Shown here: piece after piece, positions 1 to 64,000 of the stretch | Layout: every line of letters starts with the position of its first letter | How positions within the stretch are numbered: position 1 is the first letter of the stretch | Origin: an uncultured Methanosarcinales archaeon | Lineage (GTDB): Archaea > Nanobdellota > Nanobdellia > Woesearchaeales > GW2011-AR9 | Length of the DNA stretch: 64,000 bases | NCBI GenBank assembly: GCA_964344235.1 | Contig: CAYFMJ010000002.1 | Location: 127,601-191,600, forward strand | Reading direction: 5' to 3' | The notes under the pieces: generated by a model | The model's database searches: none | The model's input: the letters and a program-made list of their open reading frames with translations, nothing else | Told to the model about the DNA's origin: nothing | Translations under genes and position numbers: made by a program

Positions 1-218
1 CGCACTGCTGCAATGATTTTGTCTTTATTTTCCATCACAGAAAACGCGCCGATGTTCCAATAGATTTTTTCTACAATTTGGTTGTCCCACCAGTAGTGGC
101 TTTTTCCATTGTATATCATCGTGCCGGCTACTAATTTTCGTTTAACGAGCTCTTTAGAGATTGTGTTCGCTTCTTCCTCATTTGGTGCACTAATTCGTAC
201 TCTACAATATGTTCTCAT
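1..218 (-). CDS. cutA: CutA divalent-cation tolerance protein (3'-partial, runs off window)
   Basis: Not in ORF track. Manual translation from ATG at 218 gives MRTYCRVRISAPNEEEANTISKELVKRKLVAGTMIYNGKSHYWWDNQIVE..., the CutA pattern (P..EEA..I...LV..KL.A, S.YWW). ATGA overlap with the upstream gene's stop. Confidence 0.7.
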   Translation of the reverse strand, partial: MRTYCRVRISAPNEEEANTISKELVKRKLVAGTMIYNGKSHYWWDNQIVEKIYWNIGAFSVMENKDKIIAAV

Positions 219-2023
219 TTCTTTCTCCTCTTTGTTGTTTTTCGTTTTCTCCTTTTCTTTTTTTGGAGTAATAATGGTTTCATCCAAAGGATAAGAAAGA
301 CGAGAATTACCCCGGCTACAAAACCTTCAAATGCTGCGATCATTTCTGACGTTACTTGAGGTGGCGTTTGTGTGATGTAATTTGGTTCATTCTCTGAGGG
401 GAAGTAAATTCCTAGTTCACTCATCTCTAACGCATATTCCATGTACACTAGTGCTGTAATCTTTTCTGTTTCTTGTAATGACTGAGCGTATTGGTAATAG
501 GAATAGCCTAAGATTGGAAAGGTGTCTTCAGCGCTGTTTTCTGCAATGACTCGTTCCGCTGCTTGTAATTTGCTCTGGAAAAAACCATCAATGGTATCAT
601 TCTCTAAGCCAAGAGTACTGAGGACTGCATTCGCATCGGCTTTTGCTTGAGAAGCGGTGATAAGACATAATGCAAATTCTTGCTGTTGTAATGCAGTTCT
701 AGCAGTATCAATTTTTTCTTGAATACTGAGTAGATGTAAAGGGGAGAGGTATAATTCTGCATATTGTTTTCGTTGTTCAGATTCTGATATTTTTTGAATA
801 CAGGTGTTCTCAAGAATTTCTTTATCTAAATTGAATTTTTTTCCGTCAAGAGAGAAAAATTGCATCCATGATAACGCAGAAAAGTACCGTTCTTCTGTGT
901 ACGCTAGTAAGCTGTAAAAGTTTTGAATCGGTTCTGTGGGGTTACGTTCTTCAAATTTTGTGATTTGATCCCGTACGTCACTAATCCTCTCTTTCACAAT
1001 CATGAGTGTTTGTAAATCTCCTATTGTATCAATCGTTTGTTGTTCTAGTTTCTTTTCAAGAATGTTTGTCTTTTGCTCAACTTGCTTGAGTAGCTCTGTT
1101 ACTTTTGCAGCACTTGGTTGCCGTTGTTGATAATAATATGTCTTGAGATCTATATTCGTGCCGAAGCAGAAACTCGCTGCAGAGTAGAAATCATTAGAGT
1201 TAGTTGCATTTATTGCATCCTCCTTCTTTTGTGTTACGGTGGTGAGAATCTCTCCAGTAATGATGACGTTGTTTTGTTGTGCTTCTTGTTCTATTTTTTC
1301 GGTTCGTTCACATAATACTTCTTGCAAGCCAGTCATGATGTCAATATAGCGTTCATTTTCTACAATAGAGAATTCTTTGTGGTTTAAATCTAAACCCGTA
1401 AAATGAAACACCACTTCGTTGATCGTTGAGACTTCAATGACAACGAGGTTGAAATTTTCTTTTGCATACTCTATAAGGTTAAGCGGTTCTGTCTGATTAT
1501 CAATAGCTGGTTGGGTGGCAGTTCCTTGTGGGATAAGAACTTTAGTAATACCTGCTCCTGCAGCAGCTTCGATTTTTTCTTTAATTCCTCCAACAGCGCC
1601 GATGATCCCACCAGAGTTAATAGTTCCTGTGACTGCAACTTTATCGTTGTATTCTAAGTCTAATGTTGCAATTGTTGTTAGCGCAGCGATGGCGGCGCCA
1701 GCACTTGGTCCACCAATAATATTAGATTTTGCTTTGATGGTGTAAATAAAATCGTTATTGTTGCAATTAAGATTGAAATGTTTACATGCTATCTCTTTGG
1801 CAAATCGTGTGGAGATTTGGGTGTCCATTCTGGTAACAGGAAATGTGTCTAAGAAAACCCTGCCCGATCCGTCTTTCAGTTCGAGGAATAAATCTGCATC
1901 ACTGCCGACAATATGCATTGGATCTTCCTGTACAGCTAAGAGTTTAAGTTGGTATGTATCTTGCTGTGCTACTGCTAATGGAGTGAGTAGTAATAACAGT
2001 GCAAGGAAGAAGTATTTTTTCAT
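215..2023 (-). CDS. Secreted, membrane-anchored Lon-like (S16) serine protease
   Basis: Signal peptide; S16 catalytic motifs IGGPSAG and VGGIKEKIEAA; C-terminal TM helix and basic tail. Confidence 0.85.
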   Translation of the reverse strand: MKKYFFLALLLLLTPLAVAQQDTYQLKLLAVQEDPMHIVGSDADLFLELKDGSGRVFLDTFPVTRMDTQISTRFAKEIACKHFNLNCNNNDFIYTIKAKSNIIGGPSAGAAIAALTTIATLDLEYNDKVAVTGTINSGGIIGAVGGIKEKIEAAAGAGITKVLIPQGTATQPAIDNQTEPLNLIEYAKENFNLVVIEVSTINEVVFHFTGLDLNHKEFSIVENERYIDIMTGLQEVLCERTEKIEQEAQQNNVIITGEILTTVTQKKEDAINATNSNDFYSAASFCFGTNIDLKTYYYQQRQPSAAKVTELLKQVEQKTNILEKKLEQQTIDTIGDLQTLMIVKERISDVRDQITKFEERNPTEPIQNFYSLLAYTEERYFSALSWMQFFSLDGKKFNLDKEILENTCIQKISESEQRKQYAELYLSPLHLLSIQEKIDTARTALQQQEFALCLITASQAKADANAVLSTLGLENDTIDGFFQSKLQAAERVIAENSAEDTFPILGYSYYQYAQSLQETEKITALVYMEYALEMSELGIYFPSENEPNYITQTPPQVTSEMIAAFEGFVAGVILVFLILWMKPLLLQKKKRRKRKTTKRRKK

Positions 2024-2105
2024 AATGTTTTGATTTTTTCATGGTTAATAAAGATTGTTGTGATATAGCAGAAAGACTGATAAACAGTAAAAATATTGTT
2101 CCGTT

Positions 2106-3056
2106 GTGGCACGGAAAAAGAAGGTGGGTATAGCGTTAGGTTCTGGAGCAGCTCGAGGATTAGTTCACATTGGTGTGTTGAAAGAGTTGGAGAAGAGAGG
2201 GATTAAGCTGGATTATATTGCTGGCACGTCAATGGGGGCTGTGATTGGGGCGTTGTATGCATCTGGTAAAACTCCTAAAGAGTTGGAAGAGATTGCTCAG
2301 ACAACTGATTGGAAAAGTATTGTTGATTTTACAATTCCTAAACGCGGTTTGTTGAAGGGAGAGTTAGTTGAGAAGAAATTGCGGTCATTGTTAGGTGGGA
2401 AGTCGTTCGGTCGTTTGAAAGTTCCGTTGCAAGTTGCTGCGTATGATATGACAAAGAATGAACCAGTAGTATTTTCAAGGGGAGATGTTGCACGGGCAGT
2501 GCGGGCATCGAGTTCTATTCCTGGGATTTTTTCACCGGTAAGAATTAAAGGGAGTTCATATGTGGATGGGGTGTTAGTTAATCCAACGCCGTTTGATGTT
2601 GTTCGGGAGATGGGTGCGAATGTTGTGATAGCAGTTGATTTATATGATAAGGCTTCTAGTAGGAAAAGGGAAGAAGGGTATATGCGTGAGTTACGGGAGA
2701 AGTTTATTGTTGATGAATTGTTGAATGTGCGGAACTATTTATTCCCAAAACGGTGGCCCCGGTTTTTGCGTAATACTTTGTTGTGGTTGTTTGATAAAGT
2801 AATGTATCCTGCTCGCGTGATGAAGATTATGGCGGGAAGAGAGTTACCGGAGATTGCGAAAGTGATGTATAATTCGTTTGGGATAGTTGCGGATAATTTT
2901 GCAAAGGAACGGATGAAGAATGCTGATGTTGATATTATTGTGGCACCCACGTTTTCCCGTTTACAATGGTCAGATTTTGATAAAGTGGATGAGTTTGTTG
3001 CATTAGGAGAGAAATCGATGCAGAAAGAGATGAGGAAGCTTACGAAATTGCTTTGA
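2106..3056 (+). CDS. Patatin-like phospholipase
   Basis: GSGAARG glycine loop, GTSMG nucleophile elbow, YVDG catalytic Asp. Confidence 0.92.
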   Translation: MARKKKVGIALGSGAARGLVHIGVLKELEKRGIKLDYIAGTSMGAVIGALYASGKTPKELEEIAQTTDWKSIVDFTIPKRGLLKGELVEKKLRSLLGGKSFGRLKVPLQVAAYDMTKNEPVVFSRGDVARAVRASSSIPGIFSPVRIKGSSYVDGVLVNPTPFDVVREMGANVVIAVDLYDKASSRKREEGYMRELREKFIVDELLNVRNYLFPKRWPRFLRNTLLWLFDKVMYPARVMKIMAGRELPEIAKVMYNSFGIVADNFAKERMKNADVDIIVAPTFSRLQWSDFDKVDEFVALGEKSMQKEMRKLTKLL

Positions 3057-3492
3057 TTTGTTTCCTATCTTTATGTTTGACGTGGATTTTTTTACCGGTT
3101 GTTTTGTTTTGTAGAAAAATGTCTTTAGTTACCGATTTTACAATGTATTCTTCTCCTTGGTAGATGACGTTATCATCTTTTTTGAATGGGTGTTGTCGGA
3201 AGAGGATTGTTAATCTGTAGAGTTCTTTGTCTTTCTTTTTTGTGTGAAGCGTGGAAGTGATTGTTAATTCCCCACTGAAGTGTTTTTGGATAGCTTTGCC
3301 AACTTTTTTTGTGAGGTCATTACTTTTGGTGAAATAATCTTTGCCGTTTTTGAGTGTAGCTATTTTTGCAACACCTAATTTTAGTTTCATAATTTCTTTT
3401 TCTGCGAATTGGATGACTTCTTTGGAAACGTCTCTCAGTTGGAGAATGCATTCATAATAGTTTGATGCTTTATCTGTTTGGTAATCTGGCAT
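3040..3492 (-). CDS. NMD3-related protein (C-terminal NMD3-like region only)
   Basis: NYYECILQLR...KNGKDYF...TSTLH...LYRLTILFR resembles the archaeal NMD3 C-terminal part; start moved to ATG at 3492. Confidence 0.55.
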   Translation of the reverse strand: MPDYQTDKASNYYECILQLRDVSKEVIQFAEKEIMKLKLGVAKIATLKNGKDYFTKSNDLTKKVGKAIQKHFSGELTITSTLHTKKKDKELYRLTILFRQHPFKKDDNVIYQGEEYIVKSVTKDIFLQNKTTGKKIHVKHKDRKQIKAIS

Positions 3493-3517
3493 GAGGGTTA
3501 GAGTATTTTGTTGTTTT

Positions 3518-3799
3518 TTAATGTTTTGAATAAATATTATCATGATGATCTAATTTGTAAAAAATTATTTTATCTTCTGATTTGATATGCTTAAAAATTA
3601 AAACAAAAGAACTTCTAATATGAACTCTTTTAAACTCTTGCAATGGTTTTCTTAAATTTTTGTAGTGATTCACATCAATACAATTAAGAATCTCTTCAAA
3701 TTTTTTCATCACTGATTCATACAGTGGTTTATTTTTTTTAGAAATCTTACTCAACATTTTCTTTAGGTCATCTTCTATTAAAAATTCACGCATTTTCAA
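3518..3799 (-). CDS. RelE/ParE-family toxin
   Basis: 93 aa, basic; YKNLRKPLQEFKRVHI..SFVLIF...KLDHHDNIY pattern; downstream of a small antitoxin-like gene. Confidence 0.8.
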   Translation of the reverse strand: MKMREFLIEDDLKKMLSKISKKNKPLYESVMKKFEEILNCIDVNHYKNLRKPLQEFKRVHIRSSFVLIFKHIKSEDKIIFYKLDHHDNIYSKH

Positions 3800-4031
3800 T
3801 ATCTGACCTTAAAGAATCCATACTCTTATATTTTTTGAAATCTCCTTTCTTTTCTAGATTTTTTATATCCTTAATAAATTCTGGTTTTAATTGAGGTTCA
3901 AGTAAATCTTCTTCAAACCTATCAATTACGAAATTAATGGCTTCAGATTTGGTTTTAAATCCATATTTACCTTTAACAATAGTTAGAACTCTATCCTCAT
4001 ATTCTCCAATATTTATTATCGCTTGGACCAT
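3786..4031 (-). CDS. Putative antitoxin (DUF2683-like ribbon-helix-helix)
   Basis: MVQAIINI...VLTIVKGKYGFKTKSEAIN...EPQLKPEF; overlaps the toxin start. Confidence 0.75.
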   Translation of the reverse strand: MVQAIINIGEYEDRVLTIVKGKYGFKTKSEAINFVIDRFEEDLLEPQLKPEFIKDIKNLEKKGDFKKYKSMDSLRSDIENA

Positions 4032-4245
4032 TTTATTATTTTTTATAATGATAAATAATGTTTTATTATATAATCTTTTCTGTTTTTTCTAAGAGGTCTA
4101 ATAAAAAGATTTGGGTGAAAAATTTCTGGGTGGGTTCTTGCCGCGAACTTCTTCAAAAAAATTGTTTCGGTCAATTCTTTTCGGTTTGTGATTAGTAAAC
4201 GATCGAATTCTAAACTCTTTCGTAATGTTTATTAAGTTATGGTAA

Positions 4246-4548
4246 TTGGTTTCACAAATGAACTCAGAGGTGGCTTCTAGAATACGTTATGCTGGTTGCG
4301 ATCGTTCTATCTTCCCATATATTTTTTATGAAGATGCAGTTGCGGGTTTAGTTGGTGCATCGGACCATTTTGAAGAAGAGTTTCACGTTAGGAGAATAAG
4401 AGAAGGATATATCCAGATGAGTCGGAATTATATTCTTGATGCGCGGGGACTTGTATTGCCCAGACGAGACCCTTTGCTTGAAGAAGATACGCCTGCATGG
4501 AGTTATGTTATGGATGAGTCAGAGAGGGTTCAGAAGGATTCTCAGTAA
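4246..4548 (+). CDS. Hypothetical protein
   Basis: 100-aa ORF downstream of an AT-rich promoter-like tract; no recognised motif. Confidence 0.45.
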   Translation: MVSQMNSEVASRIRYAGCDRSIFPYIFYEDAVAGLVGASDHFEEEFHVRRIREGYIQMSRNYILDARGLVLPRRDPLLEEDTPAWSYVMDESERVQKDSQ

Positions 4549-4728
4549 GTGTTACGCTTTCGGGTTTGAGGTATTAACATATTGCAAAATGAGCATTGAT
4601 TTTTCTTTCTCAGTGGGTAATTGTACAAATACACTGTTCTGACTTATAAAACTAATCTCTTCTTCTTGTCAAACCAACCCTACTTGGGAGTAACAAACTT
4701 TAAATATGTGGGCTAATTTTTATCCAAA

Positions 4729-5349
4729 ATGTCTTGTAGGCTTGAGGTAGACCTATTACATCCTGATGAAGAGATTTTTGCAGAGGGGACTAAGTGGTTG
4801 AAAGAAATTGTGGAAGATATGTTGGGCTTTATTCCAGACATCCATGTTCCTCGCCCACTTATACAACCAAATTATCTTGAAGTATCTTACATCCAGGGGC
4901 GCCCGTCAACAATTTCTCTTCACCGAGTCGACCTTGACTATTCTAATGTGACAGCTCTCCTACAGGATAATTTAGAGGATTATGATGATATTAGAGAGGC
5001 CCTTGATGCTCTAGAAGATGACCCTCCTGCTACTACATGGGTATTTGAATTTTCTGCACAAAGAGGGATACTCAAGCGAGCATCGTATCACCGAGGCGAT
5101 TGGAGGGGATCTGATTTTAGGTGGCCTGATACAAGAGAAATGCTGGTTGGAGCAAGAGATATGGGTGCTGTGCCCCATGTTGTTAGGGAAGCATACAAAA
5201 CTGTTGATCGTGTTGCAGATAAACTTCAAAAACTTTCAGCCGATGGATCATTACTAACAACACATCGGGACAAGTGTGCTCAGATGCTTAGATATATGCA
5301 GAAATTGTGCGATAAAGATGTAAGAGTAGGTTTTCTTGCATCACTTTAG
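4729..5349 (+). CDS. Hypothetical protein
   Basis: 206-aa ORF, TTTAAATA about 25 nt upstream; no recognised motif. Confidence 0.6.
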   Translation: MSCRLEVDLLHPDEEIFAEGTKWLKEIVEDMLGFIPDIHVPRPLIQPNYLEVSYIQGRPSTISLHRVDLDYSNVTALLQDNLEDYDDIREALDALEDDPPATTWVFEFSAQRGILKRASYHRGDWRGSDFRWPDTREMLVGARDMGAVPHVVREAYKTVDRVADKLQKLSADGSLLTTHRDKCAQMLRYMQKLCDKDVRVGFLASL

Positions 5350-5485
5350 ATAAAACTTTTGAAAGTAATATTGAGGGAGGATTCATCTCTTTTGTAAATA
5401 GTCATACTAAGAATAAATACATTGTTTTTAGCCTAAACCGTTTATAGAGAATAATTTATACAGAGAAATTTAAGAGAATTATACC

Positions 5486-5695
5486 TTACTCTTGTGGCTG
5501 ATCACTCTCTAGCTCAAGTTTCACAATGACAGCTCTAAGGTCATCTCCCACCCTTTGCCAATCTCGGCCTATGGCTTTCATAGTGTCTTCTAACCGTATG
5601 GTCTCGTAGGTAAGGGGTTCAGGAAATAATGTTATGTTGGAAGCAACCTGGTAGATTACTTGTGCCCCCCTCTTAATGTATTCGATTACTCCCAT
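5486..5695 (-). CDS. Small hypothetical protein
   Basis: 69 aa with a D..AI..DW..VG.DL helical motif. Confidence 0.5.
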   Translation of the reverse strand: MGVIEYIKRGAQVIYQVASNITLFPEPLTYETIRLEDTMKAIGRDWQRVGDDLRAVIVKLELESDQPQE

Positions 5696-5854
5696 TTGGA
5701 TCAGGAGGGAGGAATACTATTTAAGAATTTCTCAAAAAACAATTCTGTGTGGGATGAATATCCCTCTAGGATTCACTCAATTACACATAAACCTCTAAAT
5801 CATTCATAAAAATATAATGAAGTTTTCACTTATAAAAATATTGTAGATAACCCC

Positions 5855-6238
5855 TCAAATACTATCAAACCATTCTGAAAATGACTGAGGGATCTCTGCT
5901 CCATTAAATTTTCCATTCTCATAAACTGCCCACGATCCACTCCATCTCCAACCGTTAGACCAATCAAAGTGTTCTACTAAGAAAGGGTCAGACATTTTAG
6001 TTCCAATTTCCTGTCTGGAGAATATTTTTGTGATTGTCCAGCTATTAGAACCTGTTTGACCAATACAATATTTGTTTCCATAATATATAGACCACGCTAC
6101 ACTTTCACAAAGGCGAGGATCATATCTATTCCCAGGAGTGCCTACTTCACTAACAACTTTTCCAACTCTACTCATCAGGTCTTCTACTTCTTTGCGTAAG
6201 TGCAGTTTTGTGGGTTTAGATATTCTTCTCTCTTCCAT
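5855..6238 (-). CDS. Hypothetical protein
   Basis: 127-aa ORF, Trp-rich C-terminus. Confidence 0.55.
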   Translation of the reverse strand: MEERRISKPTKLHLRKEVEDLMSRVGKVVSEVGTPGNRYDPRLCESVAWSIYYGNKYCIGQTGSNSWTITKIFSRQEIGTKMSDPFLVEHFDWSNGWRWSGSWAVYENGKFNGAEIPQSFSEWFDSI

Positions 6239-6323
6239 AGTCTTTCCAATAAACTTTAACTGTTATTTTTTTGTCCTCCTTTTGAGGACAACATTTATAA
6301 ATGCACATTTTTAATGTGGACCT

Positions 6324-7058
6324 ATGATTCAAGCTTTAGAAGAAGCAGGACTAACTAAAAATGAAATTACAGCCTACACCGCATTATTAGAGTTGGGGAC
6401 TTCAGCTGCTGGTACTCTTACAAAAAAAACAAGAATGCATCGCTCTCGTGTTTATGAGGCATTAGATCGGTTGATATCTAAAGGGCTTGTTTCTCACAAG
6501 ATCAAAGGAAACGTAAAACATTTTGAAGCACAAAGTCCTGAAATTATTATTGATATATTAGAAGAGAAAAAGAAGAAAGTACAAAGGGTTATTCCAAAGC
6601 TAAAGGCTTTGCAAATAGAGAAACCAGGACTTCAAAAAGCAAATGTTTTTGAAGGCTACAATGGTTTGAAAACTGTCATTGGAAATGCCATAAATATTCT
6701 TGACAAAGGAGAAGAAGTGTATATCTTTGGGGCGCGTTCAGGCCAAGATGCTAAGCCTGAAATATGGCGTATATTTTTCAAGCAAGTAAATAAAAATAGG
6801 TTGCAAAAAGGAATCAAGTATAAAGTTATCTTCAATGAAGATCTCAGAGGGAGTGAGGTTGCCACAACATTCAAAAATAGTAAACTTACTGAAATTAAAT
6901 ATATTAATCAACATACCCCTGCCGGAATTAATATTCATGGCGATAATGTAGCTATTGTAAATTGGGATAAATTGGTAACATTTCTTATTACTAGTAAAGA
7001 AGTTGCAGACTCGTTTAAGGAATACTTTAAAATTATGTGGAAGCAGGCTAAAAAATAG
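6324..7058 (+). CDS. TrmB-family transcriptional regulator
   Basis: GLTKNEITAYTALLELG...HRSRVYEALDRLISKGLV wHTH followed by an effector domain. Confidence 0.88.
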   Translation: MIQALEEAGLTKNEITAYTALLELGTSAAGTLTKKTRMHRSRVYEALDRLISKGLVSHKIKGNVKHFEAQSPEIIIDILEEKKKKVQRVIPKLKALQIEKPGLQKANVFEGYNGLKTVIGNAINILDKGEEVYIFGARSGQDAKPEIWRIFFKQVNKNRLQKGIKYKVIFNEDLRGSEVATTFKNSKLTEIKYINQHTPAGINIHGDNVAIVNWDKLVTFLITSKEVADSFKEYFKIMWKQAKK

Positions 7059-7138
7059 TCCACCTGAAATCAATAAACAAATCACCTCTGCAAAAAGTAG
7101 GGAGTTAATTATTTAAAACAACTGACAAAAAACATTCT

Positions 7139-8284
7139 ATGTTATCACAAGAAGCGAAAGCAGAGTTAGAGAAGCAAGCGTACAGAGTAGTTGGTAGTCA
7201 TAGTGCTGTTAAAACGTGCGGTTGGACGAAGAATATGATTAACGGTCAGGGTGGCTGTTACAAACTTAAGTTCTACGGCATTATGTCCAACCAATGTATG
7301 CAAATGACGACTTCTATTAGCTGTGCAAACAGGTGTACATTTTGTTGGCGGGGGTATAAAGCGCCTGTCAGTAAAGACTGGAAATGGGAAACAGACGATC
7401 CACAGATGATTCATGAGCAATCGTTGGAAGCACATCATAAATTATTGGTTGGGTTTAAAGGATCTGATAAAGCTAACAAGAGAGCGTATGAGAAAAGTTT
7501 AGGGGTGAAACATGTTGCATTGTCATTAACTGGAGAACCAATATTTTATCCGAAAATAAATGAGTCAATTGAATTGTTTGATAAAGATGGTATTAGCACG
7601 TTTCTTGTAACAAATGGCCAGTATCCTGAACAGATTAAGAATTTGAAACCAATCACGCAGTTGTATATTTCGATTGACGCTCCAACGAAGGAAATGCTGA
7701 AAGAAGTGGATGTACCATTGTTTGCAGATTATTGGGAGCGATTGAATACGTCGTTAGATTATTTGAAAGAGAAGAAAGAAAGAACATGTGTTCGGCTAAC
7801 AGTGATTAAAGATATGAATGATTCCCATGTTGATAAGTATGCAGAATTGATTAACCGTGGGAGGAGTGATTTTATTGAAGTGAAAGCGTATATGCACGTT
7901 GGTCCGTCACAGGAGAGGTTAAGCAGAGAGAATATGCCGCTCCATGAAGAAGTGGTTGCGTTTAGTAAAAAGTTGGCAGCGTATTTAGATGATTATGAAA
8001 TCGTTTCAGAACATATTCCTTCACGTGTGGTAATGTTTGCGCGGAAAGAGTATAAGAGAGATGGTGTGTGGTGTACGTGGATTGATTTCCCCAAATGGAG
8101 CGAGGAAGTTGTGAAAGGTGAAGGTGTAGAGGCTGCAGAGTATTCCATCAAAACGCCGCAAGTTGGGTTGAGTGGTAAAGGAACATTAGATAATGTTCCT
8201 GTTGAAGTTCGGGAGAAGTTGATGAAAGAACGTGGGATCTTTGTCGATGAGGAAACGGAAGAATTGAGTTTTTATGAAGAATGA
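7139..8284 (+). CDS. taw1: 4-demethylwyosine synthase (radical SAM Taw1/Tyw1)
   Basis: HSAVKTCGW, CYKLKFYGI, CANRCTFC (CxxxCxxC), SLTGEP. Confidence 0.95.
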   Translation: MLSQEAKAELEKQAYRVVGSHSAVKTCGWTKNMINGQGGCYKLKFYGIMSNQCMQMTTSISCANRCTFCWRGYKAPVSKDWKWETDDPQMIHEQSLEAHHKLLVGFKGSDKANKRAYEKSLGVKHVALSLTGEPIFYPKINESIELFDKDGISTFLVTNGQYPEQIKNLKPITQLYISIDAPTKEMLKEVDVPLFADYWERLNTSLDYLKEKKERTCVRLTVIKDMNDSHVDKYAELINRGRSDFIEVKAYMHVGPSQERLSRENMPLHEEVVAFSKKLAAYLDDYEIVSEHIPSRVVMFARKEYKRDGVWCTWIDFPKWSEEVVKGEGVEAAEYSIKTPQVGLSGKGTLDNVPVEVREKLMKERGIFVDEETEELSFYEE

Positions 8285-8324
8285 ACTCCAACATCTTTAT
8301 ATTGTCATTTATATTCTTTAAACC

Positions 8325-8966
8325 ATGTACAAAGTAGAACTTAAAATTTATCATAAGACGTGTTGGGGATCTGAGATTGGCCTGAAGTTTCCTCAATACC
8401 GGTTGTCATCGGTGGATTGTCGTTGGATTAAGAACCAAGTAGTTCATATTCTATTGGCTCGTGGTGATCCCGCTAATTTTACAAGGATAATACAGTATCT
8501 TGAGCAGAGAAAAGATGTGTCCAAAGTTGAGGTTCTTAGTGAAGATGATCAAAGTCTTTATCTAAGGGTTTTAACGACGAGGAATAAACGTAGGACACAA
8601 TTCTCAGACTTCTTTTTCGAGCATAATTGCTTTCCCGTAGTGCCGACGCGATTTGAAGGGAAGTACGAACTATGGACTTTGGGGACTGCTGATAAAAAAA
8701 ATATAACTGTAGTATATAATTTGTTGAAGAAACACCATCCTACAAAGATCAGTTCTCTTAAAGAAGAGAAAATGGAGAATGCACTCACCAAGAAACAGCG
8801 AGAAGTGCTTAACTACGCTCGCCACTTTGGCTACTATGAGTGGCCTCGAAAAAAGTCTGTAAGTGAGATTTGTGCATTGGTGAATATTCCAAAAACCGTC
8901 TTTTTATCTCATCTTAGGAAAGCGGAAAATAAAGTGATGCTACATTTCTCGTCTCAGAGAGGATAG
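8325..8966 (+). CDS. Bacterio-opsin activator-type (HTH_10) regulator
   Basis: C-terminal LTKKQREVL..A...GYYEWPRK.S...HLRKAENK. Confidence 0.88.
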   Translation: MYKVELKIYHKTCWGSEIGLKFPQYRLSSVDCRWIKNQVVHILLARGDPANFTRIIQYLEQRKDVSKVEVLSEDDQSLYLRVLTTRNKRRTQFSDFFFEHNCFPVVPTRFEGKYELWTLGTADKKNITVVYNLLKKHHPTKISSLKEEKMENALTKKQREVLNYARHFGYYEWPRKKSVSEICALVNIPKTVFLSHLRKAENKVMLHFSSQRG

Positions 8967-9014
8967 ACTATGGTCTACAACAATTTAATATGTCGGTGGT
9001 TGTTTTAGTTCGTT

Positions 9015-9434
9015 ATGAAATTCAAACCATTTGAACATAAACTTGTGGCAGTACTGAACAAAAAGATTGAACAAGGTAGCGCAATGAATGCCTTAGCTCA
9101 CCTGGCACTTGGGTTGGGCGGGTGTGTTTCAGATAGAAAGAAGTTGCGCCTTCAGGACTATACTGATGAGGGAAAACATCCTCAAATCTCAGATATACCT
9201 TTTATTGTACTTCGAGCGAAATCTGGACAGATTAGGAATTTACGAAAAATAGCATTGGAACAAGGGTTTGTGTTTACTGACTTTACACACACAATGCTTG
9301 GAGAGACGTATGTTGAACAGCATCAAAGTACTAAACAAACGAAGGAGGAAGATTTAGAGTATTTTGGCATTTGCCTCTTTGGTGAATGGAATAAAGTGTC
9401 TGAACTTACGAAGAAGTTTTCATTATGGAGATGA
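9015..9434 (+). CDS. DUF2000-family protein
   Basis: AMNALAHLALG...DFTHTM...EEDLEYFGICLFG...ELTKKFSLWR pattern. Confidence 0.75.
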   Translation: MKFKPFEHKLVAVLNKKIEQGSAMNALAHLALGLGGCVSDRKKLRLQDYTDEGKHPQISDIPFIVLRAKSGQIRNLRKIALEQGFVFTDFTHTMLGETYVEQHQSTKQTKEEDLEYFGICLFGEWNKVSELTKKFSLWR

Positions 9435-9437
9435 ACT

Positions 9438-10265
9438 ATGGCTTGTGAATTACACTTTGAGGTTTTGGGATCTGGTTCAGCGATGAATTATGAGTTAGGC
9501 CAGTCGAACTTTCGTTTACGTTATGGTAATAAACAGGTGATTTTTGATCTTGATGCAACTACTCTTAACACAATGGGCAAGAGAGACTTTCCAGGAGAAG
9601 TTGGCTCAATTACTGATGTTGTTATTAGCCATGTGCATGGTGATCATGTAAATGGCTTAGAAAATTTGGGATTTGTTAGTTACAATGTATTCGGAAGGGA
9701 AGGGGATCAAAGACCAACTATCCATGTAGCAACTGAAGCACAATTAGAAGCATTAAAAAGAGCATTCCATGATAAAATGAAAGACCAACAGTACGCTGAC
9801 AATTCTCCAAGGCAAGTTGATTTTGACCATTACTTTGGATCGAGCGTTGGTGGAAGGGTGAGAGTTGAAGGGATGCCAGAGATGTGTTTTCATCTGACGT
9901 TACATGTTCAGGGTATGGAATGTTATGGCTTGTCTGTTCCAAGTCACGGCCTATGGGTTTCAGGAGATAGTCGTGAAGTGAAGGACTTTCCAGAAGGTAC
10001 GGTTTTAGGATTCCGAGATGCAGCTGGTCCTGGGAGTGGTGCGAGAGTTCACGCTGATCTTGATCTTGGTGGTCGGTCTCCGAGAGAAAAAGCAAAGACG
10101 GTGCTTTATGGAGTGGGGGGAAATTGGCGAGATATAGCCCATAAGGCTGAGGCTTTGGGTTTCTTTGGTCTTGCTCTTCCTGGGGAAGTTTATATCTTTG
10201 ATGGAAATGGTAACGTAAAGAGGAGAGGACGTCCGTTTATTCACCAGATGGTTTCTTTGCAATAG
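9438..10265 (+). CDS. Metallo-beta-lactamase-fold hydrolase
   Basis: VLGSGSA; ISHVHGDHV (HxHxDH); later H and SGDS motifs. Confidence 0.85.
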   Translation: MACELHFEVLGSGSAMNYELGQSNFRLRYGNKQVIFDLDATTLNTMGKRDFPGEVGSITDVVISHVHGDHVNGLENLGFVSYNVFGREGDQRPTIHVATEAQLEALKRAFHDKMKDQQYADNSPRQVDFDHYFGSSVGGRVRVEGMPEMCFHLTLHVQGMECYGLSVPSHGLWVSGDSREVKDFPEGTVLGFRDAAGPGSGARVHADLDLGGRSPREKAKTVLYGVGGNWRDIAHKAEALGFFGLALPGEVYIFDGNGNVKRRGRPFIHQMVSLQ

Positions 10266-10310
10266 TTTGTAACAAAACACTTATAAAATAACTTCTGATT
10301 TGTTGTAGGT

Positions 10311-10709
10311 ATGGAAGAACAAGAAATACAGCAAAAATTTATGCAATTTCAACAGCTACAGCAGCATATTGAACAGATTACTGAACATATCCAGAAACTG
10401 AATCAACAAAATATGGAAATTCAGGAATCAATTACTGCGTTACAGGAGTATTCTAAAGTTGAGGATGGTAGAGAAGTTTTAGCGCCGATTGCTAATGGTA
10501 TTTTTGTTAAGGCGAAAGCAGAAGGGGGGGAGAAGTTATTAGTAAATGTTGGTGCGAATACAGTAGTTGAGAAAACAGTAGAGCAAGTTGTTGGTTTGTT
10601 AGAGGAACAACAGAAGAAAGCACTTACGAAGATTGGTGAAGCAGAGAATTTAGTGGAAGGGTTTCAGAAGCAAACAATGGAGATTTATGAAGAGATTCAG
10701 AAGGCGTGA
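10311..10709 (+). CDS. pfdA: Prefoldin alpha subunit
   Basis: Coiled coil - VLAPIANGIFVKA...LLVNVGANTVVEK - coiled coil. Confidence 0.92.
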   Translation: MEEQEIQQKFMQFQQLQQHIEQITEHIQKLNQQNMEIQESITALQEYSKVEDGREVLAPIANGIFVKAKAEGGEKLLVNVGANTVVEKTVEQVVGLLEEQQKKALTKIGEAENLVEGFQKQTMEIYEEIQKA

Positions 10710-12292
10710 AGATGTTTGGTAAACTTAAGGATAAGTTAAAAGGGGCGTTGAATGTTTTTTCTAAGAAGACTGAGGAAGAAGCAGTTGATATTCCAGAAGA
10801 AGAGTTAGAGAAGGTAGAAGAAGTTTCTGAAGAAGTACCGGAAGAGAAACCTGAGCCTGTACAGGAAAAAATTCCAACAGCTGAAGATCTTGTTAAAGAA
10901 ACAAAAGAGAAGTTTTCTAAACCCAGGAAAGTTGAGAAGAAAAAAGTTATGGCGCAGGATGTGGTGGATGACAAGCCTGCGAAGAAACCAGTGAAGAATA
11001 TTCCAAAGGAAATTGAGAAAGAGAAGGTTGTTGAAACGGTTGAGGAAACTGTAAAAGAAGAAGAGCCAGTTATTGAAGAAGCGAAAGAGGAGCCTGTTGA
11101 ATCAGAAGAAAAGATTGTTGAAGAGGTAAAGTCTGAGGAGAAAGAAGAGCCTATCACTGAAGAGAAGACCGAGGAACCGAAAGAAGAGTCGTCTGGGTTT
11201 TTTGGAAAAGTAAAATCGTTCTTTGGAAAGAAAGATGAAGAAGTTGAAGAAACAAAAGAAGGTGTTGATAAAGAATTACAGAAAGAATCCACGGAAGAAA
11301 AGCCAGCAGCAGAATCAAAAGAAGTAACGAAATCAGAAGAAACAGCCGAAGAAATCAAAGAAGAAAAAACAGAAGAGCCAGAAGCTGTTGAAGAAGTAAA
11401 AGAGGAAGAACCAGAGAAGAAAGGGTTCTTTGGGAAAGTAAAAGAATCACTAACAACGAAAAAGATTACGGCAGATAAATTTGAGAGTTTATTCTGGGAG
11501 TTAGAAGTTGTATTATTAGAAAATAATGTTTCTGTAGAAGTTATTGAGAAAATTAAAGAGGATTTGAAAGAAGAGTTAGTTGACAAACCACTCCCACGAG
11601 ACGTTCTTGGAAAGATTAACGATACACTACAGAAAACGTTGAATGATATTCTAGAATTTGAAACTGTTGATCTACTCAAAAATATTGAAGCGAAAGAAGG
11701 GCCGTATGTTGTTGCGTTGTTTGGCATTAACGGTGCAGGGAAAACGACTTCAATAGCTAAGTTAACGCATTATCTCAAAGAAAATGGCAAGTCTGTGGTG
11801 TTAGCAGCATGTGATACTTTTAGGGCAGCAGCAATTCAACAATTAGGAGAGCATGCAGAACGATTAGATGTGAAGATGATTAAGCATGATTATGGTTCTG
11901 ATTCAGCGGCAGTTGCGTATGATGCAATTAAGTATGCTGAGAAAAATAATGTTGATGTTGTGTTAATTGATACAGCAGGGAGATTGCATAGTAATACAAA
12001 CTTAATGGCGGAATTGGAGAAGATAATTAGAGTAACGAATCCAGATTTGAAAATTTTTGTTGGCGAATCAATTACAGGAAATGATTGTGTTGAACAAGCG
12101 AGAAAGTTTAATGAGTTAGTGCAGATGGATGGTGCTATTCTAACGAAAGCAGATGTTGATGAGAAAGGGGGAGCACCTCTTTCAATTTCGTATGTGATTG
12201 GAAAGCCGATTTTATTTCTAGGAGTGGGTCAGGAGTATAAAGATTTAGAGAAATTCGACAAAGAGAAGATGTTAACGAGATTAGGGTTTTAA
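10706..12292 (+). CDS. ftsY: Signal recognition particle receptor FtsY
   Basis: Acidic N-domain; GINGAGKTT, DTFRAAA, DTAGR, TKADVDEKGG. Confidence 0.96.
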   Translation: MKMFGKLKDKLKGALNVFSKKTEEEAVDIPEEELEKVEEVSEEVPEEKPEPVQEKIPTAEDLVKETKEKFSKPRKVEKKKVMAQDVVDDKPAKKPVKNIPKEIEKEKVVETVEETVKEEEPVIEEAKEEPVESEEKIVEEVKSEEKEEPITEEKTEEPKEESSGFFGKVKSFFGKKDEEVEETKEGVDKELQKESTEEKPAAESKEVTKSEETAEEIKEEKTEEPEAVEEVKEEEPEKKGFFGKVKESLTTKKITADKFESLFWELEVVLLENNVSVEVIEKIKEDLKEELVDKPLPRDVLGKINDTLQKTLNDILEFETVDLLKNIEAKEGPYVVALFGINGAGKTTSIAKLTHYLKENGKSVVLAACDTFRAAAIQQLGEHAERLDVKMIKHDYGSDSAAVAYDAIKYAEKNNVDVVLIDTAGRLHSNTNLMAELEKIIRVTNPDLKIFVGESITGNDCVEQARKFNELVQMDGAILTKADVDEKGGAPLSISYVIGKPILFLGVGQEYKDLEKFDKEKMLTRLGF

Positions 12293-13644
12293 GCTGCTTC
12301 TTTGAAGAATTGGTCATAGATTTGACTCACAGCTTCATATCCTCGGTCTCTATCTACTGTAAGAACAAGACAGGGGCTGTTAAAACCCTTCTGATGAGCT
12401 CTCACTTTTATGTTTGCGTCATCTAAGTGTAGAAGTGTGTTTGCGATGTCTCTTTGACTTAGACCCTGGCCAGCTACTACAATGACTCCCACATCATCAA
12501 TAACTCTGACTGCGTCTTCAGGAAGGTACCCTTCATGTCCCCTGCGAACTTGGTCTAGGATTCTGTGCTTAACTCTTGTAACTTCATTAACGCCAGATAA
12601 CTCCTCGCGGTCAAAAACAAATGATGTGTCATCAACGCCCGAGAAAGCAAATTGTAGTGACCTGTCTTCTCTTTCTTCATTTTGGTATCTAGCTGCATCT
12701 AACACTCTTCTAACAACTCCTGCACTATCGTTTAAGCCAAAAGCGCTATTGTGATATACAACTAAGTCCTCTCGGTATCCAATCCCAACGACAGGATGTC
12801 CTGGCTTTGATAATCTATCGCTTACTACATAGGTGCCTTCTTCAGGGAATTGATTTGTTCCTCTTATGTGAACGGGGATTGGTGTTCCTTCTAATGGTGT
12901 GATTGCTTCTGGGTTGATGATTTCCATTCCGGAATAAGAAAGAATTCTCATCTCTAAACGAGTTATCTCTCTGACTATATCCGTTCCCGCTAATATCTTC
13001 GGGTGAACGACACGTAGTGGGCCGTCTGTAAAGTTTTCATAAACATCAACATCAAGGCCTCGTGAAATAACTCCGCCGCTTTTGTCTGATCCTCCGAAAG
13101 TGAATGTGGCCAGTTCTCCACCAATTCCTCCATAAAAGCCAGGGAAGACGAGTGTCGCTTTTTCATCTCTTAATCTTGCAAGTCTTTCGTAGGTCTCTGA
13201 GGTTACTCTTGCTTTATCAAAAGAACCCCCCAACACGAGGAATTCAAGTGGGTCGATAAATTGACCGTCAATTTCTTCTGCAAATAATCGTGCTTGCCAT
13301 TCTTCTCCGAACGCTTTGAGTGCAGCTAAATACCTCGCTTCTGGAAGTTTACTTTCGAAACGTTCTGTTAAAGACTGTTTAACTCTATCCGCACTTCCAG
13401 GGTAGATTTCTTCATAACGGCCAACGATTTTGTTGATGGTTATTCTCGCTGCAGCACTGTCTGATCTTTCCCCTGCTAATCTAACAAGAAGTTTTGTGAC
13501 TCTGATATCGTCATCATAACGGCTCCCAGGTGCGGAGAGAACAACGTATTGAATGCCTCCCTCGCTCATAACCTCTGCAACTTTTAATATTTTTTTTCTT
13601 GTTGCGGTTGAAGTTCCACCGAATTTAGCGAGTTTCCGTGTCAT
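12289..13644 (-). CDS. lysC: Aspartate kinase (divergent), with ACT-like C-terminus
   Basis: KFGGTS, VVLSAPG, FPGFYG, TFGGSD, G+E in the SYSGMEII region. Confidence 0.8.
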   Translation of the reverse strand: MTRKLAKFGGTSTATRKKILKVAEVMSEGGIQYVVLSAPGSRYDDDIRVTKLLVRLAGERSDSAAARITINKIVGRYEEIYPGSADRVKQSLTERFESKLPEARYLAALKAFGEEWQARLFAEEIDGQFIDPLEFLVLGGSFDKARVTSETYERLARLRDEKATLVFPGFYGGIGGELATFTFGGSDKSGGVISRGLDVDVYENFTDGPLRVVHPKILAGTDIVREITRLEMRILSYSGMEIINPEAITPLEGTPIPVHIRGTNQFPEEGTYVVSDRLSKPGHPVVGIGYREDLVVYHNSAFGLNDSAGVVRRVLDAARYQNEEREDRSLQFAFSGVDDTSFVFDREELSGVNEVTRVKHRILDQVRRGHEGYLPEDAVRVIDDVGVIVVAGQGLSQRDIANTLLHLDDANIKVRAHQKGFNSPCLVLTVDRDRGYEAVSQIYDQFFKEAA

Positions 13645-13670
13645 TTTGTGTCAGTTTACGTTATTCTTAT

Positions 13671-14441
13671 TTAAACTTGTTTTCTGTAACGTGGTTCTGG
13701 TTGGTTAGTGGCTGTTTTCTGAGCTTCGAATCTTTCGTATGCATCTCCAAGCCAAAGGATTAATTCCACTCCCATTGGTGCTCTGGAATCAACTCCGTAT
13801 GTTGCTTGAAGATATTCGAAGCAGTCTTGGCTTGGTTTCTTGAATACGGGACAACCTCTTGCTTTACCGTGACCAAGTCTCTTGGCAACTTCCATGTCTA
13901 AGCCTTTTGGCGAATCCCTATCAATTAAATCTATGTCAACAGGGTCCATATATGTTGGGCCTTCCATAACTCCAATAGCAGCTTTTGTTGCTCCGAGATG
14001 AGACAAACTTACATGTCCAAGGGTGGCTGTGGCCGTTAGATATTTTCTGGGTTCGCGAGCGTAGGTTTCTTTGAGTTTTAATGCCACTCTAACTGCAGTG
14101 AGGAGCCCTTTTTCCCCTATTGTTCTCAAAGTTGGAAACCCATGGGGAACTGCAACACGGCAATATGGGGAGGTTCGTACAACCAAGTCTACTTCTCGTA
14201 TTTTTTTATCAACGTATGTGGCGTGGTCTTGTTTGGTTATGAATTTCCACCAGGTCTGCACCATAGATGCTTCTAAAATTTCTCTTAGGCTTGTTCTGCT
14301 TTCTTTTGGAATTGGTTCCTGGCCGTTAACTGCAAGTTTATGTTCTTCCCACCAAATTCTAAATACATCGGTTAAACCTTGTTCATATGCTCTAAACCCA
14401 GCGGTTTGTTGTGTTGCGATGCTTGCATCGATTGAACCCAT
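13671..14441 (-). CDS. Hypothetical protein
   Basis: 256-aa ORF; no recognised motif. Confidence 0.6.
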   Translation of the reverse strand: MGSIDASIATQQTAGFRAYEQGLTDVFRIWWEEHKLAVNGQEPIPKESRTSLREILEASMVQTWWKFITKQDHATYVDKKIREVDLVVRTSPYCRVAVPHGFPTLRTIGEKGLLTAVRVALKLKETYAREPRKYLTATATLGHVSLSHLGATKAAIGVMEGPTYMDPVDIDLIDRDSPKGLDMEVAKRLGHGKARGCPVFKKPSQDCFEYLQATYGVDSRAPMGVELILWLGDAYERFEAQKTATNQPEPRYRKQV

Positions 14442-14543
14442 TTTTGCTTCAAATTGGCTTCTATTTAAATCACTATTGGTTAGTGGTGGCCGTATTCTCT
14501 ATTTTTAGAAAATCTTTAAATATACACTCTTTAGCAAGCCATT

Positions 14544-14639
14544 ATGACATCATTTTATATCCATACGTATGGTTGCTCAGCGAATGTGGCGGACTCTGAA
14601 CAGATGAAGACCCACTCCCCACCGGTCAAGTCCGGATAA
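14544..14639 (+). pseudogene. Orphaned 5' end of mtaB (31-codon mini-ORF)
   Basis: Manual translation MTSFYIHTYGCSANVADSEQM-KTHSPPVKSG*; residues 10-21 are identical to those of the intact gene at 15630. Confidence 0.88.
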
Positions 14640-14641
14640 AG

Positions 14642-14649
14642 TATATAAA
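14642..14649 (+). promoter_or_regulatory. TATA-box candidate for the LAGLIDADG gene
   Basis: TATATAAA right after the mini-ORF stop, about 40 nt upstream of ATG 14689. Confidence 0.5.
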
Positions 14650-14688
14650 CAATTTCTTAGAATATTTTTGTTCATCAAAGGGGTTGAG

Positions 14689-15633
14689 ATGAACAAAAAA
14701 TATCACTTCGAAATTGAACAAATTCTTGAGCTAGCAGATTTGTATGAGCTGGGAGTTCCTTTGAGAACCATTGCAAAAATTCATGGAATGAACTCTGCTA
14801 CTCTTTGGCATAGACTCAAAAAGTATGAAGAACAAGAATTATTTCAGTTTAGGTCACGCTCTGAAACAGTCTTAATGACCTTGTCGAAGAGTAGAACTAG
14901 CCCAAAAGGAGAAAAAACCAAGCGAGTTAAGGATTGGTTTAAGAATTTTGGAAGAGAAGGGATACTAGATATTCTTACTGTGTTTCTTCTTGTTGAAGCC
15001 TCAGCTGATTATAAGTATGGAATGATAAGACTGACTAATTCTGATGAAACACTACTTCAAATATTTACAGACATACTCTTATTACTTAACTTGGAACCAA
15101 GACAAACAATCGATTCGAGAAATAATTTGCGAGTTGTTTTTAGTAGGAATTCTAGAACTCGGAAAGTGTTAGATGAAATTTATGTAAGAACTCCCACTAC
15201 CAAACACCAACCACGGAGGGGCACCGAAAATTGGGAAATGTATTTGAAGACAACGCAACCCAATTTGCTTTGGTTGTATGGTCGATCGAGAAAATTAATT
15301 GAACTGTGTTTTCGAATCGCAATGTCCTGTGATGGTTCCGTTTTTAGGAGCAGGGGTATTAAGCATCTCCCCGATAGACCACAATTAACCCTAGTCTGTT
15401 TTCATCCGCTATTACTTTTACAATGGAAAGAGATAGCTAGCCTAATTGGACTCAACATGAATATCTCGGGGAAAAGAATTCGATCCAGGAGTATCGAAAC
15501 TTCACGCAAATTTTTAAAAATGGGTGCCTTTTTAGAAGGTGTGAGGATATCCTCCAAAGGATCAAAACAATTTCGGGGAATAGAGAAAAATACCCGGTTG
15601 AATGATTTATTGAATACATATGATTTAAGATGA
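14689..15633 (+). mobile_element. Free-standing LAGLIDADG-type homing endonuclease with N-terminal HTH
   Basis: HTH (LRTIAKIHGMNSATLWHRL); two degenerate motifs (LTVFLLVEAS..IRLTNSDETLLQIF and FRIAMSCDGSV); ATGA overlap with mtaB. Confidence 0.68.
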
Positions 15634-16910
15634 CAAATGTATATTTTTTTACACAGGGATGTAGTGCTAATGTTGCTGACTCAGAACAGATGGCAGGATT
15701 ACTGGAGCAAGCTAAATTTAGCATAGTTAACAGAATTCAAGAAGCACATGTTATTGTTATGAATTCGTGTTCAGTTAAATCACCTTCTGAATCTATGTTT
15801 TTCAAAACTTTGGAACAATTTAAGCAAGAACATCCGCATAAATTAATTGTGGTGGCTGGATGTATCCCAGAGGCTGATCCACGGAAGTTTAAAGAGTATT
15901 CAGTTGTTGGTACACAAAGCATTCATCATATCGTGCAGGTAGTGGAAGAAACACTGAATGATAATGTTTTACAGATTCTAGGAAATGAAGAAGTGCCACC
16001 ATTGGATATGCCGAAAGTGCGAAAGAATCCTGTTGTAGAAATTATTCCAATTAATAGAGGTTGTTTGGGAGCATGTACATTTTGTAAAACGAAACAAGCA
16101 CGGGGGAATTTGATCTCTTACTCTGTTGATGAAATAGTTGATGTTGCTCAAAAAGCGTTATCAGAAGGAGTGAAAGAGATTTGGTTAACTTCACAGGATA
16201 CATTTTGTTACGGTTTTGATATTGGGACAGATATTGTGGAGTTGCTCAATGAGTTGGTTAAGTTAGATGGTGATTTCTTTATTCGTGTGGGAATGGGTAA
16301 CCCAGATCATATGCCGAAAGTGCAGGAGGGGTTAATTGAGGTGTATAAACATCCGAAGATTTTCAAGTTTTTGCATTTACCATTACAAGCAGGTCATAAT
16401 TATACTCTGCAGCAGATGCGTCGGAGGTATACAGTGCAGCAATTTAGAGATACAGTCGATGCATTTAGGAAAGCGATTCCTGAAATTAATTTGATGACTG
16501 ATATTATTGTGGGGTATCCAACAGAAAATGAAGATCATTTCTGGGGAACGTTGCAAGCTGTTAGACGAGTAACGCCAGATTCAATTAATATTTCACGGTT
16601 CTGGCCACGGCCAGGTACGCCTGCTGCTGAATTAAAACCGTTAGATGGTGGAGAGGTAAAGAAACGATCAACAGTGATAACAGATATTTTTCATAATATA
16701 TCTACCCTGCAAAATGAACGATGGAAAGGTTGGGAAGGTTCTGTGTTAATTGATGAGAAAGGAAAGGATGGTCAATGGATTGGTCGGAATTATTGTTATA
16801 AACCAGTGATTGTTGAAGGGGATTTTAATTTAGGTGATTCAGTTAAAGTTCGGATTGTGAAAACTGGATTATTTGATTTACGGGGGGAAGTAGTGAATGG
16901 TACAGCGTGA
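15630..16910 (+). CDS. mtaB: tRNA methylthiotransferase, MtaB/CDKAL1-like
   Basis: TQGCSAN, NSCSVK, VAGC, GCLGACTFC radical SAM motif, TRAM domain. Confidence 0.93.
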   Translation: MTNVYFFTQGCSANVADSEQMAGLLEQAKFSIVNRIQEAHVIVMNSCSVKSPSESMFFKTLEQFKQEHPHKLIVVAGCIPEADPRKFKEYSVVGTQSIHHIVQVVEETLNDNVLQILGNEEVPPLDMPKVRKNPVVEIIPINRGCLGACTFCKTKQARGNLISYSVDEIVDVAQKALSEGVKEIWLTSQDTFCYGFDIGTDIVELLNELVKLDGDFFIRVGMGNPDHMPKVQEGLIEVYKHPKIFKFLHLPLQAGHNYTLQQMRRRYTVQQFRDTVDAFRKAIPEINLMTDIIVGYPTENEDHFWGTLQAVRRVTPDSINISRFWPRPGTPAAELKPLDGGEVKKRSTVITDIFHNISTLQNERWKGWEGSVLIDEKGKDGQWIGRNYCYKPVIVEGDFNLGDSVKVRIVKTGLFDLRGEVVNGTA

Positions 16911-16951
16911 TGAAGCGAGATTATCTCTTGATGATACTGTAGGGGCTCCCA

Positions 16952-17248
16952 GTGTTGAGAACTCTTTCAACAAGGAAAGCTAAATGGGGTTTTGCTCTTA
17001 CAACTATGGTTGCTGCATTTTATGTAGGAGATTCAAATCCAGATGTTGTTTCATTACCTCAAAATGCTTGGGAATATTTGCTTGCTGGCGTTCCTGCCGT
17101 TGGTACTGTGATTTCGTCTGGACTTGTAAATGGTCGCTATGCTTCACGCCAGGATTTTGAAACAATGTTTTCGGAAGGTCTTGCAAAAGGAACGAAATTA
17201 GCAGTTTTTAGTGCAATGCTTGGTTATGCCGCTGGATCTTTCTTCTAA
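16952..17248 (+). CDS. Small hypothetical membrane protein
   Basis: 98 aa with 2-3 hydrophobic segments. Confidence 0.5.
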   Translation: MLRTLSTRKAKWGFALTTMVAAFYVGDSNPDVVSLPQNAWEYLLAGVPAVGTVISSGLVNGRYASRQDFETMFSEGLAKGTKLAVFSAMLGYAAGSFF

Positions 17249-17290
17249 TTATTCGAAACTATTAAAAATCACTTTCATTCTATCTGTGAA

Positions 17291-19036
17291 ATGAATGCAA
17301 AAGAGTTACGGGAGAAGTATTTTAATTTCTTTAAGGAGAAAGGACATGCTATTATTCCCTCAGCATCATTAATTCCAATGAATGATGCGTCAGTATTATT
17401 CAACACAGCAGGAATGCAACCACTTGTTCCGTATTTGATGGGAAATGTTCATCCTGCCGGCAAAAGATTAGTTAATTTACAGAAATGTTTACGAACGGTT
17501 GACTTTGAAAATATTGGAGATAATACGCACCATACGTTTTTCCAGATGTTAGGGAATTGGTCACTAGGGGATTATTTTAAGAAAGATACGATCGCCTGGA
17601 GTTTTGAATTCTTAACAGAAGTGTTGCAATTACCCTTAAACATGCTGGCGTTTACTGTGTATAAAGGTGATGACGTTGTGCCTGCGGATGAGGAAGCGGC
17701 ACAGTTCTGGGAAGCGCATGGAGTTCCTAGAAAAAGAATTGCATTTTTAGGGAAAGATAACTTCTGGTCGGCTGGTGAGACGGGTCCATGTGGTCCATCA
17801 ACAGAGATGTTTTATTGGACGGGTAAAGGAGAAGCGCCAGAGGAGTTTGATGCAGAGGATGAGCAGTGGGTGGAGATTTGGAATGATGTATTTATGACGT
17901 ATAATCGGGATGACAAGGGTAATCTGTCTCCATTACAACAAAAGAACGTCGATACAGGAATGGGTTTTGAAAGGGCATTAGCAGTGTTGAATGGGAAAGA
18001 GAGTGCATATGAAACGTCGTTATTTGCTGGTGCGATTCTCAAGTTAACAGAGTTAAGTGGAAGAAACTATGCGGACTGCAAGAAAGAGATGCGCATTGTT
18101 GTTGACCATTTACGAGCAGCAGTGTTTGTGTTAGGTGATGAGAATGGTGTTGTGCCGTCAAATGTTGATAGGGGATATATTTTACGACGATTGATTCGAA
18201 GAGCGATTCGGTTTGCCAAACAGATTGGTATTGATGAAATGTTCACTGCTGAGATTAGCAAGATCTTCATTGCAGAGTATGGTGAGTATTATACGGAGTT
18301 AGAGAAGAATAAAGAAAAGATTATTGGTGAGTTACAGAAAGAGGAACAGAAATTTGCATTGACGTTAGAGAAGGGATTGCGTGTGTTTGAGAAGTTAGCT
18401 GCGCAAGCAGATGTTATTTCTGGAAAAGATGCGTTCTTATTATTCCAATCATATGGTTTTCCATTAGAGATGACGCAGGAGTTAGCAATGGAACAGGGAA
18501 TTAGTGTTGATGAAGCTGTGTTTAAAGAAGAATATGAAAAACACCAGGGCTTATCTCGAACAGCATCTGCAGGGAAGTTTAAAGGCGGCTTAGCAGATAA
18601 TTCCCCTGAAACAACTCGGTTACATACAGCTACTCACTTATTGGCTGAGGCGTTACGAAGAGTGTTAGGTTCTGAGGTTAAGCAGCGAGGTTCGAATATT
18701 ACGCCTGAAAGACTGCGGTTTGATTTTACATTTGATAGAAAGTTAACGCCGGAAGAGATTAAAGCAGTTGAAGATGAAGTGAATAAAGTTATTGATTCTC
18801 ATGTTGAAGTTAGGCGAGTAGAGATGACGAAAGAGGAAGCAGTGAGGTTAGGTGCACAAATGGAGTTCGGTGCAAAGTATCCAGACAGAGTGAGCGTCTA
18901 TTTTGTTGGTGAGTATTCTAAAGAATTTTGTGGTGGACCGCACGTAAAGAATACGTCTGAGATTGGACATTTTAAAATTGTGAAAGAGAAAAGTTCTTCT
19001 GGTGGTGTGAGACGGATTAAGGCTGTTTTGGAGTAA
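17291..19036 (+). CDS. alaS: Alanyl-tRNA synthetase, short form (no C-Ala domain)
   Basis: LFNTAGMQP, QKCLRT, HTATH and CGGPHV editing motifs; ends at GVRRIKAVLE. Confidence 0.96.
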   Translation: MNAKELREKYFNFFKEKGHAIIPSASLIPMNDASVLFNTAGMQPLVPYLMGNVHPAGKRLVNLQKCLRTVDFENIGDNTHHTFFQMLGNWSLGDYFKKDTIAWSFEFLTEVLQLPLNMLAFTVYKGDDVVPADEEAAQFWEAHGVPRKRIAFLGKDNFWSAGETGPCGPSTEMFYWTGKGEAPEEFDAEDEQWVEIWNDVFMTYNRDDKGNLSPLQQKNVDTGMGFERALAVLNGKESAYETSLFAGAILKLTELSGRNYADCKKEMRIVVDHLRAAVFVLGDENGVVPSNVDRGYILRRLIRRAIRFAKQIGIDEMFTAEISKIFIAEYGEYYTELEKNKEKIIGELQKEEQKFALTLEKGLRVFEKLAAQADVISGKDAFLLFQSYGFPLEMTQELAMEQGISVDEAVFKEEYEKHQGLSRTASAGKFKGGLADNSPETTRLHTATHLLAEALRRVLGSEVKQRGSNITPERLRFDFTFDRKLTPEEIKAVEDEVNKVIDSHVEVRRVEMTKEEAVRLGAQMEFGAKYPDRVSVYFVGEYSKEFCGGPHVKNTSEIGHFKIVKEKSSSGGVRRIKAVLE

Positions 19037-19038
19037 TT

Positions 19039-19659
19039 CTATAAACTTCTGTCAATAAAATCTCCCTCATTTCTTAGTAGCATTTCGGGAACGACTGGAT
19101 GTTGTTTTACTGCCTCTGGAAATGGTACCTCATACTCAAAACGGAATTGGGAACTTGGATCGAGGGTAGCTACGCTCACTGGAAGAAGAGGGACGTAAAA
19201 TGTACATTGGTCATCGCTTGCAGCGTATGTTGGTGCCCCAAACTGGGTAAAGTGAATGTTTGCTAGTACTGTTGCTCCCTCGCAAGTTGCTTGCGTAAAT
19301 TCAAGCTCACGGTATGGCGGAAAGCGAAAGTCTTCGCCCGCTTCTAATACTTCGTTAAGACGCCACCATTGCCATCGAACTTCGTCTGCAAGATGTTTCA
19401 AGGAGATTTCTCGAAGATATACTGATATGTCATTCTCTGCAATAGTATTCAGACTTCTTTCCATAATTGGTCTTAATTCTGTGTCTAGACAAAGTGCTGT
19501 AAGAACCCAATCTGCTCTGCCGTAATAAAAGCCGGTTTCAAATAATAGCTCTGGATGGCTCTCTTCAATTTCTGTTGCTATGTGTTTGCCCACCCTTCTT
19601 TTGAACTTCTCAAAGTACTTGTAGTGTGCTTTCAGTGATTCAAGGAAGAGGTCTCTCAT
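19039..19659 (-). CDS. Hypothetical protein
   Basis: Start moved to ATG 19659 because the longer ORF overlaps tRNA-Gly. Confidence 0.55.
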   Translation of the reverse strand: MRDLFLESLKAHYKYFEKFKRRVGKHIATEIEESHPELLFETGFYYGRADWVLTALCLDTELRPIMERSLNTIAENDISVYLREISLKHLADEVRWQWWRLNEVLEAGEDFRFPPYRELEFTQATCEGATVLANIHFTQFGAPTYAASDDQCTFYVPLLPVSVATLDPSSQFRFEYEVPFPEAVKQHPVVPEMLLRNEGDFIDRSL

Positions 19660-19677
19660 TGTGTAAAAGTAAATGAA

Positions 19678-19795
19678 TGCGCGGGCCGGGACTTTCCAAA
19701 ACACTGTTTTTTACAATGTAATACTTGAACCCGGGTCACAGCGTCTTTGCTGAAGCAATGGCAACGCCGTATACTAACCACTATACTACCCACGC
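19678..19795 (-). tRNA. tRNA-Gly(GCC) with 2 introns: 37/38 (19745-19758) and 59/60 (about 19692-19723)
   Basis: Acceptor GCGUGGG/CCCGCGC-A; anticodon loop UUGCCA|A; canonical BHB central helix UUGC/GCAA; relaxed BHB in the T-loop; mature length 72 nt. Confidence 0.88.
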
Positions 19796-19871
19796 ACAAC
19801 CTCTCAAAGAAAATATGTTCTTAATAAACTTTACTAATCAGAAAAATAAAAGAAAGAAAAAAAAGATACTC

Positions 19872-20249
19872 TTAGTTTCGTGCTAGGCCAAACACAGCTC
19901 GTAATGCAACGATAATTGTCGCTGGTACGAATAGTGTTAAAATTCCTCGCAAGATGTTGCCAATCATTGGTGCAACTGCATCAAATACTCCTACTTGGAC
20001 CCCCAAGAAAGAGACTAATACTAACACCGTCCCACTGGTTAAGAAACCGGATGCTTCATTGTGGGAGACATTTAGCAGACCTACTACGACACCTAATAGG
20101 AATACAACCCATAACATTGTTGCTTGGTATGGTCCTGTAAAACCTAATCCGAGAAGTACTGCTAAGACAACACCAACGAGAAATGCCCAACTCCCTACTA
20201 GATGTGCGTTACTCCGCCGTGGAGCTGCTGCTCTTCGTCTTTTTGCCAT
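19872..20249 (-). CDS. Conserved hypothetical membrane protein (4 TM)
   Basis: Four hydrophobic helices; GAGGTGA Shine-Dalgarno upstream. Confidence 0.75.
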   Translation of the reverse strand: MAKRRRAAAPRRSNAHLVGSWAFLVGVVLAVLLGLGFTGPYQATMLWVVFLLGVVVGLLNVSHNEASGFLTSGTVLVLVSFLGVQVGVFDAVAPMIGNILRGILTLFVPATIIVALRAVFGLARN

Positions 20250-20397
20250 TTAACTATCACCTCTTTTTTTTAAGGGTCCTATGACGGGTTCCCTTATAGT
20301 TTCCTACTATTATTTTTTTATTTATATGTCTTTTGTTTTTTATCCGTCTATTTTTATAGCAAAAACTTAATAAAAGGGTTAGCGGTTTTCTGTGTAT

Positions 20398-20577
20398 CCC
20401 CTCTTAGTTTAGCTTGGCTAGAACGCTCCGCTGTGTGTTCTTAGGAAACTGAGAACAGGCGAGAGATAAGTTCACTGTTGGACTAAGCCTTTAGGGCTCT
20501 GGATGAAATACAGCCAGTGGGGACGGAGAGACATCTTCGGATGCTTCAAATCCCCGGTTCAAATCCGGGAGAGGGGA
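20398..20577 (+). tRNA. tRNA-Tyr(GUA) with 3 introns: 35/36 (20435-20463), 37/38 (20466-20522), 45/46 (20531-20549)
   Basis: C1:G72 and A73 (archaeal Tyr identity). Strict BHBs: CGCU/GGCG for intron 1, GGAG/CUUC for intron 3. Splicing restores the loop CU-GUA-GA. Confidence 0.8.
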
Positions 20578-21231
20578 CTCCGAAGGCAGGGTGTGCGTTC
20601 TCACCCTTGCCTTCACATATTTTTCAATTTTTTCTTGTTTTCTAACACAATAAAAACCAATTTCTTTGTAGAACTTTTCTATGTCTTTGATCACAATTGC
20701 GAAAACATTTCTTTTTGCACCAAATCCCGATTTAATAGTGTTCTCTATTCCGAATTCAGAGATCATTTTTTGTACTTGTTTTAGGCCTTTGAAATTGATT
20801 GAGTAGAGTCTTAAAATTAATCTTCTTCCTTCTGGGATTACACTCCCCTCGTCGTCGTATAGGGCTTTTAAGAACTCACGCTTGATGCTTTTACTAGCTT
20901 CTATAATTTCTTTTGGAACGGTCCAAGTCCTAGAGAAGTAATCACAGTAACTCTTAAGATCTTCATATGCTAATTTTGACCTAACTCTTGCGTAAGGAAG
21001 AAGCTTGCCCGTTTTTCCGGATGGCTTGAGTGCAACAACCGGTTTTAGCCCATAAACATTGTCTAAGTCATCAACAAACTGTTGTAGTAATTCTGGGTCT
21101 GTGATGTCATATTTAATGTTGTAATCAGTTCGGCACTTGTAAGCACAACCATCGCCAATCAAGTGAGCGATTAGCCTTGCTTTAGCTTCTGTTAACTCTT
21201 TGAAGCCGGGTTTTAGTCTCTTGATTCTCAT
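20491..21231 (-). mobile_element. Free-standing double-motif LAGLIDADG homing endonuclease, convergent on tRNA-Tyr
   Basis: LIAHLIGDG and FLKALYDDEGSV motifs; LYSINFKGLKQV block; last ~30 codons are antisense to tRNA-Tyr. Confidence 0.88.
20582..20614 (+). other. 12-bp hairpin immediately 3' of tRNA-Tyr
   Basis: GAAGGCAGGGTG / CACCC(T)TGCCTTC with an 8-nt loop. Confidence 0.6.
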
Positions 21232-21336
21232 ACTTGAATCTTGAATTTTAATATTTATAATTTCTATTAGTACTTGTCTAGTGGGTTGTGACTACACTTT
21301 CAAAACACTTAATAAATCGAGTAACTTGTCCATTCT

Positions 21337-21975
21337 GTGAAATACAAACTAATCATTTTTGACATGGACGGAGTTATCTTTCGAGATGTTAATTTTTGGT
21401 TAAGGGTGCATGAAGTATTTGGTACGTTAGAAAAAGGTAAAGTTCTGACAAAACAATATTTACATTCTGATTACGCAAAGCTTGTTGAGGAAGTTGTTGT
21501 AAAGTTATGGAAAGATAAAGATGCAACACCATACTTTGAGCTTGTTAATTCGTTAGAGTATTTACCTGGTGTAAAAGAAGTATTTGAATTTATTAAAAAA
21601 CAGGATTTATTGACGGCAATTGTCTCCGCTTCTAGCATTGATGTAGCACGGAGAGTGCAAAAGGATTTTGGGGTGGACCATTTATTTGCGAATGAATTGG
21701 TGATTCGGGAGAATCGTGTTACAGGAGAGTTTTTATGGCCGATTGCGCAGGGAAATGAGAAAAAAGCTGAGATTATTCGTCATCTCTGTCAAGATCTAGG
21801 AATAAAGCCAGAAGAAGTTGTCTATGTGGGTGATTCTGATAAAGATATTGAAGCGTTTAAGGAAGTAGGATTGTCGGTAGCGTTTAATTCAGATTGTGAG
21901 GAGTTGAAAGCTGTGGCGACGCATATTGTGGATAGTGATAATTTAGCAGATGTTCTTCCATATATTGCAAAATAA
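21337..21975 (+). CDS. HAD-superfamily phosphatase (SerB-like)
   Basis: IIFDMDGV, IVSAS, K, YVGDSDKD motifs I-IV. Confidence 0.88.
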   Translation: MKYKLIIFDMDGVIFRDVNFWLRVHEVFGTLEKGKVLTKQYLHSDYAKLVEEVVVKLWKDKDATPYFELVNSLEYLPGVKEVFEFIKKQDLLTAIVSASSIDVARRVQKDFGVDHLFANELVIRENRVTGEFLWPIAQGNEKKAEIIRHLCQDLGIKPEEVVYVGDSDKDIEAFKEVGLSVAFNSDCEELKAVATHIVDSDNLADVLPYIAK

Positions 21976-22014
21976 CCATTAAAATAGCTGTTTATTCGGG
22001 AATTCACCGATAGC

Positions 22015-22022
22015 TTTATAAA
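22015..22022 (+). promoter_or_regulatory. TATA box of the tRNA-Asp/tRNA-Lys unit
   Basis: TTTATAAA about 26 nt before a GGCCGGGG start. Confidence 0.6.
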
Positions 22023-22052
22023 CAAACCGCAGTTTTACCTCAAAAATGGCCG

Positions 22053-22102
22053 GGGATATTCTATAATTTAGCGACAAAGAGAGCTAGATCGTGGAATGTC
22101 CT
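22053..22102 (+). other. About 20-bp imperfect hairpin in the leader of tRNA-Asp
   Basis: GGGAUAUUC-UAUAAUUUAGC / GCUAGAUCGUG-GAAUGUCCU, several G-U pairs, 10-nt loop. Confidence 0.55.
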
Positions 22103-22110
22103 GCATAATT

Positions 22111-22242
22111 GCCCTGGTAGTGTAGCTCGGCCTAGCATGTTGCCCTGTCGGAAACTTTTTCGGAAGTTTGTGGATAGGCAACGACCCGGGTTCAAAACGT
22201 GAGGTGTTGAATCAACTCATGCTGAATGTCCCGGCCAGGGCG
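22111..22242 (+). tRNA. tRNA-Asp(GUC) with 2 introns: 37/38 (22151-22175) and 59/60 (22197-22228)
   Basis: GCCCUGG/CCAGGGC-G73; CU-GUC-G|A loop; BHB central helices CUGU/GUGG and UUCA/UGAA. Confidence 0.92.
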
Positions 22243-22255
22243 TTTCAAGAAGCGA

Positions 22256-22277
22256 GCGAACATGGCAACATGTTCGC
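22256..22277 (+). other. Perfect 9-bp GNRA hairpin in the tRNA spacer
   Basis: GCGAACATG-GCAA-CATGTTCGC. Confidence 0.65.
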
Positions 22278-22284
22278 AAGTCTC

Positions 22285-22401
22285 GGGCCGGTAGCTTAGC
22301 TTGGTAGAGCGCCTGACTTTTAGCAAAAAACAGGAGTTTTTTGAAACTTCCTGCCGAAAGTAATCAGGCGGTCGCGAGTTCAAATCTCGTCCGGCCCACC
22401 A
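22285..22401 (+). tRNA. tRNA-Lys(UUU) with 37/38 intron (22323-22362) and encoded CCA
   Basis: GGGCCGG/CCGGCCC-A-CCA; BHB central helix CUUU/AAAG. Confidence 0.93.
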
Positions 22402-22410
22402 CTTTCCAAA

Positions 22411-22644
22411 ATGACAGACGTATCAAAACACATCCTCGTACCGAAACATACGAAAGTTTCCGACTCTGAGAAAGAAAAGATCTGTCAAGAATATAATGTT
22501 GAGGCAGCTCAGTTACCGAAGATTTCTATTGATGATCCTGCTTTAGAGAAGCTTGATGTTAAGCCAGGTGATGTTGTTAAGATTGAAAGACAAAGCGTGA
22601 CTGCAGGGAAAGCAGCATATTATCGCTTGGTGGTGGGTGCATAA
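22411..22644 (+). CDS. rpoH: RNA polymerase subunit H (Rpo5)
   Basis: HILVPKH...QLPKISIDDP...KPGDVVKIER.S.TAG...YYRLV. Confidence 0.96.
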   Translation: MTDVSKHILVPKHTKVSDSEKEKICQEYNVEAAQLPKISIDDPALEKLDVKPGDVVKIERQSVTAGKAAYYRLVVGA

Positions 22645-24119
22645 TGGATCAGTCAATTCTCGTAAAGAAGTACTTTGAGGAAAACAAGTTTGTAGAAAGT
22701 AATATTCAATCATTTAATGCGTTTATTGAGAAAGGGTTGCAGGAAGTTATCGAGGAGAATAAAGAGGCAGAGCCAACAATTATCCCCCATAACATTGAAA
22801 GTTTTAAGATTAGATTTGGCAGAATTACTGTAGGAAAACCAGAGATTACAGAAGCTGATGGAAGTAAGAGACCAATTTACCCGATGGAAGCGCGGTTACG
22901 AAAAATCACCTACCATGCGCCTATCTTCTTAGAAGTGAGCACATATATTAACGATGTGCAGCGAGAGAACTTCGTGGCAGAGGTTGGAAAGATGCCAATT
23001 ATGTTACGGTCCAAGTTTTGTAATTTAGATGGCTTAAGCAATGAAGATCTTGTAAAGAAAGGGGAAGACGCAACTGACCCTGGTGGATATTTCATTATTA
23101 ACGGAACAGAGAGGGCGATTGTTAATGTTGAAGATTTAGCTGCAAATAATTTTGTTGTTGAATTGAATTCTTCAAAAGATTTTGTTGGACGATTCTTTGC
23201 ATCACAGGGCTCATATAAAATTCCACACTCATTTGAGAAGAAGAAAGACGGTATCTATTACATGACATTTACACGTGTTAAACAGATGCCTGTTGTTATT
23301 GTTCTAAAAGCATTAGGATTAGTGCGTGATGAAGATATCATGAAAGCAATCTCAACGAAGAAAAATTACGATGAAATTATTGTGAATTTATTTGAGTTTG
23401 TTAATATCAAAACACAGGAAGAAGCGATTGATTACATCAGTAAGAGAATTGGTATTACGCAGGCAAAAGAAATCCGAATGGAACGAACCAAAGATACACT
23501 TGACAAATATTTATTACCGAACATTGGTATGGACTCAAGCTTACGGGCAGAGAAAGCACGTAACATTTGTAAGATGTTGAAGAAGTTCATTGATGTGAGT
23601 AATGGAACGCTTCCTGCTGACGATAAAGATCATTACATGAATAAGAGAGTTAGATTGAGTGGAGATTTATTATTGGACTTGTTTAGGGTTAATTTTAAAG
23701 TGCTAGTTGGAGACATTTTATACAACTTCCAACGAATCATTAAGCGAGGAAAACTTCCTAGTATTCGAGTTATTATCCGGGATAAGTTGTTAACGTCACG
23801 ATTATATTCCTCAATGGCAACCGGAGAATGGGTTGGTGGAAGACAGGGTATCTCTCAGAGAATGGATCGAACGAACTTCTTAGGAATGGTTTCTCATTTA
23901 CAGAGAGTTGTGAGTCCATTATCAAGTGCACAGGAGAATTTCGAAGCAAGAGCGTTACATTGTACGCATGTTGGAAGATTATGCCCGATTGAAACTCCAG
24001 AGGGAACAAATATTGGTTTACGGAAAAACTTAGCTATGCTTTGTTCATTATCACAGGAAGTTGATGGCAAAGAAGTTTTGGAAAAAATGAAAGAAATTGG
24101 TCTACAGGAGGCTCACTAG
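22644..24119 (+). CDS. rpoB2: RNA polymerase subunit B'' (Rpo2N)
   Basis: PGGYFIINGTE, DDKDHYMNKRVRLSG, GRLCPIETPEG. Confidence 0.96.
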   Translation: MDQSILVKKYFEENKFVESNIQSFNAFIEKGLQEVIEENKEAEPTIIPHNIESFKIRFGRITVGKPEITEADGSKRPIYPMEARLRKITYHAPIFLEVSTYINDVQRENFVAEVGKMPIMLRSKFCNLDGLSNEDLVKKGEDATDPGGYFIINGTERAIVNVEDLAANNFVVELNSSKDFVGRFFASQGSYKIPHSFEKKKDGIYYMTFTRVKQMPVVIVLKALGLVRDEDIMKAISTKKNYDEIIVNLFEFVNIKTQEEAIDYISKRIGITQAKEIRMERTKDTLDKYLLPNIGMDSSLRAEKARNICKMLKKFIDVSNGTLPADDKDHYMNKRVRLSGDLLLDLFRVNFKVLVGDILYNFQRIIKRGKLPSIRVIIRDKLLTSRLYSSMATGEWVGGRQGISQRMDRTNFLGMVSHLQRVVSPLSSAQENFEARALHCTHVGRLCPIETPEGTNIGLRKNLAMLCSLSQEVDGKEVLEKMKEIGLQEAH

Positions 24120-24120
24120 A

Positions 24121-25926
24121 ATGACTGATGTATACTTAAACTCACAGTACGTTGGAACGGTTGAAAATAGTAAGCACTTTGTTGACAATATTAAAGATCA
24201 GCGACGAAGTGGTTCCCTGCCAAATACAGTTAACGTTCACTTTAAGGAGGCAGCAGATGAGATTCATGTCTTTGCAGATGGTGGAAGAGCACGACGCCCA
24301 TTAGTTATTGTAAAAGAATCTAAGCCGCTTCTAACGGAAAAACATCTTGAACAGTTACATGCTGGAGAGATTACTTGGATGGATTTGGTACGACAGGGAG
24401 TTATTGAATACTTAGATGCAGCTGAGGAGGAAAATGCATTAGTGGCTGCGTTAGCAGAGGCCATTACTGAAGCTCACACACATTTGGAAGTAACACCAAG
24501 TGTTATCAGCGGAGTTACGGCGGCTCTTGTGCCGTTTGGAAATTTTATGCCTTCACAGCGTTTAATTATTGGAAGTAAGAATCAGAAACAAGCACTAGGA
24601 TTTTATGCAGCTAATTATCATATTCGAATGGATATGGATGCTAATGTTTTACATTACCCACAAGCTCCATTGGTACGAACGATGATCCATGACATGGCTG
24701 GTTATGAAGAACATCCAAGTGGACAAAACATGGTGGTTGCAGTGATGTGTTATGATGGATATAATATGGAGGACGGTGTTATTCTAAACAAAGGAGCAGT
24801 GCAACGTGGTTTAGCTCGAAGTACATATTTCCGACCAGTGAATGCAACAGAATTACGATATTCTGGTGGTTTAGTGGATGAAGTTTCCGTACCTGACAAA
24901 GATGTGAAAGGGTATAGGAGCGAGCACGAATATAGATTCTTAGAAGGCGATGGTATTGTCTATCCAGAAGCGAAGCTTGAAGAAGGCGATGTGTTGATTG
25001 GACGAACAAGTCCACCGCGATTCCTAAGTAGCATGGATGAATATAACTTATCAGCAGCTGTACGAAGAGAAAGTTCTATTGGCTTAAAGCATGGTGAGAA
25101 GGGAGTAGCAGACTTTGTTGTTGTTACAGAGAATGAAGAAGGAAATCGATTAGTGCAAGTGCGATTGCGAGAAGAGAGAATCCCTGAGATTGGTGATAAG
25201 TTTACATCACGACATGGACAGAAGGGTGTAACCGGAATTTTAGTACCACAGACAGACGCTCCGTTCTCCTCAACGGGAATTGTGCCGGATTTGATTTTCA
25301 CTCCACACGGTATCTCTTCACGGATGACCCTATCCCATCTAATGGAAATTCTTGGTGGGAAAGTAGCTGCTCTTTCCGGAAGATTTGTTGATGGAACGTT
25401 GTTTAAGTCAGAGCCACAGGATGTGTTACGGAAAGAATTATTAGATTTAGGATTTAGACCTGATGGGACAGAAGTGTTCTTTGATGGACGAACTGGTAAG
25501 CAGATGCTTGCAAAGATTTACGTTGGAAATATGTATTATTTACGATTGCGACATATGGTTGCAAATAAAATGCAATCCAGAGCAAGAGGGCCTATCCAGC
25601 TTCTAACACGACAGCCAACTGAAGGTAAGGCGAAAGAGGGTGGTCTACGGTTAGGAGAGATGGAGAAAGATACGCTTATTGCACACGGCGCTTCATTATT
25701 GTTAAAGGAGCGATTCAATGCAGATAAAGTTGTTGTACCGGTTTGTGAGAAATCTGGCTTAATGGGCTATTACGATTTCCGACGAAATGGTGCACCAATT
25801 TCTCCATTGTATGGAGAAAATTCAACAATGTCAAATGTTGAAATGAGTTATGCATTTAAGTTGTTGCTAGATGAGATTCGAAGTTTAGGTATCTATGCAA
25901 AATTACATTTGGAGAATAAGTATTAA
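24121..25926 (+). CDS. rpoB1: RNA polymerase subunit B' (Rpo2C)
   Basis: GYNMEDG, GDKFTSRHGQKG, RQPTEGKAKEGGLRLGEME; start moved to ATG 24121. Confidence 0.96.
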   Translation: MTDVYLNSQYVGTVENSKHFVDNIKDQRRSGSLPNTVNVHFKEAADEIHVFADGGRARRPLVIVKESKPLLTEKHLEQLHAGEITWMDLVRQGVIEYLDAAEEENALVAALAEAITEAHTHLEVTPSVISGVTAALVPFGNFMPSQRLIIGSKNQKQALGFYAANYHIRMDMDANVLHYPQAPLVRTMIHDMAGYEEHPSGQNMVVAVMCYDGYNMEDGVILNKGAVQRGLARSTYFRPVNATELRYSGGLVDEVSVPDKDVKGYRSEHEYRFLEGDGIVYPEAKLEEGDVLIGRTSPPRFLSSMDEYNLSAAVRRESSIGLKHGEKGVADFVVVTENEEGNRLVQVRLREERIPEIGDKFTSRHGQKGVTGILVPQTDAPFSSTGIVPDLIFTPHGISSRMTLSHLMEILGGKVAALSGRFVDGTLFKSEPQDVLRKELLDLGFRPDGTEVFFDGRTGKQMLAKIYVGNMYYLRLRHMVANKMQSRARGPIQLLTRQPTEGKAKEGGLRLGEMEKDTLIAHGASLLLKERFNADKVVVPVCEKSGLMGYYDFRRNGAPISPLYGENSTMSNVEMSYAFKLLLDEIRSLGIYAKLHLENKY

Positions 25927-25949
25927 CTGGGGGGCAATAGGAAAACACA

Positions 25950-28520
25950 ATGAATAGACAAGTACACAAGCGGATCAAGAGCATCAGTTTTGGTGTGATG
26001 GCGCCAAACCATATCGTCGATGCAGCGGCAGCTAAAATTGTGACACCAGAATTGTATGACCGAGAGGGATACCCAGTAGATGGTGGTTTGATGGATTTAC
26101 GATTGGGTGTTATTGATCCTGGTTTACGATGTAAGACTGATGGTGGAAGATTAAAAGAATCGTTTGGTCACTTTGGATATATTGAATTAGCTCGACCCGT
26201 TATTCACATTAAATTTGTGCGACAGATTCTGGACATATTACGGTGTACGGACAAAGAAACAGGACGATTATTGGTTTCTGATGAAGAAGTTAAGAAGTAT
26301 ATGAAGCAAATTGATACTGTTGGCCAAGAAGGTGGCGGTTTTGCTCTACGTCGGAAAAAGATTAAAGAGATTATTCGAAAAATTGCAGCTCGTACAAAAG
26401 GTGCCGATGGTAAGCCACGAGAGAAAATTCGATTAGAAAAACCATATTCCTATTACGAGGGGGACACTCGATTAAGTCCGATTGAAGTGCGGGCGAGATT
26501 AGAGAAAGTGTCTGAAGAAGATCTTCCGTTATTTGGTTTTGCAAAAGGGTTTAGACCAGAATGGATGGTTCTAACTGTTTTACAAATTCCGCCAGTAACA
26601 ATGCGGCCTTCGATTACGCTTGAAAGTGGTGAGCGAAGTGAAGATGATTTAACACATAAGCTGGGGGATATTGTACGGATTAACCAGCGATTATTTGAGA
26701 ATATTAACGCAGGAGCTCCAGAGGTTATTATTGAAGATTTATGGGACTTACTACAGTATCACGTAACAACATTCTTTGATAACAGTGTAGCACAGTTACC
26801 GCCTGCTCGCCATAGGGGTGGACAGGTTCTGAAGACTCTTGCAAGTAGAGTAGCAAGTAAGGATGGAAGAATTCGTCATAACTTAGCGGGAAAAAGAACA
26901 GATTTCTCAGCACGGACAGTTATTTCCCCAGACCCATTAATTAAGTTGAATGAGGTTGGGGTGCCACAACGAATGGCAATGAACCTAACTGTGCCAGAAA
27001 GAGTGACTGAATGGAATAAAGAATATGTTAAGAAGTTTGTTGAAAACGGTCCTAAGAAATACCCTGGGGCAAATTATATTATCAAACCTGACGGAAAACG
27101 GAAAACAATTACTGTGGAGACACAGGAAGAGATTCTTGAGGAGCTGGATAACGGTTATATCGTGGAAAGACACTTGCTAGATGGGGATGTTGCATTATTT
27201 AACAGACAGCCATCATTGCACAGAATGAGTATGATGTGTCATCTAGTGAAAGTTCTCCCAGGTAAAACGTTTAGATTAAACCCCTCTGTTTGTAACCCAT
27301 ATAACGCAGATTTCGACGGGGATGAGATGAACTTACATATTCCTCAAACAGAAGAAGCGCGAGCGGAAGCGAAGATTTTGATGTTAGTAGAAACACAGAT
27401 TATCAGTCCTCGTTATGGTTTAAGTGTTGTGGGATGTATTCACGATGCAATTACAGGGAATTATTTGTTAACAAAAGAGCTAGTCTTCTATCGAGATGAA
27501 GCAGCAGATCTACTGTTTAATTGTGGTGTAACTGATTTATCGAGACTACCAAAGAAAGAGAAAGTTGATGGGAAAGAAGTGTTCTCAATGTTACTGCCAT
27601 CCGATTTTAGTTTTGTTGGAAAAGATAAGAGTGGCAATGAAGTTAAAATTGTTAACGGAATGTTGAAATCCGGGTTAATGGACAAGTCAAACTTAGGTCA
27701 AGAATCTGGGTTAATGCTGCGGAACATCTATGAAACGTACGGTCCAGCGTATACAGCAGGACTACTTGGAAGAATTTCGAAGTTAGGAACTCTTGTGTTA
27801 GCACGAAGAGGTTTCTCGATAGGATTACGTGATATGGATTTATCAGAAGAAACGATTGCAGATGTCGCCGCAGTTATTACAAAAGCAGAACAGGATGTTG
27901 CACAGTTGGTTGACCAGTTCCATGCAGGAAAATTAGCGGCACTGCCAGGAAGAACCGTTGAAGAAACAGTAGAAGTGCGGATTTTGGAAGTGCTAAATAA
28001 AGCTCGGAATAAAGCAGGGGATGTGGCGATGAAACAAGTGAAGAATAGTTCTGCATTAACAATGGCTCGTTGCGGTTCTAGAGGAAACCCACTAAACATC
28101 GCACAGATGACTGCGGTAGTGGGCCAGTTAGCTCTTCGTGGGAAGCGGATTGATAAAGGATTTAGTGGAAGAACATTATCATATTTCAAGAGAAATGATT
28201 TGAACCCGAAAGCACGTGGGTTTGTTAAGAATAACTTTAAGTCTGGGTTAGCGCCGCATGAGTTCTTCTTTGGAGCTATGACGGGAAGAGACGCTCTGAT
28301 GGATACCGCTTTACGAACACCTAAATCAGGATATTTATATCGAAGATTATCGAATGCTATGCAGGATCTTAAAGTTGAGTATGATAGTACTGTTAGAGAT
28401 GCAAGTAGTAAGATTGTGCAGTTTGCGTATGGGGAAGACGGTTTAGACGTTTCCAAGACGAAGAACGGAGTTGTTGACGTTCCAACGATTATCAGAACGG
28501 TTGTGGGTGAGAAACAATGA
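25950..28520 (+). CDS. rpoA1: RNA polymerase subunit A' (Rpo1N)
   Basis: [11 protein letters not shown] catalytic motif; LFNRQPSLH. Confidence 0.97.
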
Positions 28521-29659
28521 AAGAAGAACATCAGAAATTAGTGAATGAGTACAAGAAAAAATTACCTGCTTCTGTGTTAGCTGAGATTACTGATACTGTT
28601 CCCGGAAATATTTCCAAAGCGGCTTTGACAAAGATTTTAGAGAAAACAGTTGAAACCTATGACGCTGCTCGTGTGAATGCGGGGGAATGTGTTGGTTTAG
28701 TTTCGGCAGAAAGTATTGGAGAGCCAGGTACCCAGATGACTCTGAACACATTCCACTTCGCGGGAGTTGCAGAGATGAACGTTACAACGGGTCTACCACG
28801 AATTATTGAAATTTTTGATGCACAAAAATCAATCAAAACTCCAATGATGGAAGTTTACTTGAAAAGCCCCCACAATAAAGTTGAGAATGTTGCAAAGTTT
28901 GCTTCTCGTATTAAAGCAACATTGTTGGGAGAATTCGTTTCAGAATACTCATTAAACATCTTTGAGCAAACATTAACATTAAGGTTAAATATGGATCTAC
29001 TAGAAGCACACGGTCTACAAGTAAAGGATTTAGCATCATCCTCACGGACCAAAGCAAAAGGCTTTTCAGTGAAAACGGGAGAGAATGAGATTACGTATAC
29101 ACAGAAAGGTAAAGCAGAAGAGATTAAAGATTTGTATGCATTAAAGGAAAAGATTCGAAAAGTTAAGGTATCTGGTTTAAAGGGAATTACACAAGTTCTT
29201 CCTGTAAAGAGAGGGGAAGAGTATATTGTGTTAACGTCAGGTATTAACTTGAAAGAAGTGTTAGCAATGCCAGAAGTTGATCCAACACGAACTATTAGTA
29301 ACGATATTTATGAAATCAGAGATGTGTTAGGGATTGAAGCAGCTCGGCAAGCAATCATTAATGAAGTATACAAAGTTATTGAGGCACAGGGTTTGAATAT
29401 TGATATTCGGCACATTATGTTGGTAGCGGATATCATGTCAGTGAGTGGGAAAGTAAAAGGTATCACTCGATACGGTGTTGTTAGTGAGAAAGCATCAGTA
29501 CTGGCTAGAGCGTCGTTTGAGACACCGATCACCCATTTAATGAATGCTGCATTGGAAGGCGAAGTTGATAATTTAACATCAGTTGTAGAAAATGTTATGA
29601 TTAACCAACCAGTTCCTCTTGGGACTGGCTTACCTGGTTTAATCACAAAGATGAAGTGA
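28517..29659 (+). CDS. rpoA2: RNA polymerase subunit A'' (Rpo1C)
   Basis: [21 protein letters not shown]; LARASFE. Confidence 0.97.
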
Positions 29660-29673
29660 GGGTGTAGGGAATA

Positions 29674-29961
29674 ATGGCAAAGCGAAAAGAAGTTGATGAA
29701 CAATCAAAAGAATTGAAAGGATTTGTACAGGGTAAGAAAGTTGTCTATGGAACTGATCAGGTTATGAAAGGCCTGAAAGCGAAGTCGCTTGTGAAAGTGT
29801 ATGTTGCAAGTAATACTCGTCAGGATGTTCGTGAAGACATTGCACATTATGCTAATTTGGCAGGGATTCCTGTCGTTGAGTTAGGTTTTGACAACGAGGA
29901 ACTTGGTGTTTTCTGTAAGAAGAATTTCTTTGTTTCTGTTCTTGGCGTGATTGGTGCGTAA
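29674..29961 (+). CDS. rpl30e: 50S ribosomal protein L30e
   Basis: GKKVVYGTDQV...NEELGVFCKKNFFVSVL; conserved operon position. Confidence 0.88.
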   Translation: MAKRKEVDEQSKELKGFVQGKKVVYGTDQVMKGLKAKSLVKVYVASNTRQDVREDIAHYANLAGIPVVELGFDNEELGVFCKKNFFVSVLGVIGA

Positions 29962-30379
29962 GTTGGTACGCATAAAGTTAGACCAAGAAGCGTTGGGTTT
30001 ATCTGCAGTGTTTGAGAGAATGACCCGTGCGCGTGTGAAAGATTGCTTTAAAGAAGAAGATGCGTTATATTTTGTCGTTGCACCTGGTGAGCTCGGGAAA
30101 GCCATTGGAAAAGGTGGCGTAATGATTCGTAAGTTAACGGAGCGGTTTCGGCAACCAGTTCGAGTTATTGAGTTTAGAGATACGGTGGAGCGGTTTGTAC
30201 AGAATGTCATTTACCCTGTGAAAGTGCAGCGGATTTACGTTGAAGATAATGTTGTGTTGATCTCAGATGAGGATCGATCAGTGAAAGGAAAAGTTATTGG
30301 TAGGTCCGGAACACGGTTAGCGTTTGTCAATCGTGTGGTGAAGCGATTCTTTGATGTGAGTGAGGTTAAAGTCGTTTGA
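29951..30379 (+). CDS. nusA: NusA-like transcription factor (KH domains)
   Basis: GKAIGKGG and VIGRSG KH motifs; operon position. Confidence 0.92.
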   Translation: MVRKLVRIKLDQEALGLSAVFERMTRARVKDCFKEEDALYFVVAPGELGKAIGKGGVMIRKLTERFRQPVRVIEFRDTVERFVQNVIYPVKVQRIYVEDNVVLISDEDRSVKGKVIGRSGTRLAFVNRVVKRFFDVSEVKVV

Positions 30380-30436
30380 GAATACCGTTATTTGTCCACA
30401 GTAAAGTTTATAAATGAACTGGGTTGAGAAGAGAAT

Positions 30437-30856
30437 ATGGCTAATAAAGCACGAGGATTAGGAGCAGCAAAGAAGCTGATGAAGCGTCGGAGCAGCTCTA
30501 AGCTTCCGAATAAAACAAAGCGGAAGAAAAAAGTAGATCCTCTGGCTGGAAGCTCCCAAGCAAAGGCTATTGTTCTGGAGAAAATTCAGGTAGAAGCAAA
30601 GCAGCCGAACTCAGCAATGAGGAAATGTGCAAGAGTGCAATTAGTAAAGAATGGAAAACAGATTACTGCATTTATGCCGGGTGATGGTGCTCAGAAGTTA
30701 ATCAACGAGCACGATGAAGTTATTATCGAATGTATTGGTGGAAAGATGGGTCGAGCAAAAGGAGATATTCCTGGTGTGAGATGGCAAGTTCTTAAAGTGA
30801 ATGATCAGAGTTTGAAAGCGTTATTAGGCGGTAAGTTGGAGAAAGCAAGACGATGA
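30437..30856 (+). CDS. rps12: 30S ribosomal protein S12 (uS12)
   Basis: [12 protein letters not shown]; GDIPGVRW. Confidence 0.97.
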
Positions 30857-43213: not shown

Positions 43214-43279
43214 CTGAGAAATGTGAAAGTAGGTGGTATAAAAATCTTTGTTGACACTTGAGAGTTTGGAAAAAAGAAA

Positions 43280-43420
43280 TGCACCGGCCGGGACGTTCGT
43301 CAATTATTTGATTTCGAACCCGGATCACAGGCTCTCGTCTCTCCGAAGAGAATGGAAGGCCCGGATACTTTATGGCGTGCTAAGAAGAATCTTACCACGA
43401 AGCCATTATACTACCGGTGC
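43280..43420 (-). tRNA. tRNA-Gly(UCC) with 3 introns: D-loop 20a/21 (43370-43400), 37/38 (43334-43352), 59/60 (43294-43312)
   Basis: GCACCGG/CCGGUGC-A; BHB central helices AUGG/CCAU, CUUC/GACG (3 of 4 pairs), UUCG/CGAA; mature length 72 nt. Confidence 0.9.
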
Positions 43421-43525
43421 ATATACTCGTGGATTTGTGGGACATTTATAAAATTATCCTCTGTAAAAATGAGAGAAATTATTTCAAACACAAACTTTTT
43501 TAAACAGGATTAGATTCAATATAGC

Positions 43526-44038
43526 ATGCCTAAAGTTGAAAATCAAGAATGTCCTTTCTGTGGAGAGAAGAAGGCAACACTCCAAGAAGAGGATGTAGAA
43601 ATTCCGTATTTTGGAAGGGTCTATGTACTGTCGATGGAATGCTCAGCGTGTGGTACTCGGAAGTCTGATGTTGAACCCGCTGAGAAAAAGGAGCCATGTA
43701 AATATACATTTGAAATAACTTCTGAGGATGATTTGAATGTTAAGATAGTTAAAGGTGGGGAAGCAACAGTTAAAATTCCAAGAGTTATCACTATGGAAGC
43801 TGGACCTGCTTCGAATGGGTATGTAACGAATGTTGAAGGTTTACTTGAAAGAGTAAAGAAGATTGTTCAATCAGCAGCAGAGAGTGAAGATGATCCTGCT
43901 GCGAAGAAGAAGGCAAAGAACTTGATTAAGAAGTTGAATAAAGTGTTAGTGGGCAGAGAGAGTTTGAAGATTACGATTGAAGACCCTAGTGGCCATTCTG
44001 CAATTATCTCTGAGAAAGCAGTTAAGGGGAAGTTATAA
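43526..44038 (+). CDS. ZPR1-type zinc finger protein
   Basis: CPFC...IPYFG...CSACG.RKSDV; NVEGLL; IEDPSGHSAII. Confidence 0.92.
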   Translation: MPKVENQECPFCGEKKATLQEEDVEIPYFGRVYVLSMECSACGTRKSDVEPAEKKEPCKYTFEITSEDDLNVKIVKGGEATVKIPRVITMEAGPASNGYVTNVEGLLERVKKIVQSAAESEDDPAAKKKAKNLIKKLNKVLVGRESLKITIEDPSGHSAIISEKAVKGKL

Positions 44039-44039
44039 T

Positions 44040-44411
44040 TCAATTATTCTTACCAAAGGCTTGGGCAAGATCAATCATGTATTTACCCTCATCCAACTTA
44101 ACAATTAAGGGATCTTTTTTGAATAAATGGACCAAATCAAGTTCAAACTTCCCTGGCTTCAATACACGAATGGACTCAACGTCAAGAACGACTGGTTTAT
44201 TTGGTTCAGATTTAATGTGAAGAATCTCTGCAACATCTTTCTCAATGTGGACTTTATCTTTTTCAGAAAGATTGTTGATAATTTCTTTGCCCTCTTCAAT
44301 ATGTTTCTTTTTGATGTAGAAAAATAATCGAGCACCGCAGCTACAGCCTGCAAGAATTTCTTTCGCACCGTCTTTGTAGAAGGTGTTACAACGAACACAT
44401 TGGTGTGGCAT
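44040..44411 (-). CDS. Zn-ribbon protein (DUF2072, OapC-like)
   Basis: MPHQCVRC...ILAGCSCGARLF; ESIRVLKPGKFELDL. Confidence 0.85.
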   Translation of the reverse strand: MPHQCVRCNTFYKDGAKEILAGCSCGARLFFYIKKKHIEEGKEIINNLSEKDKVHIEKDVAEILHIKSEPNKPVVLDVESIRVLKPGKFELDLVHLFKKDPLIVKLDEGKYMIDLAQAFGKNN

Positions 44412-44825
44412 TTATCGTTTCCGTTTTGTTTTTTTGCGGTAGCGCTTTGTTGATGAAGTCGCTTCCTTGGTGAACAATTCAATTTTGTCGGGGTTTTTCT
44501 CGATCTTCTTGACAACGGACGCTGGGCCGATGATTGTCATACCCTGTCTGTCTCCCAACAAAATATTGGCGAATGTTCCTTTCACTTTTTGACCAAAGGC
44601 TTGCTTTGATTTATCAGGATAGATAACACTTAACTCAATCCCTTTAAACTTAGGGGAAATTTCTTCCATAGTAATTTCGATTAAATCAGCTTCTTCTTGT
44701 TTCTTAAGTCGCCCTTCCATTAACACGATTCGGTTGTCTTTCACAATGTTAAGAAGTTTGTTTACTCTCTTAGCAGAGGATAAACTTTCAATGTCGTGAA
44801 ATGGAATGAATTGAAATGTAACCAT
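44412..44825 (-). CDS. DUF2073 protein (OapB-like)
   Basis: IVLMEGRL..QEEADLIE.TM...F.GIE; GMTIIGPA. Confidence 0.85.
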   Translation of the reverse strand: MVTFQFIPFHDIESLSSAKRVNKLLNIVKDNRIVLMEGRLKKQEEADLIEITMEEISPKFKGIELSVIYPDKSKQAFGQKVKGTFANILLGDRQGMTIIGPASVVKKIEKNPDKIELFTKEATSSTKRYRKKTKRKR

Positions 44826-44872
44826 AGTATGCCTCTTTTGTGTCTCTTAGTAATTTCTTTTCCTTTTTAAAA

Positions 44873-45511
44873 TTATCTTGCTACTTTAAACAGCTGTTCG
44901 TAGAAGTCTTCTAGCTTTTTACCGTACTTTGCGGAGATTCCTACGACTTTATACTGTGGGAATGCAGCTTTAATAACGTCAATATTAGATTTCTTGAGAT
45001 CCATTTTATTTGCTGCGATTAAAACAGGGATGTTTCGTGCTTGTAAGTTACCAATAATTGTAATGTTTACTTGTGAATATGGGTCTTTTGTGGAATCTAA
45101 TACAACCACCACTGCATCCATGTCATCTAACCATTTAATGGAATCAATAACTCCTTTCGTTGCTTCTTTCGCTCGTTTCTTTGCTTCAGTTTTTTTGATA
45201 CCTCGCTTGATGAAATCTTCGTAATCAATTTTGGTCGAGATCCCAGGCGTGTCAACTAAGGAGAATGTTAGCTCTTTACCTTTTTTATTTTTGATAGTGA
45301 CTTGCTCTTTAATGGTGATTTCTCTTGTCTCGTGGGCGATGTGAGAAACAGTGGACATCTCTTCTCCTAACCAATCAACACAGACTTTATTTGCTAGTGT
45401 TGATTTTCCACCATTTGGCGGTCCGTACAGGCCAAGTTTGACATGGCTTTTACTACTAAACGGATTAAATCGAAGTTTTTTGAATAAATTTGTTAAAAAT
45501 GATTTTACCAT
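44873..45511 (-). CDS. Era-like GTP-binding protein (OapA-like)
   Basis: GPPNGGKSTLAN, DTPG, ANKMD; start moved to ATG 45511. Confidence 0.88.
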   Translation of the reverse strand: MVKSFLTNLFKKLRFNPFSSKSHVKLGLYGPPNGGKSTLANKVCVDWLGEEMSTVSHIAHETREITIKEQVTIKNKKGKELTFSLVDTPGISTKIDYEDFIKRGIKKTEAKKRAKEATKGVIDSIKWLDDMDAVVVVLDSTKDPYSQVNITIIGNLQARNIPVLIAANKMDLKKSNIDVIKAAFPQYKVVGISAKYGKKLEDFYEQLFKVAR

Positions 45512-45628
45512 TTCCACCCCTCTTACTGTTTCTGTTGAGAGAAGGTTGTTCTTAAAGTTTTTGGTGGTGGAGAGTATTCGTTTTATATCGCCTAAAATGT
45601 TAAAAGTATATTTATGGTTGTTTTTTGT

Positions 45629-46111
45629 ATGAATCACGTAGATTGTATTGATGCGAGTGTTATTTTGGGTTCAGTCTTTAGAGAAGATGAGAACTGTGAT
45701 AACTTTGTTAATACGATTGGCTACAAGCTGAAGAACAACGGGCTATTAACTATTCATTTGGTTGGTGAAATTTTCACAAGTGTATTTCTAAAAATTGTTC
45801 AATATATAGAAGACCCCTTTGAAAAGAAACAATTCTTACAAGACGTTGTTGATTTTTTTGATAAGACTATTATTAATTTATTCGAGAGACAAAGGCTCAG
45901 TATTGCTAAGGTTAAGGATAGTGACTATCAACATATTATGGCAATAAAAAGCTTAGATTATGCAATTACAGATGATGATGCACTTCATCTTTCTGTCGCA
46001 ATTAACAATAATTGTCAAAGGTTTGTTACCATAGATAAGGTGTTACTCAAAGAGGACTTTAGAAGTAAGATAAAAGCAGAATTTAGGTTAATTATTACAA
46101 AACCTAACTAA
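45629..46111 (+). CDS. PIN-domain protein
   Basis: IDASVI, GE, DDALHLSVA, FVTID acidic quartet. Confidence 0.75.
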   Translation: MNHVDCIDASVILGSVFREDENCDNFVNTIGYKLKNNGLLTIHLVGEIFTSVFLKIVQYIEDPFEKKQFLQDVVDFFDKTIINLFERQRLSIAKVKDSDYQHIMAIKSLDYAITDDDALHLSVAINNNCQRFVTIDKVLLKEDFRSKIKAEFRLIITKPN

Positions 46112-46312
46112 ACTCAATTTTATTCATTAAACCTAACCTTCTGGCTTCTGATCTAAGGTGATCCAATTTTTTCTTAAGTTCGGGGTTTAATTCCCACAGT
46201 GTTTTATCGTTGTCAGGTTTTTTCATAGTGTTTTAGGGATGGCGGGACATTTAAAGTTTTCCACGATATCAGAACAGAATATTTTATAAGGTCGTAATTA
46301 CTTATCAGAACA

Positions 46313-46825
46313 ATGGGAGAAAGACATTTAGTTGTTGACCGTCTAAAGTTTAGTTATGAAGGGTTCTTTAATGCAAGTGAGTTATATAATCTAATCTCTG
46401 GTTTTTTCTATGAAAAAGGGTGGGACTGGTATGAGAAATTAAATGATGAGCAGGTTACACCGAAAGGTAAACAGATTACAATTCATCTTCATCCCTGGAA
46501 GAGTGTGAGTGACTTCTACAAAATTATGATGATTGTCAAAATTCACATGATTGATGTGAGGGATGTTGAAGTGGAGAAGGAAGGGGAACAGTTGCGGCTA
46601 AGTCACGGCGTTATTAGGATGATTATTAACGGGTTTGTGGTGAGTGATAGATCAGGACAGTGGTCAGAGAAACCGTTATGGTGGTTCTTAGGAATTATCT
46701 TTGAAAGGTTTTTATTCAAACGGCATTTGAACAGAATGAAAACGTGGATTGCTGGTGATGTTGATGAATTGTATAATAAAGTTAAGAGTTATTTGAATGT
46801 TGTAAAATATAGTTATCATACATAA
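46313..46825 (+). CDS. Conserved hypothetical protein, paralog 1 of a tandem pair
   Basis: Similar along its length to 46825-47409. Confidence 0.75.
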   Translation: MGERHLVVDRLKFSYEGFFNASELYNLISGFFYEKGWDWYEKLNDEQVTPKGKQITIHLHPWKSVSDFYKIMMIVKIHMIDVRDVEVEKEGEQLRLSHGVIRMIINGFVVSDRSGQWSEKPLWWFLGIIFERFLFKRHLNRMKTWIAGDVDELYNKVKSYLNVVKYSYHT

Positions 46826-47409
46826 TGAAGGCGTACTTTGAAAAGAATCTGATCGTGAATAATCGTGAATTGAGATATAAAGGTATTTTTAGAACTGATG
46901 AATTGATTTCTACAATTAACAAAGAGTTAGGGAAGTTAGGGTACACAAAACGGGAGAAGATGTCTGAAGAAATTGTAACTGAGGAAGGAAAGAAAACGTA
47001 TATTGATTTACGGCCATTTAAAATTAAAACGAATTATGTGCAATTGATGATCAAAGTAAAAATTACGCTAGATCATGTAACAGATGTAACTGAGGAAGTG
47101 GAAGGAGTGAAGAAAAATTTTGAGCGAGGGGATGTGTTAGTTACATTTGATGCATGGATTTTATCTGATTATGATCATCGTTGGGGTATGAAACCGTTTG
47201 TCTATTTTGTGAAAGGTGTGATTAACAAGTATTTCTATAAAATGCCGTTAGAAGGAAGCTTTCCGGGAGAAGTAGCAGGTGATACGGCTGCGTTATATAG
47301 TGCGTTGCGGAAGTTGTTGAATTCGTATAAGCATAGGAGTGGGAAAGTTGTTAAGGAAGAAGATGTGATGAAAGAAGTAGAGAAAGAGATTAGAGTAAAA
47401 GAAGAATAG
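46825..47409 (+). CDS. Conserved hypothetical protein, paralog 2 of a tandem pair
   Basis: TAATG-coupled to paralog 1; shared Y.G.F...EL, E.EG, G.......D...W..KP...F pattern. Confidence 0.75.
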   Translation: MKAYFEKNLIVNNRELRYKGIFRTDELISTINKELGKLGYTKREKMSEEIVTEEGKKTYIDLRPFKIKTNYVQLMIKVKITLDHVTDVTEEVEGVKKNFERGDVLVTFDAWILSDYDHRWGMKPFVYFVKGVINKYFYKMPLEGSFPGEVAGDTAALYSALRKLLNSYKHRSGKVVKEEDVMKEVEKEIRVKEE

Positions 47410-47410
47410 A

Positions 47411-48226
47411 TTATCCTTTAGGTTTTTTCTTGAAGTGGCTTTTATGTTCTGCGACGTAATCGCCCGTTAACTCTCCTCCCAAGCCGGCAATGTAATGGGC
47501 AACAGCTTCGTGTTGTTTCGTTGTTTTCCTCAATTCAACCCCCTGCTTTTTAGCGTAGCCGTTTACTGCTTTTTGTACCGCCTCAAAATGGTCACGGTCT
47601 ATTGAAAGGGTTTTTCTTGCGTGCTCAAGCTCTACAAGATCATCAATGTGAACCATCTTTTGTTTAAGAACATCGAATTCTTTCATATCATGGAACTTTC
47701 CATCTCGCCGTACTATTGCGTCTCGTAATGAGTAGAAATCAACTCCTGTGCCAGCCATCTTGCCGTCGATGTATGCAATAAGTTTGTGTGGATCAGATTT
47801 GTACAGTTTAACTCCAGCATCACCGTGCTCCTGTCTTACTCCTTCCAATGCTACTTTGTATAATAACTCCGTTGCTTCTTCTTTGCCTTTTAATTTGTGG
47901 GATTTTGGTTTCCCCTTGTGTTTCTTATGCTCGCCTCTCTTGTCTAATAAGTACTTGTTTTGAACATCCTCTACTGCTCTTAGGCCAGCTACTCTGTCTG
48001 CTTCAATTGAATCCCTTTTCTTACGGCCATCATCAGAATCTTCGTGGTGGCTTTTGAGAATACCAAGAAGATCGTCAGACTTCATAATAGAATATTTGTC
48101 GACGAATGGTTTCGCCTCTTTTTTCTTACTGCTAGAGGTTTGAAACAGAAACGGTAAGACCAGGAGAACCGGAATAAAGAAGAGCCTCTCTTTAAGCTTA
48201 CAGATGACTTGAAATCCTCTTTTCAT
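47411..48226 (-). CDS. Hypothetical protein (start uncertain, possibly 48085)
   Basis: His/Lys-rich helical ORF. Confidence 0.55.
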   Translation of the reverse strand: MKRGFQVICKLKERLFFIPVLLVLPFLFQTSSSKKKEAKPFVDKYSIMKSDDLLGILKSHHEDSDDGRKKRDSIEADRVAGLRAVEDVQNKYLLDKRGEHKKHKGKPKSHKLKGKEEATELLYKVALEGVRQEHGDAGVKLYKSDPHKLIAYIDGKMAGTGVDFYSLRDAIVRRDGKFHDMKEFDVLKQKMVHIDDLVELEHARKTLSIDRDHFEAVQKAVNGYAKKQGVELRKTTKQHEAVAHYIAGLGGELTGDYVAEHKSHFKKKPKG

Positions 48227-48382
48227 GCATCTTGATAAACAGATAGAGTTTTTATACTTTTCGACAGAATGTTTACTCTCAGAATTTGATCAAAACGTCC
48301 CACTCGGGACCTAAACCATTATATTTATATAAACCATATACTGTTTCACTAGATACAAACGTCTCACACGGAGGGTCAATAT

Positions 48383-50266
48383 ATGGCAAAAAAATCAACG
48401 AAATCTAAATCATTAAAACCAAAAACTATCAAAAAAGCGGGAGACAAAAAAGGAGAACTACCAGTTCCAACAACTCCTAAATTACCACCGGAATTGGAGA
48501 AAAAGATGAAAGCGTTGAAGAAAACGCTTGATGAGTTTAAAGATAAAGTTTTAGACAAATTTGGTGACTACATTGTTGGAATGACCTTACTTCCTCCGGA
48601 AAAACCAAAACCAGGGGAGAAAGTTGATGAGAAGCAGCAGAAAGAGAAAGAAAAGAAAATTGAAGTTCTTGTTGTTGTTGATGATACGACTTCTAAAAAG
48701 ATGACGAAAGATGAACTTCATGCGAAGTTCTCTGGTATTGTGAAGAAAATTGGTGAAGAAGTTGATAAGAATTTAGCCCCACAAAGTATTCTCTTGACAG
48801 ATATTTGGCAAAATTCCTACGATGGGAAGTATGACTTGAATAGATTGATTTCTATGGGAGCACCGATTCATGATACGGGAATGTTGGCTGCAATTAAGAT
48901 AGCTGAGATTCACAAAAGTATGGTTATCAAGAAATTTGAGAAGTATATCTTGAGTTACGTTCTTGCTGGTTCATTAACACAGGGAAGAGCAACTGCTACG
49001 TCAGATATTGATGTGTGGATTGTGATTGATGATACTGATGTGAAGAAAATGAGCCGAGCGGAGTTGAAAGATAAACTTCGAGCGATCATTATTGGCATGG
49101 GTGCAGAAGCAGGAGAGCTTACAGGAATTAGAAATAAGTTGAACATTCAGGTGTATATCTTAACAGACTTCTGGGATTCGTTGAAAGAAGCAAACCCAAT
49201 CATCTTTACACTGTTACGGGATGGTGTACCGTTCTATGACCGTGGTATCTTTATGCCATGGAAACAGTTGCTGCGAATGGGAAGAATCAAACCGAGTAGA
49301 GAAGCAATTGATCTGTTCATGAATACGGGGCGGCAAAGTATTAAGCGTGTCAAGAAGACGTTACAGACAATGGGAATGGAAGATACGTATTACGCTATAT
49401 TAACTCCGTCACAGGCAGCGATCATGTTGTATGGTTTACCTCCACCAACACCGCGGGAAACACCCGATGTGTTGGAAGAAATTTTTGTGAAGAAAGAAAA
49501 AATGTTAGAAGCGGAATATGTAAAGATTCTGCGAGATAATGTTGATTTACGAAAACAGATTGAGCACGGTACAAAGAAAGATCTTACAGGCACGGAGTTA
49601 GATAAGTACGTAAAGAATGCTGAGAAGTATCTGAAGAGAATTGAGAAGCTATTCACACAGATTGAAGCTCGGTACGATGAACGAAGTATTTTGTACTTGT
49701 ATGATGAAATCGTTACCATCATCCGAGATGTGTTGAAGTTAGAGGGAATTGACAAAGCACAGGACGAAGAAATTATCAAATTGTTTGAAGATGAATTGAT
49801 TAGCACTGGAAAAGTTCCAGCCCGCTATCTGCGAGATTTGAATGAAGTTGTGGAAGCGAAGCGGAAGCATGATAAGAAAAAGTTAGGTAAGAACGATATT
49901 GAGAAAGCTCGTAAAGGAAGTTCTGGCTTGATTAAGTTCTTAGTAGAGTACATGCAACGTAAGCGTGGTCGAGAAATGGAACGCGCGAAGATCCGAATTA
50001 AACACGGTGATAAGTACGGTGAAGTAATTCTCTTGGATAATGTTGCGTTCATTATTCCGGACATTGATGCCAAAGAACAAGTCATTGAGAAAGCGAAGAT
50101 TAACGCTGATGGTTCTTTAGGTGCAGCAGTTGTTTCTTCAATTGAAGAGTTTGAGAAACATTTAGCTGCAGCGAAGTTTCCAAAACGAGTGTTCATTAAA
50201 GAGCCTATCTTTGAAGACTTGAAGGGAATGTTCGGAAAGGATGTAGAAGTGTTACTGCATTATTGA
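48383..50266 (+). CDS. Nucleotidyltransferase-HEPN multidomain protein
   Basis: Degenerate first NT domain; second has GS...SDIDVWIVIDD; helical domain with RKQIEH (Rx4H). Confidence 0.78.
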   Translation: MAKKSTKSKSLKPKTIKKAGDKKGELPVPTTPKLPPELEKKMKALKKTLDEFKDKVLDKFGDYIVGMTLLPPEKPKPGEKVDEKQQKEKEKKIEVLVVVDDTTSKKMTKDELHAKFSGIVKKIGEEVDKNLAPQSILLTDIWQNSYDGKYDLNRLISMGAPIHDTGMLAAIKIAEIHKSMVIKKFEKYILSYVLAGSLTQGRATATSDIDVWIVIDDTDVKKMSRAELKDKLRAIIIGMGAEAGELTGIRNKLNIQVYILTDFWDSLKEANPIIFTLLRDGVPFYDRGIFMPWKQLLRMGRIKPSREAIDLFMNTGRQSIKRVKKTLQTMGMEDTYYAILTPSQAAIMLYGLPPPTPRETPDVLEEIFVKKEKMLEAEYVKILRDNVDLRKQIEHGTKKDLTGTELDKYVKNAEKYLKRIEKLFTQIEARYDERSILYLYDEIVTIIRDVLKLEGIDKAQDEEIIKLFEDELISTGKVPARYLRDLNEVVEAKRKHDKKKLGKNDIEKARKGSSGLIKFLVEYMQRKRGREMERAKIRIKHGDKYGEVILLDNVAFIIPDIDAKEQVIEKAKINADGSLGAAVVSSIEEFEKHLAAAKFPKRVFIKEPIFEDLKGMFGKDVEVLLHY

Positions 50267-50668
50267 TTTTTTTAAGTCTTTATTTTCTTTTTCTATTAAT
50301 TTATTTCTTTCCACTACAAGAAGTGCTGTTGCAAAGCCGGCGACCGCAAAAATAGCTTGTTCCCATTGGTAATACCCTCGATTGAGAGCCTGCCAGCCTT
50401 CCCAAATAGCGCTATCAATAAGCGTTTGAGCTCCACCGAGATATACATGGCGTTTGTCTGGATACTCTGGTGTTGGCCGTAAGAGATCTATACCTCTGCC
50501 AACAAATGTAACAGCAGCAGGGGCTATGAAATGTTCCAAGTTGCGAGGTAGTTGATCATCTTGGGCCAGCTCAGTGATATGGGCATCTAAACCGCCAAAG
50601 TATGACGCAATGCAATAGCCAAGTCCAACAGCACCTGCAGCGAGGTATCGAATTCCTGATCTGCTCAT
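50252..50668 (-). CDS. Hypothetical membrane protein
   Basis: Several hydrophobic segments. Confidence 0.55.
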   Translation of the reverse strand: MSRSGIRYLAAGAVGLGYCIASYFGGLDAHITELAQDDQLPRNLEHFIAPAAVTFVGRGIDLLRPTPEYPDKRHVYLGGAQTLIDSAIWEGWQALNRGYYQWEQAIFAVAGFATALLVVERNKLIEKENKDLKKSIMQ

Positions 50669-50834
50669 TTTTGTCTTCGTTTCTTATTTTTGTTTGTTTT
50701 TTTGGTTGATTGTCTTTAAGGGCGGAATATGAAGTTTCTTAAAGTTTTAGGCGATATTTCTTTGGTTTTTTATAAGTGTTCTTGAAAGTATGTTTAAAAA
50801 GAAGTTTGATTGCTAAGATAGTACGAAAAACCCT

Positions 50835-50877
50835 GGCAGCGGTGGGTTTGAGTCACCTTCCTTTTCCCATCACTGTC
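50835..50877 (+). promoter_or_regulatory. 12-bp leader hairpin upstream of 50903
   Basis: GGCAGCGGUGGG / CCCAUCACUGUC with G-U pairs and one mismatch. Confidence 0.4.
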
Positions 50878-50902
50878 ACCTTATACTTACGGAGGAAACA
50901 AA

Positions 50903-51817
50903 ATGAAAAACATACCAAAAAAGATCTTTGCAGTGTTTGTGTTAGCTATCTTTATGTTGAGTATAGCACCATTAGCATTAGCAGAGGAAGATGTAGATAA
51001 GAGTGAAAGAGAGCTGCGGGCTGATCGTGTTGACTTTGGCAAGATGAAAGATCGACTGCAAAGAGCACATGAGAAGTTTAACATTGCAAAAGAGAAACAC
51101 TTAGAAGCGCGTGAGCGATTTGCAGCACATAAAGAAAAAGTAACTGAGTTAGCGCAAAGAATTAGAGACTGTAAAGCGGATGATGATTGTGAAATCACAG
51201 ATGAAGAGAAATTTACATCTGCACGAGAGCATTTCATAAACATCATTGATGTACTTGATAGAAATTTAGAGAAGTTTGCATCACGAGTTGCTGAGAGTGA
51301 GAAGCTGTCTGAAGAGCGCCAGGAAAGCCTGTTAGCTGAGATTGAAAGTTTGCAAGATTCATTAGCTGAGCAGAAAGAAGTTGTTGAAAGTGCAGAAACA
51401 CTTGAAGATTTAACAGGTATCCGGGCTGCATTGAAAGACATTCAGAAAGAGAAGAACTTACTAGCACGACACCTAACGAGCATGTTTACGACACATAAAG
51501 TTGGGAAAGTGGGTGTAAGTTTAGAAAAGATTGCTGACAGTATGCAGAAGCGAATTGATGTGAAAGCAGAAGAAGGTTTTGATGTTGCAGAGTTAGAAGC
51601 GCTACATGCAGAACTTTTAGAGATTAAAGTACACGTTGATGCAGCCGCTGAATTATCTGCAGAGAAACTTGCTGAAGCTCAGGATGCTGAGAATCGAGAA
51701 GAGTACAAAGAGATCTACAGCGAAGTGCGTGAGATTCGAGCAGATGCACAGAAATCATTGAAAGAAGCGAAGGCAGTGATCCGTGAGTTTGTGGCAGCGT
51801 TTAAGGAATTGCAGTAA
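50903..51817 (+). CDS. Secreted coiled-coil protein
   Basis: Signal peptide (ALA-E), then an all-helical charged region; GGAGG Shine-Dalgarno. Confidence 0.75.
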   Translation: MKNIPKKIFAVFVLAIFMLSIAPLALAEEDVDKSERELRADRVDFGKMKDRLQRAHEKFNIAKEKHLEARERFAAHKEKVTELAQRIRDCKADDDCEITDEEKFTSAREHFINIIDVLDRNLEKFASRVAESEKLSEERQESLLAEIESLQDSLAEQKEVVESAETLEDLTGIRAALKDIQKEKNLLARHLTSMFTTHKVGKVGVSLEKIADSMQKRIDVKAEEGFDVAELEALHAELLEIKVHVDAAAELSAEKLAEAQDAENREEYKEIYSEVREIRADAQKSLKEAKAVIREFVAAFKELQ

Positions 51818-51862
51818 ACGGAGATTTTTTAAACTTTTTTTCTTTTCTTTTAATTGAAATAG

Positions 51863-52069
51863 GTGATGATGATGAAAAAAGTAATTTTGATGTTGATGAT
51901 TGTGGGTTTGATGCTTTTAGTATCGTGTCAAGTTGTTGAGGAGACTTCCGGTTCTGGAAGTTTAGATGAAGCGGAACTTGATGATGATTTAGAAGACTTT
52001 TCTGATTTAGAGGAGTTTGAGGAAGAAGAACTTGATTTTGACGATTTAGATGTGTTAGGTGTGGAGTAA
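51863..52069 (+). CDS. Small acidic lipoprotein
   Basis: LLVSC lipobox; Asp/Glu-rich tail; AGGTGA Shine-Dalgarno. Confidence 0.6.
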   Translation: MMMMKKVILMLMIVGLMLLVSCQVVEETSGSGSLDEAELDDDLEDFSDLEEFEEEELDFDDLDVLGVE

Positions 52070-52087
52070 TAAAAAAGAAAAAGTTTA

Positions 52088-52358
52088 GGGGCACACCCGC
52101 AGTCGAATCGATGAAGCCTGCCTGGTTGAATCCCTAAAGCTTCTCAGACTTGCGACCCTTTGAACATGGAGATTGAACATTAAGGCTGCTTCCGTCAGGA
52201 TCTGACCTGGTTCTGAGCAAGTCCATCCCAAAGGACAAGCCGTCGGCAAAGACATCAAGGACCAGTCAAACAACACTGACCCTTCATTGGGCTTCGGCTC
52301 CGTGTAAAGTCCGTTCACGGTAACAACGCAGGACTAGCGCGCCAGCCTAGCTCTCCCC
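52088..52358 (-). ncRNA. ffs: SRP (7S) RNA
   Basis: GGGG/CCCC terminal helix; Alu-like 5' domain; helix 8 AGGUC-AGA-UCC-UGAC-GGA-AGCA-GCCU; about 270 nt. Confidence 0.85.
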
Positions 52359-52433
52359 AAATACTTTCTTATTTAGGTAAAATAGAAGTGTATTTTAAAA
52401 TGTTTGGGTTTTTGTTAATAGACTTGCGATTTT

Positions 52434-52814
52434 TCATTTTTTTAAACATGTCTTGGGGAACTGCGGTTCGTATTGCCCACAAACTCCCGAGGAACATTGT
52501 GCGTTATGCTCACAAAGCTCGCCAATCTTTTTATGACTGCATGTGCTTAACTGTAATAGAGGATGATACTTACAATAAAGTGATGAGCATTCAGAGTCCA
52601 AAACACATTTTTCCCCTAACTTTTTCTTAGGCTCTTTCTTGAGGATATGGTGCCATGAATCAAGTGCAGAAGCATCACGCAACATGGATGCTTCCGGGAA
52701 CTCAAGTTCTTGTTCGACAAAGGTAAAAGTAGTTGGCTGTGCGAATGTGGTAATCACAAACAAAGAGAAGAGGAGAAATGTTACAGTGACTAATCTCTTT
52801 TTCGTATATTTCAT
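52434..52814 (-). CDS. Secreted cysteine-rich protein
   Basis: Signal peptide; two K.GE.C....C.S..C...TC repeats. Confidence 0.65.
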   Translation of the reverse strand: MKYTKKRLVTVTFLLFSLFVITTFAQPTTFTFVEQELEFPEASMLRDASALDSWHHILKKEPKKKLGEKCVLDSECSSLYCKYHPLLQLSTCSHKKIGELCEHNAQCSSGVCGQYEPQFPKTCLKK

Positions 52815-52984
52815 GACTTTTTGGTGTTGGTGTCATGTATATAAGATTTATTGTTGTAGAGTGAATATACTTTAAACAGAGAAACTTTTCTTGGTCATTA
52901 TCAAAATCTTCAAAAGTCAACCCTCTGCATAAAAATTCAACTTTCCCAAACTTTTTTAAAACCAATACTAAATTCTGGAACCTA

Positions 52985-55258
52985 ATGGTTGAATTGATTA
53001 TTACAGAGAAACCGAGTTCAGCAATAAAAGTAGCAAATGCATTAGCAGATAAAGCGCCGAAAAAGGTAGGGAGTCGGCAGTCGTCGTATTTTGAATTAAC
53101 ACATAATGGAAAGAAAATATTTGTTACATCCGCTGTTGGTCATTTATATGGTTTAGTAGAAGAGGAGAAGAATGGATGGAATTATCCTGTCTTCGGTATT
53201 AAATGGCAGGCCTCGTATAAAGGGAATAAAGATTTAGCGTATGTGAAACAGTATGTTGATACAATTACTAAACTTGCAAAGCAAGCTGATGAATTTACGA
53301 TTGCATGCGACTATGATGTAGAGGGAGAAGTTATTGGGTTTAATGCGATTCGATTTGCCTGTAAGCAAAAAGATGCAAACCGAATGAAGTTTTCTACATT
53401 AACAAAGGGAGATTTAGTGAAATCATATGAAAGTAAGATGCCACATCTAGACTGGGGGCAAGCGTATGCAGGAGAGACCAGACATAAATTAGATTGGTTT
53501 TATGGTATTAATTTGAGTAGGGCGTTAACTGCATCAGTAAAAGCAGCTGGGAGTTTCAAAGTAATGAGTGCGGGACGTGTTCAGGGGCCTGCGTTAAAAA
53601 TGCTAGTGGATAGGGAGAAAGAAATTCAAGCGTTTGTGCCGGAACCATTTTGGCAAATTTCGTTAGATGGCGTGTATGAAAAAAATAACGTCGAAGCGTG
53701 GCATGTTGATGATAAGATTTTTGATGAAAAACGAGTGGGAGAGATTTTGCAGAAAGTAGAGGGTCAGAAAGAAGGGAAGATTACTGAGATTAAGAGGACG
53801 AAACGGAATCAAGCGCCACCAACGCCATTTAATTTAACTGATTTACAATCAGAGTCGTATAAGTTGTTTAAGATCACTCCGAAAAATACACTGGCGATAG
53901 CACAGAAGTTATATTTAGCTGGTGTAACGTCATACCCCAGAACTTCTTCACAGAAATTAGACCCAAAATTAGGATTTGCAAAGATTATGAAAGATCTGGG
54001 TAAGCAACCACCGTATGAGGGTTTCTGTACAGAGTTATTGAAAACAGAACTGAAACCAAATAATGGAAAGAAAAATGATCCTGCACATCCAGCGATTTAT
54101 CCAACGGGACAAGTTCCGTCTGGATTACAGGGACAGGATGCTAAAGTCTATGATTTAATCGTTAAGAGATTTTTAGCAACGTTTGCAACTCCTGCTGTAC
54201 GGGAAACGATGACAGTTTCAATTGATGTGAATAGTGAAATCTTTGTTGCAAAAGGAACTCGGACTGTTGAGGAGAATTGGCATGTGTTCTATAAACCGTA
54301 TGTGAAATTGGAAGAGATTACACTGCCTGATATGAAAGAAAGCGGTGTTGTCACAATTGAAAAAATCGAGAAACATGATAAAGAAACTCAACCACCAAAG
54401 AGGTTTAACCAATCTTCAATTATTAAAGAGTTAGAAAAACGAAATTTAGGGACAAAAGCAACTCGGGCAGATATTCTTGATAGGTTATTTCAGAGAGGAT
54501 ATGTTGAAGGTGTCCAAATTCACGTAACGAAATTGGGAATGGAAACGATTGCTGTTTTAGAGAAGTTCGCACCAGAGATTTTAGATGAAGAATTAACACG
54601 GCAGTTTGAGGAAGATATGGAAAAAATCCGTGAAGGAAAAGGAAAACAGGAAGTAGTATTAGAGAAAGCGAAGAAAGTTCTGGTGAAGTTATTGGGGGAT
54701 TTCAAAAAGAAAGAGAAAGAAGTTGGTGCTGAAATTTTGAAGTCAGTGAGGGAATCGCAAGATATTGCGAACTTTATGGGAATGTGCCAAGTCTGTGGTG
54801 AAGGACGATTGATGGTGCGTCGTGGAAAGTTTGGTCGATTTATTGGCTGTGATAAGTATCCTGATTGTAAAACTATTGTGAACATTCCTAAGTCTGGGAA
54901 GTTGAAGTTTACTGGCAAATATGATGAGGAAACTAAATGGCCAATTGTTGAAATTGGAACCGGTAAGCGAATGCAGAAAGTAACGCTGGCTGTACGGAAG
55001 AAAGAGGAAACAACAGAGAAGAAGTATGATGAAGAAGGCATGACCTGTCCAACGTGCAACAAAGGACAGATGGTGTTACGAAAAGGGTTTTATGGTGAGT
55101 TTTTGGGTTGTAATAATTATCCAAAGTGCCAGACATTGATGAATATTAAAGATGGTAAGGTAAATGTTGATAATCCCGTGGTGAAAAAGCTAGGTGAGAA
55201 GAAGACTGTGAAGAAGAAAGTGACCAAAAAGAAGAGTGTGAAGAAAGAAAAGAAGTGA
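52985..55258 (+). CDS. topA: DNA topoisomerase I (type IA)
   Basis: ITEKPS, ACDYDVEGE, SAGRVQ, TSYPRT, two C-terminal Zn ribbons. Confidence 0.96.
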   Translation: MVELIITEKPSSAIKVANALADKAPKKVGSRQSSYFELTHNGKKIFVTSAVGHLYGLVEEEKNGWNYPVFGIKWQASYKGNKDLAYVKQYVDTITKLAKQADEFTIACDYDVEGEVIGFNAIRFACKQKDANRMKFSTLTKGDLVKSYESKMPHLDWGQAYAGETRHKLDWFYGINLSRALTASVKAAGSFKVMSAGRVQGPALKMLVDREKEIQAFVPEPFWQISLDGVYEKNNVEAWHVDDKIFDEKRVGEILQKVEGQKEGKITEIKRTKRNQAPPTPFNLTDLQSESYKLFKITPKNTLAIAQKLYLAGVTSYPRTSSQKLDPKLGFAKIMKDLGKQPPYEGFCTELLKTELKPNNGKKNDPAHPAIYPTGQVPSGLQGQDAKVYDLIVKRFLATFATPAVRETMTVSIDVNSEIFVAKGTRTVEENWHVFYKPYVKLEEITLPDMKESGVVTIEKIEKHDKETQPPKRFNQSSIIKELEKRNLGTKATRADILDRLFQRGYVEGVQIHVTKLGMETIAVLEKFAPEILDEELTRQFEEDMEKIREGKGKQEVVLEKAKKVLVKLLGDFKKKEKEVGAEILKSVRESQDIANFMGMCQVCGEGRLMVRRGKFGRFIGCDKYPDCKTIVNIPKSGKLKFTGKYDEETKWPIVEIGTGKRMQKVTLAVRKKEETTEKKYDEEGMTCPTCNKGQMVLRKGFYGEFLGCNNYPKCQTLMNIKDGKVNVDNPVVKKLGEKKTVKKKVTKKKSVKKEKK

Positions 55259-55337
55259 TTTTTTCTATAGTATCACCACAATGTTTATAAAGAATATTCT
55301 GACTAAATAGGTAAATATACGTACATAGGTGGTTTAC

Positions 55338-55763
55338 ATGACAATTGTTAAAATTAATTTACATAAAGTAAATGCAGAGCGAGATTTATCTGCGAAAGCA
55401 GGGCAAGTTAAGATTAATAATAATGTTTCTTTGAGAGAAGTTGAAGACATGGAATTCTCCGTTGAGGGAAAGAAAGGTCTTAAGTTTACATTTGCATTCA
55501 ACTGTAATTACGAACCGGGTTTAGGGAAAATTGAAGTTGAGGGACAAGTGCTCTTTGTGGATGAAGATAAGAAAGTTGATGAAATCAAAGCAAGCTGGGA
55601 GAAAGATAAGAAGGTCCCAGTTGAGATTATGGAACAAATTATCAACGCAGCTCTTCACAAAGGAAACATCCAAGCGATTAAAATCAGTGAGGATGTGAAC
55701 TTGCCAAGTCCATTGCCGCTTCCTAAAGTAAAGCCAGGAAGTGCAGCAGAAGGGAAGCAATAA
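55338..55763 (+). CDS. Conserved archaeal hypothetical protein
   Basis: GQVKINNN...FTFAFNCNYEP..GKIEVEG...LPSPLPLPKV pattern. Confidence 0.7.
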   Translation: MTIVKINLHKVNAERDLSAKAGQVKINNNVSLREVEDMEFSVEGKKGLKFTFAFNCNYEPGLGKIEVEGQVLFVDEDKKVDEIKASWEKDKKVPVEIMEQIINAALHKGNIQAIKISEDVNLPSPLPLPKVKPGSAAEGKQ

Positions 55764-55828
55764 TTTTCCTCTTTTCTTACCTTTTTTAATACATAATCTT
55801 TATATAAACGGAATTCTCAGGAGGCCTT

Positions 55829-58114
55829 ATGGAAAAGCCACATATTAAGCTGAAAGTTATGGAAGCTGTACAGGATGATGTCAATAAAGGCATTGTTAAA
55901 GTAGATTCTAATTTTATGCGTAAAATTGGTGTTAATCCCGGCGATGTGGTTGAAATTAACGGTGAAAGAGTCACGGCTGCTATTGTTGATAGAGCGTATC
56001 CAGGAGATATTGGTTTGAACATTATTCGGATGGATGGGAATATCCGGAGAAATGCTCGTACTTCTATTGGGGAAATGGTTTCTGTGTCGAAAGCCGTAGT
56101 GAAGCCAGCGAAAAAGATATCTATTGCACCAGCACATAAAGGGGTTTTGATTAAAACGTCCCCACAATTATTCAAACAGGGTTTATTGGGGAAAGCACTG
56201 ACAAAAGGAGATTTAGTATCACTTGGAAGAGCTCGTAGGAAACCAGCGCAGGGGAGAGAGTTAAGTAACATTTTTTCAATGATGGAATCACAGTTTGCAT
56301 CGTTTGGTTTTGGTGATATTCGGTTTATGGTAGTGGATGTCCAACCCCGTAAGGAAATTCTTGTGGTGACAAACGAAACAGAGATTGAATTTAATCCGAA
56401 AGCAGTTGAGTTAACGGAAGATGAGGGAATTAGCTTAGGAATTAACTATGAAGATATTGGTGGTTTAGGTGATGAGATTACTAAAGTCAGAGAGATGGTA
56501 GAATTACCATTAAAACATCCGGAAGTGTTTGAACGATTAGGTATAGAACCGCCGAAGGGAGTTTTATTACATGGTCCGCCAGGAACAGGAAAAACATTAT
56601 TAGCGAAAGCAGTTGCATCAGAGACTAATTCACATTTCATTTTAATTAACGGTCCTGAAGTTATCTCAAAGTTTTATGGAGAATCAGAAGCGAATTTACG
56701 GAAGAAGTTTGAGGAAGCGGAAGAAAATGCACCGTCAATTATTTTCTTTGATGAAATTGATGCTATTGCAACAAAGCGGGAAGAAACGAAAGGAGATGTT
56801 GAGAAACGTGTCGTTGCACAGATGTTAGGATTAATGGATGGTTTAAAGAGTCGAGGAAAAGTCATTGTTATTGCTGCAACGAATATTCCAAACCAATTAG
56901 ATCCAGCATTACGAAGACCTGGAAGATTTGATAGAGAGATAGAGATTGGTGTGCCCGATAAAGAAGGGCGGTTAGAAATTTTGAAAATTCATACTCGGAA
57001 CATGCCGCTGGCGAAGAACGTTAGTTTAAAGGAGATTGCGAAAGTAACTCACGGTTTTGTGGGAGCTGACTTGTCTAGCTTAGCAAAGGAAGCAGCGATG
57101 ATTGTGTTACGTAGAATTTTACCAGAGTTAAAAGTTGAGGGTATTGAGGAAGGGGAACCAATCCCCGAAGAGATTTTGAAGAAGTTACAGGTTACACAGA
57201 AAGATTTTGTGGAAGCATTGAAAGTTGTCCGTCCATCGGCTATGAGAGAAGTTTTAGTGGAGACCCCCGATGTTGGCTGGAAAGATATTGGTGGTTTACA
57301 AGAAGTGAAAGGCAAGTTACAAGAGGCAGTAGAATGGCCGCTAAAGAAACCAGAAGTGTTTCCTAAAATGGGTATTCGGCCACCACGAGGAATTTTATTA
57401 TATGGTCCTCCTGGAACAGGAAAGACATTATTAGCGAAAGCCGTTGCGAAAGAATCAGAAGCGAATTTTATTTTGATTAATGGTCCATCATTGTTGAGTA
57501 AGTGGGTTGGTGAATCAGAGAAAGCTGTGCGAGAAATCTTTCGAAAAGCTCGACAAACAGCACCAACAATTTTATTCTTTGACGAGATTGATGCGTTAGT
57601 GCCAAGAAGAAGTTCTAATAGTGATTCAAAAGTTAACGAACGAATTGTCAACCAGATGTTAACAGAGATGGATGGACTAGAAAGTTTGAATGATGTTGTA
57701 GTAATTGCAGCAACGAACAGGCCAGATATTGTCGATCCAGCATTGTTGCGACAGGGGAGATTTGACAGAGTTATTTTGGTGTCTGTCCCCGATGAAGAAG
57801 CACGAAAGAAGATCTTTGAAATTTATGTGGCAAAAATGCCACTTGCTGAAGATGTTGACATTAAGAAGTTAGCGAAAGAAACGCAGGGTTACGTTGGTTC
57901 TGATATTGAGGGTGTATGTCGAGAAGCAGCGATGATTGCGTTACGTGATGATTTGAAAACTGAGAAGATATCAATGGAACATTTTAAGCAGGCGTTAAAT
58001 GTTGTGCGGGCGTCTGTTGACAAGCAGGTTGAGGAAGCATACCAAAAGTTAGAAAATTATTTTAGTAAAGCACGTGCCGAAGAGATTACCGAGAAAGCAG
58101 CGTATTTTGGGTAA
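55829..58114 (+). CDS. cdc48: Cdc48/VCP AAA+ ATPase
   Basis: N-domain and two AAA modules (GPPGTGKT x2, DEIDA x2, [16 protein letters not shown]). Confidence 0.97.
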
Positions 58115-58117
58115 GAA

Positions 58118-58632
58118 ATGAATGTAAATAAATTAACTAAAGGCGGCTGGGTATTTGTCGCAGTTGGATTGCTGTTTATTCTTGTTGGCGGGACTATGAC
58201 TTTTGTCATGCATTCTAACCTGCAAAAAGCAATAGAAACGGTGGTTCTAAAAATACGTATGAGCCAGTTGTAGAATACATCTACTTTGTTGATGGGAGGA
58301 AATATATCTCAAATAGAATAAGAGTTACTAGTGTTACTTACCCCACAACAACAAGTGCCTATGATGTACTTTTAAAATATCCTATTGGTTCAACGGTCAC
58401 TGCATATTACGATCCACAAAACCCGGGTGAGGCATATTTGACTAAAGGGGCAGACCAACTAGATCGAACTGGAACCTTGTTCACTGGAGCTTTTGTGCTT
58501 ATTGGTTTATTATTGGTAATTTTTAGTAAAAAACTGGGACAGAGAGCTACTGTTCAAAGTGATTATGATGAAGAGCAAGCGAAGATGCTTCTTGAGAAGT
58601 ACGGAAAATATTTTAAGAAAATAAAAAAATAA
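58118..58632 (+). pseudogene. Frameshifted DUF3592-like membrane protein
   Basis: Frame 1: MNVNKLTKGGWVFVAVGLLFILVGG...stop. A -1 frame from about 58228 gives YEPVVEYIYFVDGRKY...YPIGSTVTAYYDPQNPGEAYL plus a TM helix. Confidence 0.7.
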
Positions 58633-58634
58633 AA

Positions 58635-59219
58635 TTATGCGCAGGTTGTATACGCAGTGTCTTCTGTTAATTGTGTCGTTGTACAGCTATTTGCTGCACA
58701 GAAGTCATGACAGTCTAAGTCTCCGCAGTCAATGTCTTGCACGCAAACAACATTACCAAAGTCATCTAGGTTACAGTCAATACTCCCATCGTTGTTGAGG
58801 TTATCACTACAACTAACTTCTTTTGCTGATTCACAAACGGTTATCTGGCCAGTTCCGCCAATTTTCCCATCACAATCCATGTCCGCACAGTCGGTTTTCC
58901 CATCATTATCGTTGTCGTACCCATCTGTACAACTGATTTCAAAATTGAATTTGTATTCTGCTTGGTATTTCTTCAGCAATGAGAACACTTTCTTTCTGTC
59001 TAAACTATATTTTCCAACTTGTATCCGTTGAGGATCCCATCGTCCTGCTTCTCCAACGATTGCTTTCTGCTCGTCTTTATCCATCTCTTGTTGTATTGCA
59101 CCAAGTTCTTCATTAGAAAGTTCTGCCAACTCTGCTTTTACTTCCTCATCTGTTGGTTCTACACTGGAACATCCTACAAGAAACAACGCTACAATGATGA
59201 TTAATAGTGGTTTAATCAT
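58635..59219 (-). CDS. Lipoprotein with Cys/Asp Ca-binding-like repeats
   Basis: FLVGC lipobox; CTDGYDNDNDGKTDCADMDC and CSDNLNNDG..DCGDLDC; start moved to ATG 59219. Confidence 0.7.
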   Translation of the reverse strand: MIKPLLIIIVALFLVGCSSVEPTDEEVKAELAELSNEELGAIQQEMDKDEQKAIVGEAGRWDPQRIQVGKYSLDRKKVFSLLKKYQAEYKFNFEISCTDGYDNDNDGKTDCADMDCDGKIGGTGQITVCESAKEVSCSDNLNNDGSIDCNLDDFGNVVCVQDIDCGDLDCHDFCAANSCTTTQLTEDTAYTTCA

Positions 59220-59280
59220 GATATACACCTCTTTGATTGATTGTCTAGGGAAGTGTTTTGTGTTTATATAGTTAGTGGTT

Positions 59281-60276
59281 CTAGAAGAGTATAACATTTA
59301 ATGCAAGAAGTGCTAAATAGAACAGTAAGAGTAGTATACCCTCATACCGTGTAATGGATTCTTCACGGTAATAGTAGCCTTTGAAAACTAATGCAACAAA
59401 GAGGAGTGACATAACCATCATCCATGTAATATCAAAGTAAAATACTTTGTCAGTGATAATAACCGGAGCGAGCGTAATTAATATTCCGAACGTTACAAGC
59501 AGTGTGAAAATATTAGAACCAAGTGATTCGGTGATTGCCACATCTTTGTACCCTTTTATTGTTCCTTGCACTGCTGCGGCAATATTTGGTAGCCCTGTTC
59601 CAATCGCCCCAAAGACAATCCCTACGAAGAGGGCTGGTAGTGCGGTCTGTGCCTGTAACCGTACTAAAGAGAACGCAAAAAGATACGAACCTCCCGCGAG
59701 AACGAGAGCACTTATGAAGAATGTTAAGGCTGATGGTTTGAGTTTAAACAACGACCAGTGACCAATGAATTTTAGACTTTGTTCTACGCTTTTTACCTGT
59801 TTTTTCCTACTTTTAATTGGCCGCCACTTTTCAAATGACCAAACGTTCAGTGCGTACGGGATGAAAAGCAGTAACAGAACAATACCCTCAGCTCGCTGGA
59901 ACTGCAAGTCGGAACCAAAGAGCATTATGATAAACGTCATGATGATTAAGAAAATACCGTCCCGTACGATAACTGGTTTTTCAACGTGAAGCGGTTTGAT
60001 AGTAGCAGAGAGACCGACAACTAAACCAATGTTTGTCATCACGGAACCAAGAATGACACCTACTCCAATACCGGTTTGCCCAAGTAGATAAGAGTAGATT
60101 GTGGAAAATATTTCTGGTAAACTTAGAAAGAAAGATACGAGGATTGTAGTAATAGCAATATAACTTGTTCCAAATTTTTCGGCAACTGGAATTAAAGAGT
60201 CAGTAAGCCAGTCAGAGCTGCGCCAAATAATAGCAATGGAAAGGAGCAATAATCCAATTGTAATGAGTAGCGTCAT
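59281..60276 (-). CDS. Na+/Ca2+ exchanger (CaCA, YrbG-like)
   Basis: Alpha repeats SLPEIF...GVILGSVMTN and GTGLPN...LGSNIF; about 10 TM. Confidence 0.88.
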   Translation of the reverse strand: MTLLITIGLLLLSIAIIWRSSDWLTDSLIPVAEKFGTSYIAITTILVSFFLSLPEIFSTIYSYLLGQTGIGVGVILGSVMTNIGLVVGLSATIKPLHVEKPVIVRDGIFLIIMTFIIMLFGSDLQFQRAEGIVLLLLFIPYALNVWSFEKWRPIKSRKKQVKSVEQSLKFIGHWSLFKLKPSALTFFISALVLAGGSYLFAFSLVRLQAQTALPALFVGIVFGAIGTGLPNIAAAVQGTIKGYKDVAITESLGSNIFTLLVTFGILITLAPVIITDKVFYFDITWMMVMSLLFVALVFKGYYYREESITRYEGILLLLFYLALLALNVILF

Positions 60277-62840
60277 GTGGGCACCTTCTTGTATAGTGAG
60301 TCAATTATTTTTGTGATGATTATTAATATTCCTGCTGCAAGAAGAATCCAGATCCAGTCAATGAGTTCTAATGCAACTGTCCCAAAAAACGTTCGTAGTG
60401 GTGTATAAAGGACAAGGAATTGTAATAACAGTGAAATGGCAACTGCGCCAACGAGGTATTTGTTGGAGAATGCGCCTAATTTGTACTCTTTACGGATAAG
60501 ATATAGTCGAACGATTTCAAACACTACTAGTGATGTAAACGCAATAGTCTGTGCTTTTGCGAGAGAGGAGTGTCGGTATAGCCAGAAGAGGACGAGAATA
60601 ATTACTGCCATGGTGGTTCCGAGTAAGAATATGTTTCGCCGAACATTGCCTGAAATGATGCCCTCTTTCGTGTTGCGTGGTGGTCGTTTCATGATATCTT
60701 TCTGATGTGGATCAACTCCCAAAGCAACTGCAGGTAGGCCGTCTGTGACAAGATTAACCCATAAAATTTGGATTGCAGTTAATGGAATTCCTAATCCAAA
60801 GAATGGGGCGAGAATGGTCATTCCCAAGAAGATCACAAGTATCTCCGCTAAGTTACTCGAGAGAAGGTAATTGACGAATTTACGAATATTATCAAAGATA
60901 CCACGGCCTTCTTCCACTGCGTTTACGATAGAGGTAAAGTTATCATCGGTAAGAATCATATCAGATGCTTCTTTTGCAACGTCTGTTCCGGTAATGCCCA
61001 TGGCGATGCCAATATCTGATTTCTTTAATGCTGGCGCGTCGTTAACACCGTCTCCCGTCATTGCGACGACATGTTTGAGTTCTTTTAATGTATTAACAAT
61101 TTTTAATTTATGTTCTGGATTGACACGAGCGAAGATACTAGTTGTTTTGATTTTCGTTTTGAGGTTTTTGATGTTTTCTAATTCTTGCCCGGTCATTGCT
61201 TCGCCTGTGATACCAAGCTCTTTCGCTATAGCTTGTGCCGTTGCAATTTGATCGCCCGTAATCATAATAACTCTAATGCCTGCTTCCTGACACCGTTTGA
61301 TAGCAGCTTTCACTTCAGTTCGAGGGGGATCGATCATTGCTTGTAATCCCACAAAGACCATGTCTTGCTCTGCTGTTTTTGCTGTTTTGTTCTCGTTATA
61401 CGCAAACCCTAACACTCGGAGTGCTTGTGATGCGAATTGTTCATTTTGTTGTAGGATGTTTTGCTTTTGTGTTCTGTTAAGACGCTGTACTTTTCCATTA
61501 ATGAGAATTCTATTACATTGGTTAATGATAATGTCCGGAGCTCCTTTTGTGTAGGAAACTTTGTTGTGGAACGTAGTCATCATTTTACGTTCTGAGGAGA
61601 ACGGAATTTCGTTAGTTCGTTTTGGTGTTTCTGTTATCCCTGCTTTTTGAGCGGCTATAATTAATGCGGCTTCTGTCGGATCGCCGGTGACTTGTTTCTT
61701 TTGGAAAGATGCATCGTTACAGTTGAGGCCGATAGTTAGAAGCGTTGTTAGTACTTTTGGATCTTCGGAGAATGTTCCTTTTGTTTCATAGCCGGAACCG
61801 GTTACGGTGTAGACCTTGTTGTTTGCCCAGATTTTCGTCACGGTCATTTCGTTGTGAGTGAGAGTTCCCGTTTTATCTGTACAGATAACGTTAACGCTGC
61901 CAAGTGTTTCAACAGAGGGAAGCTTTCGTACTAAGGCGTTTTTCTTCACCATTCTTTGCACACCAATCGCTAATGAAATTGTGATAACTGTTGGTAACCC
62001 TTCAGGGATAGCCGCAACTGCTAATGCAATTGCTGCGAGAAACATTGTGGTGGCTGGTTGTCCTGTGAGAAGGCCGGCAATGAAGACAATAATTGCGACA
62101 ACAACGACTGCGATCGTTAACTTCTTCCCTAACACTCGCAATTTTTTTTGTAACGGAGTTAGTTTTTCATGTGCTGCTTCAATTAATGAGGCGACTTTTC
62201 CTACCTCTGTAGACATGCCCGTTTCCGTTACAACCGCTTTTGCACGGCCGTTAGAGATTGTTGTGGTGGCGTAGACCATATTGACTCTGTCGGCGAGTGC
62301 TGTTTTTTTGGTGAGGGGAGTGGTTATTTTGTTTACGGGTAGGGATTCTCCTGTTAATGGGCCCTCTTGTGTTTGTAGATCATGTACTTCGATTAACCGA
62401 GCATCGGCAGGAACCTTGTCACCAGTTTGTAAAATGAGGATGTCTCCGGGGACGACAAGTTTGCTGTCAATTTTTATCTCCCAGTTGTTTCTGATAACTG
62501 TGGCTTTCGAGGAAGCCATTTTTTGCAGGGCTTCAATTGCTTTTTCTGCTTTGTACTCTTGTACGAAACCTAGAGTTGCATTGAGGACGATGATAATGCC
62601 AATAACAGTAGCGTCAATATAGGAGTGTTCTATAACTGAGAAAATAAGTGCAGCAATTAGAATCCATACTAACGGGCTGGTGAATTGTTGGAGAAAGATT
62701 GTAAATGGTTTGATGTGGGTGCTTTTTTTGAGTTCATTATAGCCGTGTTTGTGGAGGCGTTGTTCTGCTTCGTGGGAAGAGAGGCCTTTAGTAGTGGTTT
62801 TAAGGAGTTTTAGAACTTCGTTGGCCTCTTTTTGGTACAT
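60273..62840 (-). CDS. P-type IIA (Ca2+-type) ATPase
   Basis: TGES, IPEGLP, DKTGTLT, KGAP, MITGD, GDGVND, LWVNLVTDGLPA; start moved to ATG 62840 (MYQKE). Confidence 0.94.
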   Translation of the reverse strand: MYQKEANEVLKLLKTTTKGLSSHEAEQRLHKHGYNELKKSTHIKPFTIFLQQFTSPLVWILIAALIFSVIEHSYIDATVIGIIIVLNATLGFVQEYKAEKAIEALQKMASSKATVIRNNWEIKIDSKLVVPGDILILQTGDKVPADARLIEVHDLQTQEGPLTGESLPVNKITTPLTKKTALADRVNMVYATTTISNGRAKAVVTETGMSTEVGKVASLIEAAHEKLTPLQKKLRVLGKKLTIAVVVVAIIVFIAGLLTGQPATTMFLAAIALAVAAIPEGLPTVITISLAIGVQRMVKKNALVRKLPSVETLGSVNVICTDKTGTLTHNEMTVTKIWANNKVYTVTGSGYETKGTFSEDPKVLTTLLTIGLNCNDASFQKKQVTGDPTEAALIIAAQKAGITETPKRTNEIPFSSERKMMTTFHNKVSYTKGAPDIIINQCNRILINGKVQRLNRTQKQNILQQNEQFASQALRVLGFAYNENKTAKTAEQDMVFVGLQAMIDPPRTEVKAAIKRCQEAGIRVIMITGDQIATAQAIAKELGITGEAMTGQELENIKNLKTKIKTTSIFARVNPEHKLKIVNTLKELKHVVAMTGDGVNDAPALKKSDIGIAMGITGTDVAKEASDMILTDDNFTSIVNAVEEGRGIFDNIRKFVNYLLSSNLAEILVIFLGMTILAPFFGLGIPLTAIQILWVNLVTDGLPAVALGVDPHQKDIMKRPPRNTKEGIISGNVRRNIFLLGTTMAVIILVLFWLYRHSSLAKAQTIAFTSLVVFEIVRLYLIRKEYKLGAFSNKYLVGAVAISLLLQFLVLYTPLRTFFGTVALELIDWIWILLAAGILIIITKIIDSLYKKVPT

Positions 62841-62931
62841 GATTTTGTGAGGGCGTGTCGGTATAAAAATGTTTGGATTGTGAGGCGATATCGGCACTAA
62901 GTTTAAATATTGCAGTGGGTTTTGATTTGGT

Positions 62932-64000: not shown

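What the first reader, a model, noticed from the sequence alone, without database searches (positions are those of the whole stretch)
14544..15692. Homing endonuclease that replaced the 5' end of mtaB with a recoded copy
Seen in sequence: the order is [abandoned mtaB start MTSFYIHTYGCSANVADSEQM, broken right after EQM] - [own TATA] - [HTH + LAGLIDADG-like ORF] - [intact mtaB starting MTNVYFFTQGCSANVADSEQM, ATGA-coupled]. In the shared 12 codons (14571-14606 vs 15657-15692) the protein is identical, but 7 codons differ, all synonymously. Inference: this intron-less, intein-less selfish element cuts the conserved Fe-S-binding GCSAN region, inserts, and rescues the host gene with a recoded, cleavage-immune 5' fragment. 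Gene-fragment-carrying endonucleases are known from fungal mitochondria and phages; I do not know of this arrangement in an archaeal chromosome.
Basis: partly seen in the sequence, partly recalled or inferred. Interest (0 to 1): 0.86.

Follow-up and report, generated by a model that had tools for sequence, protein, structure and literature searches.

The report
Homing endonuclease carrying a spare gene start
A selfish DNA-cutting gene has inserted about 21 codons into an essential-looking tRNA-modification gene (mtaB) of a tiny DPANN archaeon and repairs the damage by carrying its own replacement start of that gene, a trick known from fungal mitochondria that I did not find described for archaeal chromosomes.

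Summary
The layout is a 21-codon mtaB stub with the native promoter (14544-14606), then a 314-aa ORF (14689-15633), then intact mtaB (15630-16910) overlapping the ORF stop. The last 12 codons of stub and gene give the same peptide, but 7 differ synonymously.

The ORF folds as an N-terminal HTH plus a double LAGLIDADG core, and both motifs keep an acidic residue.

The same layout occurs in 7 other element lineages from independent assemblies:
- All abut the mtaB start, and 6 of the 7 have a stub upstream.
- All 22 ORF-less mtaB loci have one 5' copy, including the closest relative found (76% identical, same synteny).
- ORF-bearing alleles fall in at least three separate supported mtaB clades.
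- Each stub is closer to ORF-less alleles of its own host clade than to its own replacement copy, and the differences are mostly synonymous. This points to repeated recent invasions.

Distant family members show the same duplication at a GTPase 5' end and at three 3' ends.

Not shown: cleavage, the target site, and immunity of the new copy. "Recoded" is most simply a foreign allele.

The closest known case is the fungal mitochondrial mobile ORF that carries a foreign C-terminus.

The parts
14515..14525 (+). TATA-like box (CTTTAAATATA) of the native mtaB promoter, left attached to the stub
   Evidence: Read. ORF-less alleles carry a similar TTTATAAA/TTTTAAA box at the same distance, about 25-35 nt before their ATG (up60 column). 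Promoter function is inferred, not tested.
14544..14606 (+). Displaced native 5' end of mtaB (21 codons, MTSFYIHTYGCSANVADSEQM)
   Evidence: UPF0004 E 8.7e-5. N-terminus HMM E 2e-14. 19 of 21 residues identical to the sister ORF-less allele L012, with 9 synonymous and 2 non-synonymous codon differences. It has the N-terminus type of the nearest relatives.
14607..14640 (+). Left end of the insert: a 34-nt segment of 56% G+C that ends the stub's frame (KTHSPPVKSG, stop)
   Evidence: Composition (window 39% G+C). Partly shared with the junction in L003. Origin unknown.
14638..14651 (+). TATA-like box (AAAGTATATAAACA), possible own promoter of the endonuclease gene
   Evidence: Read. Position fits a start about 25-30 nt downstream. 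Inferred only.
14665..14699 (+). Perfect 12-bp hairpin enclosing the GGGG Shine-Dalgarno-like run, with the ORF's ATG in its 3' arm
   Evidence: Inverted repeat I6. Free energy -12.2 kcal/mol, z -2.7, 3 of 200 shuffles as good. The equivalent U-run/A-run pairing in the four other short-form elements is weak (z -0.8 to -1.5). The hairpin is seen in the sequence. Any role in translation is not shown.
14689..15633 (+). Free-standing endonuclease gene: N-terminal three-helix HTH (about residues 7-47) plus a double-motif LAGLIDADG core (about residues 78-280)
   Evidence: AlphaFold2 model with two alpha-beta-beta-alpha-beta-beta-alpha units. All top Foldseek PDB hits are LAGLIDADG proteins: I-Tsp061I E 1.6e-5, the I-OnuI family, I-LtrI, WhiA. 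117 homologous cluster representatives.
14986..15009 (+). First LAGLIDADG motif, LLVEASAD (residues 100-107). E103 aligns with the Asp of the family's LLTDG
   Evidence: Alignments A1 and A2; positions.
15322..15339 (+). Second LAGLIDADG motif, MSCDGS (residues 212-217). D215 aligns with D/E in all homologues
   Evidence: Alignments A1 and A2; positions.
15630..15692 (+). Replacement 5' end of mtaB carried by the insert (21 codons, MTNVYFFTQGCSANVADSEQM). Its start codon overlaps the endonuclease stop (ATGA) and no promoter space lies before it
   Evidence: It differs from the stub at 21 nt (8 synonymous, 5 non-synonymous codons). Its V-x-F-x-T-Q type is shared by the other cassette-borne copies.
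15630..16910 (+). Intact mtaB (archaeal/eukaryotic-type tRNA t6A37 methylthiotransferase)
   Evidence: TIGR01578 E 1.4e-125 over the full length. UPF0004, Radical_SAM and TRAM domains present.

Best explanation
This is a mobile, intron-less and intein-less homing-endonuclease cassette. It sits inside the coding sequence of mtaB, about codon 21, in a Woesearchaeota-like DPANN archaeon.

The cassette runs from about 14607 to 15692. It holds a short junction segment, a probable promoter, a monomeric HTH-LAGLIDADG endonuclease gene, and a substitute copy of mtaB codons 1-21 with its own start codon. That copy is fused in frame to the rest of the host gene. Insertion therefore does not inactivate mtaB. 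The native start and promoter remain upstream as a dead stub. The working gene must now be transcribed together with the endonuclease gene, and is probably translated by coupling to it.

Inferred mechanism: the enzyme cuts ORF-less mtaB alleles near the conserved 5' region. The break is repaired from an ORF-bearing allele. The mtaB body serves as the right homology arm and the stub as the left arm, so the recipient keeps its own 5' end as the new stub.

Shown here: the anatomy, the fold, the retained acidic motif residues, presence/absence polymorphism at one site, host-like stubs, and the same trick in distant family members.

Inferred only: cleavage, the target site, the repair route, promoter use, and immunity of the new copy.
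For: **Enzyme**
- The model has two LAGLIDADG units plus an HTH.
- The 50 best listed PDB matches are nearly all LAGLIDADG endonucleases or maturases, a few being the related WhiA.
- D/E is kept at both motif ends in all 8 close and distant homologues aligned.
- The first-motif Asp (TDG) is conserved in at least 90% of the 32-member alignment.

**Same site, many lineages**
- Homologues at 58-62% identity (L002, L003, L006/L051, L007) and at 43-44% identity (L041, L044, L047) all end within 5 nt of, or overlap, the mtaB start.

**Duplicate only with the ORF**
- A second mtaB 5' copy lies upstream in 7 of 8 lineages.
- It is found in 0 of 22 ORF-less loci.

**Patchy distribution**
- The ORF was found in only 4 of 201 sampled genomes of the order, G000 included. 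The three other matches are weak and sit at other loci.
- It was not found next to mtaB in any other sampled genus of the family.
- On the mtaB tree, built without the first 30 residues, WIN, L003 and L002 fall in three separate supported clades, each with ORF-less sisters. Starred branches force at least 3 changes, and 4 once the extra alleles are added.
- The closest mtaB found (P0123, 76% identity) is ORF-less in the same FtsY / aspartokinase / mtaB / AlaRS neighbourhood.

**Stub is native, working copy is foreign**
- Each stub is nearest in nucleotides to ORF-less alleles of its own host clade.
- The differences are mostly synonymous: WIN against L012 9 synonymous and 2 non-synonymous, L051 against L020 13 and 2, L007 against L021 9 and 3, L002 against L017 9 and 3.
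- Stub against own working copy gives 19-30 nt differences with 4-8 non-synonymous codons.
- The stub has the F-x-I-x-T type of the nearest relatives. All five short-form working copies share a V/I-x-F-x-T type.

**Family habit**
- Distant members (about 25-30% identity) flank duplicated gene ends.
- L009: 5' end of a YGR210/YchF-type GTPase, E 9e-22.
- L008: 3' end of a small gene, E 1.7e-8. L064: 3' end, E 1.2e-5. L058: 3' end of an actin gene.

**Not an intron**
- No Rfam family matches 14000-17000.
Against: - No cleavage, target site or transfer has been observed.
- Only one copy exists in this genome. No ORF-less allele of the same species was found.
- Divergence among the endonucleases (59-65% identity) is about the same as among their host mtaB genes (51-65%). 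The long-form and short-form clades mirror two host groups. Much of the history could therefore be vertical.
- Disagreement between the endonuclease tree and the host tree inside the family rests on branches with 84-93% SH-aLRT support only.
- All eight endonuclease ORFs are intact, and none looks decayed as the classic gain-decay-loss cycle predicts.
- The last 9 nt before the junction are the same in stub and working copy, so immunity by sequence change is not evident.
- One lineage (L044) has no detectable stub.
- No flank duplicate was detected at 13 other distant family members' loci.
- The Pfam LAGLIDADG_3 score is below the curated cut-off.
- The first motif has E-A in place of the family's D-G.
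Confidence: 0.8

Rival explanations
1. Domesticated partner. The insertion happened once or a few times long ago. The HTH-LAGLIDADG protein is now kept as a DNA-binding regulator of the operon, as WhiA is, or simply because mtaB expression depends on reading through it. It no longer homes.
For: - WhiA, a LAGLIDADG-derived transcription factor with an HTH, is among the top structural matches.
- All eight ORFs are intact and tightly coupled to mtaB.
- Endonuclease and host divergence are similar, and the two deep clades mirror host groups.
- The first motif in this copy reads E-A instead of D-G.
Against: - Acidic residues are kept at both motif ends in all aligned homologues, unlike WhiA.
- The stubs look recently functional. 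Their differences from host-clade alleles are mostly synonymous.
- ORF-bearing alleles are scattered among ORF-less sisters.
- Vertical descent would need many precise losses.
- Distant relatives sit at other genes with the same gene-end duplicates.
Confidence: 0.12
2. The rearrangement was not driven by this ORF. It arose either as an in-situ tandem duplication of the mtaB start with a later gene landing between the copies, or by integration of an element through a site-specific recombinase that leaves attL/attR copies of the gene end.
For: - Duplicated gene ends flanking an insert are also the mark of integrase-borne elements.
- The two copies share the 9-nt GAACAGATG at their 3' ends.
- In L041 and L058 other cargo genes lie between the copies.
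Against: - The 1.1-kb insert holds no gene other than the LAGLIDADG ORF.
- The two copies differ at 21 of 63 nt, and in 5 of the first 9 residues. The stub keeps the sister genome's sequence, which does not fit an in-situ duplicate.
- The 9-nt identity lies in three conserved codons (E, Q, M) and has about a 1 in 4 chance given codon choice.
- The association with this endonuclease clade holds in eight lineages with different upstream neighbours.
Confidence: 0.05
3. Assembly chimera. Two strains' mtaB starts were joined through an unrelated contig.
For: Public reads could not confirm the joints. Only two short low-depth contigs of one run lay on the stretch, at 14609-14786 and 14976-15139.
Against: - The same order (stub, ORF, mtaB) is found in independent assemblies from ENA, Logan, JGI and NCBI, for homologous but diverged elements.
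- The ORF stop overlaps the mtaB start in frame-consistent fashion.
Confidence: 0.01

Closest known systems
Mobile ORF elements (mORFs) of fungal mitochondria that carry a foreign gene end: atp6 of Allomyces macrogynus; atp6, atp9, cox2 and nad3 of Glomus sp.; Rhizopus atp9; Mortierella cox2 (as described in PMC3630166)
   Same: - A free-standing LAGLIDADG (or GIY-YIG) gene is inserted in a conserved protein-coding gene.
- It brings a substitute copy of the displaced gene end in frame.
- The native end remains beside it as an unexpressed remnant.
- The remnant resembles close relatives, while the inserted copy is more divergent with largely synonymous differences.
   Different: - There the C-terminal end is replaced, the endonuclease lies downstream, and it is often fused in frame.
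- Here the 5' end and start codon are replaced, and the endonuclease lies upstream as a separate ORF whose stop overlaps the host start.
- Here the native promoter is left behind.
- The host is an archaeal chromosome rather than an organelle.
- The enzyme has an extra N-terminal HTH.
- Distant members of the same archaeal family (L008, L064, L058) do show the 3'-end version.
[quoted passage not shown]
   Same: A partial foreign replacement of a gene's N-terminal part that leaves a duplicate, linked to homing.
   Different: It is reported there as a by-product of group I intron homing and co-conversion in an organelle. Here Rfam finds no intron and the ORF is free-standing. I read only the review's sentence, not the primary paper.
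Free-standing homing endonucleases of T4-like phages (SegF/SegG, MobE: 'intronless homing'; PMC2790892, PMC2988022)
   Same: An endonuclease gene sits between or beside conserved genes, with no intron or intein. It spreads by cutting the ORF-less allele and co-converting flanking DNA.
   Different: The phage genes sit in intergenic space, belong to the GIY-YIG or HNH families, and do not carry a replacement gene end. Here the insertion point is inside the coding sequence.
Archaeal LAGLIDADG enzymes of rRNA introns and inteins (I-Tsp061I, I-DmoI, PI-type)
   Same: The fold is the same. The best structural match is I-Tsp061I. The archaeal host and the choice of a conserved target are also shared.
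   Different: Those rely on RNA or protein splicing to spare the host gene. This one relies on a carried gene fragment. About 10% sequence identity.
WhiA (LAGLIDADG-derived transcription factor with HTH)
   Same: A LAGLIDADG scaffold combined with an HTH. It is a top structural match.
   Different: In WhiA the HTH is C-terminal and the catalytic acidic residues are lost (my own knowledge of the family, not tested here). Here the HTH is N-terminal and E103 and D215 are kept.

Membership tests
LAGLIDADG homing endonuclease, double-motif monomer | Two alpha-beta-beta-alpha-beta-beta-alpha domains in one chain | tested here: met
   DSSP of the model shows both units: H78-102 ... H155-167 and H201-215 ... 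H269-277. Foldseek probability is 1.00 to I-Tsp061I, I-OnuI, I-LtrI, I-AniI and I-SmaMI.
LAGLIDADG homing endonuclease, double-motif monomer | An acidic residue at the end of each LAGLIDADG helix | tested here: met
   E103 aligns with the D of LLTDG. D215 aligns with D/E in all 8 aligned homologues. Glu at this place also occurs in solved enzymes; the I-LtrI E29 and E184 entries appear. Geometry in the model was not measured.
LAGLIDADG homing endonuclease, double-motif monomer | Pfam family score above the curated cut-off | tested here: not met
   LAGLIDADG_3 scores 18.8 bits against a cut-off of 22.5, E 0.002, and covers one motif only.
LAGLIDADG homing endonuclease, double-motif monomer | Site-specific cleavage of the ORF-less allele | not testable with these tools
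   Needs the purified protein and target DNA.
Homing element (any class) | Presence/absence polymorphism at one homologous site, discordant with host phylogeny | tested here: met
   Eight ORF-bearing lineages sit at the same site. 22 ORF-less loci were examined. At least 3-4 changes are forced on the mtaB tree. Discordance between the endonuclease and host trees has only moderate support.
Gene-end-replacing mobile ORF (fungal mitochondrial mORF type) | Endonuclease gene flanked by two copies of a host gene end, one in frame with the gene and one orphaned | tested here: met
Gene-end-replacing mobile ORF (fungal mitochondrial mORF type) | The orphaned copy groups with the host's relatives and the in-frame copy is foreign | tested here: met
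   nucleotide distances; N-terminus types. The segments are short (13-26 codons), so each case alone is weak. Four of five short-form lineages agree and L003 is ambiguous.
Gene-end-replacing mobile ORF (fungal mitochondrial mORF type) | The C-terminal end is replaced and the endonuclease lies downstream of the gene | tested here: not met
   Here the 5' end is replaced and the endonuclease lies upstream. Distant family members L008, L064 and L058 do have the 3' version.
Intein | Endonuclease in frame within the host protein, flanked by Hint splicing blocks | tested here: not met
   It is a separate ORF with its own start and stop. No intein domain appears in Pfam.
Group I / group II intron with encoded endonuclease | Ribozyme structure around the ORF | tested here: not met
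   No Rfam match at E up to 1 in 14000-17000. The working gene also has its own complete 5' end, so no splicing is needed.

The most novel reading that the evidence does not exclude
A whole family of archaeal free-standing HTH-LAGLIDADG endonucleases, in DPANN and probably an Asgard-like lineage, invades the ends of conserved protein-coding genes by carrying a replacement 5' or 3' gene end. The genes seen so far are mtaB, a YchF-type GTPase, actin and others.

This would be a third general way, beside introns and inteins, for homing genes to live inside cellular coding sequences. In the 5' version:
- the orphaned stub doubles as the left homology arm and is renewed at each invasion;
- the host gene loses its promoter and becomes dependent on the invader's transcription, which makes loss costly.
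Probability: 0.5. Interest if true: 0.85.

Novelty: new variant of a known kind. Interest (0 to 1): 0.74.

Why it matters
Homing endonucleases are thought to survive in essential cellular genes only inside self-splicing introns or inteins. Outside those, they are known from phage intergenic regions and organelles. This case shows a different arrangement in archaeal chromosomes: the invader brings a spare gene end.

Why that is useful:
- It gives a natural, compact system of about 1.1 kb for studying how such elements choose sites, avoid self-cleavage and tie host gene expression to themselves.
- It explains otherwise puzzling short pseudo-starts and pseudo-ends next to conserved genes in DPANN genomes.
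- It warns that the first or last 20-30 codons of such genes can have a different history from the rest.
- It offers new monomeric LAGLIDADG scaffolds with an added HTH, aimed at conserved coding sequence.

Tried and rejected
- **Public reads.** One DNA run held 14% of the sampled words. Two short contigs lay at 14609-14786 and 14976-15139. This gave no test of the joints, and no RNA holder was listed.
- **Rfam on 14000-17000.** No match, so there is no support for an intron.
- **Consensus RNA fold around the ORF start in 8 elements.** No common structure was found. Only the window's own hairpin stands out.
- **The search for related loci with the 32-member alignment.** With the 8-member alignment it returned only 3 GTDB-representative loci and 4 JGI loci, most being the same lineages already held.
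- **Population-level dN/dS of the endonuclease.** Near-identical copies differ by 0-1 codons, so this was not informative.
- **Gene-end duplicates in distant family loci.** None was detected at L010, L055, L057, L060, L063, L065-L069 and L072 at the sensitivity used. L071 was not compared for lack of a clear ORF.
- **Second LAGLIDADG gene in the window (20494-21231, minus strand).** It is not a detectable paralogue (BLASTP E 0.4).
- **'Recoding for immunity'.** Not supported as stated. Synonymous differences of the same size separate the stubs from ordinary orthologues, and the 9 nt at the junction are unchanged.
Full report
**1. The observation**

- A 31-codon ORF starts at 14544. Its first 21 codons read MTSFYIHTYGCSANVADSEQM, and the frame then runs into unrelated, G+C-rich sequence and stops at 14639.
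- A 314-aa ORF follows at 14689-15633.
- Its TGA overlaps the ATG of a 426-aa gene (15630-16910) that begins MTNVYFFTQGCSANVADSEQMAGLL.
- That gene is a full-length archaeal/eukaryotic-type tRNA t6A37 methylthiotransferase: TIGR01578 at E 1.4e-125, with UPF0004, Radical_SAM and TRAM domains.
- The two 21-codon copies have 8 identical, 8 synonymous and 5 non-synonymous codons. The last 12 codons have 7 synonymous and no non-synonymous differences.
- The stub is recognisably an mtaB start: Pfam UPF0004 at E 8.7e-5, an HMM of mtaB N-termini at E 2e-14, and flank-to-flank peptide BLAST at E 5e-9.

**2. The ORF**

- Pfam gives only sub-threshold hits: LAGLIDADG_3 at E 0.002 and HTH_23 at E 0.004.
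- An AlphaFold2 model built on 8 homologues (pLDDT 81, pTM 0.76) shows a three-helix N-terminal bundle and then two alpha-beta-beta-alpha-beta-beta-alpha units.
- Foldseek against the PDB returns LAGLIDADG proteins throughout. The archaeal intron enzyme I-Tsp061I is first (E 1.6e-5, target TM 0.63), followed by the I-OnuI family, I-LtrI, I-AniI, the bI3 maturase, PI-SceI and WhiA.
- The two motif helices end in LLVEAS (E103) and MSCDGS (D215).
- In homologues the first motif reads LLTDG, and the second always has D or E.
- The scaffold and the acidic pair expected of an active enzyme are therefore present. Activity itself is untested.
- Rfam finds nothing between 14000 and 17000, and the ORF is not in frame with mtaB. 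It is neither an intron ORF nor an intein.

**3. Relatives: same site, with and without the ORF**

A search of 5.8 billion proteins found four homologues at 58-62% identity. An exhaustive representative search found 117 family members, three of them at 43-44% identity with an extra C-terminal winged-helix-like tail.

All seven of these, from ENA, Logan, JGI and NCBI assemblies, lie directly in front of mtaB. The ORF stop overlaps the mtaB start or lies within 5 nt of it. Their upstream neighbours differ.

An HMM of mtaB N-termini finds a second, orphaned mtaB start upstream of the ORF in 7 of the 8 lineages, window included.
- In L041 the orphaned start lies 3.4 kb upstream, with other genes in between.
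- None was found in L044.
- The same HMM finds exactly one copy in each of 22 ORF-less mtaB loci taken from 18 genera of the same family and from other families of the order.
- Stubs end at profile positions 13, 19, 19, 22, 22, 26 and 27. The junction therefore clusters at the conserved D-S-E-x-M | A-G-L-L, just after the GCS motif. That motif holds the first cysteine of the N-terminal cluster-binding domain (established knowledge of the MiaB family, not tested here).

**4. Is it mobile?**

- *Rarity.* The ORF was found in only 4 of 201 sampled genomes of the order, counting this one. The other three matches are weak (E 1e-11 to 1e-21), longer proteins at other loci.
- *Patchiness.* On an mtaB tree built without the first 30 residues, the ORF-bearing alleles WIN, L003 and L002 fall in three different supported clades, each with ORF-less sisters: WIN with L012 at 96/91, L003 in a 100/99 clade, and L002 with L020 at 95/74. 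Supported branches force at least 3 changes. With L051 and the three long-form alleles added, they force at least 4.
- *Closest relative.* The closest mtaB anywhere (P0123, 76% identity) is ORF-less and sits in the same FtsY / aspartokinase / mtaB / AlaRS neighbourhood. The sister genome L012 also has the aspartokinase-like gene upstream. The stub therefore marks the native position of the gene start.
- *Host-like stubs.* Each stub is nearer in nucleotides to ORF-less alleles of its own host clade than to the working copy beside it, and the differences are mostly synonymous. WIN against L012 has 9 synonymous and 2 non-synonymous codons, L051 against L020 has 13 and 2, L007 against L021 has 9 and 3, and L002 against L017 has 9 and 3. 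Stub against own working copy gives 19-30 nt differences with 4-8 non-synonymous codons. A fragment that had been dead since the family's ancestor would not keep such a pattern. The stubs were working gene starts until recently, which means separate, fairly recent insertions.
- *Foreign working copies.* They are of another type. The window's nearest relatives almost all begin MT-x-F-x-I-x-T, like the stub. The five short-form working copies all begin MT-x-[VI]-[HY]-F-[IFV]-T.

Caveats:
- The segments are short, and L003 is ambiguous.
- Endonuclease divergence is about equal to host divergence.
- The long-form and short-form endonuclease clades mirror two host groups.
- Inside the family the endonuclease tree ((WIN, L002), (L003, L051)) disagrees with the host tree only on moderately supported branches.
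- Long vertical stretches between transfers are therefore likely.

**5. A family habit**

Distant members (about 25-30% identity, 370-500 aa) sit at other genes.
- In L009 the order is: orphaned start [35 protein letters not shown], then the endonuclease, then an intact YGR210/YchF-type GTPase beginning [35 protein letters not shown] (E 9e-22).
- In L008 and L064 the duplicated piece is the 3' end of the neighbouring gene, with the orphan beyond the endonuclease (E 1.7e-8 and 1.2e-5). This is the fungal arrangement.
- In L058 the last 16-20 codons of a eukaryote-like actin gene occur six times: once in the gene and five times as orphans spaced over 3 kb.
- No duplicate was detected at 13 other loci. 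Gene-end replacement is therefore frequent in the family but not universal, or my short-peptide search misses decayed orphans.

**6. How it most likely works**

Shown here:
- the cassette anatomy;
- a native TATA-like box that stays with the stub (14515-14525, the same place as in ORF-less alleles);
- no room for a promoter before the working mtaB.

Inferred:
- a TATA-like box at 14638-14651 drives the endonuclease and mtaB together, possibly with read-through from the native promoter;
- mtaB is translated by coupling at ATGA;
- the enzyme cuts ORF-less alleles in the 5' region, and repair copies the cassette. The mtaB body is the right arm and the stub is the left arm, which would explain why each stub is host-like.

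A perfect 12-bp hairpin (14665-14699, -12.2 kcal/mol, z -2.7) encloses the Shine-Dalgarno-like run, and its 3' arm holds the ORF's ATG. Control of homing-endonuclease translation by such hairpins is known in phage, from my own knowledge. Here it is only a lead, and the equivalent pairing in relatives is weak.

Immunity is unexplained. The 9 nt before the junction are identical in both copies, and only 2 of the last 18 nt differ. If the site spans the junction, the new copy would not obviously escape. The strong differences lie in codons 3-9.

**7. Comparison with what is known**

- The nearest described system is the mobile ORF of fungal mitochondria that carries a foreign C-terminal gene end. 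Examples are Allomyces atp6, Glomus atp6/atp9/cox2/nad3, Rhizopus atp9 and Mortierella cox2. In those, the native end is left downstream and resembles close relatives (PMC3630166).
- A review also cites N-terminal duplication through intron mobility in Tremella mitochondria (PMC8393795).
- Phage 'intronless homing' shares the lack of a splicing element but not the carried gene end.
- Searches for homing endonucleases in DPANN and in archaea returned rRNA-intron, intein and phage work. They returned no description of this arrangement. The searched library is partial, so this is absence of evidence only.
- I therefore rate it a new variant of a known kind: a mirror-image (5') form, in a cellular archaeal chromosome, with promoter displacement and translational coupling, belonging to a family that uses both ends.

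**8. Earlier notes of this scan**

The taxon (DPANN, Woesearchaeota) comes from those notes and agrees with the names that sources give the closest mtaB proteins.

**9. Verdict**

- Confidence that this is a mobile endonuclease cassette with a carried 5' gene end is 0.8.
- Interest is 0.74.

Noticed in passing
L058:431-6341: An actin gene with a eukaryote-type Pfam Actin match (E 4e-135) lies on the minus strand at 5202-6341 and is convergent with a family endonuclease (4001-5134). Its last 16-20 codons recur five more times on the same strand at 3406-3465, 2818-2880, 2174-2263, 1127-1216 and 431-475. Glyoxalase, AsnC-like, hydrolase and DinB genes lie between the copies. This looks like repeated invasions at one gene end.
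   Followed up: partly
L009:109-3103 (minus strand): The same 5' layout occurs at another gene. The order is an orphaned start of a YGR210/YchF-type GTPase (about 3091-2969), then a 497-aa HTH-LAGLIDADG ORF (2823-1330), then the intact GTPase (1308-109). 27 of 35 residues are shared between the two starts.
   Followed up: partly
L008:522-2273 and L064:440-2921: These show the 3'-end version of the trick. The last 14-19 residues of the gene beside the endonuclease are repeated just beyond the endonuclease gene. In L008 both genes are on the same strand. In L064 the endonuclease is convergent with its neighbour.
   Followed up: partly
L041:482-5245: In this long-form lineage the orphaned mtaB start (482-568, MKVFIKTFGCQANYADSEVLAGIL) lies 3.4 kb upstream of the endonuclease. 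Two unknown ORFs (262 and 260 aa) and a reverse transcriptase with an HTH_40 domain (2357-3940) lie in between. The mtaB here is also short, at 357 aa.
   Followed up: no
window 20494-21231 (minus strand): A second free-standing LAGLIDADG gene (246 aa, Pfam LAGLIDADG_3 at E 6.7e-11) lies next to intron-rich tRNA genes. It shows no detectable similarity to the mtaB-linked ORF (BLASTP E 0.4).
   Followed up: partly
window 13671-14441 (minus strand): A 256-aa ORF without any Pfam or NCBIfam match lies between the aspartokinase-like gene and the mtaB stub. It has no counterpart at this place in the sister locus L012. In the closest relative's locus a DHDPS gene lies there instead. It is a second indel right beside the invaded gene start.
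   Followed up: partly
window 14607-14640: A 34-nt stretch of 56% G+C, in a 39% G+C window, follows the stub directly. It is partly shared with the junction of L003 but not with the other short-form elements. Its origin is unknown.
   Followed up: no
L044:3850-4010: This is the only mtaB-linked lineage with no detectable orphaned start upstream of the endonuclease. The start may have decayed, been deleted, or lie beyond the stretch examined.
   Followed up: partly

Follow-up and report, generated by a model that had tools for sequence, protein, structure and literature searches.

A predicted tRNA-Tyr gene with three introns and a two-nucleotide exon in a genome of the Woesearchaeota

We analysed a 64-kb stretch of DNA (hereafter the window; G000:C2:127601-191600) from G000, a Woesearchaeota (DPANN) genome of 1.19 Mb in 37 contigs, with 39% GC and an estimated completeness of 96%. 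On the plus strand of the window lies a tRNA-Tyr gene with intact acceptor, D and T arms and about 105 additional bases between the D arm and the T arm (Table 1). The acceptor stem is fully paired, starting with C1:G72 (C20398:G20576) and followed by the discriminator A73 (A20577); its 5' strand, CCCCUCU, leads through UA into a normal D arm, and CCA is not encoded at the 3' end. Removal of introns 1, 2 and 3 in silico leaves a 75-nt perfect cloverleaf that ARAGORN identifies as tRNA-Tyr(GTA). We hold this gene model with high confidence, and give a probability of roughly 85% to the fuller reading, in which 20398-20577 is the sole recognisable tRNA-Tyr(GUA) gene of this organism and yields a precursor of about 180 nt from which EndA and RtcB remove three introns. 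The gene is preceded by an AT-rich element that we take to be a TATA box, judging its position from general archaeal promoter knowledge, and is followed by a probable transcription terminator, both being assigned from the sequence only.

Table 1. Features of the tRNA-Tyr locus, numbered from the first base of the window. In the BHB entries an arrow marks the predicted cut within each bulge.
Feature	Position	Strand	Description
Probable TATA box	20367..20375	+	AT-rich TTAATAAAA, centre about 27 nt upstream of the tRNA-Tyr gene
tRNA-Tyr gene	20398..20577	+	
Exon 1	20398..20434	+	tRNA positions 1-35: CCCCUCU acceptor 5' strand, D arm, CUCCG anticodon-stem 5' strand, C32 U33 G34 U35
Intron 1	20435..20463	+	29 nt, site 35/36 within the anticodon; BHB class hBHBh', central helix CGCU/GGCG, bulges GU↓G and AG↓A, h 2, h' 9
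Exon 2	20464..20465	+	AG = A36 G37; gives GUA plus G37
Intron 2	20466..20522	+	57 nt, canonical site 37/38; BHB class hBH, motif predicted to be whole only after removal of intron 1, central helix CUGU/GUGG with three G-U pairs, bulges AG↓A and GG↓A, h 5 (anticodon stem), h' 1
Putative K-turn-like module in intron 2	20475..20513	+	by sequence pattern: helix, GGA, hairpin AGCC-UUUAG-GGCU, GAUGA, helix
Predicted slip helix strand	20515..20522	+	CAGUGGGG at the 3' end of intron 2; can pair with tRNA positions 27-34 (20426-20433)
Exon 3	20523..20530	+	A38, CGGAG anticodon-stem 3' strand, A44 G45
Intron 3	20531..20549	+	19 nt, site 45/46 in the variable loop, UUCG-capped hairpin; BHB class HBh', central helix GGAG/CUUC, bulges AG↓A and AA↓A, h 0, h' 4 (CAUC/GAUG, UUCG loop)
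Exon 4	20550..20577	+	AUC (46-48), T arm CCCGG-UUCAAAU-CCGGG, AGAGGGG acceptor 3' strand, A73
Probable transcription terminator	20582..20634	+	G+C-rich hairpin, then T runs
LAGLIDADG_3 endonuclease ORF	20491..21231	-	convergent on the tRNA-Tyr gene; last ~42 codons run antisense through the 3' part of the tRNA

The intron boundaries were assigned by scanning for bulge-helix-bulge (BHB) motifs as defined in bioRxiv 10.64898/2026.10.13.758758, i.e. a 4-bp central helix to which the exon contributes the four bases that precede the 5' bulge, 3-nt bulges cut after the second base, and a flanking helix on either side (h and h'). The central helices of all three introns pair at four of four positions, G-U pairs counted, and cuts at the predicted bulge points give the exact mature sequence; by the flanking-helix criterion for BHB introns, introns 1, 2 and 3 belong to the hBHBh', hBH and HBh' classes, respectively. 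In intron 1, C20429-U20432 pair with G20458-G20461 in the central helix, and C20428:G20465 and U20427:A20466 form h. A BHB as good as this one arises by chance at a rate of 0.024 per shuffled gene, and loosely defined BHBs at a rate of 6.1 per shuffled gene; counts of loose motifs are uninformative, and only the comparative evidence and the high-quality BHB of intron 1 carry weight. Two other ways of dividing the anticodon loop were rejected: taking the second exon to be 20462-20463, from the tandem AGAG, leaves no 4-bp central helix, and the orthologues have a single AG, while moving the boundaries of intron 2 to 36/37 or 38/39 gives the same product but no BHB.

The initial annotation of this DNA had described a three-intron tRNA-Tyr with a 2-nt exon, and its coordinates and pairings agree with our BHB scans and with the ARAGORN call on the spliced sequence. 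The same scans bear out its placement of intron 1, while the spliced cloverleaf and the retention of the AG in five genes support its view that this dinucleotide supplies A36-G37. It had also noted that the CUGU/GUGG pairing recurs in a tRNA-Asp gene, which we located in the window at ~22112-22245, where the pairing is part of a full hBHBh' motif. Its description of a strict BHB at 45/46 was right as to the site but not as to the strictness, since intron 3 has no exon helix h and falls into the HBh' class.

Standard tools fail on this gene. ARAGORN with default settings called no tRNA anywhere in the 64-kb window, and the Rfam tRNA model gave no match on the unspliced gene, even at E<=10. The Rfam threshold is passed by just 9 tRNAs across the genome, which means that interruptions must conceal the majority of its tRNA genes, in agreement with the remark that DPANN genomes contain unidentified disrupted tRNA genes (PMC5829648). 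When introns were allowed (ARAGORN -i), the unspliced gene was called as His(gtg) with an intron (38,86), i.e. of 86 nt, a miscall of the kind that the initial annotation had foreseen for automated pipelines.

The His call raises the question of whether we are dealing instead with a tRNA-His(GUG) gene that has one 86-nt intron in the anticodon loop and a 19-nt intron in the variable loop. Besides the ARAGORN -i output, this is favoured by the ability of the unspliced RNA to form an hBH-type motif, with CUGU/GUGG as central helix, bulges GU↓G and GG↓A and an h of 5, whose use would give the loop C-U-G-U-G-U-A. To obtain a GUG anticodon, 20437-20522 would have to come out in a single step, and position 37 would then be U, where tRNA-His has a purine. 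The gene also lacks other features expected of tRNA-His: T takes the place of G-1, and the discriminator is A73 rather than C73; A73 and the first pair, C1:G72, are Tyr determinants. C1:G72, A73 and GUA are the identity elements for archaeal and eukaryal TyrRS, and the gene has every feature expected of an archaeal tRNA-Tyr. The spliced anticodon is GUA in all orthologues, and the position that reads GUG in the unspliced gene reads GUU or GUA in those of genomes G023 and G115. Folding of the primary transcript, in which the BHB of intron 1 outcompetes the fold needed for tRNA-His, points the same way, as does the presence of a genuine tRNA-His gene elsewhere in the genome (see below). We therefore regard a tRNA-His at this locus as extremely unlikely, and the earlier proposal that the gene is of the Tyr type (C1:G72, A73) in spite of its unspliced GUG appearance is supported both by the GUA anticodon after splicing and by the concordant orthologues.

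A variant of this idea has the gene giving two products, a tRNA-Tyr(GUA) by ordered splicing and, by removal of 20437-20522 in one step, a tRNA of Tyr identity with a GUG anticodon, which would read His codons and could represent a regulated or error-prone alternative. The two motifs share their central helix, 3' bulge and h, so that the endonuclease could in principle use either. Against this, the BHB of intron 1 dominates the folded precursor and its use destroys the alternative site, GUG is not conserved among the orthologues, U37 is abnormal, and the product would cause mistranslation; we give two products as slim a chance as a tRNA-His.

The genuine tRNA-His gene lies at G000:C1:270808-270905 and has G-1, C73 and GUG as its anticodon, with a 23-nt intron that interrupts it at the canonical site and forms a proper BHB; after splicing, ARAGORN calls it as His. 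A second His-like gene, also with G-1, C73 and GUG, is found 170 nt upstream of it. Another ARAGORN 'His' call, at G000:C12:15794, was rejected, since its orthologues show it to be a tRNA-Met(CAT) with introns at 30/31 and 37/38, the apparent loop 'CUGUGAA' lying inside the first intron. As to a second tRNA-Tyr, BLAST of the 37 contigs (96% complete) with the Tyr gene matched this locus only, and a scan of the genome for acceptor stems plus T arms turned up no other gene with C1:G72 and A73; a scan for GTA or GTG anticodon arms with a weak T-arm filter was too permissive to be informative. The initial annotation had held that a canonical tRNA-Tyr elsewhere, in a genome without a tRNA-His, would speak against its reading; a tRNA-His is present, on another contig, and we recognised a single Tyr locus.

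To place the gene in a comparative context, we compared it by BLAST with 114 genomes of the family, found its exons in 71 of them and extracted 21 orthologues. After in-silico splicing, all 22 family genes (the window gene included) are called as Tyr(GTA) by ARAGORN. The majority of the orthologues have a single intron at 37/38 and read CU-GUA-GA directly, and the spliced window gene is identical at 74 of 75 positions to the spliced Tyr gene of G010, which has one ordinary intron. Exon 1 (37 nt) shows 84-100% identity to the 5' exons of the family orthologues. The locus is syntenic, with the RpoA' gene lying ~4.3-5.6 kb away in many genomes. The 35/36 intron and the AG exon are found together in five genomes from four genera (G000, G023, G105, G106 and G115; hereafter the carriers), and the AG is kept at the same place in all five.

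Base changes within the BHB motifs follow the pairing. Among the carriers, the pair between tRNA position 30 and Y4 in the central helix of intron 1 is C:G in the window gene; of the other four genes, three have G:C and one has G:U. Pair 4 is U:G or U:A, and several pairs of the h' helix are altered on both sides. A 45/46 intron was assigned in nine genes, with a full 4-bp central helix in eight; no good BHB fits the assigned site in G115. The X and Y strands of this helix read GGAG/CUUC, GGAG/CUCC, CGAG/CUCG or CGAG/CUUG, with covariation at X1:Y4. These compensatory changes between exon and intron argue, at the level of sequence, that the BHB motifs are in use, and splicing presumably takes place in vivo.

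The same comparison bears on whether the gene is in decay and no longer functional, its insertions remaining unspliced while tyrosine codons are read by the product of another gene, for example an unassembled one. Some of our results could be taken this way: intron 2 has a weak motif that no fold prediction produced (see below), the assembly consists of 37 contigs and is 96% complete, and with only 9 tRNAs passing the Rfam threshold many genes must be hidden. Yet once spliced the gene gives a perfect cloverleaf, all of its stems are intact, its three-intron layout has been maintained in four genera with compensatory substitutions, it occupies the syntenic position of the Tyr gene of its relatives, and BLAST of G000 revealed no other Tyr-like locus. 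A decaying gene is very improbable on these grounds, if a little less so than a tRNA-His, and we retain the view that this is a functional, spliced tRNA-Tyr gene.

The enzymes needed for such splicing are encoded in the genome. There is a single EndA gene, on G000:C13, whose product matches PF01974 and PF02778, has 200 aa, is alpha4-like and aligns without gaps to the M. jannaschii enzyme; an RtcB gene lies on G000:C6. The M. jannaschii-type (alpha4) endonuclease is described as accepting only strict motifs, and these only at the canonical site (PMC3239211); an EndA of this type counts against the three-intron model. Alpha4 enzymes with an extra loop occur in DPANN lineages rich in disrupted tRNAs (PMC5829648).

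The arrangement of the three motifs most likely imposes an order on their removal. In the primary transcript, intron 1 would fold as hBHBh', with a central helix that uses bases 30-33 of the anticodon stem and loop, and intron 3 could fold as HBh', drawing on the stem's 3' strand. There would be no overlap between the two motifs, and each would exclude the anticodon stem needed by intron 2; the BHB of intron 3, for one, takes up 20525-20528, the 3' strand with which intron 2 would form its h. ViennaRNA predictions for the primary transcript gave probabilities of 0.8-0.99 for the BHB pairs of intron 1 and 0.00 for the anticodon stem, the latter staying at 0.01 after removal of intron 1 and rising to 0.32 after removal of introns 1 and 3. 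On this modelling, introns 1 and 3 are likely to be removed before intron 2, either of them being first.

For introns 1 and 2, the logic of the sequence together with the folding gives us moderate to high confidence that intron 1 would leave before intron 2. Three features point to this order: the 5' bulge of intron 2 (A20464 G20465↓A20466) lies 29 nt from the CUGU helix until ligation, 20431-20432 belong both to the BHB of intron 1 (which uses 20429-20432) and to the CUGU/GUGG helix of intron 2, and the cuts flanking the AG are only 2 nt apart, so that simultaneous cutting would lose the exon. The initial annotation had proposed the same order on the grounds that the central helix of intron 2 can form only after intron 1 has been removed; the order stands but the reason does not, as CUGU (20431-20434) lies wholly and unsplit within exon 1. 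Cutting by EndA and ligation at intron 1 would join U35 to A36-G37 and bring the 5' bulge, A36 G37↓A, next to CUGU/GUGG, whereupon intron 2 would be removed last. The 2-nt exon would at no time be free, since intron 2 would hold it until its ligation to exon 1. Cleavage-ligation cascades of such a kind have reportedly been demonstrated.

Intron 2 is the most widespread of the three, with homologues at 37/38 in all 22 genes, and also the one with the weakest motif. Its central helix pairs at four of four positions in 10 of the genes and at three of four in 12, an adjacent h' helix of at least 2 bp is found in only 6 of the 22, and the predicted probability of the standard central helix is 0.0 in all folding states, for the window gene and for the four other carriers. 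Folding also disfavoured the BHB of intron 1 in two of the five carriers (G023 and G105). What is predicted in place of the intron 2 motif is a 'slip' helix between the 3' end of the intron and the 5' side of the anticodon arm (Table 1), which competes with the anticodon stem and reaches a probability of 0.93 after intron 1 removal. A slip helix of at least 6 bp can be drawn in all 22 genes, pairing CAGCSG-NN with tRNA positions 27/29 to 34/35, and it covaries with the anticodon stem, CAGCGG going with CUCCG and CAGCCG with CUCGG. This pattern indicates that the slip helix is under selection and in competition with the BHB.

The body of intron 2 contains a second conserved element, made up, in order, of the first strand of a helix, (N)GA, a short hairpin, xAUGA and the second strand of that helix. 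The GA...AUGA pair between covarying helices was detected by pattern in 19 of the 22 genes and by eye in the other three, and both helices covary freely around it (e.g. ACUCUUU/AAAGAGU, GCUGCGU/ACGCAGU, AGCGUCU/AGACGCU). In kink-turns, which L7Ae binds, a canonical and a non-canonical stem flank tandem sheared G-A pairs, with GA facing xUGA. The module of intron 2 appears to carry the sequence signature of a kink-turn, similar to box C'/D', and genes for L7Ae and fibrillarin are present in the genome. We rejected a guide RNA in intron 2, whether H/ACA or complete C/D, as ACA does not occur at a consistent place and terminal C and D boxes are missing.

The intron-rich allele of the Tyr gene, consisting of the 35/36 intron, the AG exon, its own subtype of the 37/38 intron and usually the 45/46 intron, is patchily distributed. 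In an RpoA' tree the carriers are non-monophyletic: G023 is sister to the non-carrier G072 (99/99 support), and well-supported branches force at least two gains or losses of the allele. Over the whole Tyr gene, introns included, G023 is 91% identical to G105 and 64% identical to G072, and three layouts of the gene occur within the single genus g64. The LAGLIDADG_3 ORF next to the window gene has homologues (54-55% identity) at the same position beside the intron-rich allele in G023 and G106, so that such an ORF lies immediately 3' of the gene and convergent with it in three of the five carriers. No LAGLIDADG_3 remnant was detected at the Tyr loci of the other two, G105 and G115, or, with a permissive threshold, at five non-carrier Tyr loci, and the other 3-kb flanks searched gave no match at E<=1e-3.

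The patchy allele and its neighbour gene suggest an endonuclease-assisted spread of the interrupted allele. The endonuclease would cut Tyr alleles that lack the 35/36 insertion, repair would copy in the interrupted allele, and the 35/36 intron would disrupt the target site in the latter. An analogous process in phages is 'collaborative homing', in which free-standing endonucleases act together with group I introns. We nevertheless consider it doubtful that the intron-rich allele and the adjoining free-standing LAGLIDADG gene together form a mobile unit; if they did, this would represent a homing route for protein-spliced archaeal tRNA introns.

Multi-intron tRNAs with a forced order of splicing are already known from Thermoproteales, ARMAN and Asgard archaea, and the gene described here is an extreme example. 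In Thermoproteales (Pyrobaculum, Thermofilum, Caldivirga), tRNA genes have up to three BHB introns that are spliced sequentially (PMC4033280, PMC8450103). As in our gene, several endonuclease-type introns occupy canonical and non-canonical sites, some lie so close together that the next BHB needs prior removal of its neighbour (PMC8450103, PMC4033280), and standard tools miss or mistype the genes. In contrast to Thermoproteales, which have an (alpha-beta)2 endonuclease, the present case comes from a mesophile-like DPANN (Woesearchaeota) genome of 39% GC with a single alpha4-like subunit, and an intron splits the anticodon at 35/36, leaving a 2-nt exon. ARMAN-2 (Ca. Micrarchaeum, DPANN) has many non-canonical and multiple introns (PMC3239211), including adjacent ones, those at 53/54 and 59/60 lying in one T loop and each having a strict hBHBh' motif (PMC3239211); it differs in having a three-unit epsilon2 endonuclease and in that the exon between its introns is a 6-nt T-loop exon rather than a 2-nt anticodon exon.

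In the Asgard archaea, a different superphylum, the accessible parts of the two reports that we cite state that 92-95% of tRNA genes have introns, more than half of them several and many at non-canonical sites, and that additional introns were found by hand beyond those given by tRNAscan-SE; within those parts, no 35/36 intron or 2-nt exon is described (PMC11291895; bioRxiv 10.64898/2026.10.13.758758). In the literature at large, we found no described 35/36 intron or 2-nt tRNA exon, although '35/36' is poorly searchable and this blank is weak. The order that we propose for tRNA-Tyr is the same as that established by experiment for the three-intron pre-tRNA-Ile of Cyanidioschyzon merolae, where the outer introns are removed first and the 37/38 motif last (PMC3728597). 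However, C. merolae is a eukaryote, its pre-tRNAs are nuclear, and their motifs fold independently, the order tracking free energy, whereas in our gene it is the sharing of nucleotides and the 2-nt exon that would impose the order. Distinctive here are the anticodon intron and the 2-nt exon, the alpha4-like type of the endonuclease, the K-turn-like module conserved within an intron, and an allele that may be mobile.

Our analysis recovers the 'missing' tRNA-Tyr of a DPANN genome and shows how an intron-aware finder mislabels it as tRNA-His; a tRNA mislabelled in this way bears on codon-table completeness and on the metabolic or recoding inferences drawn from such MAGs. How a simple alpha4-like endonuclease recognises its substrates is put to an extreme test by this gene, in which an anticodon intron, a 2-nt exon and a weak canonical motif set against a conserved alternative helix come together, and in the family as a whole the number of introns at the same syntenic position varies naturally between one, two and three. 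The occurrence of a patchily distributed allele next to a gene for a homing endonuclease is a testable lead on how protein-spliced tRNA introns may spread.

The canonical (37/38) intron of tRNA-Tyr carries a GA...AUGA module in 22 out of 22 family genes examined, i.e. the gene in the window and 21 orthologues (loci L002-L019 and L118-L136 plus the window), and the two helices flanking this module covary freely among them. Judged by its sequence, the module is a conserved, K-turn-like element that resembles box C'/D'. Both L7Ae and fibrillarin are encoded in the source genome (G000). With its 3' end (CAGCSG-NN), the same intron can base-pair to tRNA positions 27/29-34/35; in the window gene and the 21 orthologues, covariation links this end to the anticodon stem. 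The register of this pairing, which we refer to as the slip helix, is 3 nt off that of the bulge-helix-bulge (BHB), and it is the slip helix rather than the BHB that dominates the predicted folds. The 37/38 intron of the nearby tRNA-Asp has a full hBHBh' motif, with the same CUGU/GUGG central helix as the Tyr intron.

Features in the window, the source genome (G000) and two related genomes (G023, G106)
Feature	Location	Strand	Remarks
K-turn-like (box C'/D'-like) GA...AUGA module	window 20475-20513		inside 37/38 intron of tRNA-Tyr
Slip helix	window 20515-20522 with 20426-20433		equivalent segments in the 21 orthologues
LAGLIDADG_3 ORF	window 20491-21231	-	free-standing; convergent, immediately 3' of Tyr gene
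LAGLIDADG_3 ORF	G023:C42:14136-14747		free-standing; convergent, immediately 3' of intron-rich Tyr allele
LAGLIDADG_3 ORF	G106:C128:3491-4099		free-standing; convergent, immediately 3' of intron-rich Tyr allele
tRNA-Asp(GUC)	window 22112-22245		two introns: 37/38 and T loop
tRNA-Lys(UUU)	window 22285-22398		one intron, 41 nt
His-type genes (G-1, C73, GUG)	G000:C1:270526-270641 and 270808-270905		two, 170 nt apart
tRNA-Met(CAT)	G000:C12:15795-15956 (locus L022/L023)		introns: 32 nt at 30/31, long one at 37/38
EndA	G000:C13:3077-3337 region (locus L021 1474-2076)	-	only splicing-endonuclease gene of G000

The type of Tyr allele disagrees with the RpoA' tree of 19 genomes. In a comparison of the Tyr genes of loci L004, L118 and L127, the G023 gene, introns included, shared 91% identity with the G105 gene vs 64% with the gene of G072, the sister of G023, and three different Tyr intron layouts occur within a single genus (g64). 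The LAGLIDADG_3 ORF lies beside the intron-rich allele (35/36 intron and AG exon) in three genera, represented by the window, G023 and G106. The window copy has no stop codon at its usual end, and its frame stays open for about 42 codons that cross the probable terminator hairpin and the 3' part of the tRNA in antisense orientation. The DNA gyrase B gene (window 34649-37882) contains an intein, with an Intein_splicing domain at residues ~450-875; together with the LAGLIDADG ORFs, it adds to the selfish-element load of the window.

Both His-type genes have GCTTGCGG at their 5' end. The downstream gene is clean, with one canonical intron of 23 nt; in its upstream neighbour the D arm is AT-rich, and besides a 37/38 intron of 14 nt there is an extra intron of ~28 nt near the D loop. 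The second 'tRNA-His' called by ARAGORN was rejected, as it is really a tRNA-Met with two introns. With 74-82% conservation between genera and two box-like motifs, GAUGA and CUGG, the 37/38 intron of this tRNA-Met is a possible C/D-type RNA carried within an intron.

The EndA of G000 is a single-subunit, alpha4-like enzyme of 200 aa that aligns without gaps to that of M. jannaschii (1a79) and lacks the insertion present in the N. equitans alpha subunit. Non-canonical and relaxed-motif introns are abundant in G000 despite this sole alpha4-like endonuclease. Only nine tRNA genes of this 96% complete genome reach the Rfam threshold, and the acceptor stem and T arm are both intact in only about 15; the majority of its tRNA genes are too heavily disrupted for standard detection.
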